A stretch of DNA of 63,912 nucleotides, filler included, from Reticulomyxa filosa (taxonomy: Eukaryota > Protista > Foraminifera), in assembly GCA_000512085.1 (NCBI GenBank). It is 24 parts of 24 records of this genome, joined end to end, with 100 filler letters (N's around TTAATTAATTAA, not from the genome) between each part and the next. Parts side by side here need not be neighbours in the genome. Positions count along the whole stretch, not along the records: positions 15,238 to 22,783 come from ASPP01002369.1; 23 more parts are not named here. The stretch is one strand, 5' to 3'. Of the stretch, positions 1-63,912 are shown in pieces; the stretch's first letter is position 1, and each line of letters opens with the position of its first letter. A program made the position numbers and the translations under genes. The notes under the pieces are model-generated. The model saw only the letters and a program-made list of their open reading frames with translations, was not told the DNA's origin and ran no database searches.

Positions 1-199
1 AAAAAAAGAAAATAGATAGTATATATAACACACATTACTTAACATTCAAATCTCAACATTTTGAAAAAAACGAATACTGACATTAATCGGCGATTGATAT
101 AAAGCATTGTTCACTATTTACAGTTGATATAAATAGTTGAACATTGCTTATTTCATTTACTAAAGATACGAACGTGTAATACTATCTTGTGATGATTTG

Positions 200-1664
200 T
201 AGATTCCTTGAGCATATCAAATCTCGCAAAGTTTATGCAATTGTGAAATGTATTGCATGTCCATATCTTTTGTTGTTTCGTTAATATCACAAAATATTTC
301 TTCAGCAAGGATTGAAGCTCCATTTCTGTTTTGACCTTTGCAGAAGCTTCAATGTTTCAGCCAATAAGTTGTTTCAATTCGACCCAATGGATGGACTCTT
401 CCGGCATTTGAGTGACTACAAACACACAGAGACATCACTGGAAAAGGTGTAGCTTGACGACGAAGAAACAGAAGGGGAAGTATCCCAGGCTTGATCGAAA
501 GGAGGGGGATTTGTATTAACAGATGGTTGTGGCTTCAAGACAATTATGAATAAGGGTAATGGCATTGGAAAGGGATAGAGGATAGTCATGTAAAAAGTGG
601 TCCGTCTGTGATATGTTAGCAGACGCATCATTGGAGTCATCAACAGATCGATACAAATAACTCACGTCATTGACATCAATTTTTCCAACGATCGGCAATT
701 TGCAGTATGTTTAGTTTTTTTTTTTTTTGGACATTGCGGGATTCACTTCTGTTTCTTCCAAAACAATGTAACGGCAGTCCAAACTCAAGCACATGCGCTT
801 TGTCTGTTTGTCCAATTCAATAATATCAGGTCGCATTTTTTGTTTTTTTTTTAAACGAGCATACGAGATCCATACAAGGTGATAAAGGCACTGTGGACCA
901 GTACCGCAATTCTTTCGTAATCTGTCATTTTGTATTTGACAGCAAGTTCCAGACAATTGTTGGCAACATGTCTTTGAAATTGATTCCATTCTTGGACAAG
1001 CTCGTCATTATTCGAAATTTATTTTGTTATCAATATCTGCATGTATTTATATTCACTGGGAAAATGGTCCATCTCTTCAAAGCAGTACAACAAATCCTGA
1101 AGCCAAACATTTGCCCAAATGCGCAAAATCCACACAACGAGGGTTGCCTGATTGCCATCCAATATTTGTATTTGGCCAATATATGTCAATAGCACTCCAA
1201 TTCCAAGCAAAAAATCACAGGGTTGACTACAGATTTGTCATTCAATACAAAAGAGTAAATATCTTATCAATTTCGTTCAGCAGAACACGCAGTAGTTCTT
1301 TTCCTTTTGATCGACTAAATTGAAAAGCATAAATACCCTCCGCCATGGTTGGATCGATCATGGAACATTTGTTGTTCCAAATACCAGTCAATGTCAATCT
1401 TGGTCCCAAACTTCGTTCGCTCTGCCAATCGTCGCGTTGATCACTCCGTCTTCGGACTTGGGTTCCGACTCCATTTTCAACTTTGACTCATACTCGGACC
1501 ACATATCCAAAGACTCTTTTTTTTTTTTTTTTTGGTACGCCTTGTTTGTATTGGCGTTTACTTTATCCTTTGGCAAAGTCGCGGATAGTATGAGTGAATA
1601 CGACCCAACACTGTTTTGTTTCTGTTCCTGTGATAGCCTCCTGTGCTGATAAATGCTAAGTCTT
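200..1664 (-). pseudogene. Decayed coding-like sequence, product unidentified
   Basis: Protein-like segments on the minus strand in alternating frames, broken by stops; no family recognised. Confidence 0.4.
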
Positions 1665-1764
1665 NNNNNNNNNNNNNNNNNNNNNNNNNNNNNNNNNNNN
1701 NNNNNNNNTTAATTAATTAANNNNNNNNNNNNNNNNNNNNNNNNNNNNNNNNNNNNNNNNNNNN
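1665..1764. other. Artificial contig linker N44-TTAATTAATTAA-N44, first of 23 (others start at 4812, 6488, 11880, 15138, 22784, 24815, 26050, 27231, 28587, 29906, 31903, 38299, 40324, 42911, 46482, 48732, 51052, 53458, 54706, 56463, 61344, 62798)
   Basis: Identical 100-bp spacer each time; the core gives stop codons in all six frames. Confidence 0.98.
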
Positions 1765-1784
1765 TTTTTTTTTTTGCACCCAAC

Positions 1785-2147
1785 TTGTAACAAAGATCCC
1801 AGCCCGTCAAATTTGCCATAATGAAAATCCTCATGTGACGCTTGTCCAATTTCCGCAGCACGACTACAGAATGGCACATGCGACTTGAAAAATGAATATG
1901 TTTCCTAGTGCAATTTGTTATGTGTTGTTTTTTTTGCCTTGTTTTATTTTTCTTTGAAACAGTGCTATCCACAGTGTGGGGTAATTGCGCTTGCACAATT
2001 CTTCAAAACTGTTGGGTTATTGAAAGGACCAACTTTGTTGACCCATATTAAGACTGGCTCTCCACGCTCATACTCGTGTGAAGCTTCGTCGCCTTTGACA
2101 TAAATATTCAAAAGTGACAATACCAAGCCAAGAAACAGTGGGCTCAT
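1785..2147 (-). CDS. TM9SF: Transmembrane 9 superfamily (nonaspanin/EMP70) protein, 5' part
   Basis: Signal peptide then DEASHEYERGEPVLIWVNKVGPFNNPT; removing GT-AG intron 2009..1905 gives ETYSFFKSHVPFC...DGLGSLLQ, matching the family N-terminus. Confidence 0.85.
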
Positions 2148-2983
2148 GGGTCTGCTACAATCAGGTATTCACTTATTTTATCTTTTTCCCACTTAAACAA
2201 TGAGAAGCGAACTGTTATGTCAATATTTTTGGTTATTTAAAAATATTGAAAAAGTAACCAGCAAAATTGAGAATGTGGAGAAGGGTAAAAAATTTCAGGT
2301 TTTTTTTAAAAACGAAACAAGTGATCGAATTTCATTCTCAATGCAATTGTTGAAAGAAATAGTACCTGATTTAGGAAAAAAAAGAGTATCTGGATTAGAA
2401 AACTAGTACAGCTTTGAAAATGCGGGAAACAATAACGGTTCTACTTTGAGAAAAAAAAACGTTATACTTTTATTCTTTCGAGTTGTTTATGTAAGAAGTT
2501 TTGATTTAAACAGCTTTTAAAGAATGACAAATCGGTTATTGCCTCTTTTACTAGTTTTCTGCAAAAGTGGAATGATATTTTCAGAATTCAACAGCAGATA
2601 TGCAAAGTATCAAATGGTACAATTTTTTTACAATAACTTTATATTATGACTTGATATATTTCTTAAAAACTTTATAAAAATAACTTGAAATGTTTAAATC
2701 AATATTATGGATACCTATAACGAGTGGACAGCTCAAATAATTTCTAAAATGTTGAAATTGTAAAAAATTTATAACAAGCTGATAAAAATGTTGAGAAAGT
2801 TTTTCTTTTATGTAACAATTTACCAATGAACAATTTGACAGTTTAAATTGGGAAATATAAGCAAGAAAGTAATTTTTAATAATTTTCAACAAACATTAAC
2901 TTGGAAATCGTGATAAAGAAATAGATAAATTGTTTAGTGTCCTTTTTTGGAAAATTGGCTTAAGAACGCAAATCGAACACATA

Positions 2984-3895
2984 ATGTACTCTTCCAAAAA
3001 AACATCAGAACCAAGATTGCCAACATTAAGAATCTTGGTCCTTGGAGACAGTGGTGTTGGAAAAACTAGCGTTTGTCGTCGAATTTGTCAGATAGGGGAG
3101 GGTAGTGGGAAAGGTGAACCGAACAATCAGTCAACGATCGGAGCAGATTTTCATGTGTTATTGCATGCATACAACCGAACAACCAATTATTTTATAGAGT
3201 TTATCGACTGCAGTGGCTCGGCAGATTATAAGATCTCACGTCCAATTTACTACCGGAAAGTTGATGGAATTTTGTTGGTATTTGATACGTATAATAAACG
3301 TTCGTACGAAAACTTGCACACATGGCTGAGAGATTTTTCGAATAACAGTGATGTCTTGCCAAGCGAAAAATTAGCGCTGGGGACGTTCCAAACAAAAGGG
3401 GGGAAAAGTTCGAAGCCTTCTTATTTCCACAAGTATGTGAAATGGATAATACCGAACTTGAAAGTGGTAGTCGAAAATCGAGATAATGACAAATCTAATA
3501 AGGATCTTTATGATATGAAAGAATGTGACGAAGACACGCCAGTGTTTATCATTGGCAACAAAATAGACAAATGTGAGCATAAGAACAAAGAAAGATTGTT
3601 GAATATTGTTCAAACTTTTGATACATCCAAAGACTTTGGTCACTCCTCCATTTTTGTTAGCACTTGCGACGACAAATATACTTTTTCTGAATTTTTTCAT
3701 TGGTTAAACACAATCATTGCAAAACTCGAACACAAATGCCACCACACTGAGACACCTACTTCAAGTGCAAATAACAACAATGGCAAAATTGAAAGTAGAA
3801 CCAATACGGTTGTTAAAAATAGACAGCATTACCCATACAATGACATGTTGTATGCAACTTATTTAAACACGGAGGACAAATATACACTTTTTTGA
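2984..3895 (+). CDS. RABL3: Rab-like small GTPase, RABL3/LIP1-like, intronless
   Basis: RILVLGDSGVGKT (G1), TIGADF, YFIEFIDCSGS (atypical G3), YYRKVDGILLVFD, GNKID (G4); no C-terminal prenylation Cys; ATG at 2984. Confidence 0.75.
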   Translation: MYSSKKTSEPRLPTLRILVLGDSGVGKTSVCRRICQIGEGSGKGEPNNQSTIGADFHVLLHAYNRTTNYFIEFIDCSGSADYKISRPIYYRKVDGILLVFDTYNKRSYENLHTWLRDFSNNSDVLPSEKLALGTFQTKGGKSSKPSYFHKYVKWIIPNLKVVVENRDNDKSNKDLYDMKECDEDTPVFIIGNKIDKCEHKNKERLLNIVQTFDTSKDFGHSSIFVSTCDDKYTFSEFFHWLNTIIAKLEHKCHHTETPTSSANNNNGKIESRTNTVVKNRQHYPYNDMLYATYLNTEDKYTLF

Positions 3896-4208
3896 ATACG
3901 CAATTGTCACAGCAATAGTTTTTTTTATTCTTATTTTTTCTTCATCTTCTTAACGAAATGCAAAATGAGTCCTCGTCAACCGGTGTGTTCTAGTTTACTT
4001 TTGAATAAAATACTTTTTTGGTTTTTGAAAAAAAATCAAAATAAATACATTATATTGAGTAATTGTTAATTTATGTTTGTGGTCAGAGTAATTGATTTGT
4101 TGGAAAAAAACAAGGAAGGGTCTTTTGAAATCTCAATAGCTTTTTTTTTTGGCAAAAATCATCGTGGGAGGGAAGAAAAAATAAAGATACTTTGGAGTGA
4201 AAAGAAAA

Positions 4209-4704
4209 ATGGCAGAAGGTTTGAAATCCTATCTATCTTTTTTTTTTTTTTCCCCCAAAGTCAATTTGAAAAAGACAAAAAAGTAGGTCCAACTTGAAAA
4301 CACGCAAATAGATGGTGGATTGAAAATAAAAGTATTTGTGGACGAAGGAAAAGAAGAAAAAAAAGAGAAATGCACAAGCAAGATATTGGAATTTTCGACA
4401 AGAGATCCACAACAGCTGACCTATGATGAACTGCGTGAGAAAATAATAAGCGAGTTTAAGCCCAGCATTCCAGGCATTTTGGACGATAATTATTCGGTGA
4501 ACGTAAAATGGAAGGTGGTGTCATTCAAAGACGCAGCTGAGTTATTGGAAGACACGAGCAGGGACATCGACATCAATGACGATGATACATTGAAGCAAGA
4601 ATTTGAGGACGCAGAGTCCGACAATGAAAGTGATCAAAGTAACCAAAGTGATCAAAGTAGCCAAAGTGACAAAAAGAACTTAAAACTGCTTATCAAGAGA
4701 TTCG
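4209..4704 (+). CDS. Protein with N-terminal PB1/ubiquitin-like domain, 5' part
   Basis: ATG 4209 plus intron 4219-4311 gives MAEDGGLKIKVFVD...LTYDELREKI...DIDINDDDTLKQEF (OPCA-like acidic motif); 9-bp tandem repeat encoding SDQ/SNQ at ~4626-4670. Confidence 0.55.
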
Positions 4705-4771
4705 GTAAAGTTTTTTTTTGTGTTGTTCGAACGTTATTAGTCCCTCTGAAAAAGAACAAAAATTGGAGTGG

Positions 4772-4811
<40 letters not shown>

Positions 4812-5502
4812 NNNNNNNNNNNNNNNNNNNNNNNNNNNNNNNNNNNNNNNNNNNNTTAATTAATTAANNNNNNNNNNNNNNNNNNNNNNNNNNNNNNNNN
4901 NNNNNNNNNNNTTTTCACTAATCTTACAGAAATAATATACATAATATAAGTGAAAAAATACATTTGAAAAGACAGAAAAGCAAAATAATAACTGAATATC
5001 CCACCAATGGAATATATGAATACTTATAATGATATTAGTTTTATCTATCTTGTCAACAACCTGACAACGAAAAGAAAATAATCAAATGCAAAGGAGTACT
5101 TCTGCAACAGATTATTTACATTGGTAATAACACCAATAAATGGTCCATATTGAAATTATTTGGAAAAAATGAAAAATACATTAGAGTGGATTACGTTTTC
5201 ATCAACTTGGAGAACAATGTATTTATATTTTAATGTAAAAGTATTAGTTGAAAATTTACATGAAATTACTGTCAAAATTAATCAAAGACAACAATTAAGT
5301 GTAGAAAATAAAAAAAGTTAGGAGCCAATCAGAAAATAATGGCATGTTCAGTTTTTGACTCAAATTATGTAAAAAAAAGATTGCAAAATGTTAAAGATGT
5401 TAAAAATCCGGATATGCATTATAGAAAAATGCAGACATTGAAAGAACAAATCTAAACGTGGAAAAAGTCATATTGAAAGTATTATTTGCAAATTAGCAAA
5501 TA

Positions 5503-6310
5503 TTGCAAGAGTGGTCAATACAAATTTGTTTTAAATTTGCATCATGCGAAGCATTTAATAACAATCGTAATAGAAAATGTTTTGTATTAAATCATTACAA
5601 CAATGAATGCACAAGAAAAAAGAAGTGCAAATATTGTATAAAATCAAAAAACTGTTTTTATAAATACAAACAAAGTAAACATAAATGTATATTGTGTCAT
5701 GAAAAACATTTCAGTGACTCTATCTTATGTACAGTTATTCAAAGACATTAATATGAAGTTTTTTGCTTTTTCGTGATCAATTGACTCTAAAAAAAGGACA
5801 AAAAGGAAATACAATTGAAAATAAAACACAAGAAACAAAAAAGATAGAGTCAATAGAATACGTAATAACCAAAATTAAAGTCAAAACAAACAGAAAAACA
5901 ATAATCAAAATGAAAAACCCAACTGTTGGAGCAAAATATCCAAAGGAAAATATAGCAATAATAGTCTTCAATTTCAAAATTTATATAGGAAGATACTCAA
6001 GAAGCTATTCTATCAATTTAGGTCAATACATTCTAACAAAATTGGAGTCATTCATAATATCATTTATCAAATGATAAACCAGGCAATCAGCACATGTAAA
6101 AATTATAGAGTGATTGCATTACTGTACGGCGTTGGTAAATTATTAGAAAAAAACACTATGAAGTTAATGTGGTACCTAAATAAAAACAAGCTAATACACC
6201 ATTGTATGCATATGCACTTTGGAATATTGTAGTTGAATTACATAAACGACATCTTGACAGAACCCAAAGATTGTCAGTTTGCAGAATTATTGGAGTTATG
6301 AATAGCAGTA
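5503..6310 (+). mobile_element. Internally deleted non-LTR retrotransposon relic (Gag zinc knuckles plus RT remnants)
   Basis: KCFVLNHYNNEC / CKYC / CILCHEKHFSDSILC triple knuckle; KNYRVIALLYGVGKLLEK at ~6100 (RT NYRPISLL..GKLLE motif); YAYALWN and LDRTQR...RIIGV thumb remnants; many stops. Confidence 0.7.
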
Positions 6311-6587
6311 AATGTAATGTCATAAATATATAATCAGATTTTTCATAAATGCATTTGATAGTCGTCTAAATTTCCTTATCATAATATGACTATAGCAATC
6401 ATTATATAGAAAAGAAATCATAATATCACACCAAAAATTCCAACATTTAATCATTTTAATCAATAAATAATATATTTTTTCAATATCNNNNNNNNNNNNN
6501 NNNNNNNNNNNNNNNNNNNNNNNNNNNNNNNTTAATTAATTAANNNNNNNNNNNNNNNNNNNNNNNNNNNNNNNNNNNNNNNNNNNN

Positions 6588-6599
6588 TTTTTTTTTTTT

Positions 6600-6630
<31 letters not shown>

Positions 6631-9210
6631 GTGATTCAATTGCATTAACAAAACATGTTTCGTTGTTTCTAAACTTATTTTTTTTTGTCGTGCTTCCAAC
6701 CAAATCAAATTTGGTGTCAAAGTGTTGCAACAAAGCCTTGATTTGCTGCTGCAGCAATGCAACCGTTTCTCTTTTTTTTGATGGATGGACAAGAGGCGCA
6801 ACACCGGCCCCCTTGGCACTGGGATTCTTGTGGCCTTCGATGGCCCGAATATGCTCGTAGTTCTTGACTAATTGCAAGACAGTGCCTGCGAGTTCTTTTT
6901 TGGACGTCGCAAAGAATTGCATCCAAACTTTTTTTTCGCTTTCGCTCAAAAGCGACATTATCCCTAACAAAACGTTGACACGACTGACAAAGTCGGCATC
7001 GCCACCTTTGGACTTCTTGCCCACAGTCTTGTTTGTCTTTTCTTCTTCTTTCCTTTTGCTCTTGTCGTCCGCACCTCTCATCACATTTTCCTCAAATAAT
7101 TTTTCCACTTTGATTCTAATGAGTTCGTTGCATTTATACGTCATAAGCAAATAAACAAATATATGTACATATATATATATGTACATATATTTGATTAAAA
7201 AAAACAAAACCTGGAAGACAGATCTAATCGAGATAACCGACCAACCATGGCCGGTATGATTGGCAAGAATACTTTATTTTTTTTTGGCAAAGGTGAGTTT
7301 GCTTTCCAGAACGAAGCGACGTGCTTGGCGAACCACGAGCAGCATCCGCCAATGGCGTCCAAGCGGATGGATGCTTTAGTGTCCACCACCCTTCTCACCA
7401 ACGCGTCAATCACGTGGTGGTCCACCACCGCTTCGTTGGTCAGTCCAATGTGCACCATACTCTTCACCACCACATGCCGTACATTTTCGTCAAAGTCTTT
7501 CGATCGCGTCACCAAATGTTCCAACAGCTCTTGCATGTAAGCGCCGCTTTGGTTCAGTATTAACTTTTCCAAGTGTTCGCACATCACCTTTCGCTTACCT
7601 TTTTTTTTTTTTTATTTTTTTTTTTGCAAGACAACGTTTTTCAAACAGAATGGAGAGGTACATAACATCTTCTTCTTCTTCCCCTCCTCCTCCCTCCCCC
7701 CCCCCTCCCCTCCTTATAAATATATAAACTTGAGGCTCTTTGTCGTCGAATCGTTTTAAAAATAAGGAAAAAATGGACGACCACTCTTTGTTCAATTCGA
7801 TTTTATTGCCTGGAGCGGAAAACATTTGACAAAACATTTTGACAGCGGCGACGCGTCTTTCATTGTCTTCGTCTTCCAACACGTTGTAAAAATAGGGCAG
7901 CAAGTCTGTCATGTACTCATTATCGACTTTTTGAAGCTCCGATATTAGCGACACTTGCATTTGATATCTCCTCTCTTCTCTGTCCACACCTGCTTTTTTA
8001 CCTTTGTCCTCTTCCTCTTCCTCCTTCTCCTTCTCCTTTGTTATCAATGGCGTCCATGTCTTTTTCTCCTTGTCTTCGCTTGCATTCGCATCTGCACTAG
8101 CGTTCTCATTCGTTCTTTTCGCTTCCGTTGTCTCCTCTTTCATTTCTTCGTCCAATAGCTTTTCCATTTTACGCCAACTCTTTTCATTTTCACGTCCTTT
8201 TTTTTAAAAAAAAATTTAAAAAATTGTACACGTCATCCAAATAACACACCGAAGTGAGAAAAAAAAACTAGGTATTGATAAGAGGCTCTTTCTTTTTCTC
8301 AAAAAAATATATATACAAAAAAAAAAAAGGGCTCTGACCTTCTTGCTTTGCTTTTTTAGCTTGAGTGGGGTCCTTGAGCACTTGTAGCATGTAGTCTTCG
8401 ACGGTCTTCTTCATGTCGGCGTGAGTGCGTCGTAGTATTTTACTGGCCAAGTCGTAGCGCATGGGGAACATATGCTTGTAGGGACTGCACAGGTGCAGCA
8501 ACAAGTAGCTCACCAAATCTCTGTCTACTTTGTCCTCCGATTGCTCGATTATTCCAACTATTATCGTCTGAATGTGGAACAACACCTGCTGTTCTTGCGT
8601 TGGTGATACCACTGAAAATAAACGACGAACTAATTCCATTAACTTTTTTTTTTAAAAAAATTATTTCTTAAAAAAATGTATACGTATGTGGTGTTTTCAA
8701 AAAAAAAAAAAGAAGGTACTAAACCAAAGAACGACCGTTCTTGCAATTAAACAGCAATGCAAATAATGTGTATACTGACAAGTTTTCTAGGATTCGAAAA
8801 TGCAGTTGATATGTGTCCGAATTGATGGTAGAGTCTGATTGTTGTTTGAGTCCGGTCAGCTGATGGAACATTAGTGAGAACATTTGCAGAATCATGTCTT
8901 CGTCAGCTAACGGACCGGAAGGTGCGTACAAACGACACAAATCCGCGTAACAACACCCCAACAACAATCGAATACTTTCGTCACCGTGCTTCAATAACCC
9001 ACTCAAAAATAATGATGGGATCAAATATGTTTTCAATTTCACTTTCATCTCTTCTTCTTCTTTCACCATCCGCACCAAAACTGCTGATACTTTTTCTAGT
9101 CTTGACTTCAACACTCCAGGCTTCAACGACGAATCAATGAAACCTTTGGCGGAAACTTCAACGATTTCCGATTCGGTAAGGACAGAGGAAGATTGACTCA
9201 TTTCTGCCAT
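6588..9210 (-). CDS. PDS5: Sister chromatid cohesion protein PDS5 (HEAT repeats), 3'-truncated, multi-exon
   Basis: LLKHGDESIRLLLGCCYADLCRLYAP, FRILENLS, FLKRFDDKEPQ, RSKDFDENVR motifs; introns 8724..8643 and 8338..8197 restore the frame. Confidence 0.9.
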
Positions 9211-11808
9211 CTAATCTTTGATAGCTAGACGAATATGCAAGTTCCGAACTTTTACAAAAAAACAAAAAAATTTATTGTTTTCAAACCACTTTTCGTTGTA
9301 CAACTTTGCAATATGATATTCTGTGATCATATCCGTAATATATTGCAAAAAATTAAATCTTTCCACTTGAAGACTACTGATTTTCTCATAAAAAATAGTA
9401 CACATGGATAAAAGCAATGAAACATTATAAATTTTAAGTTTTAGTGTATGTCTTAAAATTTAATATATTATAAGAATATCAAAATTTAGCATTACATAAT
9501 ATTGTATTTTTAATCAGGTCTGATAACTGCAAAGGGAAATGTGCATGAATTTATGCATATTGTTTTCCAGAATTAGTCGTTCATTATTCAATTTTTTTAG
9601 TGTAGGGACAGTTTTTTTCCCACACAAACAAATTTTAAGTTGTGACTGTGATAATTTGACAAAAATACATTTAAACTTCTTGAAATTTGATTGATAATTG
9701 AATAGTTGGATATTTTCAATTATTTTTTTAACGATTTGTGATTTTGAAATTTTAACTTGATAATGTATTAAAAAAATCAACTTAATTAAACACAATTTTA
9801 CAAAAAAAAAGGTACGTGAACATTTCAAACAACCACTCAATCCCTTTTGTTCTTGTCAATTGTCCAATTTCTTAGTTGCCAAAATGTGCAAGTTTAGCGG
9901 CGAAAGAATTTATGAAGTGATTGTGAATGGATCGACTGTCTGAGTTGACATTGACACAAACTAAAAGTCCATAAGAATTGTCCGACTTGTCACTGACGCA
10001 CTTGGGCATATGAAGCATTGCGTTGATGTCGCGCTTTGATTTTGCAAAGATAAGTGATATGAACAAGCTAAAGAAACATTTTTATACAAACTTTTTGAAC
10101 GATAATAGGTTTTTCAATTGCAAAATTGATCCAGCAGCTATGTCATTTGGTCGACAATCTAAATTATGTATAATTAAAAAAAAATAAAAAATTATCAATA
10201 ATAAAGATCAAATAAGAATAATCAAACACACTAACAAATAACTACTGAATAGGTTTTGTACTATTAATATAAGTGGTGTTATAAGAGCGATAAAGTCCGA
10301 TATAAAAAGGAACAAGCTGTTGAAAAAAAGTTGAAATTGGACTAGTCATACAAAATATATTTAGTCCAGTAAAATGGATTTGTAAATCAGAATGCCAATG
10401 TTTGTACTGTCACATTGTTGGCCCCGATATTGAATGACAATGGCAACAGCAAAGACGACATGTCTTTTGATGTTTGGTGCAGTCGATAGTACTGTTAGAT
10501 GAAGCTGTGGCAAGTAGTTCCTTAAGTTCATCAGCAAAGTTGATATTTACATTTCATTAGTCAAGTTAATAACGCAACAAGTAACAAATGGTTTCGTTTT
10601 AATTTTTTGTTCGTGTCAGAAACGTATACTTTGCAAGACGATTTAGTTCTCTATCAAACAGATTACAAAAAATTTTTAATCGAAAACACAATAACACAAG
10701 TTTTTATAAGTTTTGTATAAATTTTTTTAATCTGTTTTTTATTATTAATAATAATTTTCTATTTAACGTTGATGTTGTTTTTTTAATAGAAATATTACGC
10801 TGTAAAAAAATATAGATTGTTATTTTGAATTTATATTGAAAAATTATGAAACATCAACTTGCATATTTAGAAGAGAAAATGAAAAATTAACTAAAAATTG
10901 TCAAAGATTAGATCTAGTTGTATTGATACAAAATCTGAAATATACAATTTCTGATTGAACATGTTGAAATCTCAATACGACTTGACTGCCAGCGTGCAAT
11001 GAATAAGATCGAAAATCTAAATTCCAAATGAGTAAATCTTTTTAACGAAGATTTAAATTGAAATGTCAATTGAAGCAAATACTTCAATTAAAAATTCGTT
11101 TGAATAATATTTTGTAAAAATATATATTTTTATTCAATACATAATATATATAATGTTGTTATGAATAATTTTAGCAATACAATTGACTATTTGTGTTTGA
11201 AATAGCGATCGTAGTGTCGATACTTTACATAACGTGTTAGACGAACGTCATATTGATATATGCAAAAAAATTTAGAAGCTATGTTCAAGAAAAACTTAAA
11301 CTGCTTTATCATAATTAGTATTGGACTGCAAAAAATTAAATCAAGCACGCGATTTTCTACGAATATATCTTTCCGCTTTGGGACAGCTTCACAATCAAAT
11401 GATTAATTGTTGTAAATTAAATAAATAATATATTGAAAAACTATTCAAATGAAATTAAACTTCTTGTACTTGATGACAGAGACTTACGTGATTGTATAAA
11501 ATGATCTTTTTATTTTATAATATCTCCAAGATAGAAAAAAAAATGAACACAAGAAATTTATGAACACTAGTTGTGTTTGGTGTGATCAATAAATTTTATT
11601 TACCTGATTTGAAAATGATATTGCAAAGTGGAAACATAAATGTATGCTCCACAAAAGTATATTCAAATGTCATTAATAATGACAACAACATTTGATTTTC
11701 GTTTATTCGATACAAATTGTAGCTTTAGCAGTGATAACAAATAGTTCCAATATTTTGTCAAAGTATTTGTCATGCTTTTGAACAGATTCCAAATCTTTTT
11801 TAGTTTAG

Positions 11809-11879
11809 TACAGTAAGTTGCAAAGAAAACTGAACGCATAAAACATATCTTATGATAATAATTGATTTTCTCAATGAAA
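11809..11879 (+). mobile_element. Tc1/mariner-like terminal inverted repeat at a contig end
   Basis: TA-CAGTAAGTTGCAAAGAAAACTGAACGCATAAAAC, near-identical to 51001 and, inverted, 61444. Confidence 0.7.
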
Positions 11880-11979
11880 NNNNNNNNNNNNNNNNNNNNN
11901 NNNNNNNNNNNNNNNNNNNNNNNTTAATTAATTAANNNNNNNNNNNNNNNNNNNNNNNNNNNNNNNNNNNNNNNNNNNN

Positions 11980-12609
11980 TCAAAATCATTACATATTTTC
12001 AATGGACATGAAGATGGTATTTGTTGTGTTGATATTTCACCACTACAAAGCAATACCAAACATGACAATAAAATGAATAATATTGGTGTGATTGGTGGAA
12101 ATGGATATACAATTTGTTCTGGATCATATGATGAAACCATTCGAATATGGGATATTGAAACAATTAAACAACTCAATGTATTCAAAGGACATACAGATTA
12201 TGTGAGGAGTGTAAAATATGGATCAAATGAATTATTAAATACAATATTATCTGGATCAGATGATAAAAGCGTTCGTATGTGGGATATTCGATCTGGTGAA
12301 CAAATCCAAATGTTCAATGGGCATACAAGCTATGTATCGTCTGTTGAATATTCACCATTTGTAATAAAGAATAGTATTGGTAATTTAAGTGCGATATGTT
12401 CTGGATCAGTTGATAATACAATTCATTTTTGGGATATTCGATCAAATAAGAATGAATTGTATATTATTAAAGGAGATAACAAAGAAGATGATGGAATATA
12501 TTGCCTTAAATTTATTTTATTGAAAAAGAAAGATAAGACTAAGAATGTTGCATATGATTTGAATTTGTGTTATGGTTCACGTAAAGGTCCCATTCGTATT
12601 TGGGGATAA
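11980..12609 (+). CDS. WD40-repeat protein, 3' part (lineage-expanded type)
   Basis: Repeated GH...V..V.YS...ICSGS.D.TIRIWDI units ending GPIRIWG-stop; frame is open from the contig edge. Confidence 0.9.
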   Translation, partial: SKSLHIFNGHEDGICCVDISPLQSNTKHDNKMNNIGVIGGNGYTICSGSYDETIRIWDIETIKQLNVFKGHTDYVRSVKYGSNELLNTILSGSDDKSVRMWDIRSGEQIQMFNGHTSYVSSVEYSPFVIKNSIGNLSAICSGSVDNTIHFWDIRSNKNELYIIKGDNKEDDGIYCLKFILLKKKDKTKNVAYDLNLCYGSRKGPIRIWG

Positions 12610-15126
12610 TTTACTGTTTTATCGAATAAGAAATGAAAGTGTTTTGTTTGAAAAGCTTGATTAAAAGAAAAGTAGTGTGATATTAAATTTGTTTAATTTG
12701 ATTGAATGCAACTATTAAAAGAGTTGTTTTATCTTACTTTGTTTAAAAAAATTTAAAAGCATAACAAATAAAAATTGTATCCAAATATAAAACAAATTGC
12801 AAAATATTTTAAGCATGTTTTTTTTATAGCATTGAACACGATTGTTTTTGTAACATAAATTCTTTCTACTTCGAATCGAAATATCATTTAAAAATTTAAA
12901 ATATTGTTGTCATTGAATTTTTGCAAAGAATACAACAATAGATATAAAAAAAGGGAAAAGATGTCTTAAATTTGAAAGGCAGACAGCAAGGTAATAACAG
13001 AATCAATAAATGCACTTTGAAATGAATTAGATTAATCCTTATGAAAATCTTGCTCCAGTCGATTAAAAAAGAAATTATTTTAGAGTATATTAAATGATTT
13101 TGACTCCAAGTATGTTTGCATTTCTAAAAAGTAGTGCTTTTTTTTGTTAAGCTATTACCAGCTTTCTTTGTAGGCAGTTTCTTTTTTATCAGTTTGTTTG
13201 TCACCAAGCAATTTCTAAACAACGATAATTTAAGATTTTTAAATGTCCAATGCTATTTTTTTGTTTTTGTTTTAATTATAATATCAATTTCAGCTTTTAT
13301 CATCAATTCAATGTCAAGTAATACTATATTTATATCACGTAAAGAATACATAATGTAATGCAATGCATCAATTGATATTGCATTGATTAATTTGTTTTAA
13401 ACTGGATGCATTTTTATAGCTTCTGATATCATTTTTACACATAGAAGTTGTTCATTTCTGAAGCAAGATGTAGTGGTAAAAGCGCCAATTGTATTCGTTG
13501 CCCACAAGTTTATCCAAGAAAACAAAAACGAATGAATAAGGTAGAATTCAATCAAAAAAACAGAGTGTGTAAAAAAAACACCATGAGATCATAATTCTGT
13601 TAACGGAATGGAGGATGCGCATGTATATGTGATAATAATGATAAAGTGCTTATTTCAGGAAAGCGACATCACCTTGTAATGCATGTATACATTATAATGA
13701 AAGGATTTGGAAAAAATCAGTGTGCTTGCATGCAACAATTACAACATCAAACCAAGTGAGGAGATTAAAAATATAAACTTTGAATTTTTTTGTCTCCTAG
13801 CTTTTTTTGGTAATGTTTAAATTTAGATCAAAGTGATTTTAGGAAATAGCAGAGAAGGTATAATTGTAAAGAACAAATTACATGGCTAATGAAGATGAAT
13901 AAACAATTGTTACATTTCCAAGCTGTGAGATATGTGGATGTATCTCAAAATGAAATACAATTGCATCAGGCTCTACTGATTGCAATATTCGAATTTGGGG
14001 ATGATTAACATTCACACAAAGAAATTTTTCTTTTTATTTGTGCTCCTTTTGAATAAAATTTTTATTAATTTTGAACTTTGACATTTAAACAATTGAACAT
14101 TTTCTTCAAGTTCACTTTTTTCTTTTCTAAGTACTGAAATTCAAGTGTTTTTCTATAGTTACTGTTTAACACAGACCACTCATATTTTCATATTCGATCT
14201 ATCTCATTCGTCGTCTAAATTACTTAAAGCATTCACTGAAGATACTTTCTTTGTTTTTTTGCAAGCAATTGTATAGATCATCAATTCTATCATATAATCC
14301 TGAACAAAGAAATCATTTGTAAGGTAGTAGTGACTGCCAGGGTGTCTGACCTAAACAATTATTCTTTTTTCAGCGTTTTTGAAAATTTTATGAAGAAAAA
14401 TCTTTCCTAAAACTAAATCCTTGCCTTGCGTATTTCAAGGGTAATTTCGTTACCAATGTAATAAAAACAATTCATCTAGAAAAACGAAATCTAAAAAACT
14501 CGGAATTGCGGCACTATAAGAAACAAACGAAAAGGGCGTTTTTTGAAAGTAAAGATTGCATATCGTTTCGAGCAACACATTTTTGGTTTTGCTACTAGTA
14601 TTGTTTTCATAAAATTCTTGACAAACGTTCGTCACGTATTCACGCTGTGTTTGTAAGTCCCTCATGTGAAACATATTTTTGTCGTGTAAGCAAATTTTTG
14701 GAGTTTTTCACTGTCTCAGGCTGAATCGCATTAAAAAAAAAACATGTCAACAACTGACAATCCCAATAGGAATGGTTTTCAAATGGAACGACTTTTCCTT
14801 TTGTAAGGCAGAGTTAGCTTGTTTAAATTGCAAAAAAGATTGAAAAATGAGTGGCTATTTTTACCCATTGTTAATAAATTATGTGGAATATTACAAGAGC
14901 AAGTTACAATATTTTATGTCCTTAACACATGTACAAAGAATTTACGTGGTAAAAATTTCTTTCTATCATCACATAAATTTACTTGTTTTGCAATGCGCTA
15001 ACTTGTAATAAGAGCACAATCAGTTATCTCAAAAATAACAAATAATACAGATGAAAAATAGCAATGCCCTTTTTGGTAAATGAAGATTTTCACAAAAAAA
15101 TAGAGGAAATGATATCAAATTTCTTG

Positions 15127-15137
15127 TACAGTAGATT
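15127..15137 (+). mobile_element. Start of Tc1-like TIR truncated by contig end
   Basis: TA-CAGTAGATT, identical to the TIR start read inward from 44889. Confidence 0.45.
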
Positions 15138-16664
15138 NNNNNNNNNNNNNNNNNNNNNNNNNNNNNNNNNNNNNNNNNNNNTTAATTAATTAANNNNNNN
15201 NNNNNNNNNNNNNNNNNNNNNNNNNNNNNNNNNNNNNTTTTTTTTGTTTGACTTAACATTCTAGTTTTTTAAAATAGTGTAGTTAATATTTTCAAAAAGA
15301 AGCATAGTTTATGTTTGATTTTGTTTTAGGGCCCAAGCAAACTTTTGAGAATGTAAAGTGATTGTCATTTTCTCTGTAACGCACATTTATGAAATGTTTG
15401 TTTTGGGTTTTATCAGTTTAATTGATAGAAGTTGCAAAATATATTGCTACAATAGTTTCATAAATAAATGAATGTTCATATTTTTATTTTTTTCACTGTC
15501 ATCAATTGTTTGATTTACTATTTTTTTTATTTCCAGATTGCTAAAGAAGTCAGCTGCACAAAAGTAATTGAAAATCTTGAGAAAAATTATGTATTTTTTT
15601 TAGTTATCAATTGATAAAATGATTGATTAAAAATAAATTTTTGTTTGCTTGTTTGACGTGTAGATTGGCAATGGTTGTTCATGTAATTGTTAAGAGACTA
15701 TAGTCGCAAAATAAAATCTATCAAATAGTTTATTTCAAATGGTTTTTTTCTGATAAAATAATTATTTGACCAAATGTGCTTTTAGTTTTTGTTCTTTTAA
15801 GTGACCACTTGGAGCAAAACATAATTCAGCAGCATGGATTCTTTCTTTAAAATATTGTCACTGCTTTTTACTTATTTTGTACTGAAAATTGCCACAATTG
15901 CTAATATCTATCTCACAATTTTCGAAAGTTTTTATTTTTAAAGTGCTCTCTTTGCCACATAATTTCTTAATTAAACATTTTTCACGGAAACTAAACTAAG
16001 CAAAATATTCTCATAAACGGTTATTCTATTATCTTTCAAGCTTTTGAGGTAATTAAGTCTTTCGTGTTTTTCATTCTCAAAAGACGAGTATACACATTGA
16101 ATACCAAAAAATAACCATTGTCGAAAACGCATTCTAGTATGTGCGACACAAAATGTCACAAACCTAAAGTTAAAAAAAGTAATATCAATTGTTTACAAAA
16201 GTTAAAATAGTTTCGAAGTTGTAGAAAATTTAAAGCGGAAAAATGAATGTTGTACAGAGAGAATTTAAATTAAAAGAAGCAATATTGAAACAATTATGAC
16301 TCCATTCTGGGTTTAAATATCTAACAGAGCAATAGCATTTGAGGGCAAACAAAGACATGCATATGAAAAATATTCATACATATAACTCTGCTTTGTAATC
16401 TTAAGAATTTCTATAACATTAAAAAATTGACATGCTGTCATGACATTATTAAAGTTTGGAAAATTTGTGATGTATGTCAAACCAAAACGCTTTAATCATT
16501 AATAAGAAAAAGCAGACTAGCAAAGAATTTTTTTATACAAGCCAAAGTCAAATTGCAATTCATATAACTTTTTTCTATTTTTCCTAAGGCTGTTTGCAAC
16601 GTGTAAGAAGCCTACGGCACTTGTGAGAGACCTTGCATAAGAATTTTTTTTGAGAATCTGAAAG

Positions 16665-19017
16665 ATGGCCGATCAATCAAATAATCAGATAACAGATGCA
16701 ACACAACAAAATGCGGAGAGCACAAATAAAAAGCAAGAGGTGGTAAAAGCCAAAAAGGAGAACAAAAATATTGACTATAAACACCAGAAAGAAGACTTTG
16801 AATTAGGGAAATTGTTGGGCGGTGGTTCTTATGCGAAAGTGGTGGAGGGCAAAGTGACAAATCCGAACAGTCCATTTTTCAACAGCGAGTTTGCCGTGAA
16901 AATAATGGACAAGCGACACATTGTAAAAAACGATAAAGTGAAATATGTCAACATTGAAAAAAAAGTGTTTTTATTGACGAATCCTCATCCGTTTGTTTGC
17001 CACATGCATTTTGCCTTCCAAGACAACTATTCTTTGTGTACGTTCTTTTTTTTTTTTTCCTTCTATATGTTTTATTATTATTATTATTTTGAATTATTGT
17101 TATGATTACATATTATTATCATCTCTTTCAAAAAAAAAAAAATTTCTATATGCAATTGACATGAGAACTTTTTCTACCGCAATATCGCAAAAAAAAAAAA
17201 AAAAAGATTTGGTGTTGGACTTATGCACGGAAGGAGAGTTATCGTATTTAATATGGAAATATATGAAGTTGCCCGAAGACTTGACACGAGTATACATGTC
17301 CGAGGTTGTCTCTGCATTGGAGCTGATGCACAAAAACGGGCTGTATCATCGCGATTTAAAGCCAGAGAATATACTGCTTCACAAAGACGGGCACATTCGA
17401 TTGACCGATTTTGGCACTGCCAAAATTGTCGATTTGAACGATGAAAAGGAAAGAGACGCTCTATTGAAGCAAGAACAAGACTCCAATCAAGATTCCAAAT
17501 TTCACAAAGAGTTTTTTTTTTTGTTTTTGCTTCCCAAAAAAAAAAAAAATCCTCCAATCTATTTCTTCACCTTCCCCCCCCCTTTTTTATTCTTACTGGT
17601 TTGTTTGTAACCTAATAATGAGGCAATCAAATAAAAATAATGCAAAAAAAAAAAAGACGCAAAGGGTCATTTGTGGGTACGGCGTTGTATGTACCTCCAG
17701 AAATGCTTGGTGAAAAGCCTTTTTCATTTGCCGGGTATGTTTTGATTTGTTATTTTTTGGGGAGGGGGGGGGAAAGGGGTCCGAAAAGTTGAAAAGGGCA
17801 CTGGGCCCCGTGCGCGGTGACATAGTTGGGACAAAGTTGTGTTTGTTGATGGAAAAACTGAAAAGAATGGACTTTTGGGCACTTGGTTGCATCATTTATC
17901 AATGTTTAGTTGGAAAAGCACCTTTCACTGGTGCCAATGAATACTTGGTGTTTAAGGCAATCGAGGGCCATGAATACGAGGTGCCTGACTTTCTCTCAAC
18001 TAATGCTACTGATATTATTGCCAAATTATTGGTATGTGCATAGAACAGAGAGAGACTGATTACGATAGATAATATGCATATGTGTACATATATGCATATA
18101 CAATACATATATATATATATGTGTATATGATATATCATATAATATATGTACATGCAACAATGGACATGTGAGAAAATTGTTTTGATGAAATGTTGTCCTC
18201 TCTTTTTCGACAATGCACAGAATCCAAATTTCAAAGACAGATTGGGAATGAAAGGCTTCGACGAGATAAAACAACACCCATTCTTTGCAGGAGTGGAATG
18301 GGAATGGGAACAAATGCAAGCCAAGCAGATACCATCACTACCGAAAACTCCTCCTAATTCCCTGCTTTGCAGTCGGCAACACGTGATGAACGCAGTGAAA
18401 GCGGGTGGGAAGATATGAGTGATTTGAAGGATGCCCAAGTCGTGTCTCCCACTGTCAATGCTATTGCCACCGCCACCACCACCTCCAGTGCGTCTGCCAA
18501 TACGCCTGCTACTGATACCAACGACACTCTTTTTGGCAAATGGTTTGTCCCATATTCCAACGTGCATGAAATACACGTATACGTTGTACAAAACATTTTT
18601 TCACACTACACTCTGTTTCTATCACATTTAGGAAAAAACTTCTCGTGAATGAAGAGACCATTGATTTTGGGAGCCAAATCGAAGTCTCAAAATGTGGGGC
18701 TTGTCTGCTGATTCTTGTGTGATGCTGATTACCAATAAAAATCGCTTTGTTCTCATTGATCACTCTAAAATGAAAATTAAATTTGACATACCTTTGTCCA
18801 CGGTCACCAAAATTATTGTTTCAGACAAACAAATTTTTACACTTGAAACAGTTTTGTTTTGTTTGCTTTGTTTTTTAACAAATGCCTTATAATACATACA
18901 ATTTGCAATGTGTTTTTTATGGAAAAACAATAGTCCAAAAAAACACACAAAATGAAAACTATTGGAGCTACTGCTCAACAGTGGTATGATATTGTTTACC
19001 CACGCTTGAAGGCCTGA
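16665..19017 (+). CDS. PDK1: 3-phosphoinositide-dependent protein kinase 1 (kinase plus PH domain)
   Basis: [65 protein letters not shown] and a C-terminal PH-like region; introns 17038-17206, 17511-17656, 17735-17865, 18032-18220 restore the frame; two 1-nt frameshifts (~18358, ~18691). Confidence 0.9.
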
Positions 19018-19829
19018 GCTGTTAGTTTGCGTGCTCGTTGTACAGTGATTTTGTTGTTGTTGTTGTCATTGCTGATCTCTCTCCTTATCCCCAGATTTCT
19101 GTGACTCCTTGCACAAAAAAGAAAACAGGACATTGTTGGTTGGTCTAATGACAACAATTTCCACTGTAAAATTAGGCAAAATGAAAATACCAAAAGGTCT
19201 GCGCCGTACAACATAATTTGCACATACTTCCAATATCTTTTCAGTTTTTTAAAGACTAAACTGACGAAAAAAGCTTTTCAGTTTTTACTATGAATTCATT
19301 AAACAAAGTCATTTTTAATTTTTTTTCACTTAACAATTTTCAAGTCAGCTTGTTTCAAAAAAAATTGTGTTGATACTTTTTCGTTTAGGAGTATTTTTTA
19401 TGTATTATTACCTTGAAAGAAATTGACATTAGCAAATTAAGAAAAAAAATCTTTACAAGTTTGCGCTTGGTGTTGATTGTAGGCGAAAAAGAAGACAACA
19501 AATTGATGTAAAAAAAAGGATTTGTATAAGCGATTCAATATAAAAACAAATAAACAAAAACGAGTGCCTTTTAACCTTAGTTGAGAATATATTTTGAATG
19601 AAGGTCCAAATGTAAACAACTATTCATGACATTGTTTCCCACAACAGAAAAGAAGAAAACAACATCTTAAGAAAACTAACCATAAACAATAACAATAACA
19701 TACTAGGACTGCAAAAAAAATAAAAAATTATGTCCGAACTCATCTCAAAAACAATCCCCTGAAAACCACATTTGCAGGAGTATATATCAAATGAGTGAAA
19801 ACAAAACAAAAATAAGAAGGAGAAAAAAA

Positions 19830-21727
19830 TTACAATTCAATAACCGATTGCTTTATCTGATGAATCCTTTCAAGTAAACTTTGAAAGTCTTTTTCTAAAG
19901 AGAGATTTTGAATTATGTCAATTTCAGTTTTAATTTTCCCTAAAATGACTTGTTGTGTTTCATTTTGATTTTTGACTTCGAGATTTTGTTTTTTATTTTT
20001 GTGGAGAGCTTCTGTTTTTCCGCGGTCACGTGAACGTGGATAATTGGAAGTGAATTGGTTTTCGTCGGTATCCTCATCTTCCATATTCCACTCCGTGGCA
20101 ATGGGATAAGATAACCGAATATTGTTTGATTGAGCCGCATTGTTAATTTCCCCTGCATCCGCATCGATATCTGTATCTGCTTCCTCTTTGTCATTCATCA
20201 AATTGGATCGCGTTTGGTTCAGTCCTTGCAACTGGATTTGAGTGTGATACCACTCAATCACTTGTCGGTGTTGGTGCACATGCAGGCATTGCCGTTTGTA
20301 ATAGCGTTCCAGCCGCGATCCAAATTCACTAAATTTGGATTCCAACTCTCGTTTGATATTTGCCAGTTCTTGTTCCAGTACTTTTTGATATTCTACTTTT
20401 TGCACTCGCATCTCTATCATAGGATTAAAAAAAAAAACTTAGTAAAGGTAGGGGAGGGAGTTATAAAACAAACAATTAAAAAAAAAAAAAAAAAAAGTGT
20501 GGTACAAGATCATGAATGTACTCAGAATAACCTTTTTCTTTGGTGACATAATCGGGAAAGTTGTACTTTTGTTCAATGGGAGTAGCAGGTGGGGTGGTAG
20601 CCGGTGGTGGAGGGACATCTAACAATGTGCCAACCTGAATAAAGGGAACCCGTTTTGCAGATTCATTATTAGGTTTGTTGGAACCAGATTGGACTGGATG
20701 CTTTTTGGCCCGCTTTGGTGATTTCTTTGTTTTTTTTTCTTGTCGTTGTCTTTGCCTGTATGTGGCGATTCATCACTGCTAGTTGTTGTGACCGCCGTTA
20801 TTGCTCCCATGTTCTCTCTGCACTCATTTAATACACATAACGTATACATACATATATGCATATAACACATATATATATATTTAAAAAATTATATTGTGCA
20901 ACAAAAAACAAACAAAGCGGCACATTATGGCATATATTTATTACATTACGTTTTTGCTTTCATTAATGTCACACATTTTGAAATACAGAAGGAAGCGAAG
21001 GGGGGGAAGGGAGAGTTTTGTTTTCAAAAAAAAAAAAAAAAGAAACCTCAGTTCAGAATCGAAAGAACGTGCAGATGAGACTTGAGAAGAAGGATTTGTA
21101 ATGGACACAGCAGTTGTTGTGGTAGCAACGTTGCTATTGTCATGAGCCACTTTATGAATGGACGCATTGGTGGTAGTGTGGTGTACGTTGAACGTGTTGT
21201 GCTTGTTAAGATTGGGACGTGCTACTGTTGCTGCTCCCCCTCCTCCCCCCTCCTCCTCCTCCAATTTGTGTGTTTGTGTTGATCATGTGCACCATTGACG
21301 TTGGAAATTCTATTTGATGCTCGTTCGAAGTCGGCGTCGTGGTGCTGTCGGCGATGATCGGAATTCGCTGCTTTCGATCATCGATTCTTATAGTTTGGGT
21401 GTTGCTCTTCACCTTTGTCTTTTCTTCATGCTCCGAGTTACCTGACACATTCAACACCGAGTACATTTGAGGGCTTGCTTTCGCCAAGTAATGGATCCTC
21501 GCTCGCTCCAAACGATCCAATAAATGCGGGATGTTGCCTATTGGTGTCCACGTTTTCACTGTTATGCCATCCCACACATACGTTCGGTCGAACAAGTCTC
21601 CTGAACAATATCCACTTATCATCTCTTCAATTGTACAAGGACCACGGCTAGTCCCAAACTTATCCACGTAGTGCCATGATTCTGTCATTGCTTTCACTGT
21701 TTCTAACTCCTTTTCCGTCAACTGCAA
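19830..21727 (-). CDS. GYF_2 (DUF4339-like) domain protein with low-complexity middle and coiled coil; start uncertain (ATG 21688 likely)
   Basis: WHYVDKFGTSRGPCTIEEM...TYVWDGITVKTWTPIGNIPHL; further same-strand exons separated by GT-AG introns. Confidence 0.65.
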
Positions 21728-22163
21728 ATCAAATATCGCTAAGCTTACCCAAGATTTTTAAAAATAAATGATATGAAACTAGAAGTCTAAAAGAAATCGA
21801 AACGAGAAAAAAACATATGAACAAATAACAAAAAGCAGAACGTTTTTAGTACATGTTTCTAGCTAAGACTGTCCCTATCGTTAAAAAAACTGTTTTTTAT
21901 TCAGACCAGCTGATTATTACACTGTATTTCACTTAAAACAGAAAAATCATCACTTTATGATTGCCAATTACAAACATTTCTTGGAGACAAAGTAATTTTT
22001 GAAATGTAGATTAAAGTGTGTGAATGATAAACAATTGATTGAATTGGATTTATTTTGGTAACTTAAATTTTTTTTTATAAAAAAGAATCGTCAACCTTTG
22101 TGTGTTGAAAAACAGTTGCCCTTTGCAGTCTTTTTGGGGTGAAGTCAAGTTTTTTTAAAAGTA

Positions 22164-22783
22164 ATGCATCTTTCCCATCTTCCAGAACCCAGTCGAGCAA
22201 TAATTTTGACAGAATTTTGTGAACGTTGTGCGTATTATGGGATTTCTTCTTCGTTACAGTTATTTTTACGAAGCTGTTTAAAAACAGGTAGTGCAGAAGC
22301 AGTAGTTACAGTAAATATGTTTTCTGCAATATGTTATTTATCTCCATTACATATTGCAGATCATTATACGGAAAATATGAAGAATTTTATTTTCATTATT
22401 TGTATATGCATTTAGTATTGCAATAGTAACAATTCTTGCATTTATATATGAATAACTTTATCTTAATCGTTTTTTATTTGTTGGATTTGAGATTATTTTT
22501 TTATATTATTGATATTTTTGGGTTTTGGTTATGTGTATATAAATATATAATTATGTATTATTATTATTAAAAAAAATGAACAAATAAATAAATAAAATAA
22601 AAAGGGACGGGTGGAATAAAAGGGAATGTATTTCCATTTGGCAGTGATCAATTGGGCGAACATTCACTTTCATATAATGATCAATTCAAATTATTTTCTA
22701 ATTGGTTTTATTTTAGTATCAATATTGGTGCATTATTAACATATACATTTATTGCTTATTTATGTCAAGATATTGCATTTGGT
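22164..22783 (+). CDS. POT/PTR oligopeptide transporter, 5' part, possibly decaying
   Basis: EFCERCAYYG (ExxERxxYYG), GTGGIKGNVFPFGSDQ, NWFYFSINIGALL; frame disruption near 22350-22420. Confidence 0.8.
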
Positions 22784-22939
22784 NNNNNNNNNNNNNNNNN
22801 NNNNNNNNNNNNNNNNNNNNNNNNNNNTTAATTAATTAANNNNNNNNNNNNNNNNNNNNNNNNNNNNNNNNNNNNNNNNNNNNGTTGAACCAAACACAAC
22901 TATGATAACACAAGGTACGTACAATTTTTTTTTTTTTTT

Positions 22940-24050
22940 TGGTAATGACCTTGGAAATTTTTCATACATCCTGACTTCCATTATGACAGCTGATCCACCA
23001 ATCATCGAGATCGATTTCCGCCATTACTTCTCCGCAACTAGGGTTGGCCACGCTGATTCATTTTACAACAACCTGATCCAATCCAACACGGTCGCCGACT
23101 TGATGTTTTTATTTTTTGGGTCGATCTTACCATCATCATTGTCGGCTACTCCGACATCATTGCAAAGTGCGAACGCATCCAAAGGCGTTGGACAAATATT
23201 TTCCGCGATATTGCGCTTCGCACAGAAATAGCCTCTTGAGTCACGGCAGTCAAAGTACATCTTCATATCTACGCTGCCGTTGTTCACATCAATGGCCACT
23301 CATCCAATTCGATGCCAACACTTCTTCATCTTTGAAATGTATTGGACCAACAATCTAGCTATCTATTTGATTTGATGAAATATAACAATTAATTGTATAC
23401 GTACATATGTACATATATATTGTTTTTCAAAACTACAGGCGTCCTTTCAGTTCGAATTCGATCTCCAACCAATATCTGAATATCTTGTACGCTACGAAAT
23501 CAGCAGCGAATCAAGTTGAATGCATTGAGCGCGAGCCACTTTTTTGCATTAAAGTACTGGACTCCGCTGTTGCAATTTCACTAAAGTTCCAATCCAATCC
23601 CGATCACATTCTCAAACTTTTCTCCACTTTCTCTGGAGTAGACCGTCCCTTTCCAAACTACTGTGCATTTCCCTTCGCTCGTGCGGACTTAGCTTGGTCT
23701 ATTCTATAACATTGCTGACTTGCTTTGGCTGGTGAATCTCAACTTTACAACACATGCATCTCCATTTTCCAATCCGGCTATATAATCAAATTGAACTAAA
23801 CATCCATTTTTTCAACGCCAAATTTACTACTCTTGATATCACAAATTTGGACTTACTTTGACAGGCTTGACTATCCTTTTACAGTCTTTTCCGTCATGAG
23901 CCACTATGTCCATTTACCAATTCCAAGCCAATCAAGTCATCGCATTTGCCAAAGAAGGGTCCAACGAACTTGACCTCGCCGATTCTGCCACGTGAACTTT
24001 GATTGTGGCTTTTTGCTTCCGTCGAAGCCGACGATGCGCAATAGCGCATT
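22940..24050 (-). pseudogene. Tandem CAP-Gly domain pseudogene
   Basis: GEVKFVGP...IGLEL..HDG; VGDRI; IVGPIHF...VGIELDEW..NNGSVDMKMYFDCRDSRGYF (~23360-23210); QVGDRV...HNGS; frameshifts and stops. Confidence 0.7.
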
Positions 24051-24400
24051 TTTCTTTTTCAATTCCCCTCCCCTTTCCATTTCTCATTTTTTAATTTTTT
24101 TCATCTTTTTTTTTTTCTTTTTTTCCAATTTTCTTTTTTTCCAATTTGCATTTTTTTTTCTTTTTTCTTTTTATTTCAACATTTTTAATATTTTTCTTTC
24201 TTTTTTATTTTCTCATTTTTAATTTTTTTTTTTTTTCTAATTTTTTCCAATCTTTTTTATCATTTTTTCTTTCTTTTTTCTCATTTTTTCCCACTTTTTC
24301 CCCACTTTTTTCCCACTTTTTCCCCACTTTCCCCCTTTTTCTTCAATTATTTTTCCCATCCCTTTCTTCCACTAAATCCTCCCTATCCATCTCATTACAA
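24047..24400 (+). repeat. Long pyrimidine-rich low-complexity tract with TTTTTCCC(C)AC units
   Basis: About 350 bp almost free of G on the + strand; four TTTTTCCC(C)AC copies at ~24285-24330. Confidence 0.85.
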
Positions 24401-24968
24401 ACAAAATAAAAAACAATAAACTTTTCATTCTTTTCTTGACCTTTGCAATACTATAAACACAATCACAAATTAAATATTTTTTTTGATTTTTTAAAGAAAA
24501 AAAAAACAACATACTTTTGAGCGGAGTTAGAAGCTTTAATTCCAATCAACCTATCTTTTTTTTCTTTTGTCGGGGGGACACATATAATTTTTTGTTGTGG
24601 ATCATGTCTATTTAAACACATACAAACATTTGATAAAAAAAACATAAAAATAAAAATAATTACAAACCATTTTAGTTTTTTTCCAATGAGATGGTGGCTG
24701 CAACACATAAGTTTTTCTTTGAAGTGAAGGGGAGGGGGGACGTATACTTTTTTTTAATATGAGGGCTGCGGCTATTATAAAAAAACCAAAGTTAATTAAA
24801 AAAAAAAAATTATANNNNNNNNNNNNNNNNNNNNNNNNNNNNNNNNNNNNNNNNNNNNTTAATTAATTAANNNNNNNNNNNNNNNNNNNNNNNNNNNNNN
24901 NNNNNNNNNNNNNNAAAAAAATTTTTTTTTTTTTTTTTTTTTTTTTTGGAAAAAAAAAGAAAACAAAC

Positions 24969-26006
24969 TTGTCTGCGCAAAGCATGGAAGAAATTGGCAG
25001 GAGTGGTACAATTGAGAATTTGCCAGTTGATGTCCTGCAGTTGTTCGAGATGGTTAAGCGTCAATTCGTCGGGATTGTCGTTGCAACATTGCAGGAATCT
25101 CTCCATGCGTGCGCTGGAATGTTCCGGACCACCTGACTCATAGCCATGTGGCAACAGACACACGAGCCCGGACGATCGAAGCCACTTGGATTCGGCGCTC
25201 GAAATGAACTGATCAAAGACAACTTGCGCCCCATTGGCAAAGTCTCCAAACTGCGCCTCCCAAATCACCAACGCGTTGGGATGCTCCGTTGAATATCCAT
25301 ATTCAAATCCAAGCACGGCCAGTTCACTCAAGTTGCTGTTCGATACATGGAACTCGCCCGTGGCACCTGGGATGTGACAAAGCGGCCGATATTGCGGTCT
25401 GTGTTGTGCAGTCACATCTTTTTGCTCGTGGATCACCGCATGTCGATGCGAAAACGTGCCTCTTTCCGTGTCTTGTCCAGACAATCGTACATGATATCCT
25501 TCTAACAACAATGATCCAAACGCCAGCGCTTCACCAGTGCCCCTATATACATATATACATAAATATATATATGTATATATGCATATATGTATATTTATTT
25601 ATTTATTTGTATTGTCCATTTCCCAATAATATAATATCAATATTAAAAAAAGTAATGTCAAAATGACAAACCAATCAATGCCGTCTCCTTCTTCAATGGA
25701 TTGCTTTTTTTTCTCCAAAATTTTTTTCAGGTTGCGATGGACGGTGAAGCCTTCAGGCAGAGCAGTCAAGGCAATGCCGATTTTTTTGGCCACGTCTTCG
25801 GTGATGGCAGTGCTCATTTCCGTGGCGGTGCGCTGATGTCCGGACATCTTGGTCCAGTTTTGTCCGAGCCAGTCCGGGTTTCCTTCCTTATACGTGCTCG
25901 ACTTTTCATACGACTCGTTCAGAATGCCAACAATGCGGTCTTCCATTCCCTTGATTTCCTCGGGAGTTATCACTTTCTCCTCGATTAATTTTTTCTTGTA
26001 TCTTTC
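24969..26006 (-). CDS. OGDH: 2-oxoglutarate dehydrogenase E1 component, internal fragment
   Basis: IDW|[85 protein letters not shown]; spliceosomal introns show it is eukaryotic. Confidence 0.95.
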
Positions 26007-27330
26007 CTTCGTTTTTTAATATTATATATGTATATATACATATATATATNNNNNNNNNNNNNNNNNNNNNNNNNNNNNNNNNNNNNNNNNNNNTTAATTA
26101 ATTAANNNNNNNNNNNNNNNNNNNNNNNNNNNNNNNNNNNNNNNNNNNNTTTTTTTTTTTTTTTTTTTTTTTTTTTTTGAGCCAATTAGCTCGGTAGCTT
26201 TTTTTTTTTAGCACTGCATGTACAAATAAATCCGTGACACAACAGAGTCATATTTCAACAACTCTTGGTACGTATTTTTCATACAGCCACACCCACTAGC
26301 TTTCTTTTACGTTTTCTAACGATTCATGGACGCTGTAGGGCTCTACTCCCTTTGCATGTAGGTATTTTTACTTTTTTATATTTGCCATATACAATTGCGC
26401 AGGTTTGAATTTTTTTATATTTTTAGTTTGAAGGGTTTTTTAGTTATTATGTCTGGTATGAAAGGTTAAACTAATGCCCACACTCTATATTTTTAGGTCA
26501 TTTCGAAGTCGAAAAAATGAACTAGCAAGATCACATTCCTATAAACAAACATTTTGTAAAATCAATTTAGAAACAAATACTTGAAGCACTCGAATAAAAG
26601 CAGGATGGTGCGTTGATGTAACTATGTTTGCCGTTTTTTATCTATTTTGTTAGCTCAAACTATAATCTTTAGCATACATAACTGAATAGTCGCGGAAAGC
26701 TGGGATGCAAACTCGTATGAATTATACATACTAATATATCTAGAATAATCAGTGTCATAGATAACTATATAAATAACAACGATTGGTTTTGAGTTAAACT
26801 TGATAATGCAAAAGATGACACTAGTAATTAAACATGAATTTTTTTTTGCATATTAATTTGATATGAAGAGTTACACTGAACATTGAGTTCGTAGTACAAT
26901 CTAACTATTACTTAACTTAAAACGTCGATTAGCCTATAACGCTTTTGTTTGAATGTTGGACGTACGTTGTCAATTTGGCCTGGGTTTGAAAATATAGCGA
27001 GTGAAAGATTAGTTTGGAAGGGGTTGTTTTTTTTTGTTATCGTTTGGACATCTCTTTCATGATCAAAAGGAAACATTCTCCAGAAGCGAATCCTTTGTGG
27101 AGGCCTTCAAAGAGACGACGTGGTATATAGCAAATATATTTGCTTATCTCAATATCTTTTCTTTAATATCATGTTGCTGTCCGTTCCACAAGACTTTCTT
27201 TAAATTGCAAGCAACGATCCAAAAAAAAAANNNNNNNNNNNNNNNNNNNNNNNNNNNNNNNNNNNNNNNNNNNNTTAATTAATTAANNNNNNNNNNNNNN
27301 NNNNNNNNNNNNNNNNNNNNNNNNNNNNNN

Positions 27331-27530
27331 CGCGGCATGGTAGCAGCTTGCCGCGCGGCCAAGGTTGGCCGCAGGGGCAGGTGGTGGGTTACCACCCCAG
27401 GTTGTGGCGCAGGTAGGCGTCGGTATCGCCGTAAAAGCGCTTCATCACGATGTAGTGCTCGGTGTCCTGATAGGCAACCGGCTGGATGCCGTCGCGTTGC
27501 AGTTGCAGCAGGCTGGCGTCGGGGCAGACG
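27331..27530 (-). pseudogene. Bacterial high-GC 3' remnant of a predicted ATPase (COG3910-like)
   Basis: CPDASLLQLQRDGIQR/VAYQDTEHYIVMKRFYGDTDAYLRH resembles the recalled C-terminus of that family; 5' part is replaced by AT-rich DNA. Confidence 0.55.
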
Positions 27531-27646
27531 TGTTCAGATCATCCCTAGCACGTGATTTGATAAAAATCAAAGTAATTCATACTAATCTATTACAAGTATA
27601 CAACTCGCATTACAATTAAAACTTATCAATGCAAAATGATTAACGA

Positions 27647-27652
27647 AAGGAG
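27647..27652 (+). promoter_or_regulatory. Shine-Dalgarno site
   Basis: AAGGAG 5 nt before ATG 27658. Confidence 0.75.
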
Positions 27653-27657
27653 TTTTT

Positions 27658-28440
27658 ATGAAAAAAAGACAAATCGTAATTGTACTTACACTAATAGTAA
27701 GTGGACATGCCAGTGCACTTGAATTAAAAAACTACAGCTTTGGTATAGAAAAATATAATGAAAACTATCTAGACTATGAAAGCGGCGAAAAATTCATGCA
27801 GGAAAATAGCATGATGACCAGTATTATTGGAGAAGCCAATCTATATTTTAATGAAGATGCTACAATATGGGTATCAGGTCGTTATGCCAAAGGCAAAAGT
27901 GACTATACTGGTGCATACACCAATGGAGTTTATGGCGACCTTAAAGTAAAAGGAATTAATAGAGAGTCTTGGGAAATACAAACTATTTTGAAACATGAAT
28001 TCAATATAGAATCATTGGGAAGTTTTACCATTGGCCCCGGGCTTGGTTTGCGTCACTTAAAAGACTCTTTAGATCAAGCATCCTCAGGTGGATACACTCG
28101 TAAAAATGATCTATCATATGCAATAATTAGTATTAGCAAAGAATTTGACAACAAAGGTATTTTTAAAATCACACCATCTGTCGCATACAAAAAAATAATA
28201 AAAGGAAAGCAACATTCTGCAATTGAGGAAGGAGTAGATAATATACAAAAAAACGGCTATGGTTTTGACATAAATTTAGCCATAGAGAAAAAGATCTATC
28301 AGCGATCACTCTATGTCACACCATTTTACCGATTTTGGAAAATAAAAAGATCAGATCCAGCAATCTTTCGTTCCAGCACGGTTTTTGAGCCAGAAAATAC
28401 GACAAAAGAGGTAGGCTTAAAAATTGGAATCCAATTTTAA
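27658..28440 (+). CDS. Bacterial outer-membrane beta-barrel protein (260 aa)
   Basis: Sec signal MKKRQIVIVLTLIVSGHASA, alternating beta-strand pattern, C-terminal EPENTTKEVGLKIGIQF beta-signal ending in Phe; SD present; no introns. Confidence 0.85.
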   Translation: MKKRQIVIVLTLIVSGHASALELKNYSFGIEKYNENYLDYESGEKFMQENSMMTSIIGEANLYFNEDATIWVSGRYAKGKSDYTGAYTNGVYGDLKVKGINRESWEIQTILKHEFNIESLGSFTIGPGLGLRHLKDSLDQASSGGYTRKNDLSYAIISISKEFDNKGIFKITPSVAYKKIIKGKQHSAIEEGVDNIQKNGYGFDINLAIEKKIYQRSLYVTPFYRFWKIKRSDPAIFRSSTVFEPENTTKEVGLKIGIQF

Positions 28441-28890
28441 ATAAATTTACCTGAAATCTATTTAAATACACATATTGCGGATTTGTTGGGCTTTGTTGCA
28501 CCAATCAGGGCTTGCGTCCGTTCTGTAGAATGACTACATGAGCAAGCTCTCCCCTCCCAGGCAAGCAGGGTGGGCAAAGCGCAGCGNNNNNNNNNNNNNN
28601 NNNNNNNNNNNNNNNNNNNNNNNNNNNNNNTTAATTAATTAANNNNNNNNNNNNNNNNNNNNNNNNNNNNNNNNNNNNNNNNNNNNCGAGTTTTTCAGGA
28701 CAAATTTTAATCTAAATTGATTAACTATAACGTTTTTCTTTAAAATTTTGTGATGTTCTATTTCTTAGAACGAAGTGCTCTTTTAACTTGAAAGACCTGA
28801 GTTTGTGCAGGTAGAGGGCAAAAAGAAGTGCAAGCTGATGATGAAGCGAGAGAGTAGTCCGACGCTTGACACGCCCCCACTGCAACCCAT

Positions 28891-29619
28891 CTAAAAAAAA
28901 GGACCAAAATAGGTCAATAAAATATGAAGTTGTTTCAAAAAAATTGTCAAAATATTTAAATCCTCCTTCCAGATGAACTTTGAAAGTTCCTTCATGTTCC
29001 CATATCTCGCCACCAAATTTTTCAGGTTCGAATGCGGTAACAATGTCTGTGATTGTTTAATCTTGAACAGGAATCCTTCAACCCCACTCTGCGTTCGTGT
29101 ACTTTCAACTTGGTGGAGCACGATCTTTTCAAATGACTGGGCTGTGTAAATATCGTTTCGTGTGCTTGTCTATTCCATTCTCCGTCTTTATTCATTCCAA
29201 ATCTTGTATACCAATACAATTCAAGAGTAGGAAATTGGAAAATAACTGTGTCATAAGCATTACACCAAGAATTCGACACATTGTAATCCTTTTCAATATC
29301 AATCCATTTGCTACTTCTCAAATTCCATGTCTCAATCTTTTGTCGTTCAATCCGTAGTGAAGACCACGTGGTTTTTATATTGAACGTGATTTGTAGATGA
29401 TCTGACTGCACATCAGTTACTAATCAATTGAAAAATATACAGACATAATGTAATATCAATGCTTAATGTCTCATTGTTTTTCATGAACGTACGGTCAAAT
29501 GACAATGTATTGATAATATGTAATCCATTGTATACAGTGAAATCAAGGATACAATTACAGTTGCGGTCAAAAGTGTTTAGATGTTGCGAATTTTCATTCG
29601 TTTTTTTACTTAAATGCAA
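28891..29619 (-). mobile_element. Non-LTR retrotransposon APE-endonuclease relic
   Basis: ILDFTVYNGLHIIN...TF...SIDITLC...SDHLQITFNI...WNLRSSKW matches the endonuclease C-terminus; frameshifted. Confidence 0.7.
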
Positions 29620-29679
29620 ATATCTCTATAATGAAAAAAGATAATTTTCTGAAAATTTATATGAGTTATATCTACATTA

Positions 29680-29905
29680 GATGTGAAAGAAAGTTGACAC
29701 GTTTACTAGTATCTGGTAAATATTCTACTGCCACTGGAATGAAAGAAATTGAAAATGATAGTCCTTTCCCTCCTATATCTGTTTCAACTTGCAAAAGAAC
29801 TCTTTATCGTGCTGGATTTCGTGGAAGATCAAAAATAAAAAAACCATATCTTAAGAAAATACATCGTCAAAAACGTTTAATATTGCTATCAATTATAAAA
29901 ATTGG
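29680..29905 (+). mobile_element. Tc1-like transposase fragment (second HTH region)
   Basis: ERKLTRLLVSGKYSTA...ISVSTCKRTLYRAGFRGRSKIKKPYLKKIHRQKRL. Confidence 0.8.
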
Positions 29906-30005
29906 NNNNNNNNNNNNNNNNNNNNNNNNNNNNNNNNNNNNNNNNNNNNTTAATTAATTAANNNNNNNNNNNNNNNNNNNNNNNNNNNNNNNNNNNNNNN
30001 NNNNN

Positions 30006-30883
30006 GTAATTACGATTGCGATCGCGATTGCGATTGCGATTGCGATTGCTATCGACGTCAAAAGGTCCAAAAAAGATGGGTCGAGGAGGAGCATCCTGAC
30101 CATAGTGCTGAACGCGTGACTGTCGATTGTTGTATATTTCACAAAGTGTGATCACTGTGTAGTACTGCCAATGGTCGTCCATATCGGTCGCGAATGCATC
30201 CCTGGCTTGAAACATGCGCAGAGGCGTCAACAGCACACGCAGCGACTCATACTCTTCCGGCGATGACGATGACGATGACGACAGAGATGCATTGAGGATA
30301 TGGTCAATCCAAAACGCATTGTCAAAACAAGGAGACACGCGCTTGGTTTGCTCGAAATGCGCCGCCGGTACGATCTTGTTGTACTCGTTCAAATGATACA
30401 ACGGCCAGAGCTTGTTCGACTTGTAACGCGTCGAGTTTACTTCGTTCCACGCGTATTCGCGAATTAACTCGTTTGGCAACACGCGCGCCCGGCCATAAAA
30501 GCTTTGCGAAAAGTCTCGCAACAGCCAACGTTCCGAGCATTGCTGGTGATAGTCAAACCCACTTATTATTGTATGAAGTGGTTTGCGTGAAAAGTGGATC
30601 ACTACACCATTTCCATCTATTCTCAACGTACATACAATTTTTTTTTTTTTTTGTACGTATACACAACATAGATCTACATGCACGTGCATGTAAATGTATA
30701 TATATATAGACTTTTTGCCGTCAATGGCAAATAACTGCGAGACTGCGCATAAGCGTGAAGTCTTTGCATATTCGGCGTGGAGAAAACCCCTTGAGTGGAC
30801 TGGAAGATGAAGTGGCTGAGAGGGCTATCTCGAAGTGAGTGAGTCCGAATAGGAGGTCTGTCAGATCGAATGAAGCGCCGACG

Positions 30884-30917
<34 letters not shown>

Positions 30918-31618
30918 GAAATGGAGTGAGTGCCACTCTGAGGAGGCTGCGACCGGGGAGAACGAGAATAAGAATTGGAGTTATGCCGAGGGGTACGTGG
31001 CGGCCGTGGAGGAGGTACAGAAGACGATGATGATGAGTGAGTCGGAGCATGACGCTGCGACAGAGGTCTCACAGGTCTCTCTTCATGGCCGTCGGGGTGA
31101 TATTGGCGAGGGGACCTCTTCATTCGTGATGCACTGAATGCCATTTCTTTAGAGATACCGCAGAATGTCAACAGGTCGTTGAACAGCTTCGTACTCAATA
31201 CCTCCCCCGTTTTGTGATGGACGATGACGTGGAGGAACGAAGGGAGCAAACATATGCATATGGGGTTCGTCATCATATCTCGCTTGTCCCAATTGTTACA
31301 CCATTTCCACATCTCGAACTTGCTCTCATTCTTCCATGCTCTGCTCAACTCATCGATTCTTTTCTTCTTCTTCTCCAACTGTCGCTCCAATGATCTCACA
31401 TTACTCGACAACACCTTTTCCTTTTGCTCACTGCTCTTGTTGCTCCTTCTCTCATTTCTACTCGTTGCCGCCACCTCTCCCGGTCCTACTGGCGACAGCA
31501 GAACTCCCACAAACGACCATTGAAATATTGCAAAAAACAAGACCAGTGATAGGCTGGCCCAAAACAAACGTTTTTTTATCATCAGCTGTTTCCTAGCTTC
31601 GTTGCATTTTTGTATCAT
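30006..31618 (-). CDS. Type II membrane sulfotransferase-like protein, 3'-truncated
   Basis: N-terminal TM and stem; VHHKTGE (5'-PSB-like); after an intron, VIHFSRKPLHTIISGFDYH (3'-PB-like); poly-Q and (NR)n inserts. Confidence 0.6.
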
Positions 31619-34600
31619 TTTTTAAAGATTGTCCCTTCGTACTCTTTGCGCTGCGTGTGCGTGTTGAAAAAAAAGTAATTTATTTTATTTTATTTTTCGA
31701 TGGATAAGTTATTGTACCTTTCAGATTTTATCTTCATTTGTTTTTTTTTTAAAAGTCATTTAATTGGGCGTTTTTGTGAGAAAACGATTTACAAAAGAAT
31801 GGAATTATCTACATTTGAAACGGAAAGAGAGGAAGAAACAACTGTTTACCCATAGTGCAACATTGAAATCAGAAAGTTGTACTCAATTCTTTTTTACGTT
31901 TANNNNNNNNNNNNNNNNNNNNNNNNNNNNNNNNNNNNNNNNNNNNTTAATTAATTAANNNNNNNNNNNNNNNNNNNNNNNNNNNNNNNNNNNNNNNNNN
32001 NNGCAAGTTTTTTTTTTTTTTTTTTTTTTTAAGTGAAAAACAAATAACAATACTTTGATCGTTAACTTAAAACTGATATGCATTGTACATTTCATACAGA
32101 AAGTGGTCGATTCGATTTCCAGCTTCTAACTGGCATTCAAATAATCAACGTGTTATTATTTATTTGACACGCCAGCAACATCGGACGTCGGAGATAAAAA
32201 CAAATTTGCATCATAAGCAAATGAAGTCCGAATGGCAGCAACCCGAAAACGCAAAAGTATTGAAAATATAATCGGAAAAACATTTGTTTGCAGCAGTCGT
32301 CATAATGACGTTATCAAATTGAATAACTCCAAAATCGTTTCTACGTTATTTCGTTTTATCACTGTCAACAAAGTAGTGGGCATTGCTACTCGTTGGGTGA
32401 CAATAATCAAATGACAAAACGATGTTTCAATTTGATATTTCATTACGCCTCAACTGACACGCTTCCAATTATTTTATCAACATTTGCTGTTATTGCTCTT
32501 GTTCGGACTGTAGTATCTCCGAACATTCTCAATTTGCTTTGGTACATTTATTATAGCATGTCCGTGTTACCTATCAAATGAAAGTAAAAATCACAACATT
32601 AATAAACAATTGTTTTACAGGAAATATTATTTTTTACACTTAAACTGTCAATGCAAATTGCAGCCGTAAAAACACTAGTCTAAGCGCATATCGGACTTTA
32701 ATTGTTTTCATTCACGTTTTCACTTACAGGAACGACTTCGTGACGTTGTTCTTCAGTGATTAGTTCACACGTTGAGAAATAAATCAGAGAAGACAATTTT
32801 TCAAGTATATGAACAAGAAAAGTAACAAAGAGAAAGAAAGTGCCGACAGTAAGTAAAAAAAAAAGGATGCTGGTTGGAAAGTTCACTTTTCTAAAACTGA
32901 GTTAATTTTTTAATATCAAAATTGAATCAAATTTTTTATTCTTGAGACACAAATTCAAAAAAATGTTGAAAATGTGTACCGGGCCACCTTAACAACCTTC
33001 ATTGATAAGTTGTTTTTTTTTGCAGTTTGAGAAATAGTTCTTGCTTTGGGTTTCACATAGTCCTTAGAAACGTTGTTAAATGTCACATTTTAACAAATGC
33101 CTTTTTATTTTTGTTTGGAATAGATTAGCTAACAAAAATAAAAACAGCAACAATAAGATTGAGCTTGTTTAGAACTATTTTCTCTTTAACAATACTTTTT
33201 GCCTTCAATGTTTCAAATATCATTTATTTCATATCAACATATTTTATTTTCACTTTGATATGTTTCTCTAATCATTGTGTTATTGTCTGTAATTGAAATA
33301 TTTTGTGTCTCCCAAAAATGACTTGGTTTCAGTTTAGCGTGGTGATACTTTCCTTTCACTCAACTTTGATAATGTTGAATGTTGTTTGTTATATTTTAGT
33401 TTTTAAATTCACTACTTAAATGCTATATGTGAATAGTTGTATCACGTCATTCAATATTTTTCAATTTGTACTAATTTTTTCTTTTTTTTTCTTTAAAAAG
33501 ACAGGAACAGATTTAACTTCATTGTTTATTATTGTTTGTTTCACATGAAAGTTGAATTGATTTTAAACTTTTTTATGTACTTCTCCAAATTATGATTTTA
33601 ATTTTATATTTCTAATATTGATAGATGTGTGATTGGAATAAAGAAAAATTTGGATAAAATTATTAATTGTTAAAAGAACTACTTTTAAGGATGAATGTAA
33701 TACACAAAAAGTGCTATTTCGAGCAGCTTCAACAAAAAAAATTGATATAAAACAAAGTGCAATTATTTAGAAAAGAGAAAAAGTTTATTTTGGCCAATTA
33801 TGGTGAATCATTAAATATGCACTATGATGTTGTGTTCATTTGATAAATAGATAAACACAAATGCATAACAATGCAATGATTTATCTTGCATCCGAATTAA
33901 TTATACTTATAATCTTTTCCAAAAAAGAATCGGAAAAAGTTGCTTTTTAGTTTTTATTCACTTGTGATCCGTCACTTCAAGTTTGGTGCAACTGTTGTCA
34001 GATTGAGAACAGCATAAATATGTGCTGCAAATTTAATTAATTGATGTTTTGACATTACGTTGACTGTATCGTTTGTTATGTTGCAACCTACAACAAAATG
34101 ATATCAAAATTATACTGTAAAATTGTTTTCTACATTTTTTTGAACAAACAACTAGAATGTCATTATTCTAGAAAACCAAAAAAATTTATTTCAAAATAAA
34201 AAATGTGATGCATGTACATATAATATATTTATTTCGTTTCCGTAGCAATAACAAGAAAAATAGTAAAAATAAAATTATGAAATCAAATATCACTTGATTG
34301 ATGCAAACAGTCTTTTCATATCATCCACAAAAAAGTGAATTTTGAAATATAAATATGTTGGTCTCGAAAAATCAGCACATGAATCACACTTTTTAAAAAT
34401 ATAATGATCATACTTTTCATTTAAAAAAGTTAGCAAAAAATTACGCGAGTGAATGTAGCTGAGTTTATAGGAAAGACGCCAAAAAACATTATACAAAGAG
34501 ATTTTTTTATTGCCATACTTGATGAGAGTTAGTCATGTCATCAGCATTAGTTCTGCACTATGGTGGTATTTGTACTTAGCGTTTTTTTGCACAATTATTG

Positions 34601-35017
34601 GTGCTAGAGTGTGACAAGGAAACATAATACTAACATAATATTAAACAAATAAATTAATAAAATGAATCAATAGAAACGCTTCTGAAAAATAAAAAACTAA
34701 GAAAAAGAGGACGAGACGCATTGACATTTTAAATAATTTTTTTCGAAACGTGACTTAAAAAAAAAGTTTTTAGATTAGACATTATCAAAAAAATCTTTAT
34801 TACCGATAAAGAGACGACAAATGTTTGTAAGAGTTCATTTTAGTGAGATGTTTCTTTTTTAGCAGTCGGTTGTACAAGACAGCAACAACATTTTAAGATT
34901 TGTTGCAATAAGACAAAAAGGATAATACAATGAAATTCAGCATTATTTGACGGAAGAGCGAGAGGGGGAAAAAAAAAAATCAAATGAAGAAAATTGGAAT
35001 AAAATCAAGAGAATAAA

Positions 35018-36109
35018 TTAATAAGGTTCAAATTTGCTAGGTTGTTGACTAGTGTTAACAGCATGACGAGCAGGCGTATATTTATCAGGCATTTTGAAAT
35101 CAGAGGCATCGTGTGAATCGTTGCCATTGTGTGAATGAATATTCCATTGACCAAGGTCATTAGTCTGATCCTCCTGCAAAAAGTCTTTGATATCTTGAGT
35201 GAGGGAAGAGAGTGTTTGAAGTGGTTTTTCGGGATCAAATCTCCAGATACATAAGCTATTGTCCTCCCCACCAGTCAAGTAGCGACAAACACGAGTATGA
35301 GGCAGTTCGAATTGCGCCGCGCAGCGAATGGACGCTACATGTCCAGCACGTCCAGCAGCGATTTCACCAAGGACAGTGATTTGTTCTTTGGAGTTGAGGA
35401 TGAATGGAACGCGTGAGATACGTAGCACAGACGAGTCATTCGTGCAAGAGAGCAAGCGCAATTCACGAGCACTTTGTTAAAAAAGCAGTTAATTAACGTC
35501 AATCCACTCAACGACTCACTGTCAAATTCTAATGACCGTTCGTCTGTCTCTGCGTTTACATCATGAATCGTCAACATATTGGAATTGGTCAAAGCATACA
35601 TAAAATGATTTTCAAACAAGCCAAAATTCCAAACTCCATTCACACAATCAAATGAATTCACAAATGACTCCTCCACCAAACCAAAGTTTTCCCCATCCCC
35701 TTCTTCCTCCCCTCTCATTTCCATATCTATCCCTATCTCTGCCTCCATATCATTTTGTTTCACTTCTTGTTCTTGTTCTCGTTCGTCCACTTTCATCTCA
35801 AAGGGCTCGTCGTCATCCAAAAATTCTTTCGCTTTTGTGTCTCGCATAATCGCAAGTTCGTCTTCCTTGTTCTCTCTTGTCTCCTTCTCCGCACTGGAAA
35901 TGGTGTGATTTTTGTCACATTTCCAAATTGGAACCACTGATATGTCGTTTTCGCAGATTGTGCCATCCTCGCCGCTGCTGAACAAATGGCCTGTCGAGTT
36001 CGCTCCACTGTAAAATAACACCTTGGTGACGCGAGACGTCCCATGTGCATTTTCCAGTGTGTGTTGTGGCTTGGTTCGATTTTTTTTATTTTTCAAATTA
36101 TTTTTTTTA

Positions 36110-36143
<34 letters not shown>

Positions 36144-36585
36144 CATTATTATTTGTTATTGTTGTTGGCTGATCTTTGGAAACATTCCTTGTATCATAAA
36201 TTTGGATATTGCCAAAATCATCTCCTCCACATACAATATTGTCGTTATAAGCACAACAGAACAACTCTCCTTGTACTTGCAAATGCATTGGAATATCTGC
36301 CTTCTCATTGGTCGCACATCTTGTGTCGAGTAAAAAGATGTTCCCTTTGCTTGCACAAATCGACAACAAGTTGCGATGTGCGTTGTTGAAGGCCAATTGA
36401 TATACCATACTCTGTCCTGTTGTAAATGATGTCACATATTTGAAACTACTCTCTTCGTACAGTCGCACTACTCCGTCTCCTGAGATCGCTATGCAATCGC
36501 CATTATTCTCAATGTTTGTCACAAACACACTCTCTTCTGTGTCTGGAGCGTGAGGATCAAATTTCAATTTTTGTACAAGTTCCAT
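35018..36585 (-). CDS. WDR89: WD repeat protein 89-like, one 1-nt frameshift at ~35475
   Basis: IYDTR, AH...VTKV.F...LFSSGEDGTI, GHVASIRC...LTGGEDNSLCIW; poly-N and acidic inserts; ATG 36585. Confidence 0.7.
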
Positions 36586-36907
36586 CACACGTTAGGAGAT
36601 TATTATTTTTTGTTGTTTCAAACTTTTTCTTTTCTCCCCCCCCCCCACTTTAGACAGTTTATCTTTGAAATACTGAATGAGAAAAAAGTTTACTCTCATA
36701 CATTTCTCTTTTTTCTTAAAAAACATTCCAGTAGTAGGGTTCAATGTTTCCTATGTTACCATTGTCTTTTGAAATTTCATAGCTAGGAAGGGGGGGGATG
36801 AGAGTCGTACATGCTATATAAAATTGATGTAAGAAAGGTGCGGACAGATTTATGATTATAAAGTGCTAGCTTGGGCAGATTTTAATTTTGAGTGATTTAA
36901 ATCAAAG

Positions 36908-37645
36908 ATGGTCAATTTTATCTTTGTAATTGACACATGCTATTTGATGAATCAAAAAGTGCCAGAGCAAGGCCTGAGTTTGTTGGAAATAGTGAAAACT
37001 GGTATCTATCATTGTGTGCAAAGACGAAAGAACGAGCAACTTCCATGTCGTTATCTACTCGTGACCAATGGGTCACCACCAGACTGTGTGAAAGTTAGGC
37101 TGCAAAAAAAGGAAAAAGGGGTTTGAGTAGCCTCGAGAAAGTAAAAATAGCCAAAGCAATAACAATAATAAAAACAATGACAATAACAAAAAAGAGTGGA
37201 TGGGAAGAGAGCCCTGACGATTTTTTAAAAAACGTGATTAATCTAAAGGCGAATGATTTGCCAAATATCGGCTCGGCACTAGTGAATGTATTTCACCTGC
37301 TGAAGTCTCATCGTGACTATCAAACAAGCTATGGGAAGGTATGCACATATATTTTTTTTAAAAAAAAAGGGAGGGGGGGGGGGTAGGGTGAGGTGGTGGA
37401 AGGAAGATCACAATTAATTTTTTTTTTAAAAAAAAAGGGGTGGCAACCATGGAAAATTCCGACGAATTGTGTAATCGTGTATTCGTACAGCAGTATGCAA
37501 ATGGAATGGAAGGAGAATGTCTACAATTGTGAGAACGAAGAGGAGATAAGAATGAAATTGAGACAATACGAAGAGATTAAAACCAACTATTCATCAATAC
37601 AATCGACCTCAACAACAAATATAGCATCACCAATATCAACATTAA

Positions 37646-37680
<35 letters not shown>

Positions 37681-38265
37681 ACAACAACAACAACAACAGC
37701 AGCAACAAGTTCAATGACCAGTCTACTTACAGATGATGTAGACTATGCCAATTTTCAAAAGAAATGTGCACTGCGCAATGAGTTGCTTCGCATGCATCGA
37801 GGGTCGAAAGTAGGCGACGAGATGGACATGGACTGGCTGACATGGAACACTCGCTTGTTTATGGCACACTTGTCGTTGGACGGGACACTAACGTCTGTGG
37901 ACTATTCTACGTACCAATCCCTGTGGAACGACTTGTGCGAGTGGAGCAATCCCTCGAACATGTCGTCCAGCGAGCTGCTCACATGCACGCTTCATTGTGT
38001 CAGCCAAGTGGAAAAGTGGACAAACAATATCCTGCGCGAAACCTGTCGAGAAGGGTTAATCATCGAGTTCCAAGACATTACCCCTCCAGGTCGCGACCAT
38101 CATCAATATAAGCCCTTCATGAACGGCGCCATTGTGCGAGAGCTCCTTGTGCCGACCAAAATAGGACAAAAATTCCCAATTCCAGAAAACTATCTGCCAC
38201 ACAAATATATCGATGTGAATAACGTCACTGAGTTCACTCCGACATTTGCGCAAGGCAATAATAAC

Positions 38266-38298
<33 letters not shown>
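36908..38298 (+). CDS. INTS6: Integrator complex subunit 6-like vWA protein, 5' part
   Basis: Introns 37094-37194 and 37339-37437 give MVNFIFVIDTCYLMNQK...RYLLVT...VKSGWEE...NLKA.DL..IGSAL..VFHLL...YGKGWQPW, collinear with the INTS6 N-terminus. Confidence 0.8.
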
Positions 38299-38398
38299 NN
38301 NNNNNNNNNNNNNNNNNNNNNNNNNNNNNNNNNNNNNNNNNNTTAATTAATTAANNNNNNNNNNNNNNNNNNNNNNNNNNNNNNNNNNNNNNNNNNNN

Positions 38399-39290
38399 GA
38401 CGCGAAAAAGCCTCGATGTGAATGCGTCATAAAGTAAAAAGTTCATTGACTGTGCCGTCCGTGGCATTGGCCGAACAGTTTCACTCATATTCGATCAAAG
38501 ATCCCTCCAATATGATGGCATATTGCATGTGGACGCGCTCTAACTTTATTCACAGCCGCAAATTCATGATTCGACTGCATCGCTGCATACAAGTTCAGTT
38601 CGGACAATTGCAAGAACACTTTGTAAATATCTTTGGCCATCACAAACAATACATTGCCATGTCTTGTCGAAAACTTGCCTTTACCATCATGGCTTTGGGT
38701 GAGTAGTTCATCCAACTCGATTCCAATGCTTTTATTGCTATTGATTCCTTTTATATACATATATATATGTACATTATGTTCTTTTTTTTTTTTTTTATGT
38801 CATTTGTTCAAAGTATCTTTTTTTTTCATTCAGTCATCAAATAAGATTATCTTGTTAATACAACGTATACATCATATACATCCTACATTAACATTTCTTA
38901 TTCTCTTCTTTTCAAAATAAAACAAAAACTTTTCAGTGTTTGTACCTTTGTCCTCTGAATATTCCATCATCACCATTTGCAATAGGATCAATCCTAAATT
39001 TGGCACGTCTACACGTTGGTTTGTCCAATGTGAATATTTCTATGTTTGGATACACCAAATTTGGAACGCTTAAAACTGATAAAATGTTTCTATGAAAAGA
39101 AAAAAGCTGAAACTGACTCGTGATTTTGTCGTTAAGCAAGACACAGATGCCCATTTCAAGAATAATTATCCATTGTGGTTGTCGTTTGACAATTATTTCC
39201 CTTATAACAAACAATGGCGGTAAAATAGTAGTTATCATCGATGGTGATGTTGTCGTCTTCCCCAATGTATTTGATCACACCTGCAAAAAA
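38399..39290 (-). pseudogene. Second tandem CAP-Gly pseudogene or divergent gene
   Basis: GVIKYIGKT; IGIELDELLTQSHDGKGKFSTRHGNVLFV; ANATDGTVN..YF...RGFF; stops and frameshifts. Confidence 0.6.
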
Positions 39291-40437
39291 TCAACAGATT
39301 TTGTTTTAAGCGGTCAAAAATCGGTATGCAGTTCAACGTATACGTATGTTAAAAAAAAAAATAGCACCGTCGCTGTAGCGTTTCTGTCACTGGTCGCAAT
39401 TGTGGTGCTATATCTTTCTTTTTGAGGATCTTTTTTTTTGTTGAGTCTGCTTTGGAAAATCTTAACTTCAAAAGTAATTGCAAACTTTATCGACGATCGC
39501 TAAGTTTACTTCTTTTCACTGTCAAGAATTCTATGGGAGATTCCTTTTTTTGCATTGTATTTTTTTGATAAAGATCACATCTTTAAAAAAAGATGTGTTT
39601 TTGACAAGTTATTGTATACGTTGTTTCTCCACTTAGTGACTGACTACTTTGTCATCATCTACGTAAAAAAAAAAAACTAAATTATGTTTATTAATTCGAT
39701 TCCACAGGAATGTTCAGAAATTAGAATTTTATTTAAATATCTTTGTTGCAATGGTAACAAGTCCCTTTTTTTTTTATAGGTGCTGCTGAAGATTACATGA
39801 TAAATATCATTGGATTGATTGTGTATACATTTACATGTGGTTTTTCTCTGTTCTACAGACATTTTTCCCACTGATGACAGCACCTCTTTTTCGAATGCTG
39901 TTGTTTTGGGTACACGCTGATTATTTTCTTTTTCAGCAACTGTTGCACGTTGCAGAGGAGAGCATTGGTGAAGGAATTCTCAAAAGCGAGTTCCATGTTG
40001 TAGAAGTTTGCTTTGTTAGGTTATTTAAAGAGAAGAGCCAAAACCACGTTTGTAATGTCCAAGAGAATTTTTCTAAAAAGGGAAAACTTTTCTCTTCAAT
40101 AGAAAAATCATTACTCAAGGAAAAATAATTAATCATTAAAAAAAAACAATTTTAATTTTCAATTTTTTGTAATTAATCCTTTTTTTGGAATCACAATTGT
40201 AGAAATACAATAAAAAATTGTAACAATTCTTTTTTCAAATTTTTTTGTAAAAAATGTGAAAATACTCAAAAAAATTACAAATTTACATCTTTTTTAATTA
40301 ATATTTATAAGTTGCCCATTTATNNNNNNNNNNNNNNNNNNNNNNNNNNNNNNNNNNNNNNNNNNNNTTAATTAATTAANNNNNNNNNNNNNNNNNNNNN
40401 NNNNNNNNNNNNNNNNNNNNNNNAAAAAAAAAAAAAG

Positions 40438-42417
40438 GTATGTTGCGGTGTTGAGTTGTGGGAATCCCAATGAAAATCATGGGGCGACATTGAGCGTGCA
40501 AGAGACAAATCAGTTTCGACATTTGCAACACATAAGTTTGAAGTTGAAAAGTGCGAACGAGGAAATGTTGAAAAAATATTTGGGCAATTCGTTGCTGCGC
40601 TTTAAAGCAGAAACCCTGCAGCTGCACAAAGAACTGTCCGAATGCAAGCAGCATTTGCAGATTGCTCAATTCGACCACTCCAAAGCCCAAGACGCGATCC
40701 AACAACTCAAAACGACCATGGAGCATTCCATTTTCGAACTCAAGTATGGGCCCCTCTTTTTTCCATCCCACGCACGTACATATACATATATATATATATA
40801 TATGTATATGCATATATGTTCAAAGAGAGGAGGGGGGAATGAAAAAAAAGAAATGGACACACAAAAGAAATGAACGAACTTCGGTCGGAACAAAGCAAAA
40901 AAGAAGAAGAGATAAGAAGAGAACAGCAGAAGAAAAGAGAAGAAGTGGAAGAAGGCCTGAAATTGGAATATAAAAATTTGGAAGAGAAATACAACGCACT
41001 GTACGAAAAATATCAATTGTTGTTAGTAGAAAAAACAAATTGGAGACAAAGCATTTGGCGTTGTGTGACGAAGTCAAACAAAAAAGCGAGTGGAACAAAA
41101 ACCACACGGAAATGATTAAAACATTACGAAACGAAATTAAAAACTTGGAAACGACAAAGTTTGAACAAGACAAACATATCCAATCCCTATCGTTGCAAAT
41201 CACTGTCTTGCAACAACAAGTTAAAGATAAAGATGAATTATTTCTTAATCAAGAATCATTCGTCAAAGCTGCACAAGAGCAAAAGGTTTGAGTTTATATT
41301 ATATGTATGTACATATAGATATATACTGTGTTTTGTGCTTTTTTTTAATGAATAGCATGCCAATGATGAACAAATTGACAAAATGAAAAAGGCATTGGAA
41401 AAAAGTGAGAAAAAAGTTCGTGAGTGTATTAAAGAAATTCACAAGGGGAATAATATAATAACTCGCTTGCAAAATGAAATTCGCAATACAAAGTCAGAGA
41501 ACAAAGTAATGGAACAACAACTGATTGTTGCCACGAATGACTTAAAAACAGAGTCTGCTAAAACTCAAAGTTTGAAACAAGAGCTATGTAATAAACAAAG
41601 CCACATTGACGAATTACGCAAAGAGATTGAATTGTTGAAAAACATGCTGCAAAGTTGTAAAGATAAATTAGAACAGTCCCACAAAGCCATTGAGTCCAAT
41701 CAAAAAGTTATCTCGTATTTGAACAAACAGATCAATGACAAACAACACTTTGCGCCGACGACCGCTTTTCCTCTTTCTCAAACCAAAACTTTCTCCAATT
41801 TCAATTTTGCCAACACTTGCTCATCTTTATCTTCGTCTCCTTCTCCCTCTATTCCGGCTACGACATATAGTGATCCTTTGGTGTCTTGGAAATCTCAGTT
41901 TCCTATTGTTCCCCCCAAACTGACCACCACTGGTAACTGTCTTCAAACAAGCTATGTTATTGTGTTTTGTTCTATCTTTTAATTCCTGATTAAATCTTGT
42001 TGAATAGAACCAATTCGTCCTTTATTCGCTGCTGGTTCTGCGTTTCGTGGTACCACCGAAACCAATTATACACCTACTCCAAGTTTTCCAATACCGTCTT
42101 CCTATGCACAAACTTGCCTGACAACTACCTCACCCAATCCCAATTTGATCAAAAACTTGGGAGGTAAATATTCATTTTTAGTGTTTTTGTCCAAATGTTT
42201 TGTGCATATACTCGGTACTTTTTAAAGCAATTGTGCTCAAAATGACCAAATAGTTCCTGATCCAATTTCGAGTGAGAACATCGGAAAAAATCTCAAAGAC
42301 ATCGAACGCATCAACAATGGGGCTGAAACGGGGGACATCAACAATCCCCACATAAACGGCAGCAAAAATATCAACAGTGAAGAGCTAAATAAACAGCCCA
42401 GTTCATACTTTCCTTAG
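40438..42417 (+). CDS. SAS6: Centriole cartwheel protein SAS-6, 5'-truncated
   Basis: ATLSVQETNQFRHLQHISLKLKSANEEMLKKYL (end of head domain); coiled coil with EIHKGNNIITRLQ and SNQKVISYLNKQIND; C-terminal PSSYFP-stop; several introns; 1-nt frameshift at ~41040. Confidence 0.9.
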
Positions 42418-43029
42418 TCATCTTATTTGAAGATTTTATTCTTACTTCTTTTGTAACATTGTAGCAGGAGTTGTGTTTTTATTTTTTATTTTATTTATTA
42501 TCTCGAGGGTTTTTTGTTGGTAAGGTATTTAATTGACGAGGCCAAAAAAGTAAGTTTGTTTCTTCGTCCAGATCTTCATCTCAAATGGTGAATCGATAAC
42601 GAACTTCTAAAAAAACAATTTTTCTTCGCTGCATCTCCAGTCTTAAAAATGGTATTCATCAACGAAGTTTGTGTTGTAACTTAAGTTCTGCTAAATACTA
42701 TTTTCAAAAAAGAAAAAAAAAGGTTGAAAAAGAGCCACAAAAAAAAAACTTTATCTTTTTGGAGTGAATGGATTGGATGTTTTTCATTTAGAAAAATGCA
42801 ACCCAAAAACCCCCTTTGAGGAACTAAAGATGTGCAAAAAAAAAGTCGAGCAGTGAAAGAAAAAAAACAAAAAAACATGCCAACACAACATCAAGGAAAA
42901 AATTTTTCTTNNNNNNNNNNNNNNNNNNNNNNNNNNNNNNNNNNNNNNNNNNNNTTAATTAATTAANNNNNNNNNNNNNNNNNNNNNNNNNNNNNNNNNN
43001 NNNNNNNNNNATTTAAAAAGTACACGATT

Positions 43030-43143
43030 TGTAGATATTTTTTAAAAAAAAATTAGGTCTGAATATTGTTTTTTCATGAAGAAAATCAATCATCTCTATA
43101 AGGTGCCATTTTAGGTGTCAACTTTACTTTGCATTCTACTGTA
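43030..43143 (-). mobile_element. Tc1-like TIR copy
   Basis: Reverse complement reads TA-CAGTAGAATGCAAAGTAAAGTTGACACCTAAAATGGCA...GATTTTCTTCATGAAA. Confidence 0.7.
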
Positions 43144-43887
43144 TTTTGTTTTGAAATGTGTGTTTAATTTTTTTAATATTTTGAACTTTCGAGTGATGTT
43201 TTGGGTAATGTTTTAAGTATCTTTTTTGTTTGTATAATTTTTTTTTATTTTTATTTTTTTTAAAAAATTTTTATCGAGTTGAGATCAATTTAATGCTTAA
43301 TTTTGCAAGACATCACATTTTTTTTTAGGTTGTGTGGGACTTGTGAGAAGACTAAGTGTAATACTAAAGGAACTTGGTCCAATAAATTAAAAAAGGAATA
43401 ATGACAACTAAAAAGGATAGAAACAAGTACAAAGAGAGAAAAGTTGAGAAGAGGGTTTTAACCCACTGGGGGTCCCACCGTTCCGTTAGTAGTTGGGGAT
43501 TTATAATAGGGATTTTCCCTACAGTTGTTATATTGAATATTGTATTTTTGATCATCAAACAATATGTTGGCGCTTAGTATCATTTTGCAAATTAATGCAT
43601 TGTCAATCATTATTTTTGAAAGTGTTTGATTGTAATGTTTACTTAAAAAAATATGTATAGAATATTTGATTAACTTATTCTTTTTTTATTATTTTGCAAA
43701 ACATTACTGATTTGTTCAAAAGATTATAGTTTTCCTGAAACTTTGTAGTAGGCAATAAGGAAGGTATTTACTGGATCAGACTGCTCAAAAAATGTCTATA
43801 TATATTGCAAACTCACCACGTGTATCCTAATATACTGCGGGGTTTGCTGCAACTTGAGTACTTTCTTTAATCATTACTTCTAGAATA

Positions 43888-44887
43888 CAATAGATTGAAA
43901 AAAAAACTGACATACCTAAATGGCATTATATGAAGAGAATCAATTTTCTCTCCATGAAAAATAAACATAATTTTTTTTAAAAAATATATAATAATCTTGT
44001 AGTTTTTAAATATTAAATTGGTTTTATAATAAATTTTTTCTATGTTGATCAAAAATATGATTTTTAAAAATTTTGAAGGAGCTCATATAAATTAAACATG
44101 TATTGCAAATAAGAAATTTTTAAATCTTTTTGTTTTCATTTTAGGAATCTTCAAGTCACATAGATATTTTTTTTTAAAAAAAATTAGCAATGTGTCTTTC
44201 GTAGTTTTTAACAAAATTTTTTAAAAATTTTTTTTGATTATATGAAATTTTTTTTGTAATATTTTTACCATTTTATTGGTTTTCATTTTGCATTGATTAA
44301 AGTTTCAATTCTCCTTGGTATTGAATCACCTAGAGCTTGACATAGTTGAATCCAGTATTTATATAAATTTGCAAATTTTAACCTTGCTTTGATATGACTA
44401 CATCTAAATCTAGTTTTTTCTTCTTATACTTATTTCTATCAAATCATTTCTCTTTAGAGCTCTTGTTAAAGTTTCATAAGAAACTTTAATTTCACAATTG
44501 TCGTCTAACTCTTTCTTGACGTCTTTTGCAGTTTTAAACTTTCCAGAAATAAGACATTTTACAATTTTGAGATAAACTCGCAAAGGAATCTTATCTGACC
44601 TGCCCAGATCCAGCTTTTCTTTTTACGGTCCATTACATAGCCAAAATCGAAGCAAAGCTATACTTACATTAAATTTCTTTGCTACATATCGAATTCTAGA
44701 TCCACTAACCAGCATACAAACAGTAACTCATTTCTTAAAAGCAATCAAATGTTTCAACATTTTAAATGTCAACAATAAAAACTATAAGATTAATAGATAT
44801 TTTTTTTAAAAAAAAATTAGGTTTAAGTTTTTATTTTTCATTGAGAAAATTGATTCATTTAGGTATGGCAGTTTTTACAATCTACTG
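43888..44887 (-). mobile_element. 1.0-kb internally deleted Tc1-like transposon with both TIRs and TA target-site duplication
   Basis: TA at 43886-87 and 44888-89; ~100-bp imperfect inverted ends; transposase remnants KAGSGR..., LISGKFKTAKDV...VSYETLTRALKRN, HIKARLKFA joined to C-terminal LGDSIPRRIETLINAK, with the DDE core missing. Confidence 0.8.
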
Positions 44888-47349
44888 TATCTTAAATTAT
44901 ATATTTTTGTTTCTTTTTCAATTGGTTGCTATAAATCCCCATAGTACGATTAAAAACTTCTGGTAATTTCTGCAAATCTTTTAATAGTAATTTTTAGTTT
45001 CCACAATATCCTAAATTCGTCCATTTTTTTCATTAACAAACTCTACATTAATCAATTCTGGATTTATACCAAAATTTTATACATTCTTTAAATTTTTAAA
45101 AAATTAAATAATATTTTATTTTAGTTTTTTGAAAAAAAGTTGATAATTATTTTTTTATCGATATTATATACTTTTTTTTTTGACACGTTTTGATATAATT
45201 ATTCTATTATCTTTGTTTCATGTTCTTTTTTTACTTCATCTTTTTCATTTAATATCATTTATTCAATTCTCCTTTAAATATTATCTTATTCATTTTCTTC
45301 ATTTACTTATTGTACTTGAGTATTTTTTCAATACGCAAAAATTCTACCATTGCATTTTTTAAATGATCTCAATTTCAATATAGTAATATAGTGTAAACAT
45401 TTATGTTAAAATTATCATTTTTCTAGATTTCTTCAACTCCAAACTCTGGCATATGTATATAAGATATATACGTTATCTACATTATCTTATTAAAATATGT
45501 AACTTTTTTCTATATTATTAAAAATTTACACATTTCCTATAATATAATGAACTAATATATTTCTCAGGATATGCAATATCATTTACATCTCTAATGTATT
45601 CTTCAAATTTTGGATATTTTATATTTCATATGATATCATTTGTGAAATATTTTTTGATATATGTAATTAATTTAATTCAGTTATATATTTACAAAAAAAG
45701 AAAAGTATATATTTATATTTATAAATGTGTTTTGATATAAGAAGTTATAATTGATATCTTAATGTAATATAGATAATTATATTATTTTTTTTAGAAAATG
45801 TAAGAAAAGATGTGAGATATATTGAGAAATAGTATGAAAAGATTGGAGAAAGAAAAGGATGATGAAATATTTTTCTTTATATATGTATATATATTGCAAA
45901 GAGCACTTCCCAAAGATAGTAGAAGAATTTTCATTCTTACCTGATATTAAGTCTATATTTTCTACTTTTTATAACTACACAAATAACAACAGCAAGGTGA
46001 TAATGTATGCATCAATTAACTACGAAAAATAATTGAGAATTCAAAAATAGTCTAAATTAATAATGATATAATATATAATTATAATTGAAATATTTTACTA
46101 ACACAGGAAGAAGCATTAAAAATTATTTAGATGCAAATAATTATCAAAAGATATAAAAACATTATTACATTTTATTTAAAAAAATAACAATATGCAATAT
46201 GAAACAACTAATCAAATACAAGATTCGCTTAGAATAGGGATTTTAGTATACAACTATTCATTTTGATGAATTTTGTCCTTTTGTATCTTATTGGACAGAA
46301 ATTTTAGGAGAAAAAAAAAATATTACAATAGACAATTGTATAGGTAAAAAATTTAAAAATGATTCCAACAGTTGAATAATTTAACATTCTCAAAAAAATC
46401 ATAATAAATATACAATATAATATTATAATTTGAACAAAAAATTTCAATAATATCTCAAATCATAAAGAGTCAGTGCAATCTNNNNNNNNNNNNNNNNNNN
46501 NNNNNNNNNNNNNNNNNNNNNNNNNTTAATTAATTAANNNNNNNNNNNNNNNNNNNNNNNNNNNNNNNNNNNNNNNNNNNNTAAAAATAACTATTGCACT
46601 TGGTTGCTAGAGTTCCTTCCATTTGAAAGATTTGTAAATTGTACAAATACACTTTTTTTTGTTTTAGAATAGTATATTTTGTCACTTTTCTAAGTTAATT
46701 TTGGGTTCTTTATTTCAAAAAAGCGAAAAAGTTCCGCTGTAACATGGGTTCTGGTATTTGAATACCAATTATATACAGTTGTATATATCAAAAAACTTTG
46801 TTTTTGTCCTAGAATCAATCACCCAAGTATCTTTGTTGTGATATTAAATATTGTCGTTTTTCCAGTTTAGCTTTTTATTGATAGGCAAAAAAAAAAAAAA
46901 GTTAATATTTTTTGTACAATTCACAAATGACATATGGCACACAAACTAATAAATTGCAAATTTAAAAAGCAATTATGAAGATTACATTTTTTTAAAATTC
47001 TTTTTTTTATTTAAAAAATATCTTTAAGACAGTCTACGATGCACATAGATATCTTTTCTAGGTTTTTGAGCAAATTATAAAACACTTAAATGTTGTAATG
47101 TGTAAAAAAAATTGATAAATGAATGTTACAATTTATTCATAGAAAAAAGCAAATGAAATGTAAAATAATAAAATAATTTAACTTCCCTTTATCACATCCA
47201 TTTTAGATGAAGAATAATAATTTGATTTAGCCTTTTTAGAAACTATAAAAAATATTTTAATATTTGTGTATGCAAGATAATAATAAAACTTATTGCCACT
47301 TTAAAAATAATTCAAAATGCAAACCATTTGATCAAATAAGAAATTGTTT

Positions 47350-47440
47350 GTGATTAAAGGAAGTGAAAAAAATTATGCAATCACTTGCATTAAATTTATT
47401 AGATTGAAAAAGAATGGTCATATTCGTATTTGTTGATAAT
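47350..47440 (+). pseudogene. Remnant of the WD40-family 3' end
   Basis: IKGSEKNYAITCIKFIRLKKNGHIRIC parallels IKGDNKEDDGIYCLKFILLKK...GPIRIWG of the 11980-12609 gene. Confidence 0.55.
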
Positions 47441-49184
47441 TAACTTTTTTCATATACTAGAAAAAAATAACATCTCGTTGCAATTTAATTAAAAATAAGA
47501 ATAATCTAAAATTTTATTAGCAATATTGTTTTTGTTGAAAAACGTAAATGATAATGCAAAGTCAACAAATTAACAAAATTAGTTAACATTGTTGTGTTTG
47601 ATAACTTTTGGATTAAATGAGTTTGTTTTCATTCACTTGAAAAAAATGAAAATAAGTGAAATGTGCAAAAAGACTAGTTTAGTTATCAATCTTAAGCGAT
47701 GTTATGTAAGTTCTTAACAAAATAAAAATATTTTGTTAATAATTTGATAATTTACAAAAAAAAATACACCTAAATAATAATGAGAAAATTACATCAAAAT
47801 AACACAAGAATATTCAATGAAAAACGCAACAATCTGCTTTCAAAACAATTGCATATCGTTACAAAATCAATAATATTTTGATATGCATCTTAAATAATTG
47901 AAAAAGATTTTAATAACAAGCAAAAACAAAAAAACACTATAATAGATTACTTGATTTTAAATAACATCCAAAAGATGTTCAATATTTATAAAATAGTAAA
48001 TTTTTGATAAATATTTTGTAAATTTTTATATTTAATCATAAAACATACCAAAATTTTGGTATGCATATATCATCAAAATAGTTTTAGCAAGTCCCTTTTA
48101 TTGATAGAAAAAGGTTATGTTTTTTAATTTTTTATTATCATCATTAATCATGTCTTGCTCCAACATCATCAACAACACCTACATGAACGGACAAATCTTG
48201 TTATCCATTAATGACGACCGGGTGGGAAATGTAGTGAATCGAGCAGCAGAACATCAAATGAGATTTATATTAGCATCATTATCAGAAGAAGCAATAGCTA
48301 TATTTATACCATCAAATAATGTAGAAGCGTATTTTTGCATGAGTAGGAAGATACCCATCACAAGTAGCACAAACTCGTTTGTTAGAAAAAGTAGAAAATC
48401 GTAATATGGAAAAATTATTTATCTGTGTCAATACATTTAAAACAACATCGGTTCAGTAAAAGTTCCAGTAAAGTTCTGGAAACAAATATCAGAAGAATAG
48501 CAACGATAACGAGATATTTATGATATATCGATAGAATCACTAACCCGGACCAATACAAAATATTTGATCCCGATTTGTATACCTTCTTGCCGGATTCCTC
48601 TGAAAAAATGCTGCATTCCCTCTCCTACAAAAAAGTCGTACAGACAAGAGAGGTTGCTTTGATGTTGTCTGGAAACGCCCATATACTTTTGAGGTATTTG
48701 TTTCGTTTTTTTTTTTTGCTTTTTGCTATCANNNNNNNNNNNNNNNNNNNNNNNNNNNNNNNNNNNNNNNNNNNNTTAATTAATTAANNNNNNNNNNNNN
48801 NNNNNNNNNNNNNNNNNNNNNNNNNNNNNNNATTTCACTGAGACTTCAACACTTCGAAAACAAGGCTCAGAGGATCCGGTTGAGCATTAGCATTGCTCCT
48901 GTAATTCCCGCTGACCATTCCACAGGGAAGAGCCAATTTTGTTTTCACAACCGTTGATTGATCTAAAGATACAATGCTAATTCTTTTTTTAAAAGTATCT
49001 ACGTGACTTGAAGATTCTAAAAAAGATTTAAAAATTTCTTATTTTCAATTTATAGAAACAAAAACATTTAGTGAAAAATAAAATATTTCATCGATAGTGA
49101 CAATTTATTGATATCTGGAAGCAATGCCTGGATATTTGTCACCAGCTGCGACGTAATTCACTGTACTGCAAACATTCCATCATG

Positions 49185-49520
49185 AAATGCTCGAGCATTA
49201 TTTGCAACAAGATCCACTTTATCATTTCCAGGAATACCAGAATGACTTTTAATCCGGAGCATTATCTTCATTAAATGATCTCAATATCATAATTGTCAAT
49301 TTATAGATGTCAAAATCCATTTGTTAAATATCGAATTAGTCACGAAATTGCAATCAGTGAGAATAATCACTCTGCCACAATATGATCTGTAATGATTACT
49401 TAAATATTCCAGTGCAAGTCTCATTGCTATTAATTTGATATTCCAATTCCAGCCATTGTGGTAAATATGGATCTTGAATGACAAGTCCTGCACCTCCAAT
49501 TCCAGGATTTGTGAACGTAC
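49185..49520 (-). mobile_element. RNase H domain relic, probably retrotransposon-derived
   Basis: KLIAMRLALEYL...VIILTDCNFV...IKSHSGIPGNDKVDLVA. Confidence 0.7.
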
Positions 49521-50161
49521 TTCAATCACAAAATATCACAGCGCAATCAAAATCCAACGATGAAAAAATTTCATCTGATGTTGGTTCTTTGAAGATCGCA
49601 AATGTTGATTTATTTCATTGCAATTTGCATTGATTTTAATTTAGAATTGTATGAATTAGATCAAAATTGTGCCATTGTAAAAAGATTTCAATTTATTCTT
49701 CAAGCTTTGATATCATCACTTGCAATGGCCTTTGTCTCACCTCTGTGGAGTAAAATATCATTCAACTTATAAGATACACAATTCACAGTTCTAATTACCA
49801 CCACAAACAACTTAAAACAAAACAAAAGTCAACAAAATGTTGTGACCGTTTCTTCGATCGTTGCTTGTATCCAGTTGTTTCTCGGCTTCGAATTCGGTTT
49901 CCGGGCCTTCAAAAATCTTTTCTTTGGTTTCAGGGTCTTCAGTGGCATTTTCTTTCGGAGCCTGCTGAGTCGCGATGAGCCAATGATGATGAAGGGTGAT
50001 ATTTTTTTTAGAAACAAAAATAACTCAACGCAGAATAAAAAACAACAAAAGTCTTAAATGAATGACAGACTTTGTCACACAATTACTCAACAATGAAAAG
50101 TCAGCAGTTTGATGTTCTTGAGTTTATATTGTTCTTCTCGTTGTTGTTTGATGAGAAATTA

Positions 50162-50512
50162 GATTATTTTCACCACAACAAATCTTTGAAAGATTCCATT
50201 TCATAGAAATTAAATATTGTGCGTATTTTGTCAATTGGTGAAGGGCTTTCATCGCTTGTCAATAGCATATTTATTTCGTTTCTTTCAATGTCCACAAATT
50301 ATTATTATCAATCATATTTTTTAGTATTTGCGTGAAGTTCATGCATTGCAATTGCTTTGACCAGAAATGCTTGCACTTTGTCATTTGTGAGACTGATTGC
50401 ATTCAAATTCATAATTTAATTCTCTTTGATATCTCCTTTTTTCACATTTTACCATTTTATATTATCAATATATTCACTAATTACAATCCTCATTACTAAT
50501 GCATTTTTAATT
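50162..50512 (-). pseudogene. Caspase-like (peptidase C14) pseudogene
   Basis: KNALVMRIVISEY...ELNYEF...LIIICGH-stop...MLLTSD...IDKIRTIFN..EMESFKD..CGEN, read across frameshifts. Confidence 0.65.
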
Positions 50513-51000
50513 GTTTAAACAATAATAATTTTGACAAAGAAATGTCAGTTTTTTCCATGTTTCTCTTTTATCTACTTTCACATATGCCGCCAACTATTTT
50601 GCTATTATAATCCAGATGAAAAAACAAAAATAAAATAATACACAATTTATTAACTTCTTTTTGTGAAGAGAATCCGTTCAAAAATTAAATCTTTTTACTG
50701 ATTCAAATTTTATCACAAATTGTCCAATCTTGCATCAATTGTTATAAATATTTAATTTGAATATCTGTTATTTTTTTTCAAATTAAGTAAAACAATAATT
50801 TAAACGTGAAAAAGAAGCAGTTGCAAGTTGGTGAAAATGAAGAATACATTACATAATAGTTTACACTTATGTTTGTATCAATTATAATCAACATCTTTTT
50901 GTTTATTAAACATCGTAAATAAGTTTTGCGAGAGAAAGACAATTTAATCTCGTATTTGATAACTCAAATGATAAGATAATTTGAAATCATTTCAAATTGA

Positions 51001-51051
51001 TACAGTAGGTTGCAAAGAAAACTGAACGCCTAAAACGGTATCATATGATGA
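51001..51051 (+). mobile_element. Tc1-like TIR at a contig end
   Basis: TA-CAGTAGGTTGCAAAGAAAACTGAACGCCTAAAAC. Confidence 0.7.
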
Positions 51052-51287
51052 NNNNNNNNNNNNNNNNNNNNNNNNNNNNNNNNNNNNNNNNNNNNTTAAT
51101 TAATTAANNNNNNNNNNNNNNNNNNNNNNNNNNNNNNNNNNNNNNNNNNNNTAAAAAATTGTGACTAAGTACCCCCCCCCTTGTAACCCATTGTTTTGAT
51201 TAATTATTTGATATATTCTTTATTCTATAAAATAAATCAAAACACAACAACTAGATTACATTATCAGGTTAAATTTAAAAAAAAAAT

Positions 51288-52650
51288 TAGTTTTTATTTT
51301 ATAACAAAACTGAGTCATTTTCAAAAAAAAAAAACAGGTTCAAAAAAAATTAAAAAATGACCCACAATTTTGAGTTAAAAAACCTCTTTAACCTTTGTAA
51401 ATAGAATTATCAATTGCATTGTAAGGAGGATATCATGTAAAACAAAGTGATTTCTAATTTACTTGATGGATAAGAATTTATCAATTTTATTATTTATCAA
51501 GCTGAAACAAACAATTTCTAATCTTTTTGCTTTTCATTGTGATGAAAATGTAATATTTGTAACTCATTTCACTACACTTTTCGTTTTAAACTCATTATAC
51601 TTAATTATGGTTATTTGTTTTGTGTTGCATTCTCAGTGATCGCTTCAAAGTTTGAGGTGCGTTGCCGCAACGACTTTAGATTGGTATCACATTGTTCCAT
51701 ACAACACTTGTTTCATCACTAGTCTGCGAGACATGAAATTAGATAACTTTGTCTGTTGTTTCTCATTTGAATATGTACATTTCCCTTTAACTCTTTTATA
51801 ATCATTTTCAATTGTTATTCCTTGAAGTTTCAAAAATCAAAAAACATTGAGAGATAATTTGTCAGCACTTTGCATTGATGATGGATAATATATAATTTTT
51901 GGAAATGTAGTTGCTTAGTTAGCAACGTAGAAAAAAAAAGTAGTCATGAAGTTTAATGGTTTGTTTAGGCTTTTTACGTAAGTCTGTCTTCAAAGTAGTT
52001 TTTTTTTTGAGAGATATGACAAAAAAAGTTAAACTAAATCTCATTTTAGCATCCCAATTTTAATCAAAAAATGTTTCAATACATCAATTATATTCATAAT
52101 TGTTAAACAAAATTATTTAATGACACTTGCTTCAATTTTTTTTTATCAATTTGTTCAAAAAAAAATAATAATGAAGATTCATCAAAAAGGATCTATGTTA
52201 TTTTTTGTCATCTCACATAGTAATTCCAATATAAAAAATACTAGAACTCTCATTGTTGTTTTTCTGTTTATTATTGAACCAAAGAAGACTCTTCATCAGT
52301 TGGATGAAGTGAAAAATATCAATCATTCAAATATTTAATAATCGGAATCATGTTTTTGCATTTAAAATATGCACAAACAATCAATACATAAAAATTTTCA
52401 AAGAAACTTTTTTCCCCTTTTTTTATTGGATGACGAATGGAAACAAAGAAAAGAAATAATAAGAAAATAACAATAATTAGTCATTCTCTCAACTTTCAAA
52501 GCAACTATTTTATATAATAAAATGTAAAAGGAATCTTCACTAATATTTACTGTTGTGGGTCATTTTACTAAGTTTGTGGATCATTTTTTAAATTTTTTGA
52601 ACCTATTTTTTTTGAAAATGACCCAGTTTTATTATATAAATAAAAAATTA
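51288..52650. repeat. ~85-bp imperfect inverted repeat pair (51288-51370 and 52572-52650); partial third copy 53418-53457
   Basis: AAAACTGAGTCATTTTC-An-CAGGTTC-An-TTAAAAAATGACCCACAA and its reverse complement. Confidence 0.75.
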
Positions 52651-53561
52651 TCTTTTTTTTATTAAGTAAACAACTTGTAGAAAGAGTTTTGCTACTGTTA
52701 ATGCTTTCTTCTGTCATAAACATTTTTCATTGGACATCATAATGATAACACTGGATACTGTGTCTTTATATTTAGAACAATAAAATCTCAATTCTGATTT
52801 AGTATTTCTTCATATAAATATGAATGCTTATTAATCACAAGTATGCCACGTAATATATAAATAAATTTGCTTTTGACATCACTGCAGCAAAGATATTTGC
52901 TTTCTTGTTTCTAGAAAGCATTGTTGATCAGATAAATATGTTTCTTATTTGGAGGAATAAAAAAAAAGTAAATAGTAAGAGAATTGACAGAAAGAGAGTC
53001 AACTTCTTACTTTAAATACATACGTGAAATAACAATTATTTTGCAATATGTCTTAATCTGTTTAAATAACAATTTTCATAATCATATTGGATTGTTTCGT
53101 TTTTGTTCAAAACATTTAGAATCCAATTAACTGTACATTTGACAATAAAATTCCAACAATGTCCATTCATTAATTGTTATTTTTATTTTTTACTAACAAA
53201 TGGCAACCGCAGAACTCTCTAGTATTGAGAAAAGTTAGATAATTCTGTTAGGATTATCAGTTAACAAGCTTTTTTTTTTGCTTGTTTGTTACTTGGGTGC
53301 TTCAAACCCCTTTTTTAAAAAAACATTGCGTTTTCCAAAAAAAAAATTGTTGGATCTGTTATTATAGTCCACAACTTTGTAAAAAATGTGGGAAAAAGAA
53401 TAATCTTTTATAATCAAGTTTGTGGGTCATTTTATTGAAATTGTGGGTCATTTTTTANNNNNNNNNNNNNNNNNNNNNNNNNNNNNNNNNNNNNNNNNNN
53501 NTTAATTAATTAANNNNNNNNNNNNNNNNNNNNNNNNNNNNNNNNNNNNNNNNNNNNAAAA

Positions 53562-53598
<37 letters not shown>

Positions 53599-53619
53599 AA
53601 ACCATTGCGCACACGAATA

Positions 53620-54670
53620 AAGGATTGAACATTCAACGCGTGATTGTAAAGCATAATTTCCAAAACACAACAACACTTTTGTAGAATGGAGACATCCGAG
53701 TCCACGTGTTGTGTGCAAATGGACAGCACGAATTCAATTGCTCCAACTTTGTTCAACATGGTTTTCGTTTGATGATCCTCCGTGTCTCCACGACACAGTT
53801 CGTACAAAACTTCCAAGCAATGTCCGGATAGCAATTTGTGGTGATTCTTATCCAAATATCTCACTTGCAATAAATCTTCAAAAAATTGAGATCCTTTTTT
53901 TTTGATCACATGTCGCAGCTCTTTGTTGCCATGTTTTTTTCATTTGCGTGACGGCCATGCCCGAGTTCATGTCTCGTATTTGCGTAACTGCGACGTTGGT
54001 GACGGTGGTATTGGTAGTAGTGATAGTGGTTGTGGCTGTGGTGAAGTTGGACCTACGTAAACGCAGGAGAATCTCTTCAATTACTGTTGCCCATTCTTTG
54101 GGATTCTGTGCACGATGCAGCTGCTTCAACAATCGTCTGTTGCTCACAACTTTGTGCTCGGAGGGGTCATTGGCAACGATCATTTTCTCAACGTGTGTGA
54201 ATGGATTGCCATTGAATCCTTGATTGCCATCGTTGTCACCATTGTCATAATTCATCGAATTGACATTGACATTAGTGTCGGTATTGGCCTTGGCTTTGTT
54301 GTCTTTTTGGAATGGATTTGCGACAGGGAAATGGAGTGGCTGCGAATTTGAAGAGTGGACTGGAGAGAGAATGACGCCGGTCGTGGTGGTCGCGGACGAT
54401 AGAGGATTGTCGGTCTCGTTGCGGGAGACGGGATGGACGGGGTTGGCTTGTAATGTGTGTCGCGATGCTTGCTTGTGTTTGGAGGTGTTTACAAGTGGAT
54501 ACGTTCGTTGATTCGATTCTGTTTCCATTGGCGAGTTTGGAGAGACACCCGACCGAGAAGGGGCCGACCTCGAGTCTTTTTCCTTGTGTCGTCCTTTGCC
54601 ATCGGTGGCAAATGAAGGAGACATTTCAACATTGTTCAGTCTCTTGTGCACGGCCAACGACTGTTGCGCA
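53620..54670 (-). CDS. Internal exon(s) of an ARM-repeat-like protein with a disordered region
   Basis: CLEVLYELCRGD...KVGAIEFVLSICTQH...QKCCCVL helical pattern; 1-nt frameshift in an A9 run at ~53900. Confidence 0.5.
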
Positions 54671-54805
54671 TCTTTTTCTTCTTCTTCTTCTTCTTCTTCT
54701 TCTTCNNNNNNNNNNNNNNNNNNNNNNNNNNNNNNNNNNNNNNNNNNNNTTAATTAATTAANNNNNNNNNNNNNNNNNNNNNNNNNNNNNNNNNNNNNNN
54801 NNNNN

Positions 54806-56462
54806 CCCCCCCTTTTGCACTATCTATTGACACTGGAAATGCTGAGCTCACAGCAAGCTCGAGTTGCAGCCTATGCAATCCCTAAGTGTCTGTCGTAATG
54901 CTACTCATTACAACGTTCACGAATATACCAGAGAACGACAAACGAAAATGAAAATAACTGCGTACAAACAAGTGATTCGCATGCTTACCAGCAACCCTAC
55001 GCCCAGGCATTTGCGTATGGTGCTGTACGAATGGAAGTGCAAGAACCTGCACCGAGATGTCCGCATTGTGATTGATCGGAGGTGTTTAAGATCTTGGCGG
55101 CAGATCGTCCTTTGGAGTCACTCGTGAACACAGCTTGGAAAATCTTGAAGTCGTGTGTGAATGATCCGAACACCAATTTGAACGACGAAATCATGATTGC
55201 ACTCATCGGTCGGTTCAACAAGTCGAGTTATAGTTTCAAGGAGATTAGTTTCAAACCAAGAATCTTGGAGCACTTGGACACGGTTTTCTTCAATTGCGTT
55301 CAAAAAGGAATATCGAGACCGATTACGTGACAAATTGCTGTTGGTGTTGGTAAAGCGAATTTATGAAATCGATTTCACAAAAGAGAATCAGGAAGAAACA
55401 AAGAATGACAAGGCCACAGGAGAAAATGAAAAGAAGATAAAAAAGATTTTGCCAACGAAAAGCATAAAAGAAAGATTCGGAATTCCTTTGTTTGCAAATG
55501 AGTCTTTGTAAGACACAGTATAAACTCACCAACATTGCTTTCAAAGACTCATTTGCAAACAAAGGAATTCCGAATCTTTGTGCTTGGAGCGAATGTGTTT
55601 GGTATCAAAGAGCTGAAACGATGCTTATCGACTTCTTCTTGCATTGGGTATCGAGAGTGACCGAAGTATCAACGAATGAAATTCTCGAGCGATCCTCCAT
55701 TTGAATATCCTCCAACGCATTTTGAATCACCAATTGGCATTGCCCAGCGCCGATGATAAATCGGAGGAATCGCAAAGTGCCAAAGACAATGCAATGTTAA
55801 TTACCGTGTTCCACCACCAATTTTTTAGCTACAATTCAATCAACAAATTGGCAAAAAAACGTATTTGAATCAAATACTCAGCGGCAAAGGACAAGCTATT
55901 ATCGATGCGCTGTTGTATTTTGCGCAATGTTCATGTCAAGAGTTTGGTGTGTATCAAGAATCACATGTGCTCAATTCCATTCGAACGTTAATGGAATATT
56001 TGGTGAGAGACGTTATGATATCACAACATCCAAAGATATTTGGAAACAATTGGAGCTTGTTTATTTCCACCTGGTTCACAACAAATGGTGGATGGGGAAA
56101 GTCAGTCGAAATCACATTTGTTTCGAATTTGTTGGCAAGCGTGCAAGATTGACAAGCAATAAGAGCCTCATCGAACTTGTATTCGGTTGTCTTGCAACTG
56201 TGAAACAATCGCATCACATCTTCCGACTCGTATTCACAGACGGACTTGCACACAAATGGTTTAAAGTGTTTGAGCAGTTTTAATGTTCGATTTGTCGCAA
56301 CATTCGCACAAAGTTGTGCTGCTTAAAAATATGTTTTAATGTCGCCGTGATTTGGGGTTTGATTGAAAGAGTAGCAAACTTGCCCGAGTTTGTAAAGCCA
56401 GATCGGCAAGCAAACTCAAAAAAAGAAAGTCCCATTGTCACCACAACCGGGACAATTCCCTT
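54806..56462 (+). pseudogene. Frameshifted and stop-interrupted large helical protein, unidentified
   Basis: Overlapping protein-like ORFs in changing frames with in-frame stops and no intron signature. Confidence 0.55.
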
Positions 56463-57349
56463 NNNNNNNNNNNNNNNNNNNNNNNNNNNNNNNNNNNNNN
56501 NNNNNNTTAATTAATTAANNNNNNNNNNNNNNNNNNNNNNNNNNNNNNNNNNNNNNNNNNNNAAAAGAATAAAAAATATGTGGAATGACAAATGCAATTT
56601 GAAAAATAAAAGAATTAAAGATCATTTAGATAAAGAATATGCTTTGAAATTAATGGATTGTCGAAAAGCTATTTGGATGTAACCATTTGTTATAAACATG
56701 TAGTACTCATGATGGCGTAACAAGTAATTCGCGCACTACAAGTGAACTTTGGAACCCTTTATTCTAAAAACACACTACTCACTTTCACGACTTGTCTTTT
56801 CTCTTTCACTTGTTGAATCTTGTTGTTTATTGTCTCTTTTATTTAAATCATTAATCTTTTGTTTTAAATTGCTCAAAAGAGCGAAAACCTTTCGTATTAC
56901 AGTTTGCACATCTATTTCAGCAGCAGGAAAACCCACAAACATAATTTAGAAATCAAAATTTAAAAAAGAGAAGAAAGTCAATGTTATTAGAACAAATGGT
57001 TATTACGGAACAGACAAATCAAACGAAGAAATAGAACGTAAAAATGTAACACTCAATGAAATGAAAAAACAAAAATCATTTATTTTTGATAAATTTTTCA
57101 ATCGTCTAAATTTCTCAAAGCTTTCATTGGACATACGAATGCTGTATACATTGATTACGACATACAGGGTAATTACCCCATTTGTTCTGATCATAATTCG
57201 TGCATGAGCTGAGGTAATCAAACAAGCTCAATTATTCAGTGATGTGCTTTATGAAATTTTTATAATATCATTATCATGGAATGGAATTATCACCTGGTTT
57301 GTTCCTCATTGTGGAACATAACTATTTACTTTTGAAATTTTGAAACAGC

Positions 57350-57530
57350 AAAAAAGTTCAAGTATTAAGCAGGCACACGGGTATTCCATGTTCACTATTT
57401 GGCAATGGAAATATTTGTATTCTGGATCATAGAATAAACCATTCTTTATGGAATGTTGAAACATCTAAATTGTTATTGTATTCAAAGGATATACAATCAG
57501 TGTTTGATATATGAATTTTCACATTGTAAG
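57350..57530 (+). pseudogene. Decayed WD40-family copy
   Basis: Remnants SGS..., LWNVETSKLL, FKGYT resembling the 11980 gene. Confidence 0.5.
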
Positions 57531-58052
57531 ATCAGTGGCAATCACAGAAGAAATGCAGCGTTGGTGGTGAGTTATCTATCATGTGCTTAGGAAATGATAT
57601 TTTTATAACTGAAAGAGATAAAAATAAAAAATTATATGTATTATACAACTTCAATGAGAGTAAAAATATATTGTCTTGTATTTAAATTGCCAAAAATTTA
57701 AGAAATACCAAACAAGGTTGCATAATAATTTTAGTTGTTATTTTCTTTACAATTGGTCTCTACACTTTGCAATCCAATGTATACGAACAGCAAGCACATC
57801 AAAGCATCCATTCGATGTAAGCTAACTTGTTGGTATCCGAGTTGTTCTGCGTGCAGTCAGAACATCTCTTCTTTGGTACTTTTTGTCTAAAAAAACATAT
57901 CTGGGTAGCAAAAAGCCAAGATATACAAGTGATTTGATAAGAAAAATCACTCAAATACATATACATCGAAAAGTAAAAATCATAGCAGGAGAAAATGAAA
58001 AGGTTAATGTCATGTTGAAATTAATTTAAAACATGAAAAGTGATATTTTTTT

Positions 58053-58702
58053 TTATGAACAGGTTTTTCTAGCCTCCCAAAAACCCTTACCATAAGTAAC
58101 CAAAAGTTCTTCGCCTTGTCGAATAGGTTTATTAAGTGCAAATACTCCGATCCTTACATGACCGCTTTTTTTTGAGAAATAATTTTCAAATTTGACATTT
58201 GGCCTTATTGCAATGTTTCGATAATCGTTAATAAATCGGGCCACATTACCATATTTTTCGGCATCACAAGATAGCCCATCAACAAACTGAATGATGTAAT
58301 CACTTGTTTGTGATTCTGTCTCGTGCCTTTGGACCAATCCTTTGTAGTCACAAATATGGAAATTACTCTGTATTTTTTTCGTTGCAAACAATCCAAAACC
58401 GCCAAACGCTGGATGTTTGGGATCCGTTATTTTTTCAATTCTTACATATTTACGCTCATTTGAATTATCACATGATGTCAATATTGGGGTATATGTTTTT
58501 GCTGACTGCTCGTTCATTAATATATCATTTATTGTCTTATCGTTCCAGATATAATCCTCAATGTATTCAACATTTTTGGGCCAGTTCTTTTTTTTAAGGA
58601 AAAAATTTATTTATCAAGTTGAATATGAATAAAAATATCGAAAAAACAAAAATGCCTCACTTTTGGAACAGAAAACGAGGAAGACACTAACATTTTCGCC
58701 AT
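58053..58702 (-). CDS. Small SET-domain protein
   Basis: ATG 58702 plus intron 58660..58587 gives VPKNWPKNVEYI; HPAFGGFGLFATKKI, DYKG, GNVARFINDYR, GEELLVTYGKGFW. Confidence 0.88.
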
Positions 58703-59045
58703 TATTAGTCCATGGGATGAACTTCGTTCCAAATACAAAAAAAACTTGGACGGTTCTGTTTTAAAGTGTTTTTAAAAGTGAAATATTATCTTTTTTGAAA
58801 ATTACAGAGGAAAACAAAACAGAATTTGGATACCTATTTTGTTCATTTAAAAAAAAAAATAACCTGAAAGATAGAAACGACAGCAAGCATTTGAAAAGCA
58901 AAAACCTACAAAAGCAGTTCCAATATATACTTGATTGTGAAAATATTTGAGCACTAATTAAAGAGTAAAAGAGGACGAGTAGCGAGTTTCAGCAGGAGTC
59001 TTCTGCTGATTTGACTTCGAAAATACAGAATAAGATATCAAATCA

Positions 59046-61303
59046 ATGAACGGAACATACGAATACGGAGTATTTCTTTCTCATTTCTGCAATATTGACT
59101 TATTTCGACAAGGGTAGTAATAACTAACTAAAAATTAATATCGAATCAATATTTATAACTTCACGTTTTGTGCGTTTGTGTTCATGCAAAGAACGATTTA
59201 ACCAACACTAAAAAAACACTTTGGATTTTTGCCTTGCGATTGGGGAACATAACATAAAATAAAAAAAAAAGGATATATTTTTTTCGAATACGAATTTACG
59301 AGCAGCAAGGATCGCATGACAGGAAATCCAACGGATCTTCGGCGTCAAGTCCAAAAGATGGAAACAACATAGCGAAAAGTAATGGGATAGGAACAGGGGG
59401 TAGCAATAGTAATAGTAACCTAAGTGGCACGGGCGGTTCGACGATAAATGGGGACAACGTAAACAGCTTGAAGAGGTACGCACTGCCCTATCGCACAATG
59501 GCAGGAAAGGTACGTAATAGTGACTATTTGCTGACCGTAGTCCGATCGCAATGCCTATTTGGGACATATGGACGGACCCAACAATGCTTACTGTTCCTCC
59601 TTCTTTCGTGTTCAATACCAAGAACAACGCATTTCTTTGAATGAAGGATGTTTGTTTCGAATTGACTTACCCTACTCACCAGTTCATTTTAATACATCCT
59701 TTTTTTTTTTTTTTTTTTTGTTTTGTAAATACAAACATTTTCCAAATTTTTTTGAAATAAATTTTAAAAAAATGTACGCAAAAAAAAAAATGGTTCAAAG
59801 TTGACCCCACTGTATGTTGACATCGAATTGGTATTTTCCGAATTGCACGCCAATGAGTTGATTGTTTGTTGCTCTCTGCTCTTTTTTTTTTTTTTGGCGA
59901 TGATTGATTTGTTGTTTATGTTCCCCTCTTTGAACGTTTTTTTTTTGTAATCTGATACAAATACATATATATATATGTATATGTATATGTATATGTGTAT
60001 GTACATGTATATGTGTGCATGTGATACTGCTTTTTGTTAGCTACAACACCAAAGGGATCCCCGATTTGTCAGAGTTCAGCATTGTCGACACTACGACGCT
60101 GTGTGTGGAGGACTGCCAAAACGGTGTTCACGGCATATATCCGGTCACATTTTCTTCGGCACATTTCTGCTTGTTGCATACCATGGTTCACGGCCAACTT
60201 ATCAATTTCAAGTTTATCCCGCCCGCACCGCTGCGAACGTCCTCCTCTCTTTCTGATCCCGATGCCGACTCGGAATCAGTTTCGACATTTTGCCGTTGTC
60301 ACTATTTTTGTTGTTTGTTTCTCTCTATCCCTTCTTTTTTTTTTTTTTTTTTTTGCTTTTATTTATTTTTTTTCCGATGGTCATCTAATATACATATGTA
60401 CATATATGTATATGCAATATCATATATATATGCATATGCTCTTTCGAATGGCATTGTTATCCGCAAAACAACAAATGTCAACGATTCAAATGAAAACAAT
60501 AAAAGACAAATGGTAAAGGCAGTGGACATCATTTGTCAAAGACAAGCAACGAAGCGCAGAGATCAGACGAGTCCGCAAGTCAATTGAAAGGCCTGAAGAA
60601 GAGGTGTGTGTGTGTGGTACGTTTGCTTGTTTGGTGTTGGAGAGTGTCAGGTAATATAGACTGTGTTGCAACACATGACATAATGAGAAAGATGGAAAGA
60701 CACCGGCAAGGAGGAAAGAAGCCCAAGTGAGCCCATTCTAGGCATTTCATCGTTTGCAGAGGTACTGTTTCACAATGCAATTGATGTGCCATTGTCGCCA
60801 AAACAATGGGAAAGAGTAAATGATCATCACGTCTTTTATGTCTCCTCCTTAATGAAGTCCTATGAAACATTACAATCAGTTGACTTTTTTTTTTTTGTTT
60901 TTACTTTTAACAAAAAAAAAAAAAAGAGAGAGTAAGAGTATATGTGTACATATATGTATGTTATATTGTATTAAATCGTACATTGATTAGAAATGATGCA
61001 ATCAAACAAACAAACACCATTTATCAGTTAGTGGGCAAATATGTGATGGAGTATTTAGATCCCGCCTCAGTGACGTACTTGGGCGCGGATTTCGACGAGC
61101 TCTTCCCAGTTCCCGACATTGACTTGCCGCAAAAATTAAGATACATTGCGCCGGATGCTGCGGACAAAAAAGAGGTAGCAGACAAGGTGATGTCCTCGCA
61201 AAGGGCCCTCGTTCATGTCAACGACATCAATGCTCATCACGGCGCCGAGGCCAATCCAGGATCACTCGTCTCGCCACTGTTTTGTGTTTTGTCATACTAC
61301 AAA

Positions 61304-61343
<40 letters not shown>
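59046..61343 (+). CDS. FAM135: FAM135-like protein, 5' part, multi-exon
   Basis: GTYEYGVFLSHFCNIDLFRQG|IYFFRIRI, SSFFRVQYQEQRISLNEGCLFRI, GVHGIYPVTFSSAHFCLLHTMVHG match FAM135 N-terminal blocks. Confidence 0.75.
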
Positions 61344-61443
61344 NNNNNNNNNNNNNNNNNNNNNNNNNNNNNNNNNNNNNNNNNNNNTTAATTAATTAAN
61401 NNNNNNNNNNNNNNNNNNNNNNNNNNNNNNNNNNNNNNNNNNN

Positions 61444-61477
61444 TTTAGGCGTTCAGTTTTATTTGCAACTTACTGTA
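61444..61477 (-). mobile_element. Tc1-like TIR (inverted) at a contig start
   Basis: Reverse complement TA-CAGTAAGTTGCAAATAAAACTGAACGCCTAAA. Confidence 0.7.
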
Positions 61478-61500
61478 TATGTATTTATGTATACATATAA

Positions 61501-62118
61501 TGGATTCCATTTCTTAGTAAACAATTGATTAAAATGAAATACAAGGTTACAATGCTGCAACGCATTGGCTGGGGTATAATCTTATCAATACTTTCAATGG
61601 CAGCTGCGGCGATTGTGGAAGTGTCGCGCAAGCAAACATCGTCGTTCGATTTGCATGATATATCCTCCGAGTGTGATAGCAGTGGACAAACACCAGTTTC
61701 CAAAATGTCAATATTTTGGCAAGTCCCGCAATTCGCTTTGATTGGCGCCAGTGAGGTGTTGGCCAGCATCACTGGCTTGGAGTTCTTTTTTAGCCAAAGT
61801 CCTGTCCAAATGCGAAGTGTTATGATGTCTTTTTATTTGGTCACGGTTGGGGTAGCCTCTTGGATGACTGGCATTTTGATTGCCATGGTTAATGCCAGGA
61901 AAGGCAAAGAATGGATCACTGACAATTTGAATCATGGTCGATTGGAATATTATTTCACTTTGCTCACTTTTCTTTCACTTGCCAATTTTTTTGGGTTCTT
62001 GTATAGCAGTCATCGATATAAATATCAATGGCTGGATGAAAATCACAAAGCTGACCATCAGTCCACTCATCTACAGGTGCATGCTGACGAAGAACAGCCA
62101 CCTGAAAATGCCTTGTAA
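61501..62118 (+). CDS. POT/PTR oligopeptide transporter, 3' part
   Basis: LQRIGWG, MSIFWQVPQFALIGASEVLASITGLEFFFSQSPVQMRS, DNLNHGRLEYYF. Confidence 0.9.
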   Translation, partial: WIPFLSKQLIKMKYKVTMLQRIGWGIILSILSMAAAAIVEVSRKQTSSFDLHDISSECDSSGQTPVSKMSIFWQVPQFALIGASEVLASITGLEFFFSQSPVQMRSVMMSFYLVTVGVASWMTGILIAMVNARKGKEWITDNLNHGRLEYYFTLLTFLSLANFFGFLYSSHRYKYQWLDENHKADHQSTHLQVHADEEQPPENAL

Positions 62119-62390
62119 CTGTTACCATTTGTCAGATCGATGGAAACTTATCTTTGAGCATGAGTTCGGAAGTATTAGACAATAACTTATGACACTTTTA
62201 TTTCTTATAATAGAACTACTAACTCCAGCTTCTTTACTGAAAAAAAGACAGTTTTTCAACTTTTAAACTAAGAGAAACAACTTGTCAAAAGGGGTCAAAG
62301 AATACAGTCGTTTCTAACATGGCAAATCTTTGGTAGTGATTGTGATTCTATTTTTAGCAGTGTGGTGGAAAGATATTCGGTGAGTCTCTC

Positions 62391-62672
62391 ATGTACTCTA
62401 GCGTACACTTGCCCGAGTCGCCTGAAATAGTACCCGAGCCAAAGCTAACTTCCAGGGCAGCTCACACTCACACATACTGGCCACCAGAAGTTAGTCTGCC
62501 CAAGTTTGCTGTTAATGGACTATTGATGGAATTTGCTGTGAATTCAGTACTTTATCCATTGTTTTATTGTAAAACTCATCTACAAACCAATGTTGGAGAG
62601 TTGAGTGGCAATGCCCTGAAAGATTTCCGCCACCAAACCAACGCGATTGTGAAAGAGTTTGGTTTAAAAGGT
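62391..62672 (+). CDS. Mitochondrial carrier (SLC25A44-like), first exon
   Basis: LYPLFYCKTHLQT...IVKEFGLKG, a variant of the Px[DE]xx[KR] carrier repeat. Confidence 0.65.
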
Positions 62673-63608
62673 GTGAAATAACTCACCAAATTGTGTGTAT
62701 CAGAAACACTTGTTTGTTGCTTTTAAAAGGGAAGAGAAAGAGAGAGGATCACACACACACAACCATGACGTATCAATTTGAAAATAAAAATGGGGAGNNN
62801 NNNNNNNNNNNNNNNNNNNNNNNNNNNNNNNNNNNNNNNNNTTAATTAATTAANNNNNNNNNNNNNNNNNNNNNNNNNNNNNNNNNNNNNNNNNNNNACA
62901 ATGAGCAGTTGCCTCTTTTTTTTTTTTTTTTTTTGCAAAAAGTCAGACTTTTTTCAATTTGAAATCGTTGCTTTTCCAATTCGAAATTCCTTTTTTGCAG
63001 TTCAAATTGACTCTTTTCGTCTTCCAATTGGTTTGGAGGATGAGCTGTGATACTATATCCTGCCTCATTAACAACAAGCTGGTGTTTGGCTCTTCTCCTA
63101 TTTTCTATTGCTTGTGTTTGTCGCGCAACATAAAACAATATAGCGTCTAGTTTCACACGGAAAACGTACTTTTTTTTGCTACAAAGGAGAATTGCCGTTA
63201 TGTGTTTAGCACTGAAAAAAAAAAAGAGGGGCAGGACTAACGTGAGAGTGTGAACAATAACGGAACATTAGACAGTTATTTGGAGTCCGTCTTTTGTGTG
63301 TGTATCAAAAATGAATTCACAAAAAAGAACTTACTATTATTCGGACTTTCATTCATTTTTTAATTCACTGCTTTTTAAAAATTTTCCAAAGCCCCTTTTT
63401 CTAATTAGACGAACTTGACTTTTTTTGCACGTTAGTGAAACTGTAACAATGCAAATAAGTCGCTTTAGCATTTAAAAAAAAATGTAACCAAATGACGTGA
63501 TGAAAGCAAAAAAGTACAATTGTTGTAAGTTGTTAGAAAAGTAACTTTTGCTGGCGTGTGCACCAGCACCGACTTTGTGCAGGTTAAAAAAAGGGGTCAC
63601 GCTTATAG

Positions 63609-63805
63609 ATTGTGATTGACGGTTTTGACCCGGTCGCAACAGCACAATATATAGAAAGAAACAAAATGGAGATGTCTGCGCGCCTGTTGACAAAATTGAG
63701 ACCTCTTGTTGGGGATCTAGTGCGTGAAAATTCCCGAGACATACGGAACCACGCGCAAATGACAGCCCCTGATGAAGCTGAGAACCTTAACTATCTTGCA
63801 GATGT
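63609..63805 (+). CDS. Probable exon of an unidentified protein
   Basis: AG acceptor, open coding-like frame (VIDGFDPVATAQYIERN...), GT donor. Confidence 0.35.
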
Positions 63806-63912
63806 TAAGTTTGTTTTGTTTGTAGCAACAGTAGTAGTAGTGGAAAAAGTTTCAATCTTGTCTGATAAGCAAAAAGAAAATGGGAAAGAAAAGAACAAAA
63901 CGTAAGTAATAC

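What the first reader, a model, noticed from the sequence alone, without database searches (positions are those of the whole stretch)
17038..17656. Introns with U-tract donors and A-tract acceptors: candidate structure-bridged splicing system
Seen: boundaries were fixed by restoring conserved protein frames. PDK1 i1 (17038-17206) is GTACGTTC-T13...A17-G; PDK1 i2 (17511-17656) is G-T11...A12-G; PDS5 i1 (8724..8643) has T13...A10-G; PDS5 i2 (8338..8197) has T12...A8-G; the SET intron (58660..58587) has T5/T6...A8-G; the 4705 intron has T9...A37 before truncation. A-tract acceptors also occur in SAS-6 (~40437), FAM135 (~59271) and POT (~22604). Established: the 3' AG is normally preceded by a pyrimidine tract bound by U2AF2, and complementary AC/GU repeats at fish intron ends can bypass U2AF2. 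Inference: U:A pairing could juxtapose the splice sites here, a homopolymer version of that mechanism. Some introns (e.g. PDK1 i4) look canonical.
Basis: partly seen in the sequence, partly recalled or inferred. Interest (0 to 1): 0.78.

Follow-up and report, generated by a model that had tools for sequence, protein, structure and literature searches.

The report
A-run splice acceptors in foraminiferan introns
Many predicted introns of this single-celled foraminiferan start with a run of T and, mostly in a gene's first introns, end in a run of A where most eukaryotes have a pyrimidine tract; the two runs likely act separately rather than by pairing, which would make this an unusual splice-acceptor style rather than a new structure-based splicing system.

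Summary
The organism is the foraminiferan Reticulomyxa filosa (identical named protein). No RNA could be laid on the DNA; junctions rest on protein homology and reading frame.

In 28 complete introns I curated, polarity beats chance: 8 end in A8+G (0.7 expected) and 11 have T8+ near the donor (5.1 expected). A pyrimidine tract is mostly absent and AAG is the commonest acceptor.

U:A bridging is not supported as a general mechanism. Both tracts co-occur in 5 of 28 (3.1 expected, p=0.20), native ends pair no better than swapped ends (p=0.72), and 1 of 5 cited introns folds end-to-end with exon flanks (3 of 5 without). Against this, 13 homology-anchored introns do co-vary (rho 0.73, p=0.005), and introns with the longest tracts are lost at contig ends.

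New: A-run acceptors fade along genes (PDK1 17,12,4,1,1,1; within-gene p=0.0015, post hoc).

Best reading: ordinary U2-type introns with a donor-side U-tract and an A-rich, AG-free acceptor. Ten paper searches found no description; the species' genome paper was unavailable. Three look-ups found no earlier scan note.

The parts
17038..17206 (+). PDK1 intron 1: GT, T13 at 17046-17058, internal A13 at 17130, A17 at 17189-17205, G
   Evidence: Pinned to the codon by P0001; about 14 bp predicted between first and last 35 nt
17511..17656 (+). PDK1 intron 2: G-T11, a competing A14 at 17536, A12-G acceptor
   Evidence: Acceptor pinned before RKGSFVGT, donor by frame; folds locally with flanks, end-to-end without
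17735..17865 (+). PDK1 intron 3: T-rich start, purine-rich GAAAAG acceptor
   Evidence: P0001 alignment
18032..18220 (+). PDK1 intron 4: pyrimidine stretch and CAG; strong predicted non-homopolymer end-to-end stem
   Evidence: P0001 alignment; duplex -20.7 kcal/mol, best of 27 partners
18543..18631 (+). PDK1 intron 5: pyrimidine-rich TAG acceptor
   Evidence: Open frame and by-eye match to P0001
18851..18933 (+). PDK1 intron 6: T-rich donor side, AACAATAG acceptor
   Evidence: P0001 alignment across the junction
8643..8724 (-). PDS5 intron 1: T13 near donor, T7-A10-G acceptor
   Evidence: Pfam PF20168 123|124; public model P0003
8197..8338 (-). PDS5 intron 2: T12 near donor, T9-A8-G acceptor
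   Evidence: Pfam on both exons and frame; read through by P0003
7594..7729 (-). PDS5 intron 3: no T-run at donor; A11/A14 followed by GGTAAG
   Evidence: Pfam 300|301; acceptor 7594 chosen by frame over 7599
7116..7210 (-). PDS5 intron 4: T8 near donor, no A-run acceptor
   Evidence: Frame only
58587..58660 (-). SET-domain gene intron 1: T5/T6, A8-G
   Evidence: Frame only; SET domain downstream
37094..37194 (+). INTS6-like intron 1: A-rich donor side, A6-G acceptor (counter-example to pairing)
   Evidence: Next exon starts at residue 64 of INTS6 7cun_F, weak E=0.61
37339..37437 (+).
   Evidence: Frame; continuation of the INTS6 match recalled; PDB search of the next exon gave no INTS6 hit
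59114..59271 (+). FAM135 intron 1: A-rich donor side, A10-G acceptor
   Evidence: Frame; N-terminal motif recalled; gene identity from PF12394 downstream
59682..59800 (+). FAM135 intron: T20 near donor, A11 ending 10 nt before the AG
   Evidence: Frame
59857..60040 (+). FAM135 intron: T14 near donor, pyrimidine-rich TAG acceptor, no A-run
   Evidence: Frame; next exon matches PF12394
40424..40437 (+). SAS-6 acceptor A13-G at a contig start (donor missing)
   Evidence: Exon matches SAS-6
40744..40850 (+). SAS-6 intron: C/T-rich start, G/A-rich end, A8-G; strong predicted end-to-end stem
   Evidence: Frame; duplex -20.5 kcal/mol
22426..22604 (+). POT-family intron: A-rich acceptor (A5-G), no donor T-run; donor uncertain
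   Evidence: Next exon matches NRT1.1/SLC15 from its first residues; no open frame across the junction
25543..25671 (-). 2-oxoglutarate dehydrogenase E1 intron: T7, (TA)n-AG acceptor
   Evidence: PDB 2xta numbering on both exons
20818..21046 (-). GYF-domain gene intron A: T16 near donor, no A-run
   Evidence: Frame only
20412..20505 (-). GYF-domain gene intron B: T19 near donor, T11 near acceptor, no A-run
   Evidence: Frame only
4705..4811 (+). Truncated putative intron: GTAAAG-T9 ... A37 at contig end
   Evidence: Sequence only; acceptor not seen

Best explanation
These predicted GT-AG introns carry a T-rich stretch after the donor and an A-rich, AG-poor stretch before the acceptor, and are likely removed by the ordinary major spliceosome with the two ends read independently. 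Shown: the polarity, the scarcity of a pyrimidine tract, AAG as commonest acceptor, depletion of AG in the last 30 nt, and concentration of A-run acceptors in the first introns of genes. Inferred: the donor-side U-run is the widespread element bound by TIA-1/Nam8-type U1 helpers; the acceptor is chosen as the first AG after an AG-free run-up, with reduced need for U2AF2; this relaxation is greatest in cap-proximal introns; and the long runs grew by replication slippage from A-rich acceptors.
For: Polarity beyond chance. Pyrimidine fraction at -20..-4 is 0.41 vs 0.55 in intron interiors (n=27). Acceptors: AAG 13, TAG 10, CAG 4, GAG 1 of 28. AG in the last 30 nt: 11 seen vs 33.7 expected, while GA is 26, the usual exclusion zone. 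Ends vary independently in the full census: T-run vs abutting A-run rho 0.21, p=0.29, n=28; 5 both vs 3.1 expected. Native ends are no better partners than swapped ones (duplex p=0.16, chimera p=0.72; mean rank 14.1 vs 14). The abutting A-run falls with intron order within genes (p=0.0015, 23 introns in 6 genes), while donor T-run, interior skew and longest A anywhere do not. Pyrimidine tracts 15-25 nt after the donor occur in 20-40% of introns across 22 eukaryotes (PMC2766253, passages).
Against: Homology-anchored introns co-vary (rho 0.73, n=13, p=0.005), and this survives control for intron order (partial rho 0.64, n=12, p=0.035). Introns with the longest tracts are cut by contig ends and missing from the census. 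The predicted link between weak donors and T-runs vanished once overlapping positions were excluded (rho -0.24, p=0.21, n=30; -0.50 with overlap). No TIA-1, U2AF or SF1 gene could be inspected. The same T-after/A-before skew occurs at stop and start codons, and G follows A8+ as often on the antisense strand (14 of 25) as on the sense strand (12 of 21), so part of the pattern may not be splicing-related. The intron-order effect is post hoc, one of nine features tested. Fifteen of 28 junctions rest on frame alone.
Confidence: 0.5

Rival explanations
1. The T...A order is a DNA-level or mutational feature of non-coding DNA next to coding DNA (slippage-grown runs, or poly-dT/poly-dA pairs that keep introns nucleosome-poor); splicing merely tolerates it.
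For: T-then-A is strand-symmetric. The same skew flanks genes: -0.34 after 8 stops, +0.20 before 8 starts, p=0.006. Runs of 13+ A are C-led (18 of 28) and G-followed (17 of 27) on either strand. Outside introns, T6+ then A6+ within 3 nt outnumbers the reverse 11 to 1. In yeast poly-T/poly-A gives the most robust nucleosome-free region (PMC4212969); Dictyostelium uses such tracts at gene ends (PMC3371697).
Against: A-runs sit flush against the acceptor G far more than rotation predicts (8 vs 0.7). No run of 8+ lies within 30 nt of the 8 stops or (for A) the 8 starts, though this contrast is weak (0 of 8 vs 11 of 28, p=0.08). The fall with intron order is specific to the acceptor-abutting run. 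At 100-300 nt spacing the T-then-A bias outside introns is slight or absent.
Confidence: 0.25
2. A subclass of mostly cap-proximal introns is bridged by RNA pairing between its ends (U-run with A-run, or other complementary ends), easing or bypassing U2AF2 as AC/GU repeats do in fish.
For: Five of 28 introns carry both runs, all first or second introns. Anchored-subset co-variation; within-intron rho 0.75 vs cross-exon 0.47 in the same three genes. PDK1 i1 and INTS6 i2 fold end-to-end (14-18 bp). PDK1 i4 and SAS-6 i2 have -20.7 and -20.5 kcal/mol end stems, against 3 of 702 swapped pairs at that level (p about 0.01 at the best of 16 settings).
Against: Full census shows no excess co-occurrence (p=0.20) and no native advantage over chimeras (p=0.72). 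U:A duplexes are weak (-4.6 to -9.8 kcal/mol for the four cited PDK1/PDS5 introns) and nearer A- or T-runs compete. Cited introns are not more stable than shuffles (z -1.57 to +0.27). A helix reaching position -2 would cover the acceptor region (inference). The two-stem tail result is not robust across thresholds.
Confidence: 0.2
3. The pattern is largely an artefact of misplaced junctions, homopolymer mis-calls and choice of examples.
For: No transcript evidence was available. Frameshifts at runs occur in several genes. Fifteen of 28 junctions are frame-only and chosen by me.
Against: PDK1 i1 and PDS5 i1 are pinned to the codon by independent proteins or profiles. Polarity holds in 20 uncited introns. 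Length errors cannot create base identity or position.
Confidence: 0.05

Closest known systems
(AC)m-(GT)n structure-bridged introns of fish (Lin et al. 2016, PMC4691745; parts 1-4 of 7 read, supplements not seen)
   Same: Complementary simple repeats at opposite intron ends and a weak or missing pyrimidine tract.
   Different: [quoted passage not shown] Here co-occurrence is not significant in the full set, the cited introns are not more stable than shuffles, and U:A pairs are weak and unspecific.
Donor-proximal U-rich tracts bound by TIA-1/TIAR, Nam8, UBP1/RBP45 (Gal-Mark et al. 2009, PMC2766253; passages)
   Same: T-rich stretch centred about 10-25 nt after the donor in roughly 40% of introns (11 of 28 with T8+).
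   Different: Here they are long pure homopolymers; the inverse relation to donor strength was not shown; no homologue could be checked, and that paper found none in its two protozoa.
Introns without a terminal polyT tail in Dictyostelium, Entamoeba, Ustilago, fungi (Irimia and Roy 2008, PMC2483917; passages)
   Same: PolyT displaced from the acceptor (peak 15-40 nt upstream in amoebozoans), like the T7-10/A8-10/G acceptors of PDS5 i1, PDS5 i2 and INTS6 i2.
   Different: No A-homopolymer flush with the AG and no intron-order effect appear in the passages read; the species that lack a tract there have a strong fixed branch point, which is not evident here.
Poly-dT/poly-dA nucleosome turnstile of yeast promoters (PMC4212969, part 1 of 2) and gene-end tracts of Dictyostelium (PMC3371697, passages)
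   Same: Strand-symmetric T-then-A order at the edges of non-coding DNA.
   Different: Described at promoters and transcript ends, not registered to splice sites; the word intron does not occur in the Dictyostelium paper's main text.

Membership tests
U2-type spliceosomal intron | GT...AG termini at positions that restore the protein | tested here: met
   Pinned by homology for PDK1 i1, i3, i4, PDS5 i1, OGDH i2; for the others GT-AG was a selection criterion
U2-type spliceosomal intron | AG exclusion zone before the acceptor | tested here: met
   11 AG vs 33.7 expected in the last 30 nt of 27 introns; 62 vs 107 elsewhere in them
U2-type spliceosomal intron | Polypyrimidine tract next to the AG | tested here: not met
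   Mean pyrimidine fraction 0.41 at -20..-4, below the interior 0.55; present in a minority such as PDK1 i4 and i5
U2-type spliceosomal intron | Branch-point consensus | tested here: inconclusive
   A loose YTRAY match within 60 nt in 13 of 28, at scattered distances, no null computed
U2-type spliceosomal intron | Removal seen in transcripts | not testable with these tools
   No run could be laid on the window
Structure-bridged introns (Lin 2016 type) | Complementary repeats at both ends | tested here: met
   5 of 28 introns have T8+ near the donor and A8+G
Structure-bridged introns (Lin 2016 type) | Co-occurrence above independence, across introns more than across exons | tested here: inconclusive
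   Full set p=0.20; anchored subset rho 0.73 p=0.005; within 0.75 vs cross-exon 0.47 in three genes; cross-exon -0.09 over 16 pairs
Structure-bridged introns (Lin 2016 type) | Native intron more stable than shuffles and folded end-to-end | tested here: not met
   Cited five: z -0.92, -1.52, -1.57, -0.79, +0.27; bridging of 5 bp or more in 1 of 5 with flanks at 37 C, 2 of 5 at 22 C, 3 of 5 without flanks
Structure-bridged introns (Lin 2016 type) | U2AF2 independence and rescue by compensatory mutation | not testable with these tools
   Needs experiments
TIA-1/Nam8-type donor-proximal U-tract | U-rich tract within about 25 nt of the donor | tested here: met
   T fraction +7..+26 is 0.54 vs 0.40 null; 11 vs 5.1
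TIA-1/Nam8-type donor-proximal U-tract | Inverse relation to donor strength | tested here: inconclusive
   rho -0.50 with overlapping positions, -0.24, p=0.21 without
TIA-1/Nam8-type donor-proximal U-tract | TIA-1/Nam8 homologue encoded | not testable with these tools
   No whole genome held
Introner (transposon-derived) introns | Shared sequence among introns | tested here: not met
   All-against-all blastn of 28 introns: the 10 filtered hits and the first 12 of 217 unfiltered hits shown are homopolymer, (TA)n or T-rich matches
Poly-dT/poly-dA nucleosome turnstile | T-then-A order at non-coding edges generally | tested here: inconclusive
   Skew present at gene ends but long runs are not
Poly-dT/poly-dA nucleosome turnstile | Nucleosome depletion between the tracts | not testable with these tools
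   Needs MNase-seq

The most novel reading that the evidence does not exclude
Reticulomyxa has a second, cap-proximal class of spliceosomal introns in which an A-homopolymer replaces the pyrimidine tract and pairs with a donor-side U-run (other introns use other complementary ends), giving U2AF2-independent, structure-guided splicing that arose in Rhizaria independently of fish.
Probability: 0.18. Interest if true: 0.78.

Novelty: new variant of a known kind. Interest (0 to 1): 0.45.

Why it matters
A run of A is about the least expected sequence before a 3' AG: pyrimidines are enriched there in all eight species surveyed in PMC10946897 (section 3.6), and one A-to-G change in the run would make a premature AG. 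A lineage where 8 of 28 acceptors are A8+G, mostly in first and second introns, would be a natural test of how the 3' site is found without a pyrimidine tract and whether U2AF2 has changed or become dispensable. It also matters for annotation: the public PDS5 model reads through intron 2 into Phe/Lys runs and stops, so such introns are likely under-annotated in this species.

Tried and rejected
No whole genome held, so splicing factors could not be inspected. Sequencing-run search: no RNA holder listed; this is no evidence either way. Metagenome scan with PDK1 exon 2: 14 loci, all distant kinases (24-35% to P0001), none with more than 3 runs of 8+; not used. Searches covered a FAM135 exon in the wrong frame by my mistake; their results (none; four repeat proteins P0004-P0007) are void, so the FAM135 junctions lack homologue support. 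Atlas search of another FAM135 exon: no usable hit. PDB searches of INTS6-like exons 1 and 3 gave no INTS6 hit. Rfam: 0 matches in the window. Introner origin rejected. Weak-donor compensation looked significant but was largely circular. Dropping the seven cited introns removes co-occurrence (1 of 21 with both), but that subset is biased against it, so I rely on the full 28. Left out of the census: eight introns cut by contig ends, two FAM135 introns whose ends I could not place, and genes too frameshifted to model (contig 1-1664, CAP-Gly gene 22884-24050). The species' genome paper could not be read. Three look-ups in earlier scan notes returned nothing relevant.

Full report
Setting. The window is 24 short segments joined by 23 identical N-linkers, so each is treated as a separate contig. 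PDK1 exon 1 finds an Ammonia (foraminiferan) transcriptome protein, P0001, at 62%. PDS5 exon 1 is identical to a protein named Reticulomyxa filosa (P0003).

The observation. Every cited coordinate and run is present. PDK1 exons 1-5 spliced at the cited sites give an open frame 60% identical to P0001 over 339 residues; intron 1 is pinned to the codon. PDS5 intron 1 lies between Pfam positions 123 and 124 and is used by P0003, which however reads through intron 2. Weaker cases: SET and FAM135 i1 are frame-only; the 4705 A37 ends at a contig break; POT 22604 is A-rich rather than a tract and has no open frame across it.

Census. From six-frame scans, translations and PDB matches I curated 28 complete introns (31-238 nt, median 113). 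Thirteen have homology support on at least one side and 15 rest on frame. Left out: eight introns cut by contig ends, two FAM135 introns I could not place, and heavily frameshifted genes. Since 14 of 46 contig ends abut a run of 8 or more (6% background), the longest-tract introns are under-counted.

Polarity is real. AT skew is -0.29 in the first 30 nt and +0.14 in the last 30 (paired p=0.0007, 22 of 28 in that direction); by decile it runs from -0.37 to +0.37. Eight of 28 end in A8+G against 0.70 under rotation, and 11 of 28 have T8+ near the donor against 5.1. In 20 uncited introns both enrichments persist (p=0.003 and 0.0003), though the longest A-run does not exceed the longest T-run at the 3' end in the 21 uncited (p=0.71). 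Pyrimidines at -20..-4 average 0.41, below the interior 0.55. Acceptors are AAG 13, TAG 10, CAG 4, GAG 1; donors GTT 13, GTA 11, GTC 2, GTG 2. AG is depleted before the acceptor (11 vs 33.7).

Do the ends pair? Lin et al. (PMC4691745) defined bridging by co-occurrence across introns, stability over shuffles and rescue by mutation. In the full census both runs occur in 5 introns against 3.1 expected (p=0.20), with rho 0.21 (p=0.29). Six introns have a donor T8+ and no A-run acceptor (PDS5 i4, three FAM135, two GYF-gene); three have A8+G without T8+ (FAM135 i1, SAS-6 i2, SET). Native ends are not better partners than swapped ones: duplex p=0.16, and bridging in 9 of 27 native introns vs 43% of chimeras, p=0.72. 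With 25-nt flanks only PDK1 i1 of the five cited complete introns folds end-to-end at 37 C, SET joining at 22 C; without flanks PDK1 i1, i2 and SET do. None of the five is below z -1.65. Eleven of 28 introns are, many of them carrying self-complementary (TA)n repeats.

Results in the other direction. The 13 anchored introns co-vary (rho 0.73, p=0.005). In the 12 introns of PDK1, PDS5 and INTS6, rho is 0.75 within introns against 0.47 across exons, and 0.64 after removing intron order (p=0.035). PDK1 i4 and SAS-6 i2 have strong non-homopolymer end stems (-20.7, -20.5 kcal/mol; 3 of 702 swapped pairs reach this; p about 0.01 at the best of 16 settings, mostly not significant at the others). A bridged minority is therefore not excluded.

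Intron order. The A-run flush with the AG shrinks along genes: PDK1 17,12,4,1,1,1; PDS5 10,8,2,1; SAS-6 8,1,1,1 (preceded by a truncated A13); FAM135 10,1,3,1,1; INTS6-like 6,9; GYF 1,1. Within-gene permutation gives p=0.0015 (23 introns), about 0.014 after nine features; donor T-run, interior skew and longest A anywhere show no trend.

DNA-level control. T-then-A reads the same on both strands. The same skew flanks genes (-0.34 after 8 stops, +0.20 before 8 starts, p=0.006), and G follows A8+ on the antisense strand of introns (14 of 25) as often as on the sense strand (12 of 21), against 39 of 113 elsewhere (which also used ten approximate introns). Yeast and Dictyostelium use such tracts for chromatin and gene ends. 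But long runs are not found at these gene ends (0 of 8 vs 11 of 28, p=0.08), and registration to the acceptor G is exact.

Mechanism. I favour (0.5) ordinary major-spliceosome introns with independent ends. The donor-side U-run matches the widespread TIA-1/Nam8-type element in position (PMC2766253), although its expected link to weak donors was not shown. The acceptor is likely the first AG after an AG-free, A-rich run-up, with relaxed U2AF2 demand in cap-proximal introns. The protein side is entirely inferred. Rivals: DNA-level or neutral polarity 0.25, a bridged subclass 0.2, artefact 0.05.

Novelty. Ten full-text searches returned no description of A-run acceptors or T/A-polar introns in foraminifera. 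Seen: PMC4691745 parts 1-4 of 7; PMC4212969 part 1 of 2; PMC10946897 abstract and section 3.6; passages of PMC3079666, PMC11347168, PMC4758236, PMC3371697, PMC2766253, PMC3033335, PMC2483917, PMC6053224 and PMC13746701; no supplements. The species' genome paper (PMID 24332546) was not held and could already describe this; Lin's supplementary table of complementary k-mers was not seen. Displaced or missing pyrimidine tracts are known in amoebozoans and fungi (PMC2483917), and donor-side U-tracts are common, so I file this as a new variant of a known kind, interest 0.45.

Noticed in passing
window 16665 (+), 9210 (-), 36908 (+): Three of eight examined start codons are directly preceded by AG (PDK1, PDS5, INTS6-like), as a 5'-UTR intron or trans-splice acceptor would give. 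PMC6053224 says spliced-leader trans-splicing was not found in this species.
   Followed up: partly
window 18032-18220 and 40744-40850: Two introns have strong predicted non-homopolymer end-to-end stems (about -20.5 kcal/mol) enclosing (TA)n hairpins; in PDK1 i4 the stem brings GT and AG within a few bases.
   Followed up: partly
window 8271-8338 (-): The public PDS5 model P0003 reads through intron 2 into Phe/Lys runs and ends at 338 aa, while Pfam matches continue in later exons.
   Followed up: yes
window 59510-59540: A possible 31-nt intron in FAM135 with a CTGAC branch-like motif 10 nt from the end, unlike the other introns; frame-only.
   Followed up: no
window 27331-28586: Segment that looks bacterial: GC-rich ends and an intronless 266-aa ORF (27640-28437) with no Pfam hit; possible contaminant or symbiont DNA.
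   Followed up: no
window 29541-29906: Tc1/mariner-type transposase HTH fragment (PF01498, E 3e-7, just under the cut-off).
   Followed up: no
window 55326-55604: A short stretch encoding RFGIPLFANESL occurs on both strands about 100 nt apart, an inverted duplication.
   Followed up: no
window 40424-42417: A SAS-6 centriole protein gene in an organism recalled as having no observed flagellate stage.
   Followed up: no
window 7640-7715 (-), 17762-17778, 37369-37390: G-rich runs (G9-G11, GGGAGGGG) occur in the 5' half of several introns, with C-runs in others (17574-17582); possible G-quadruplex or G-triplet enhancers.
   Followed up: no
whole window: A-runs of 13 or more are mostly written C-A(n)-G on either strand (C before in 18 of 28, G after in 17 of 27).
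   Followed up: partly
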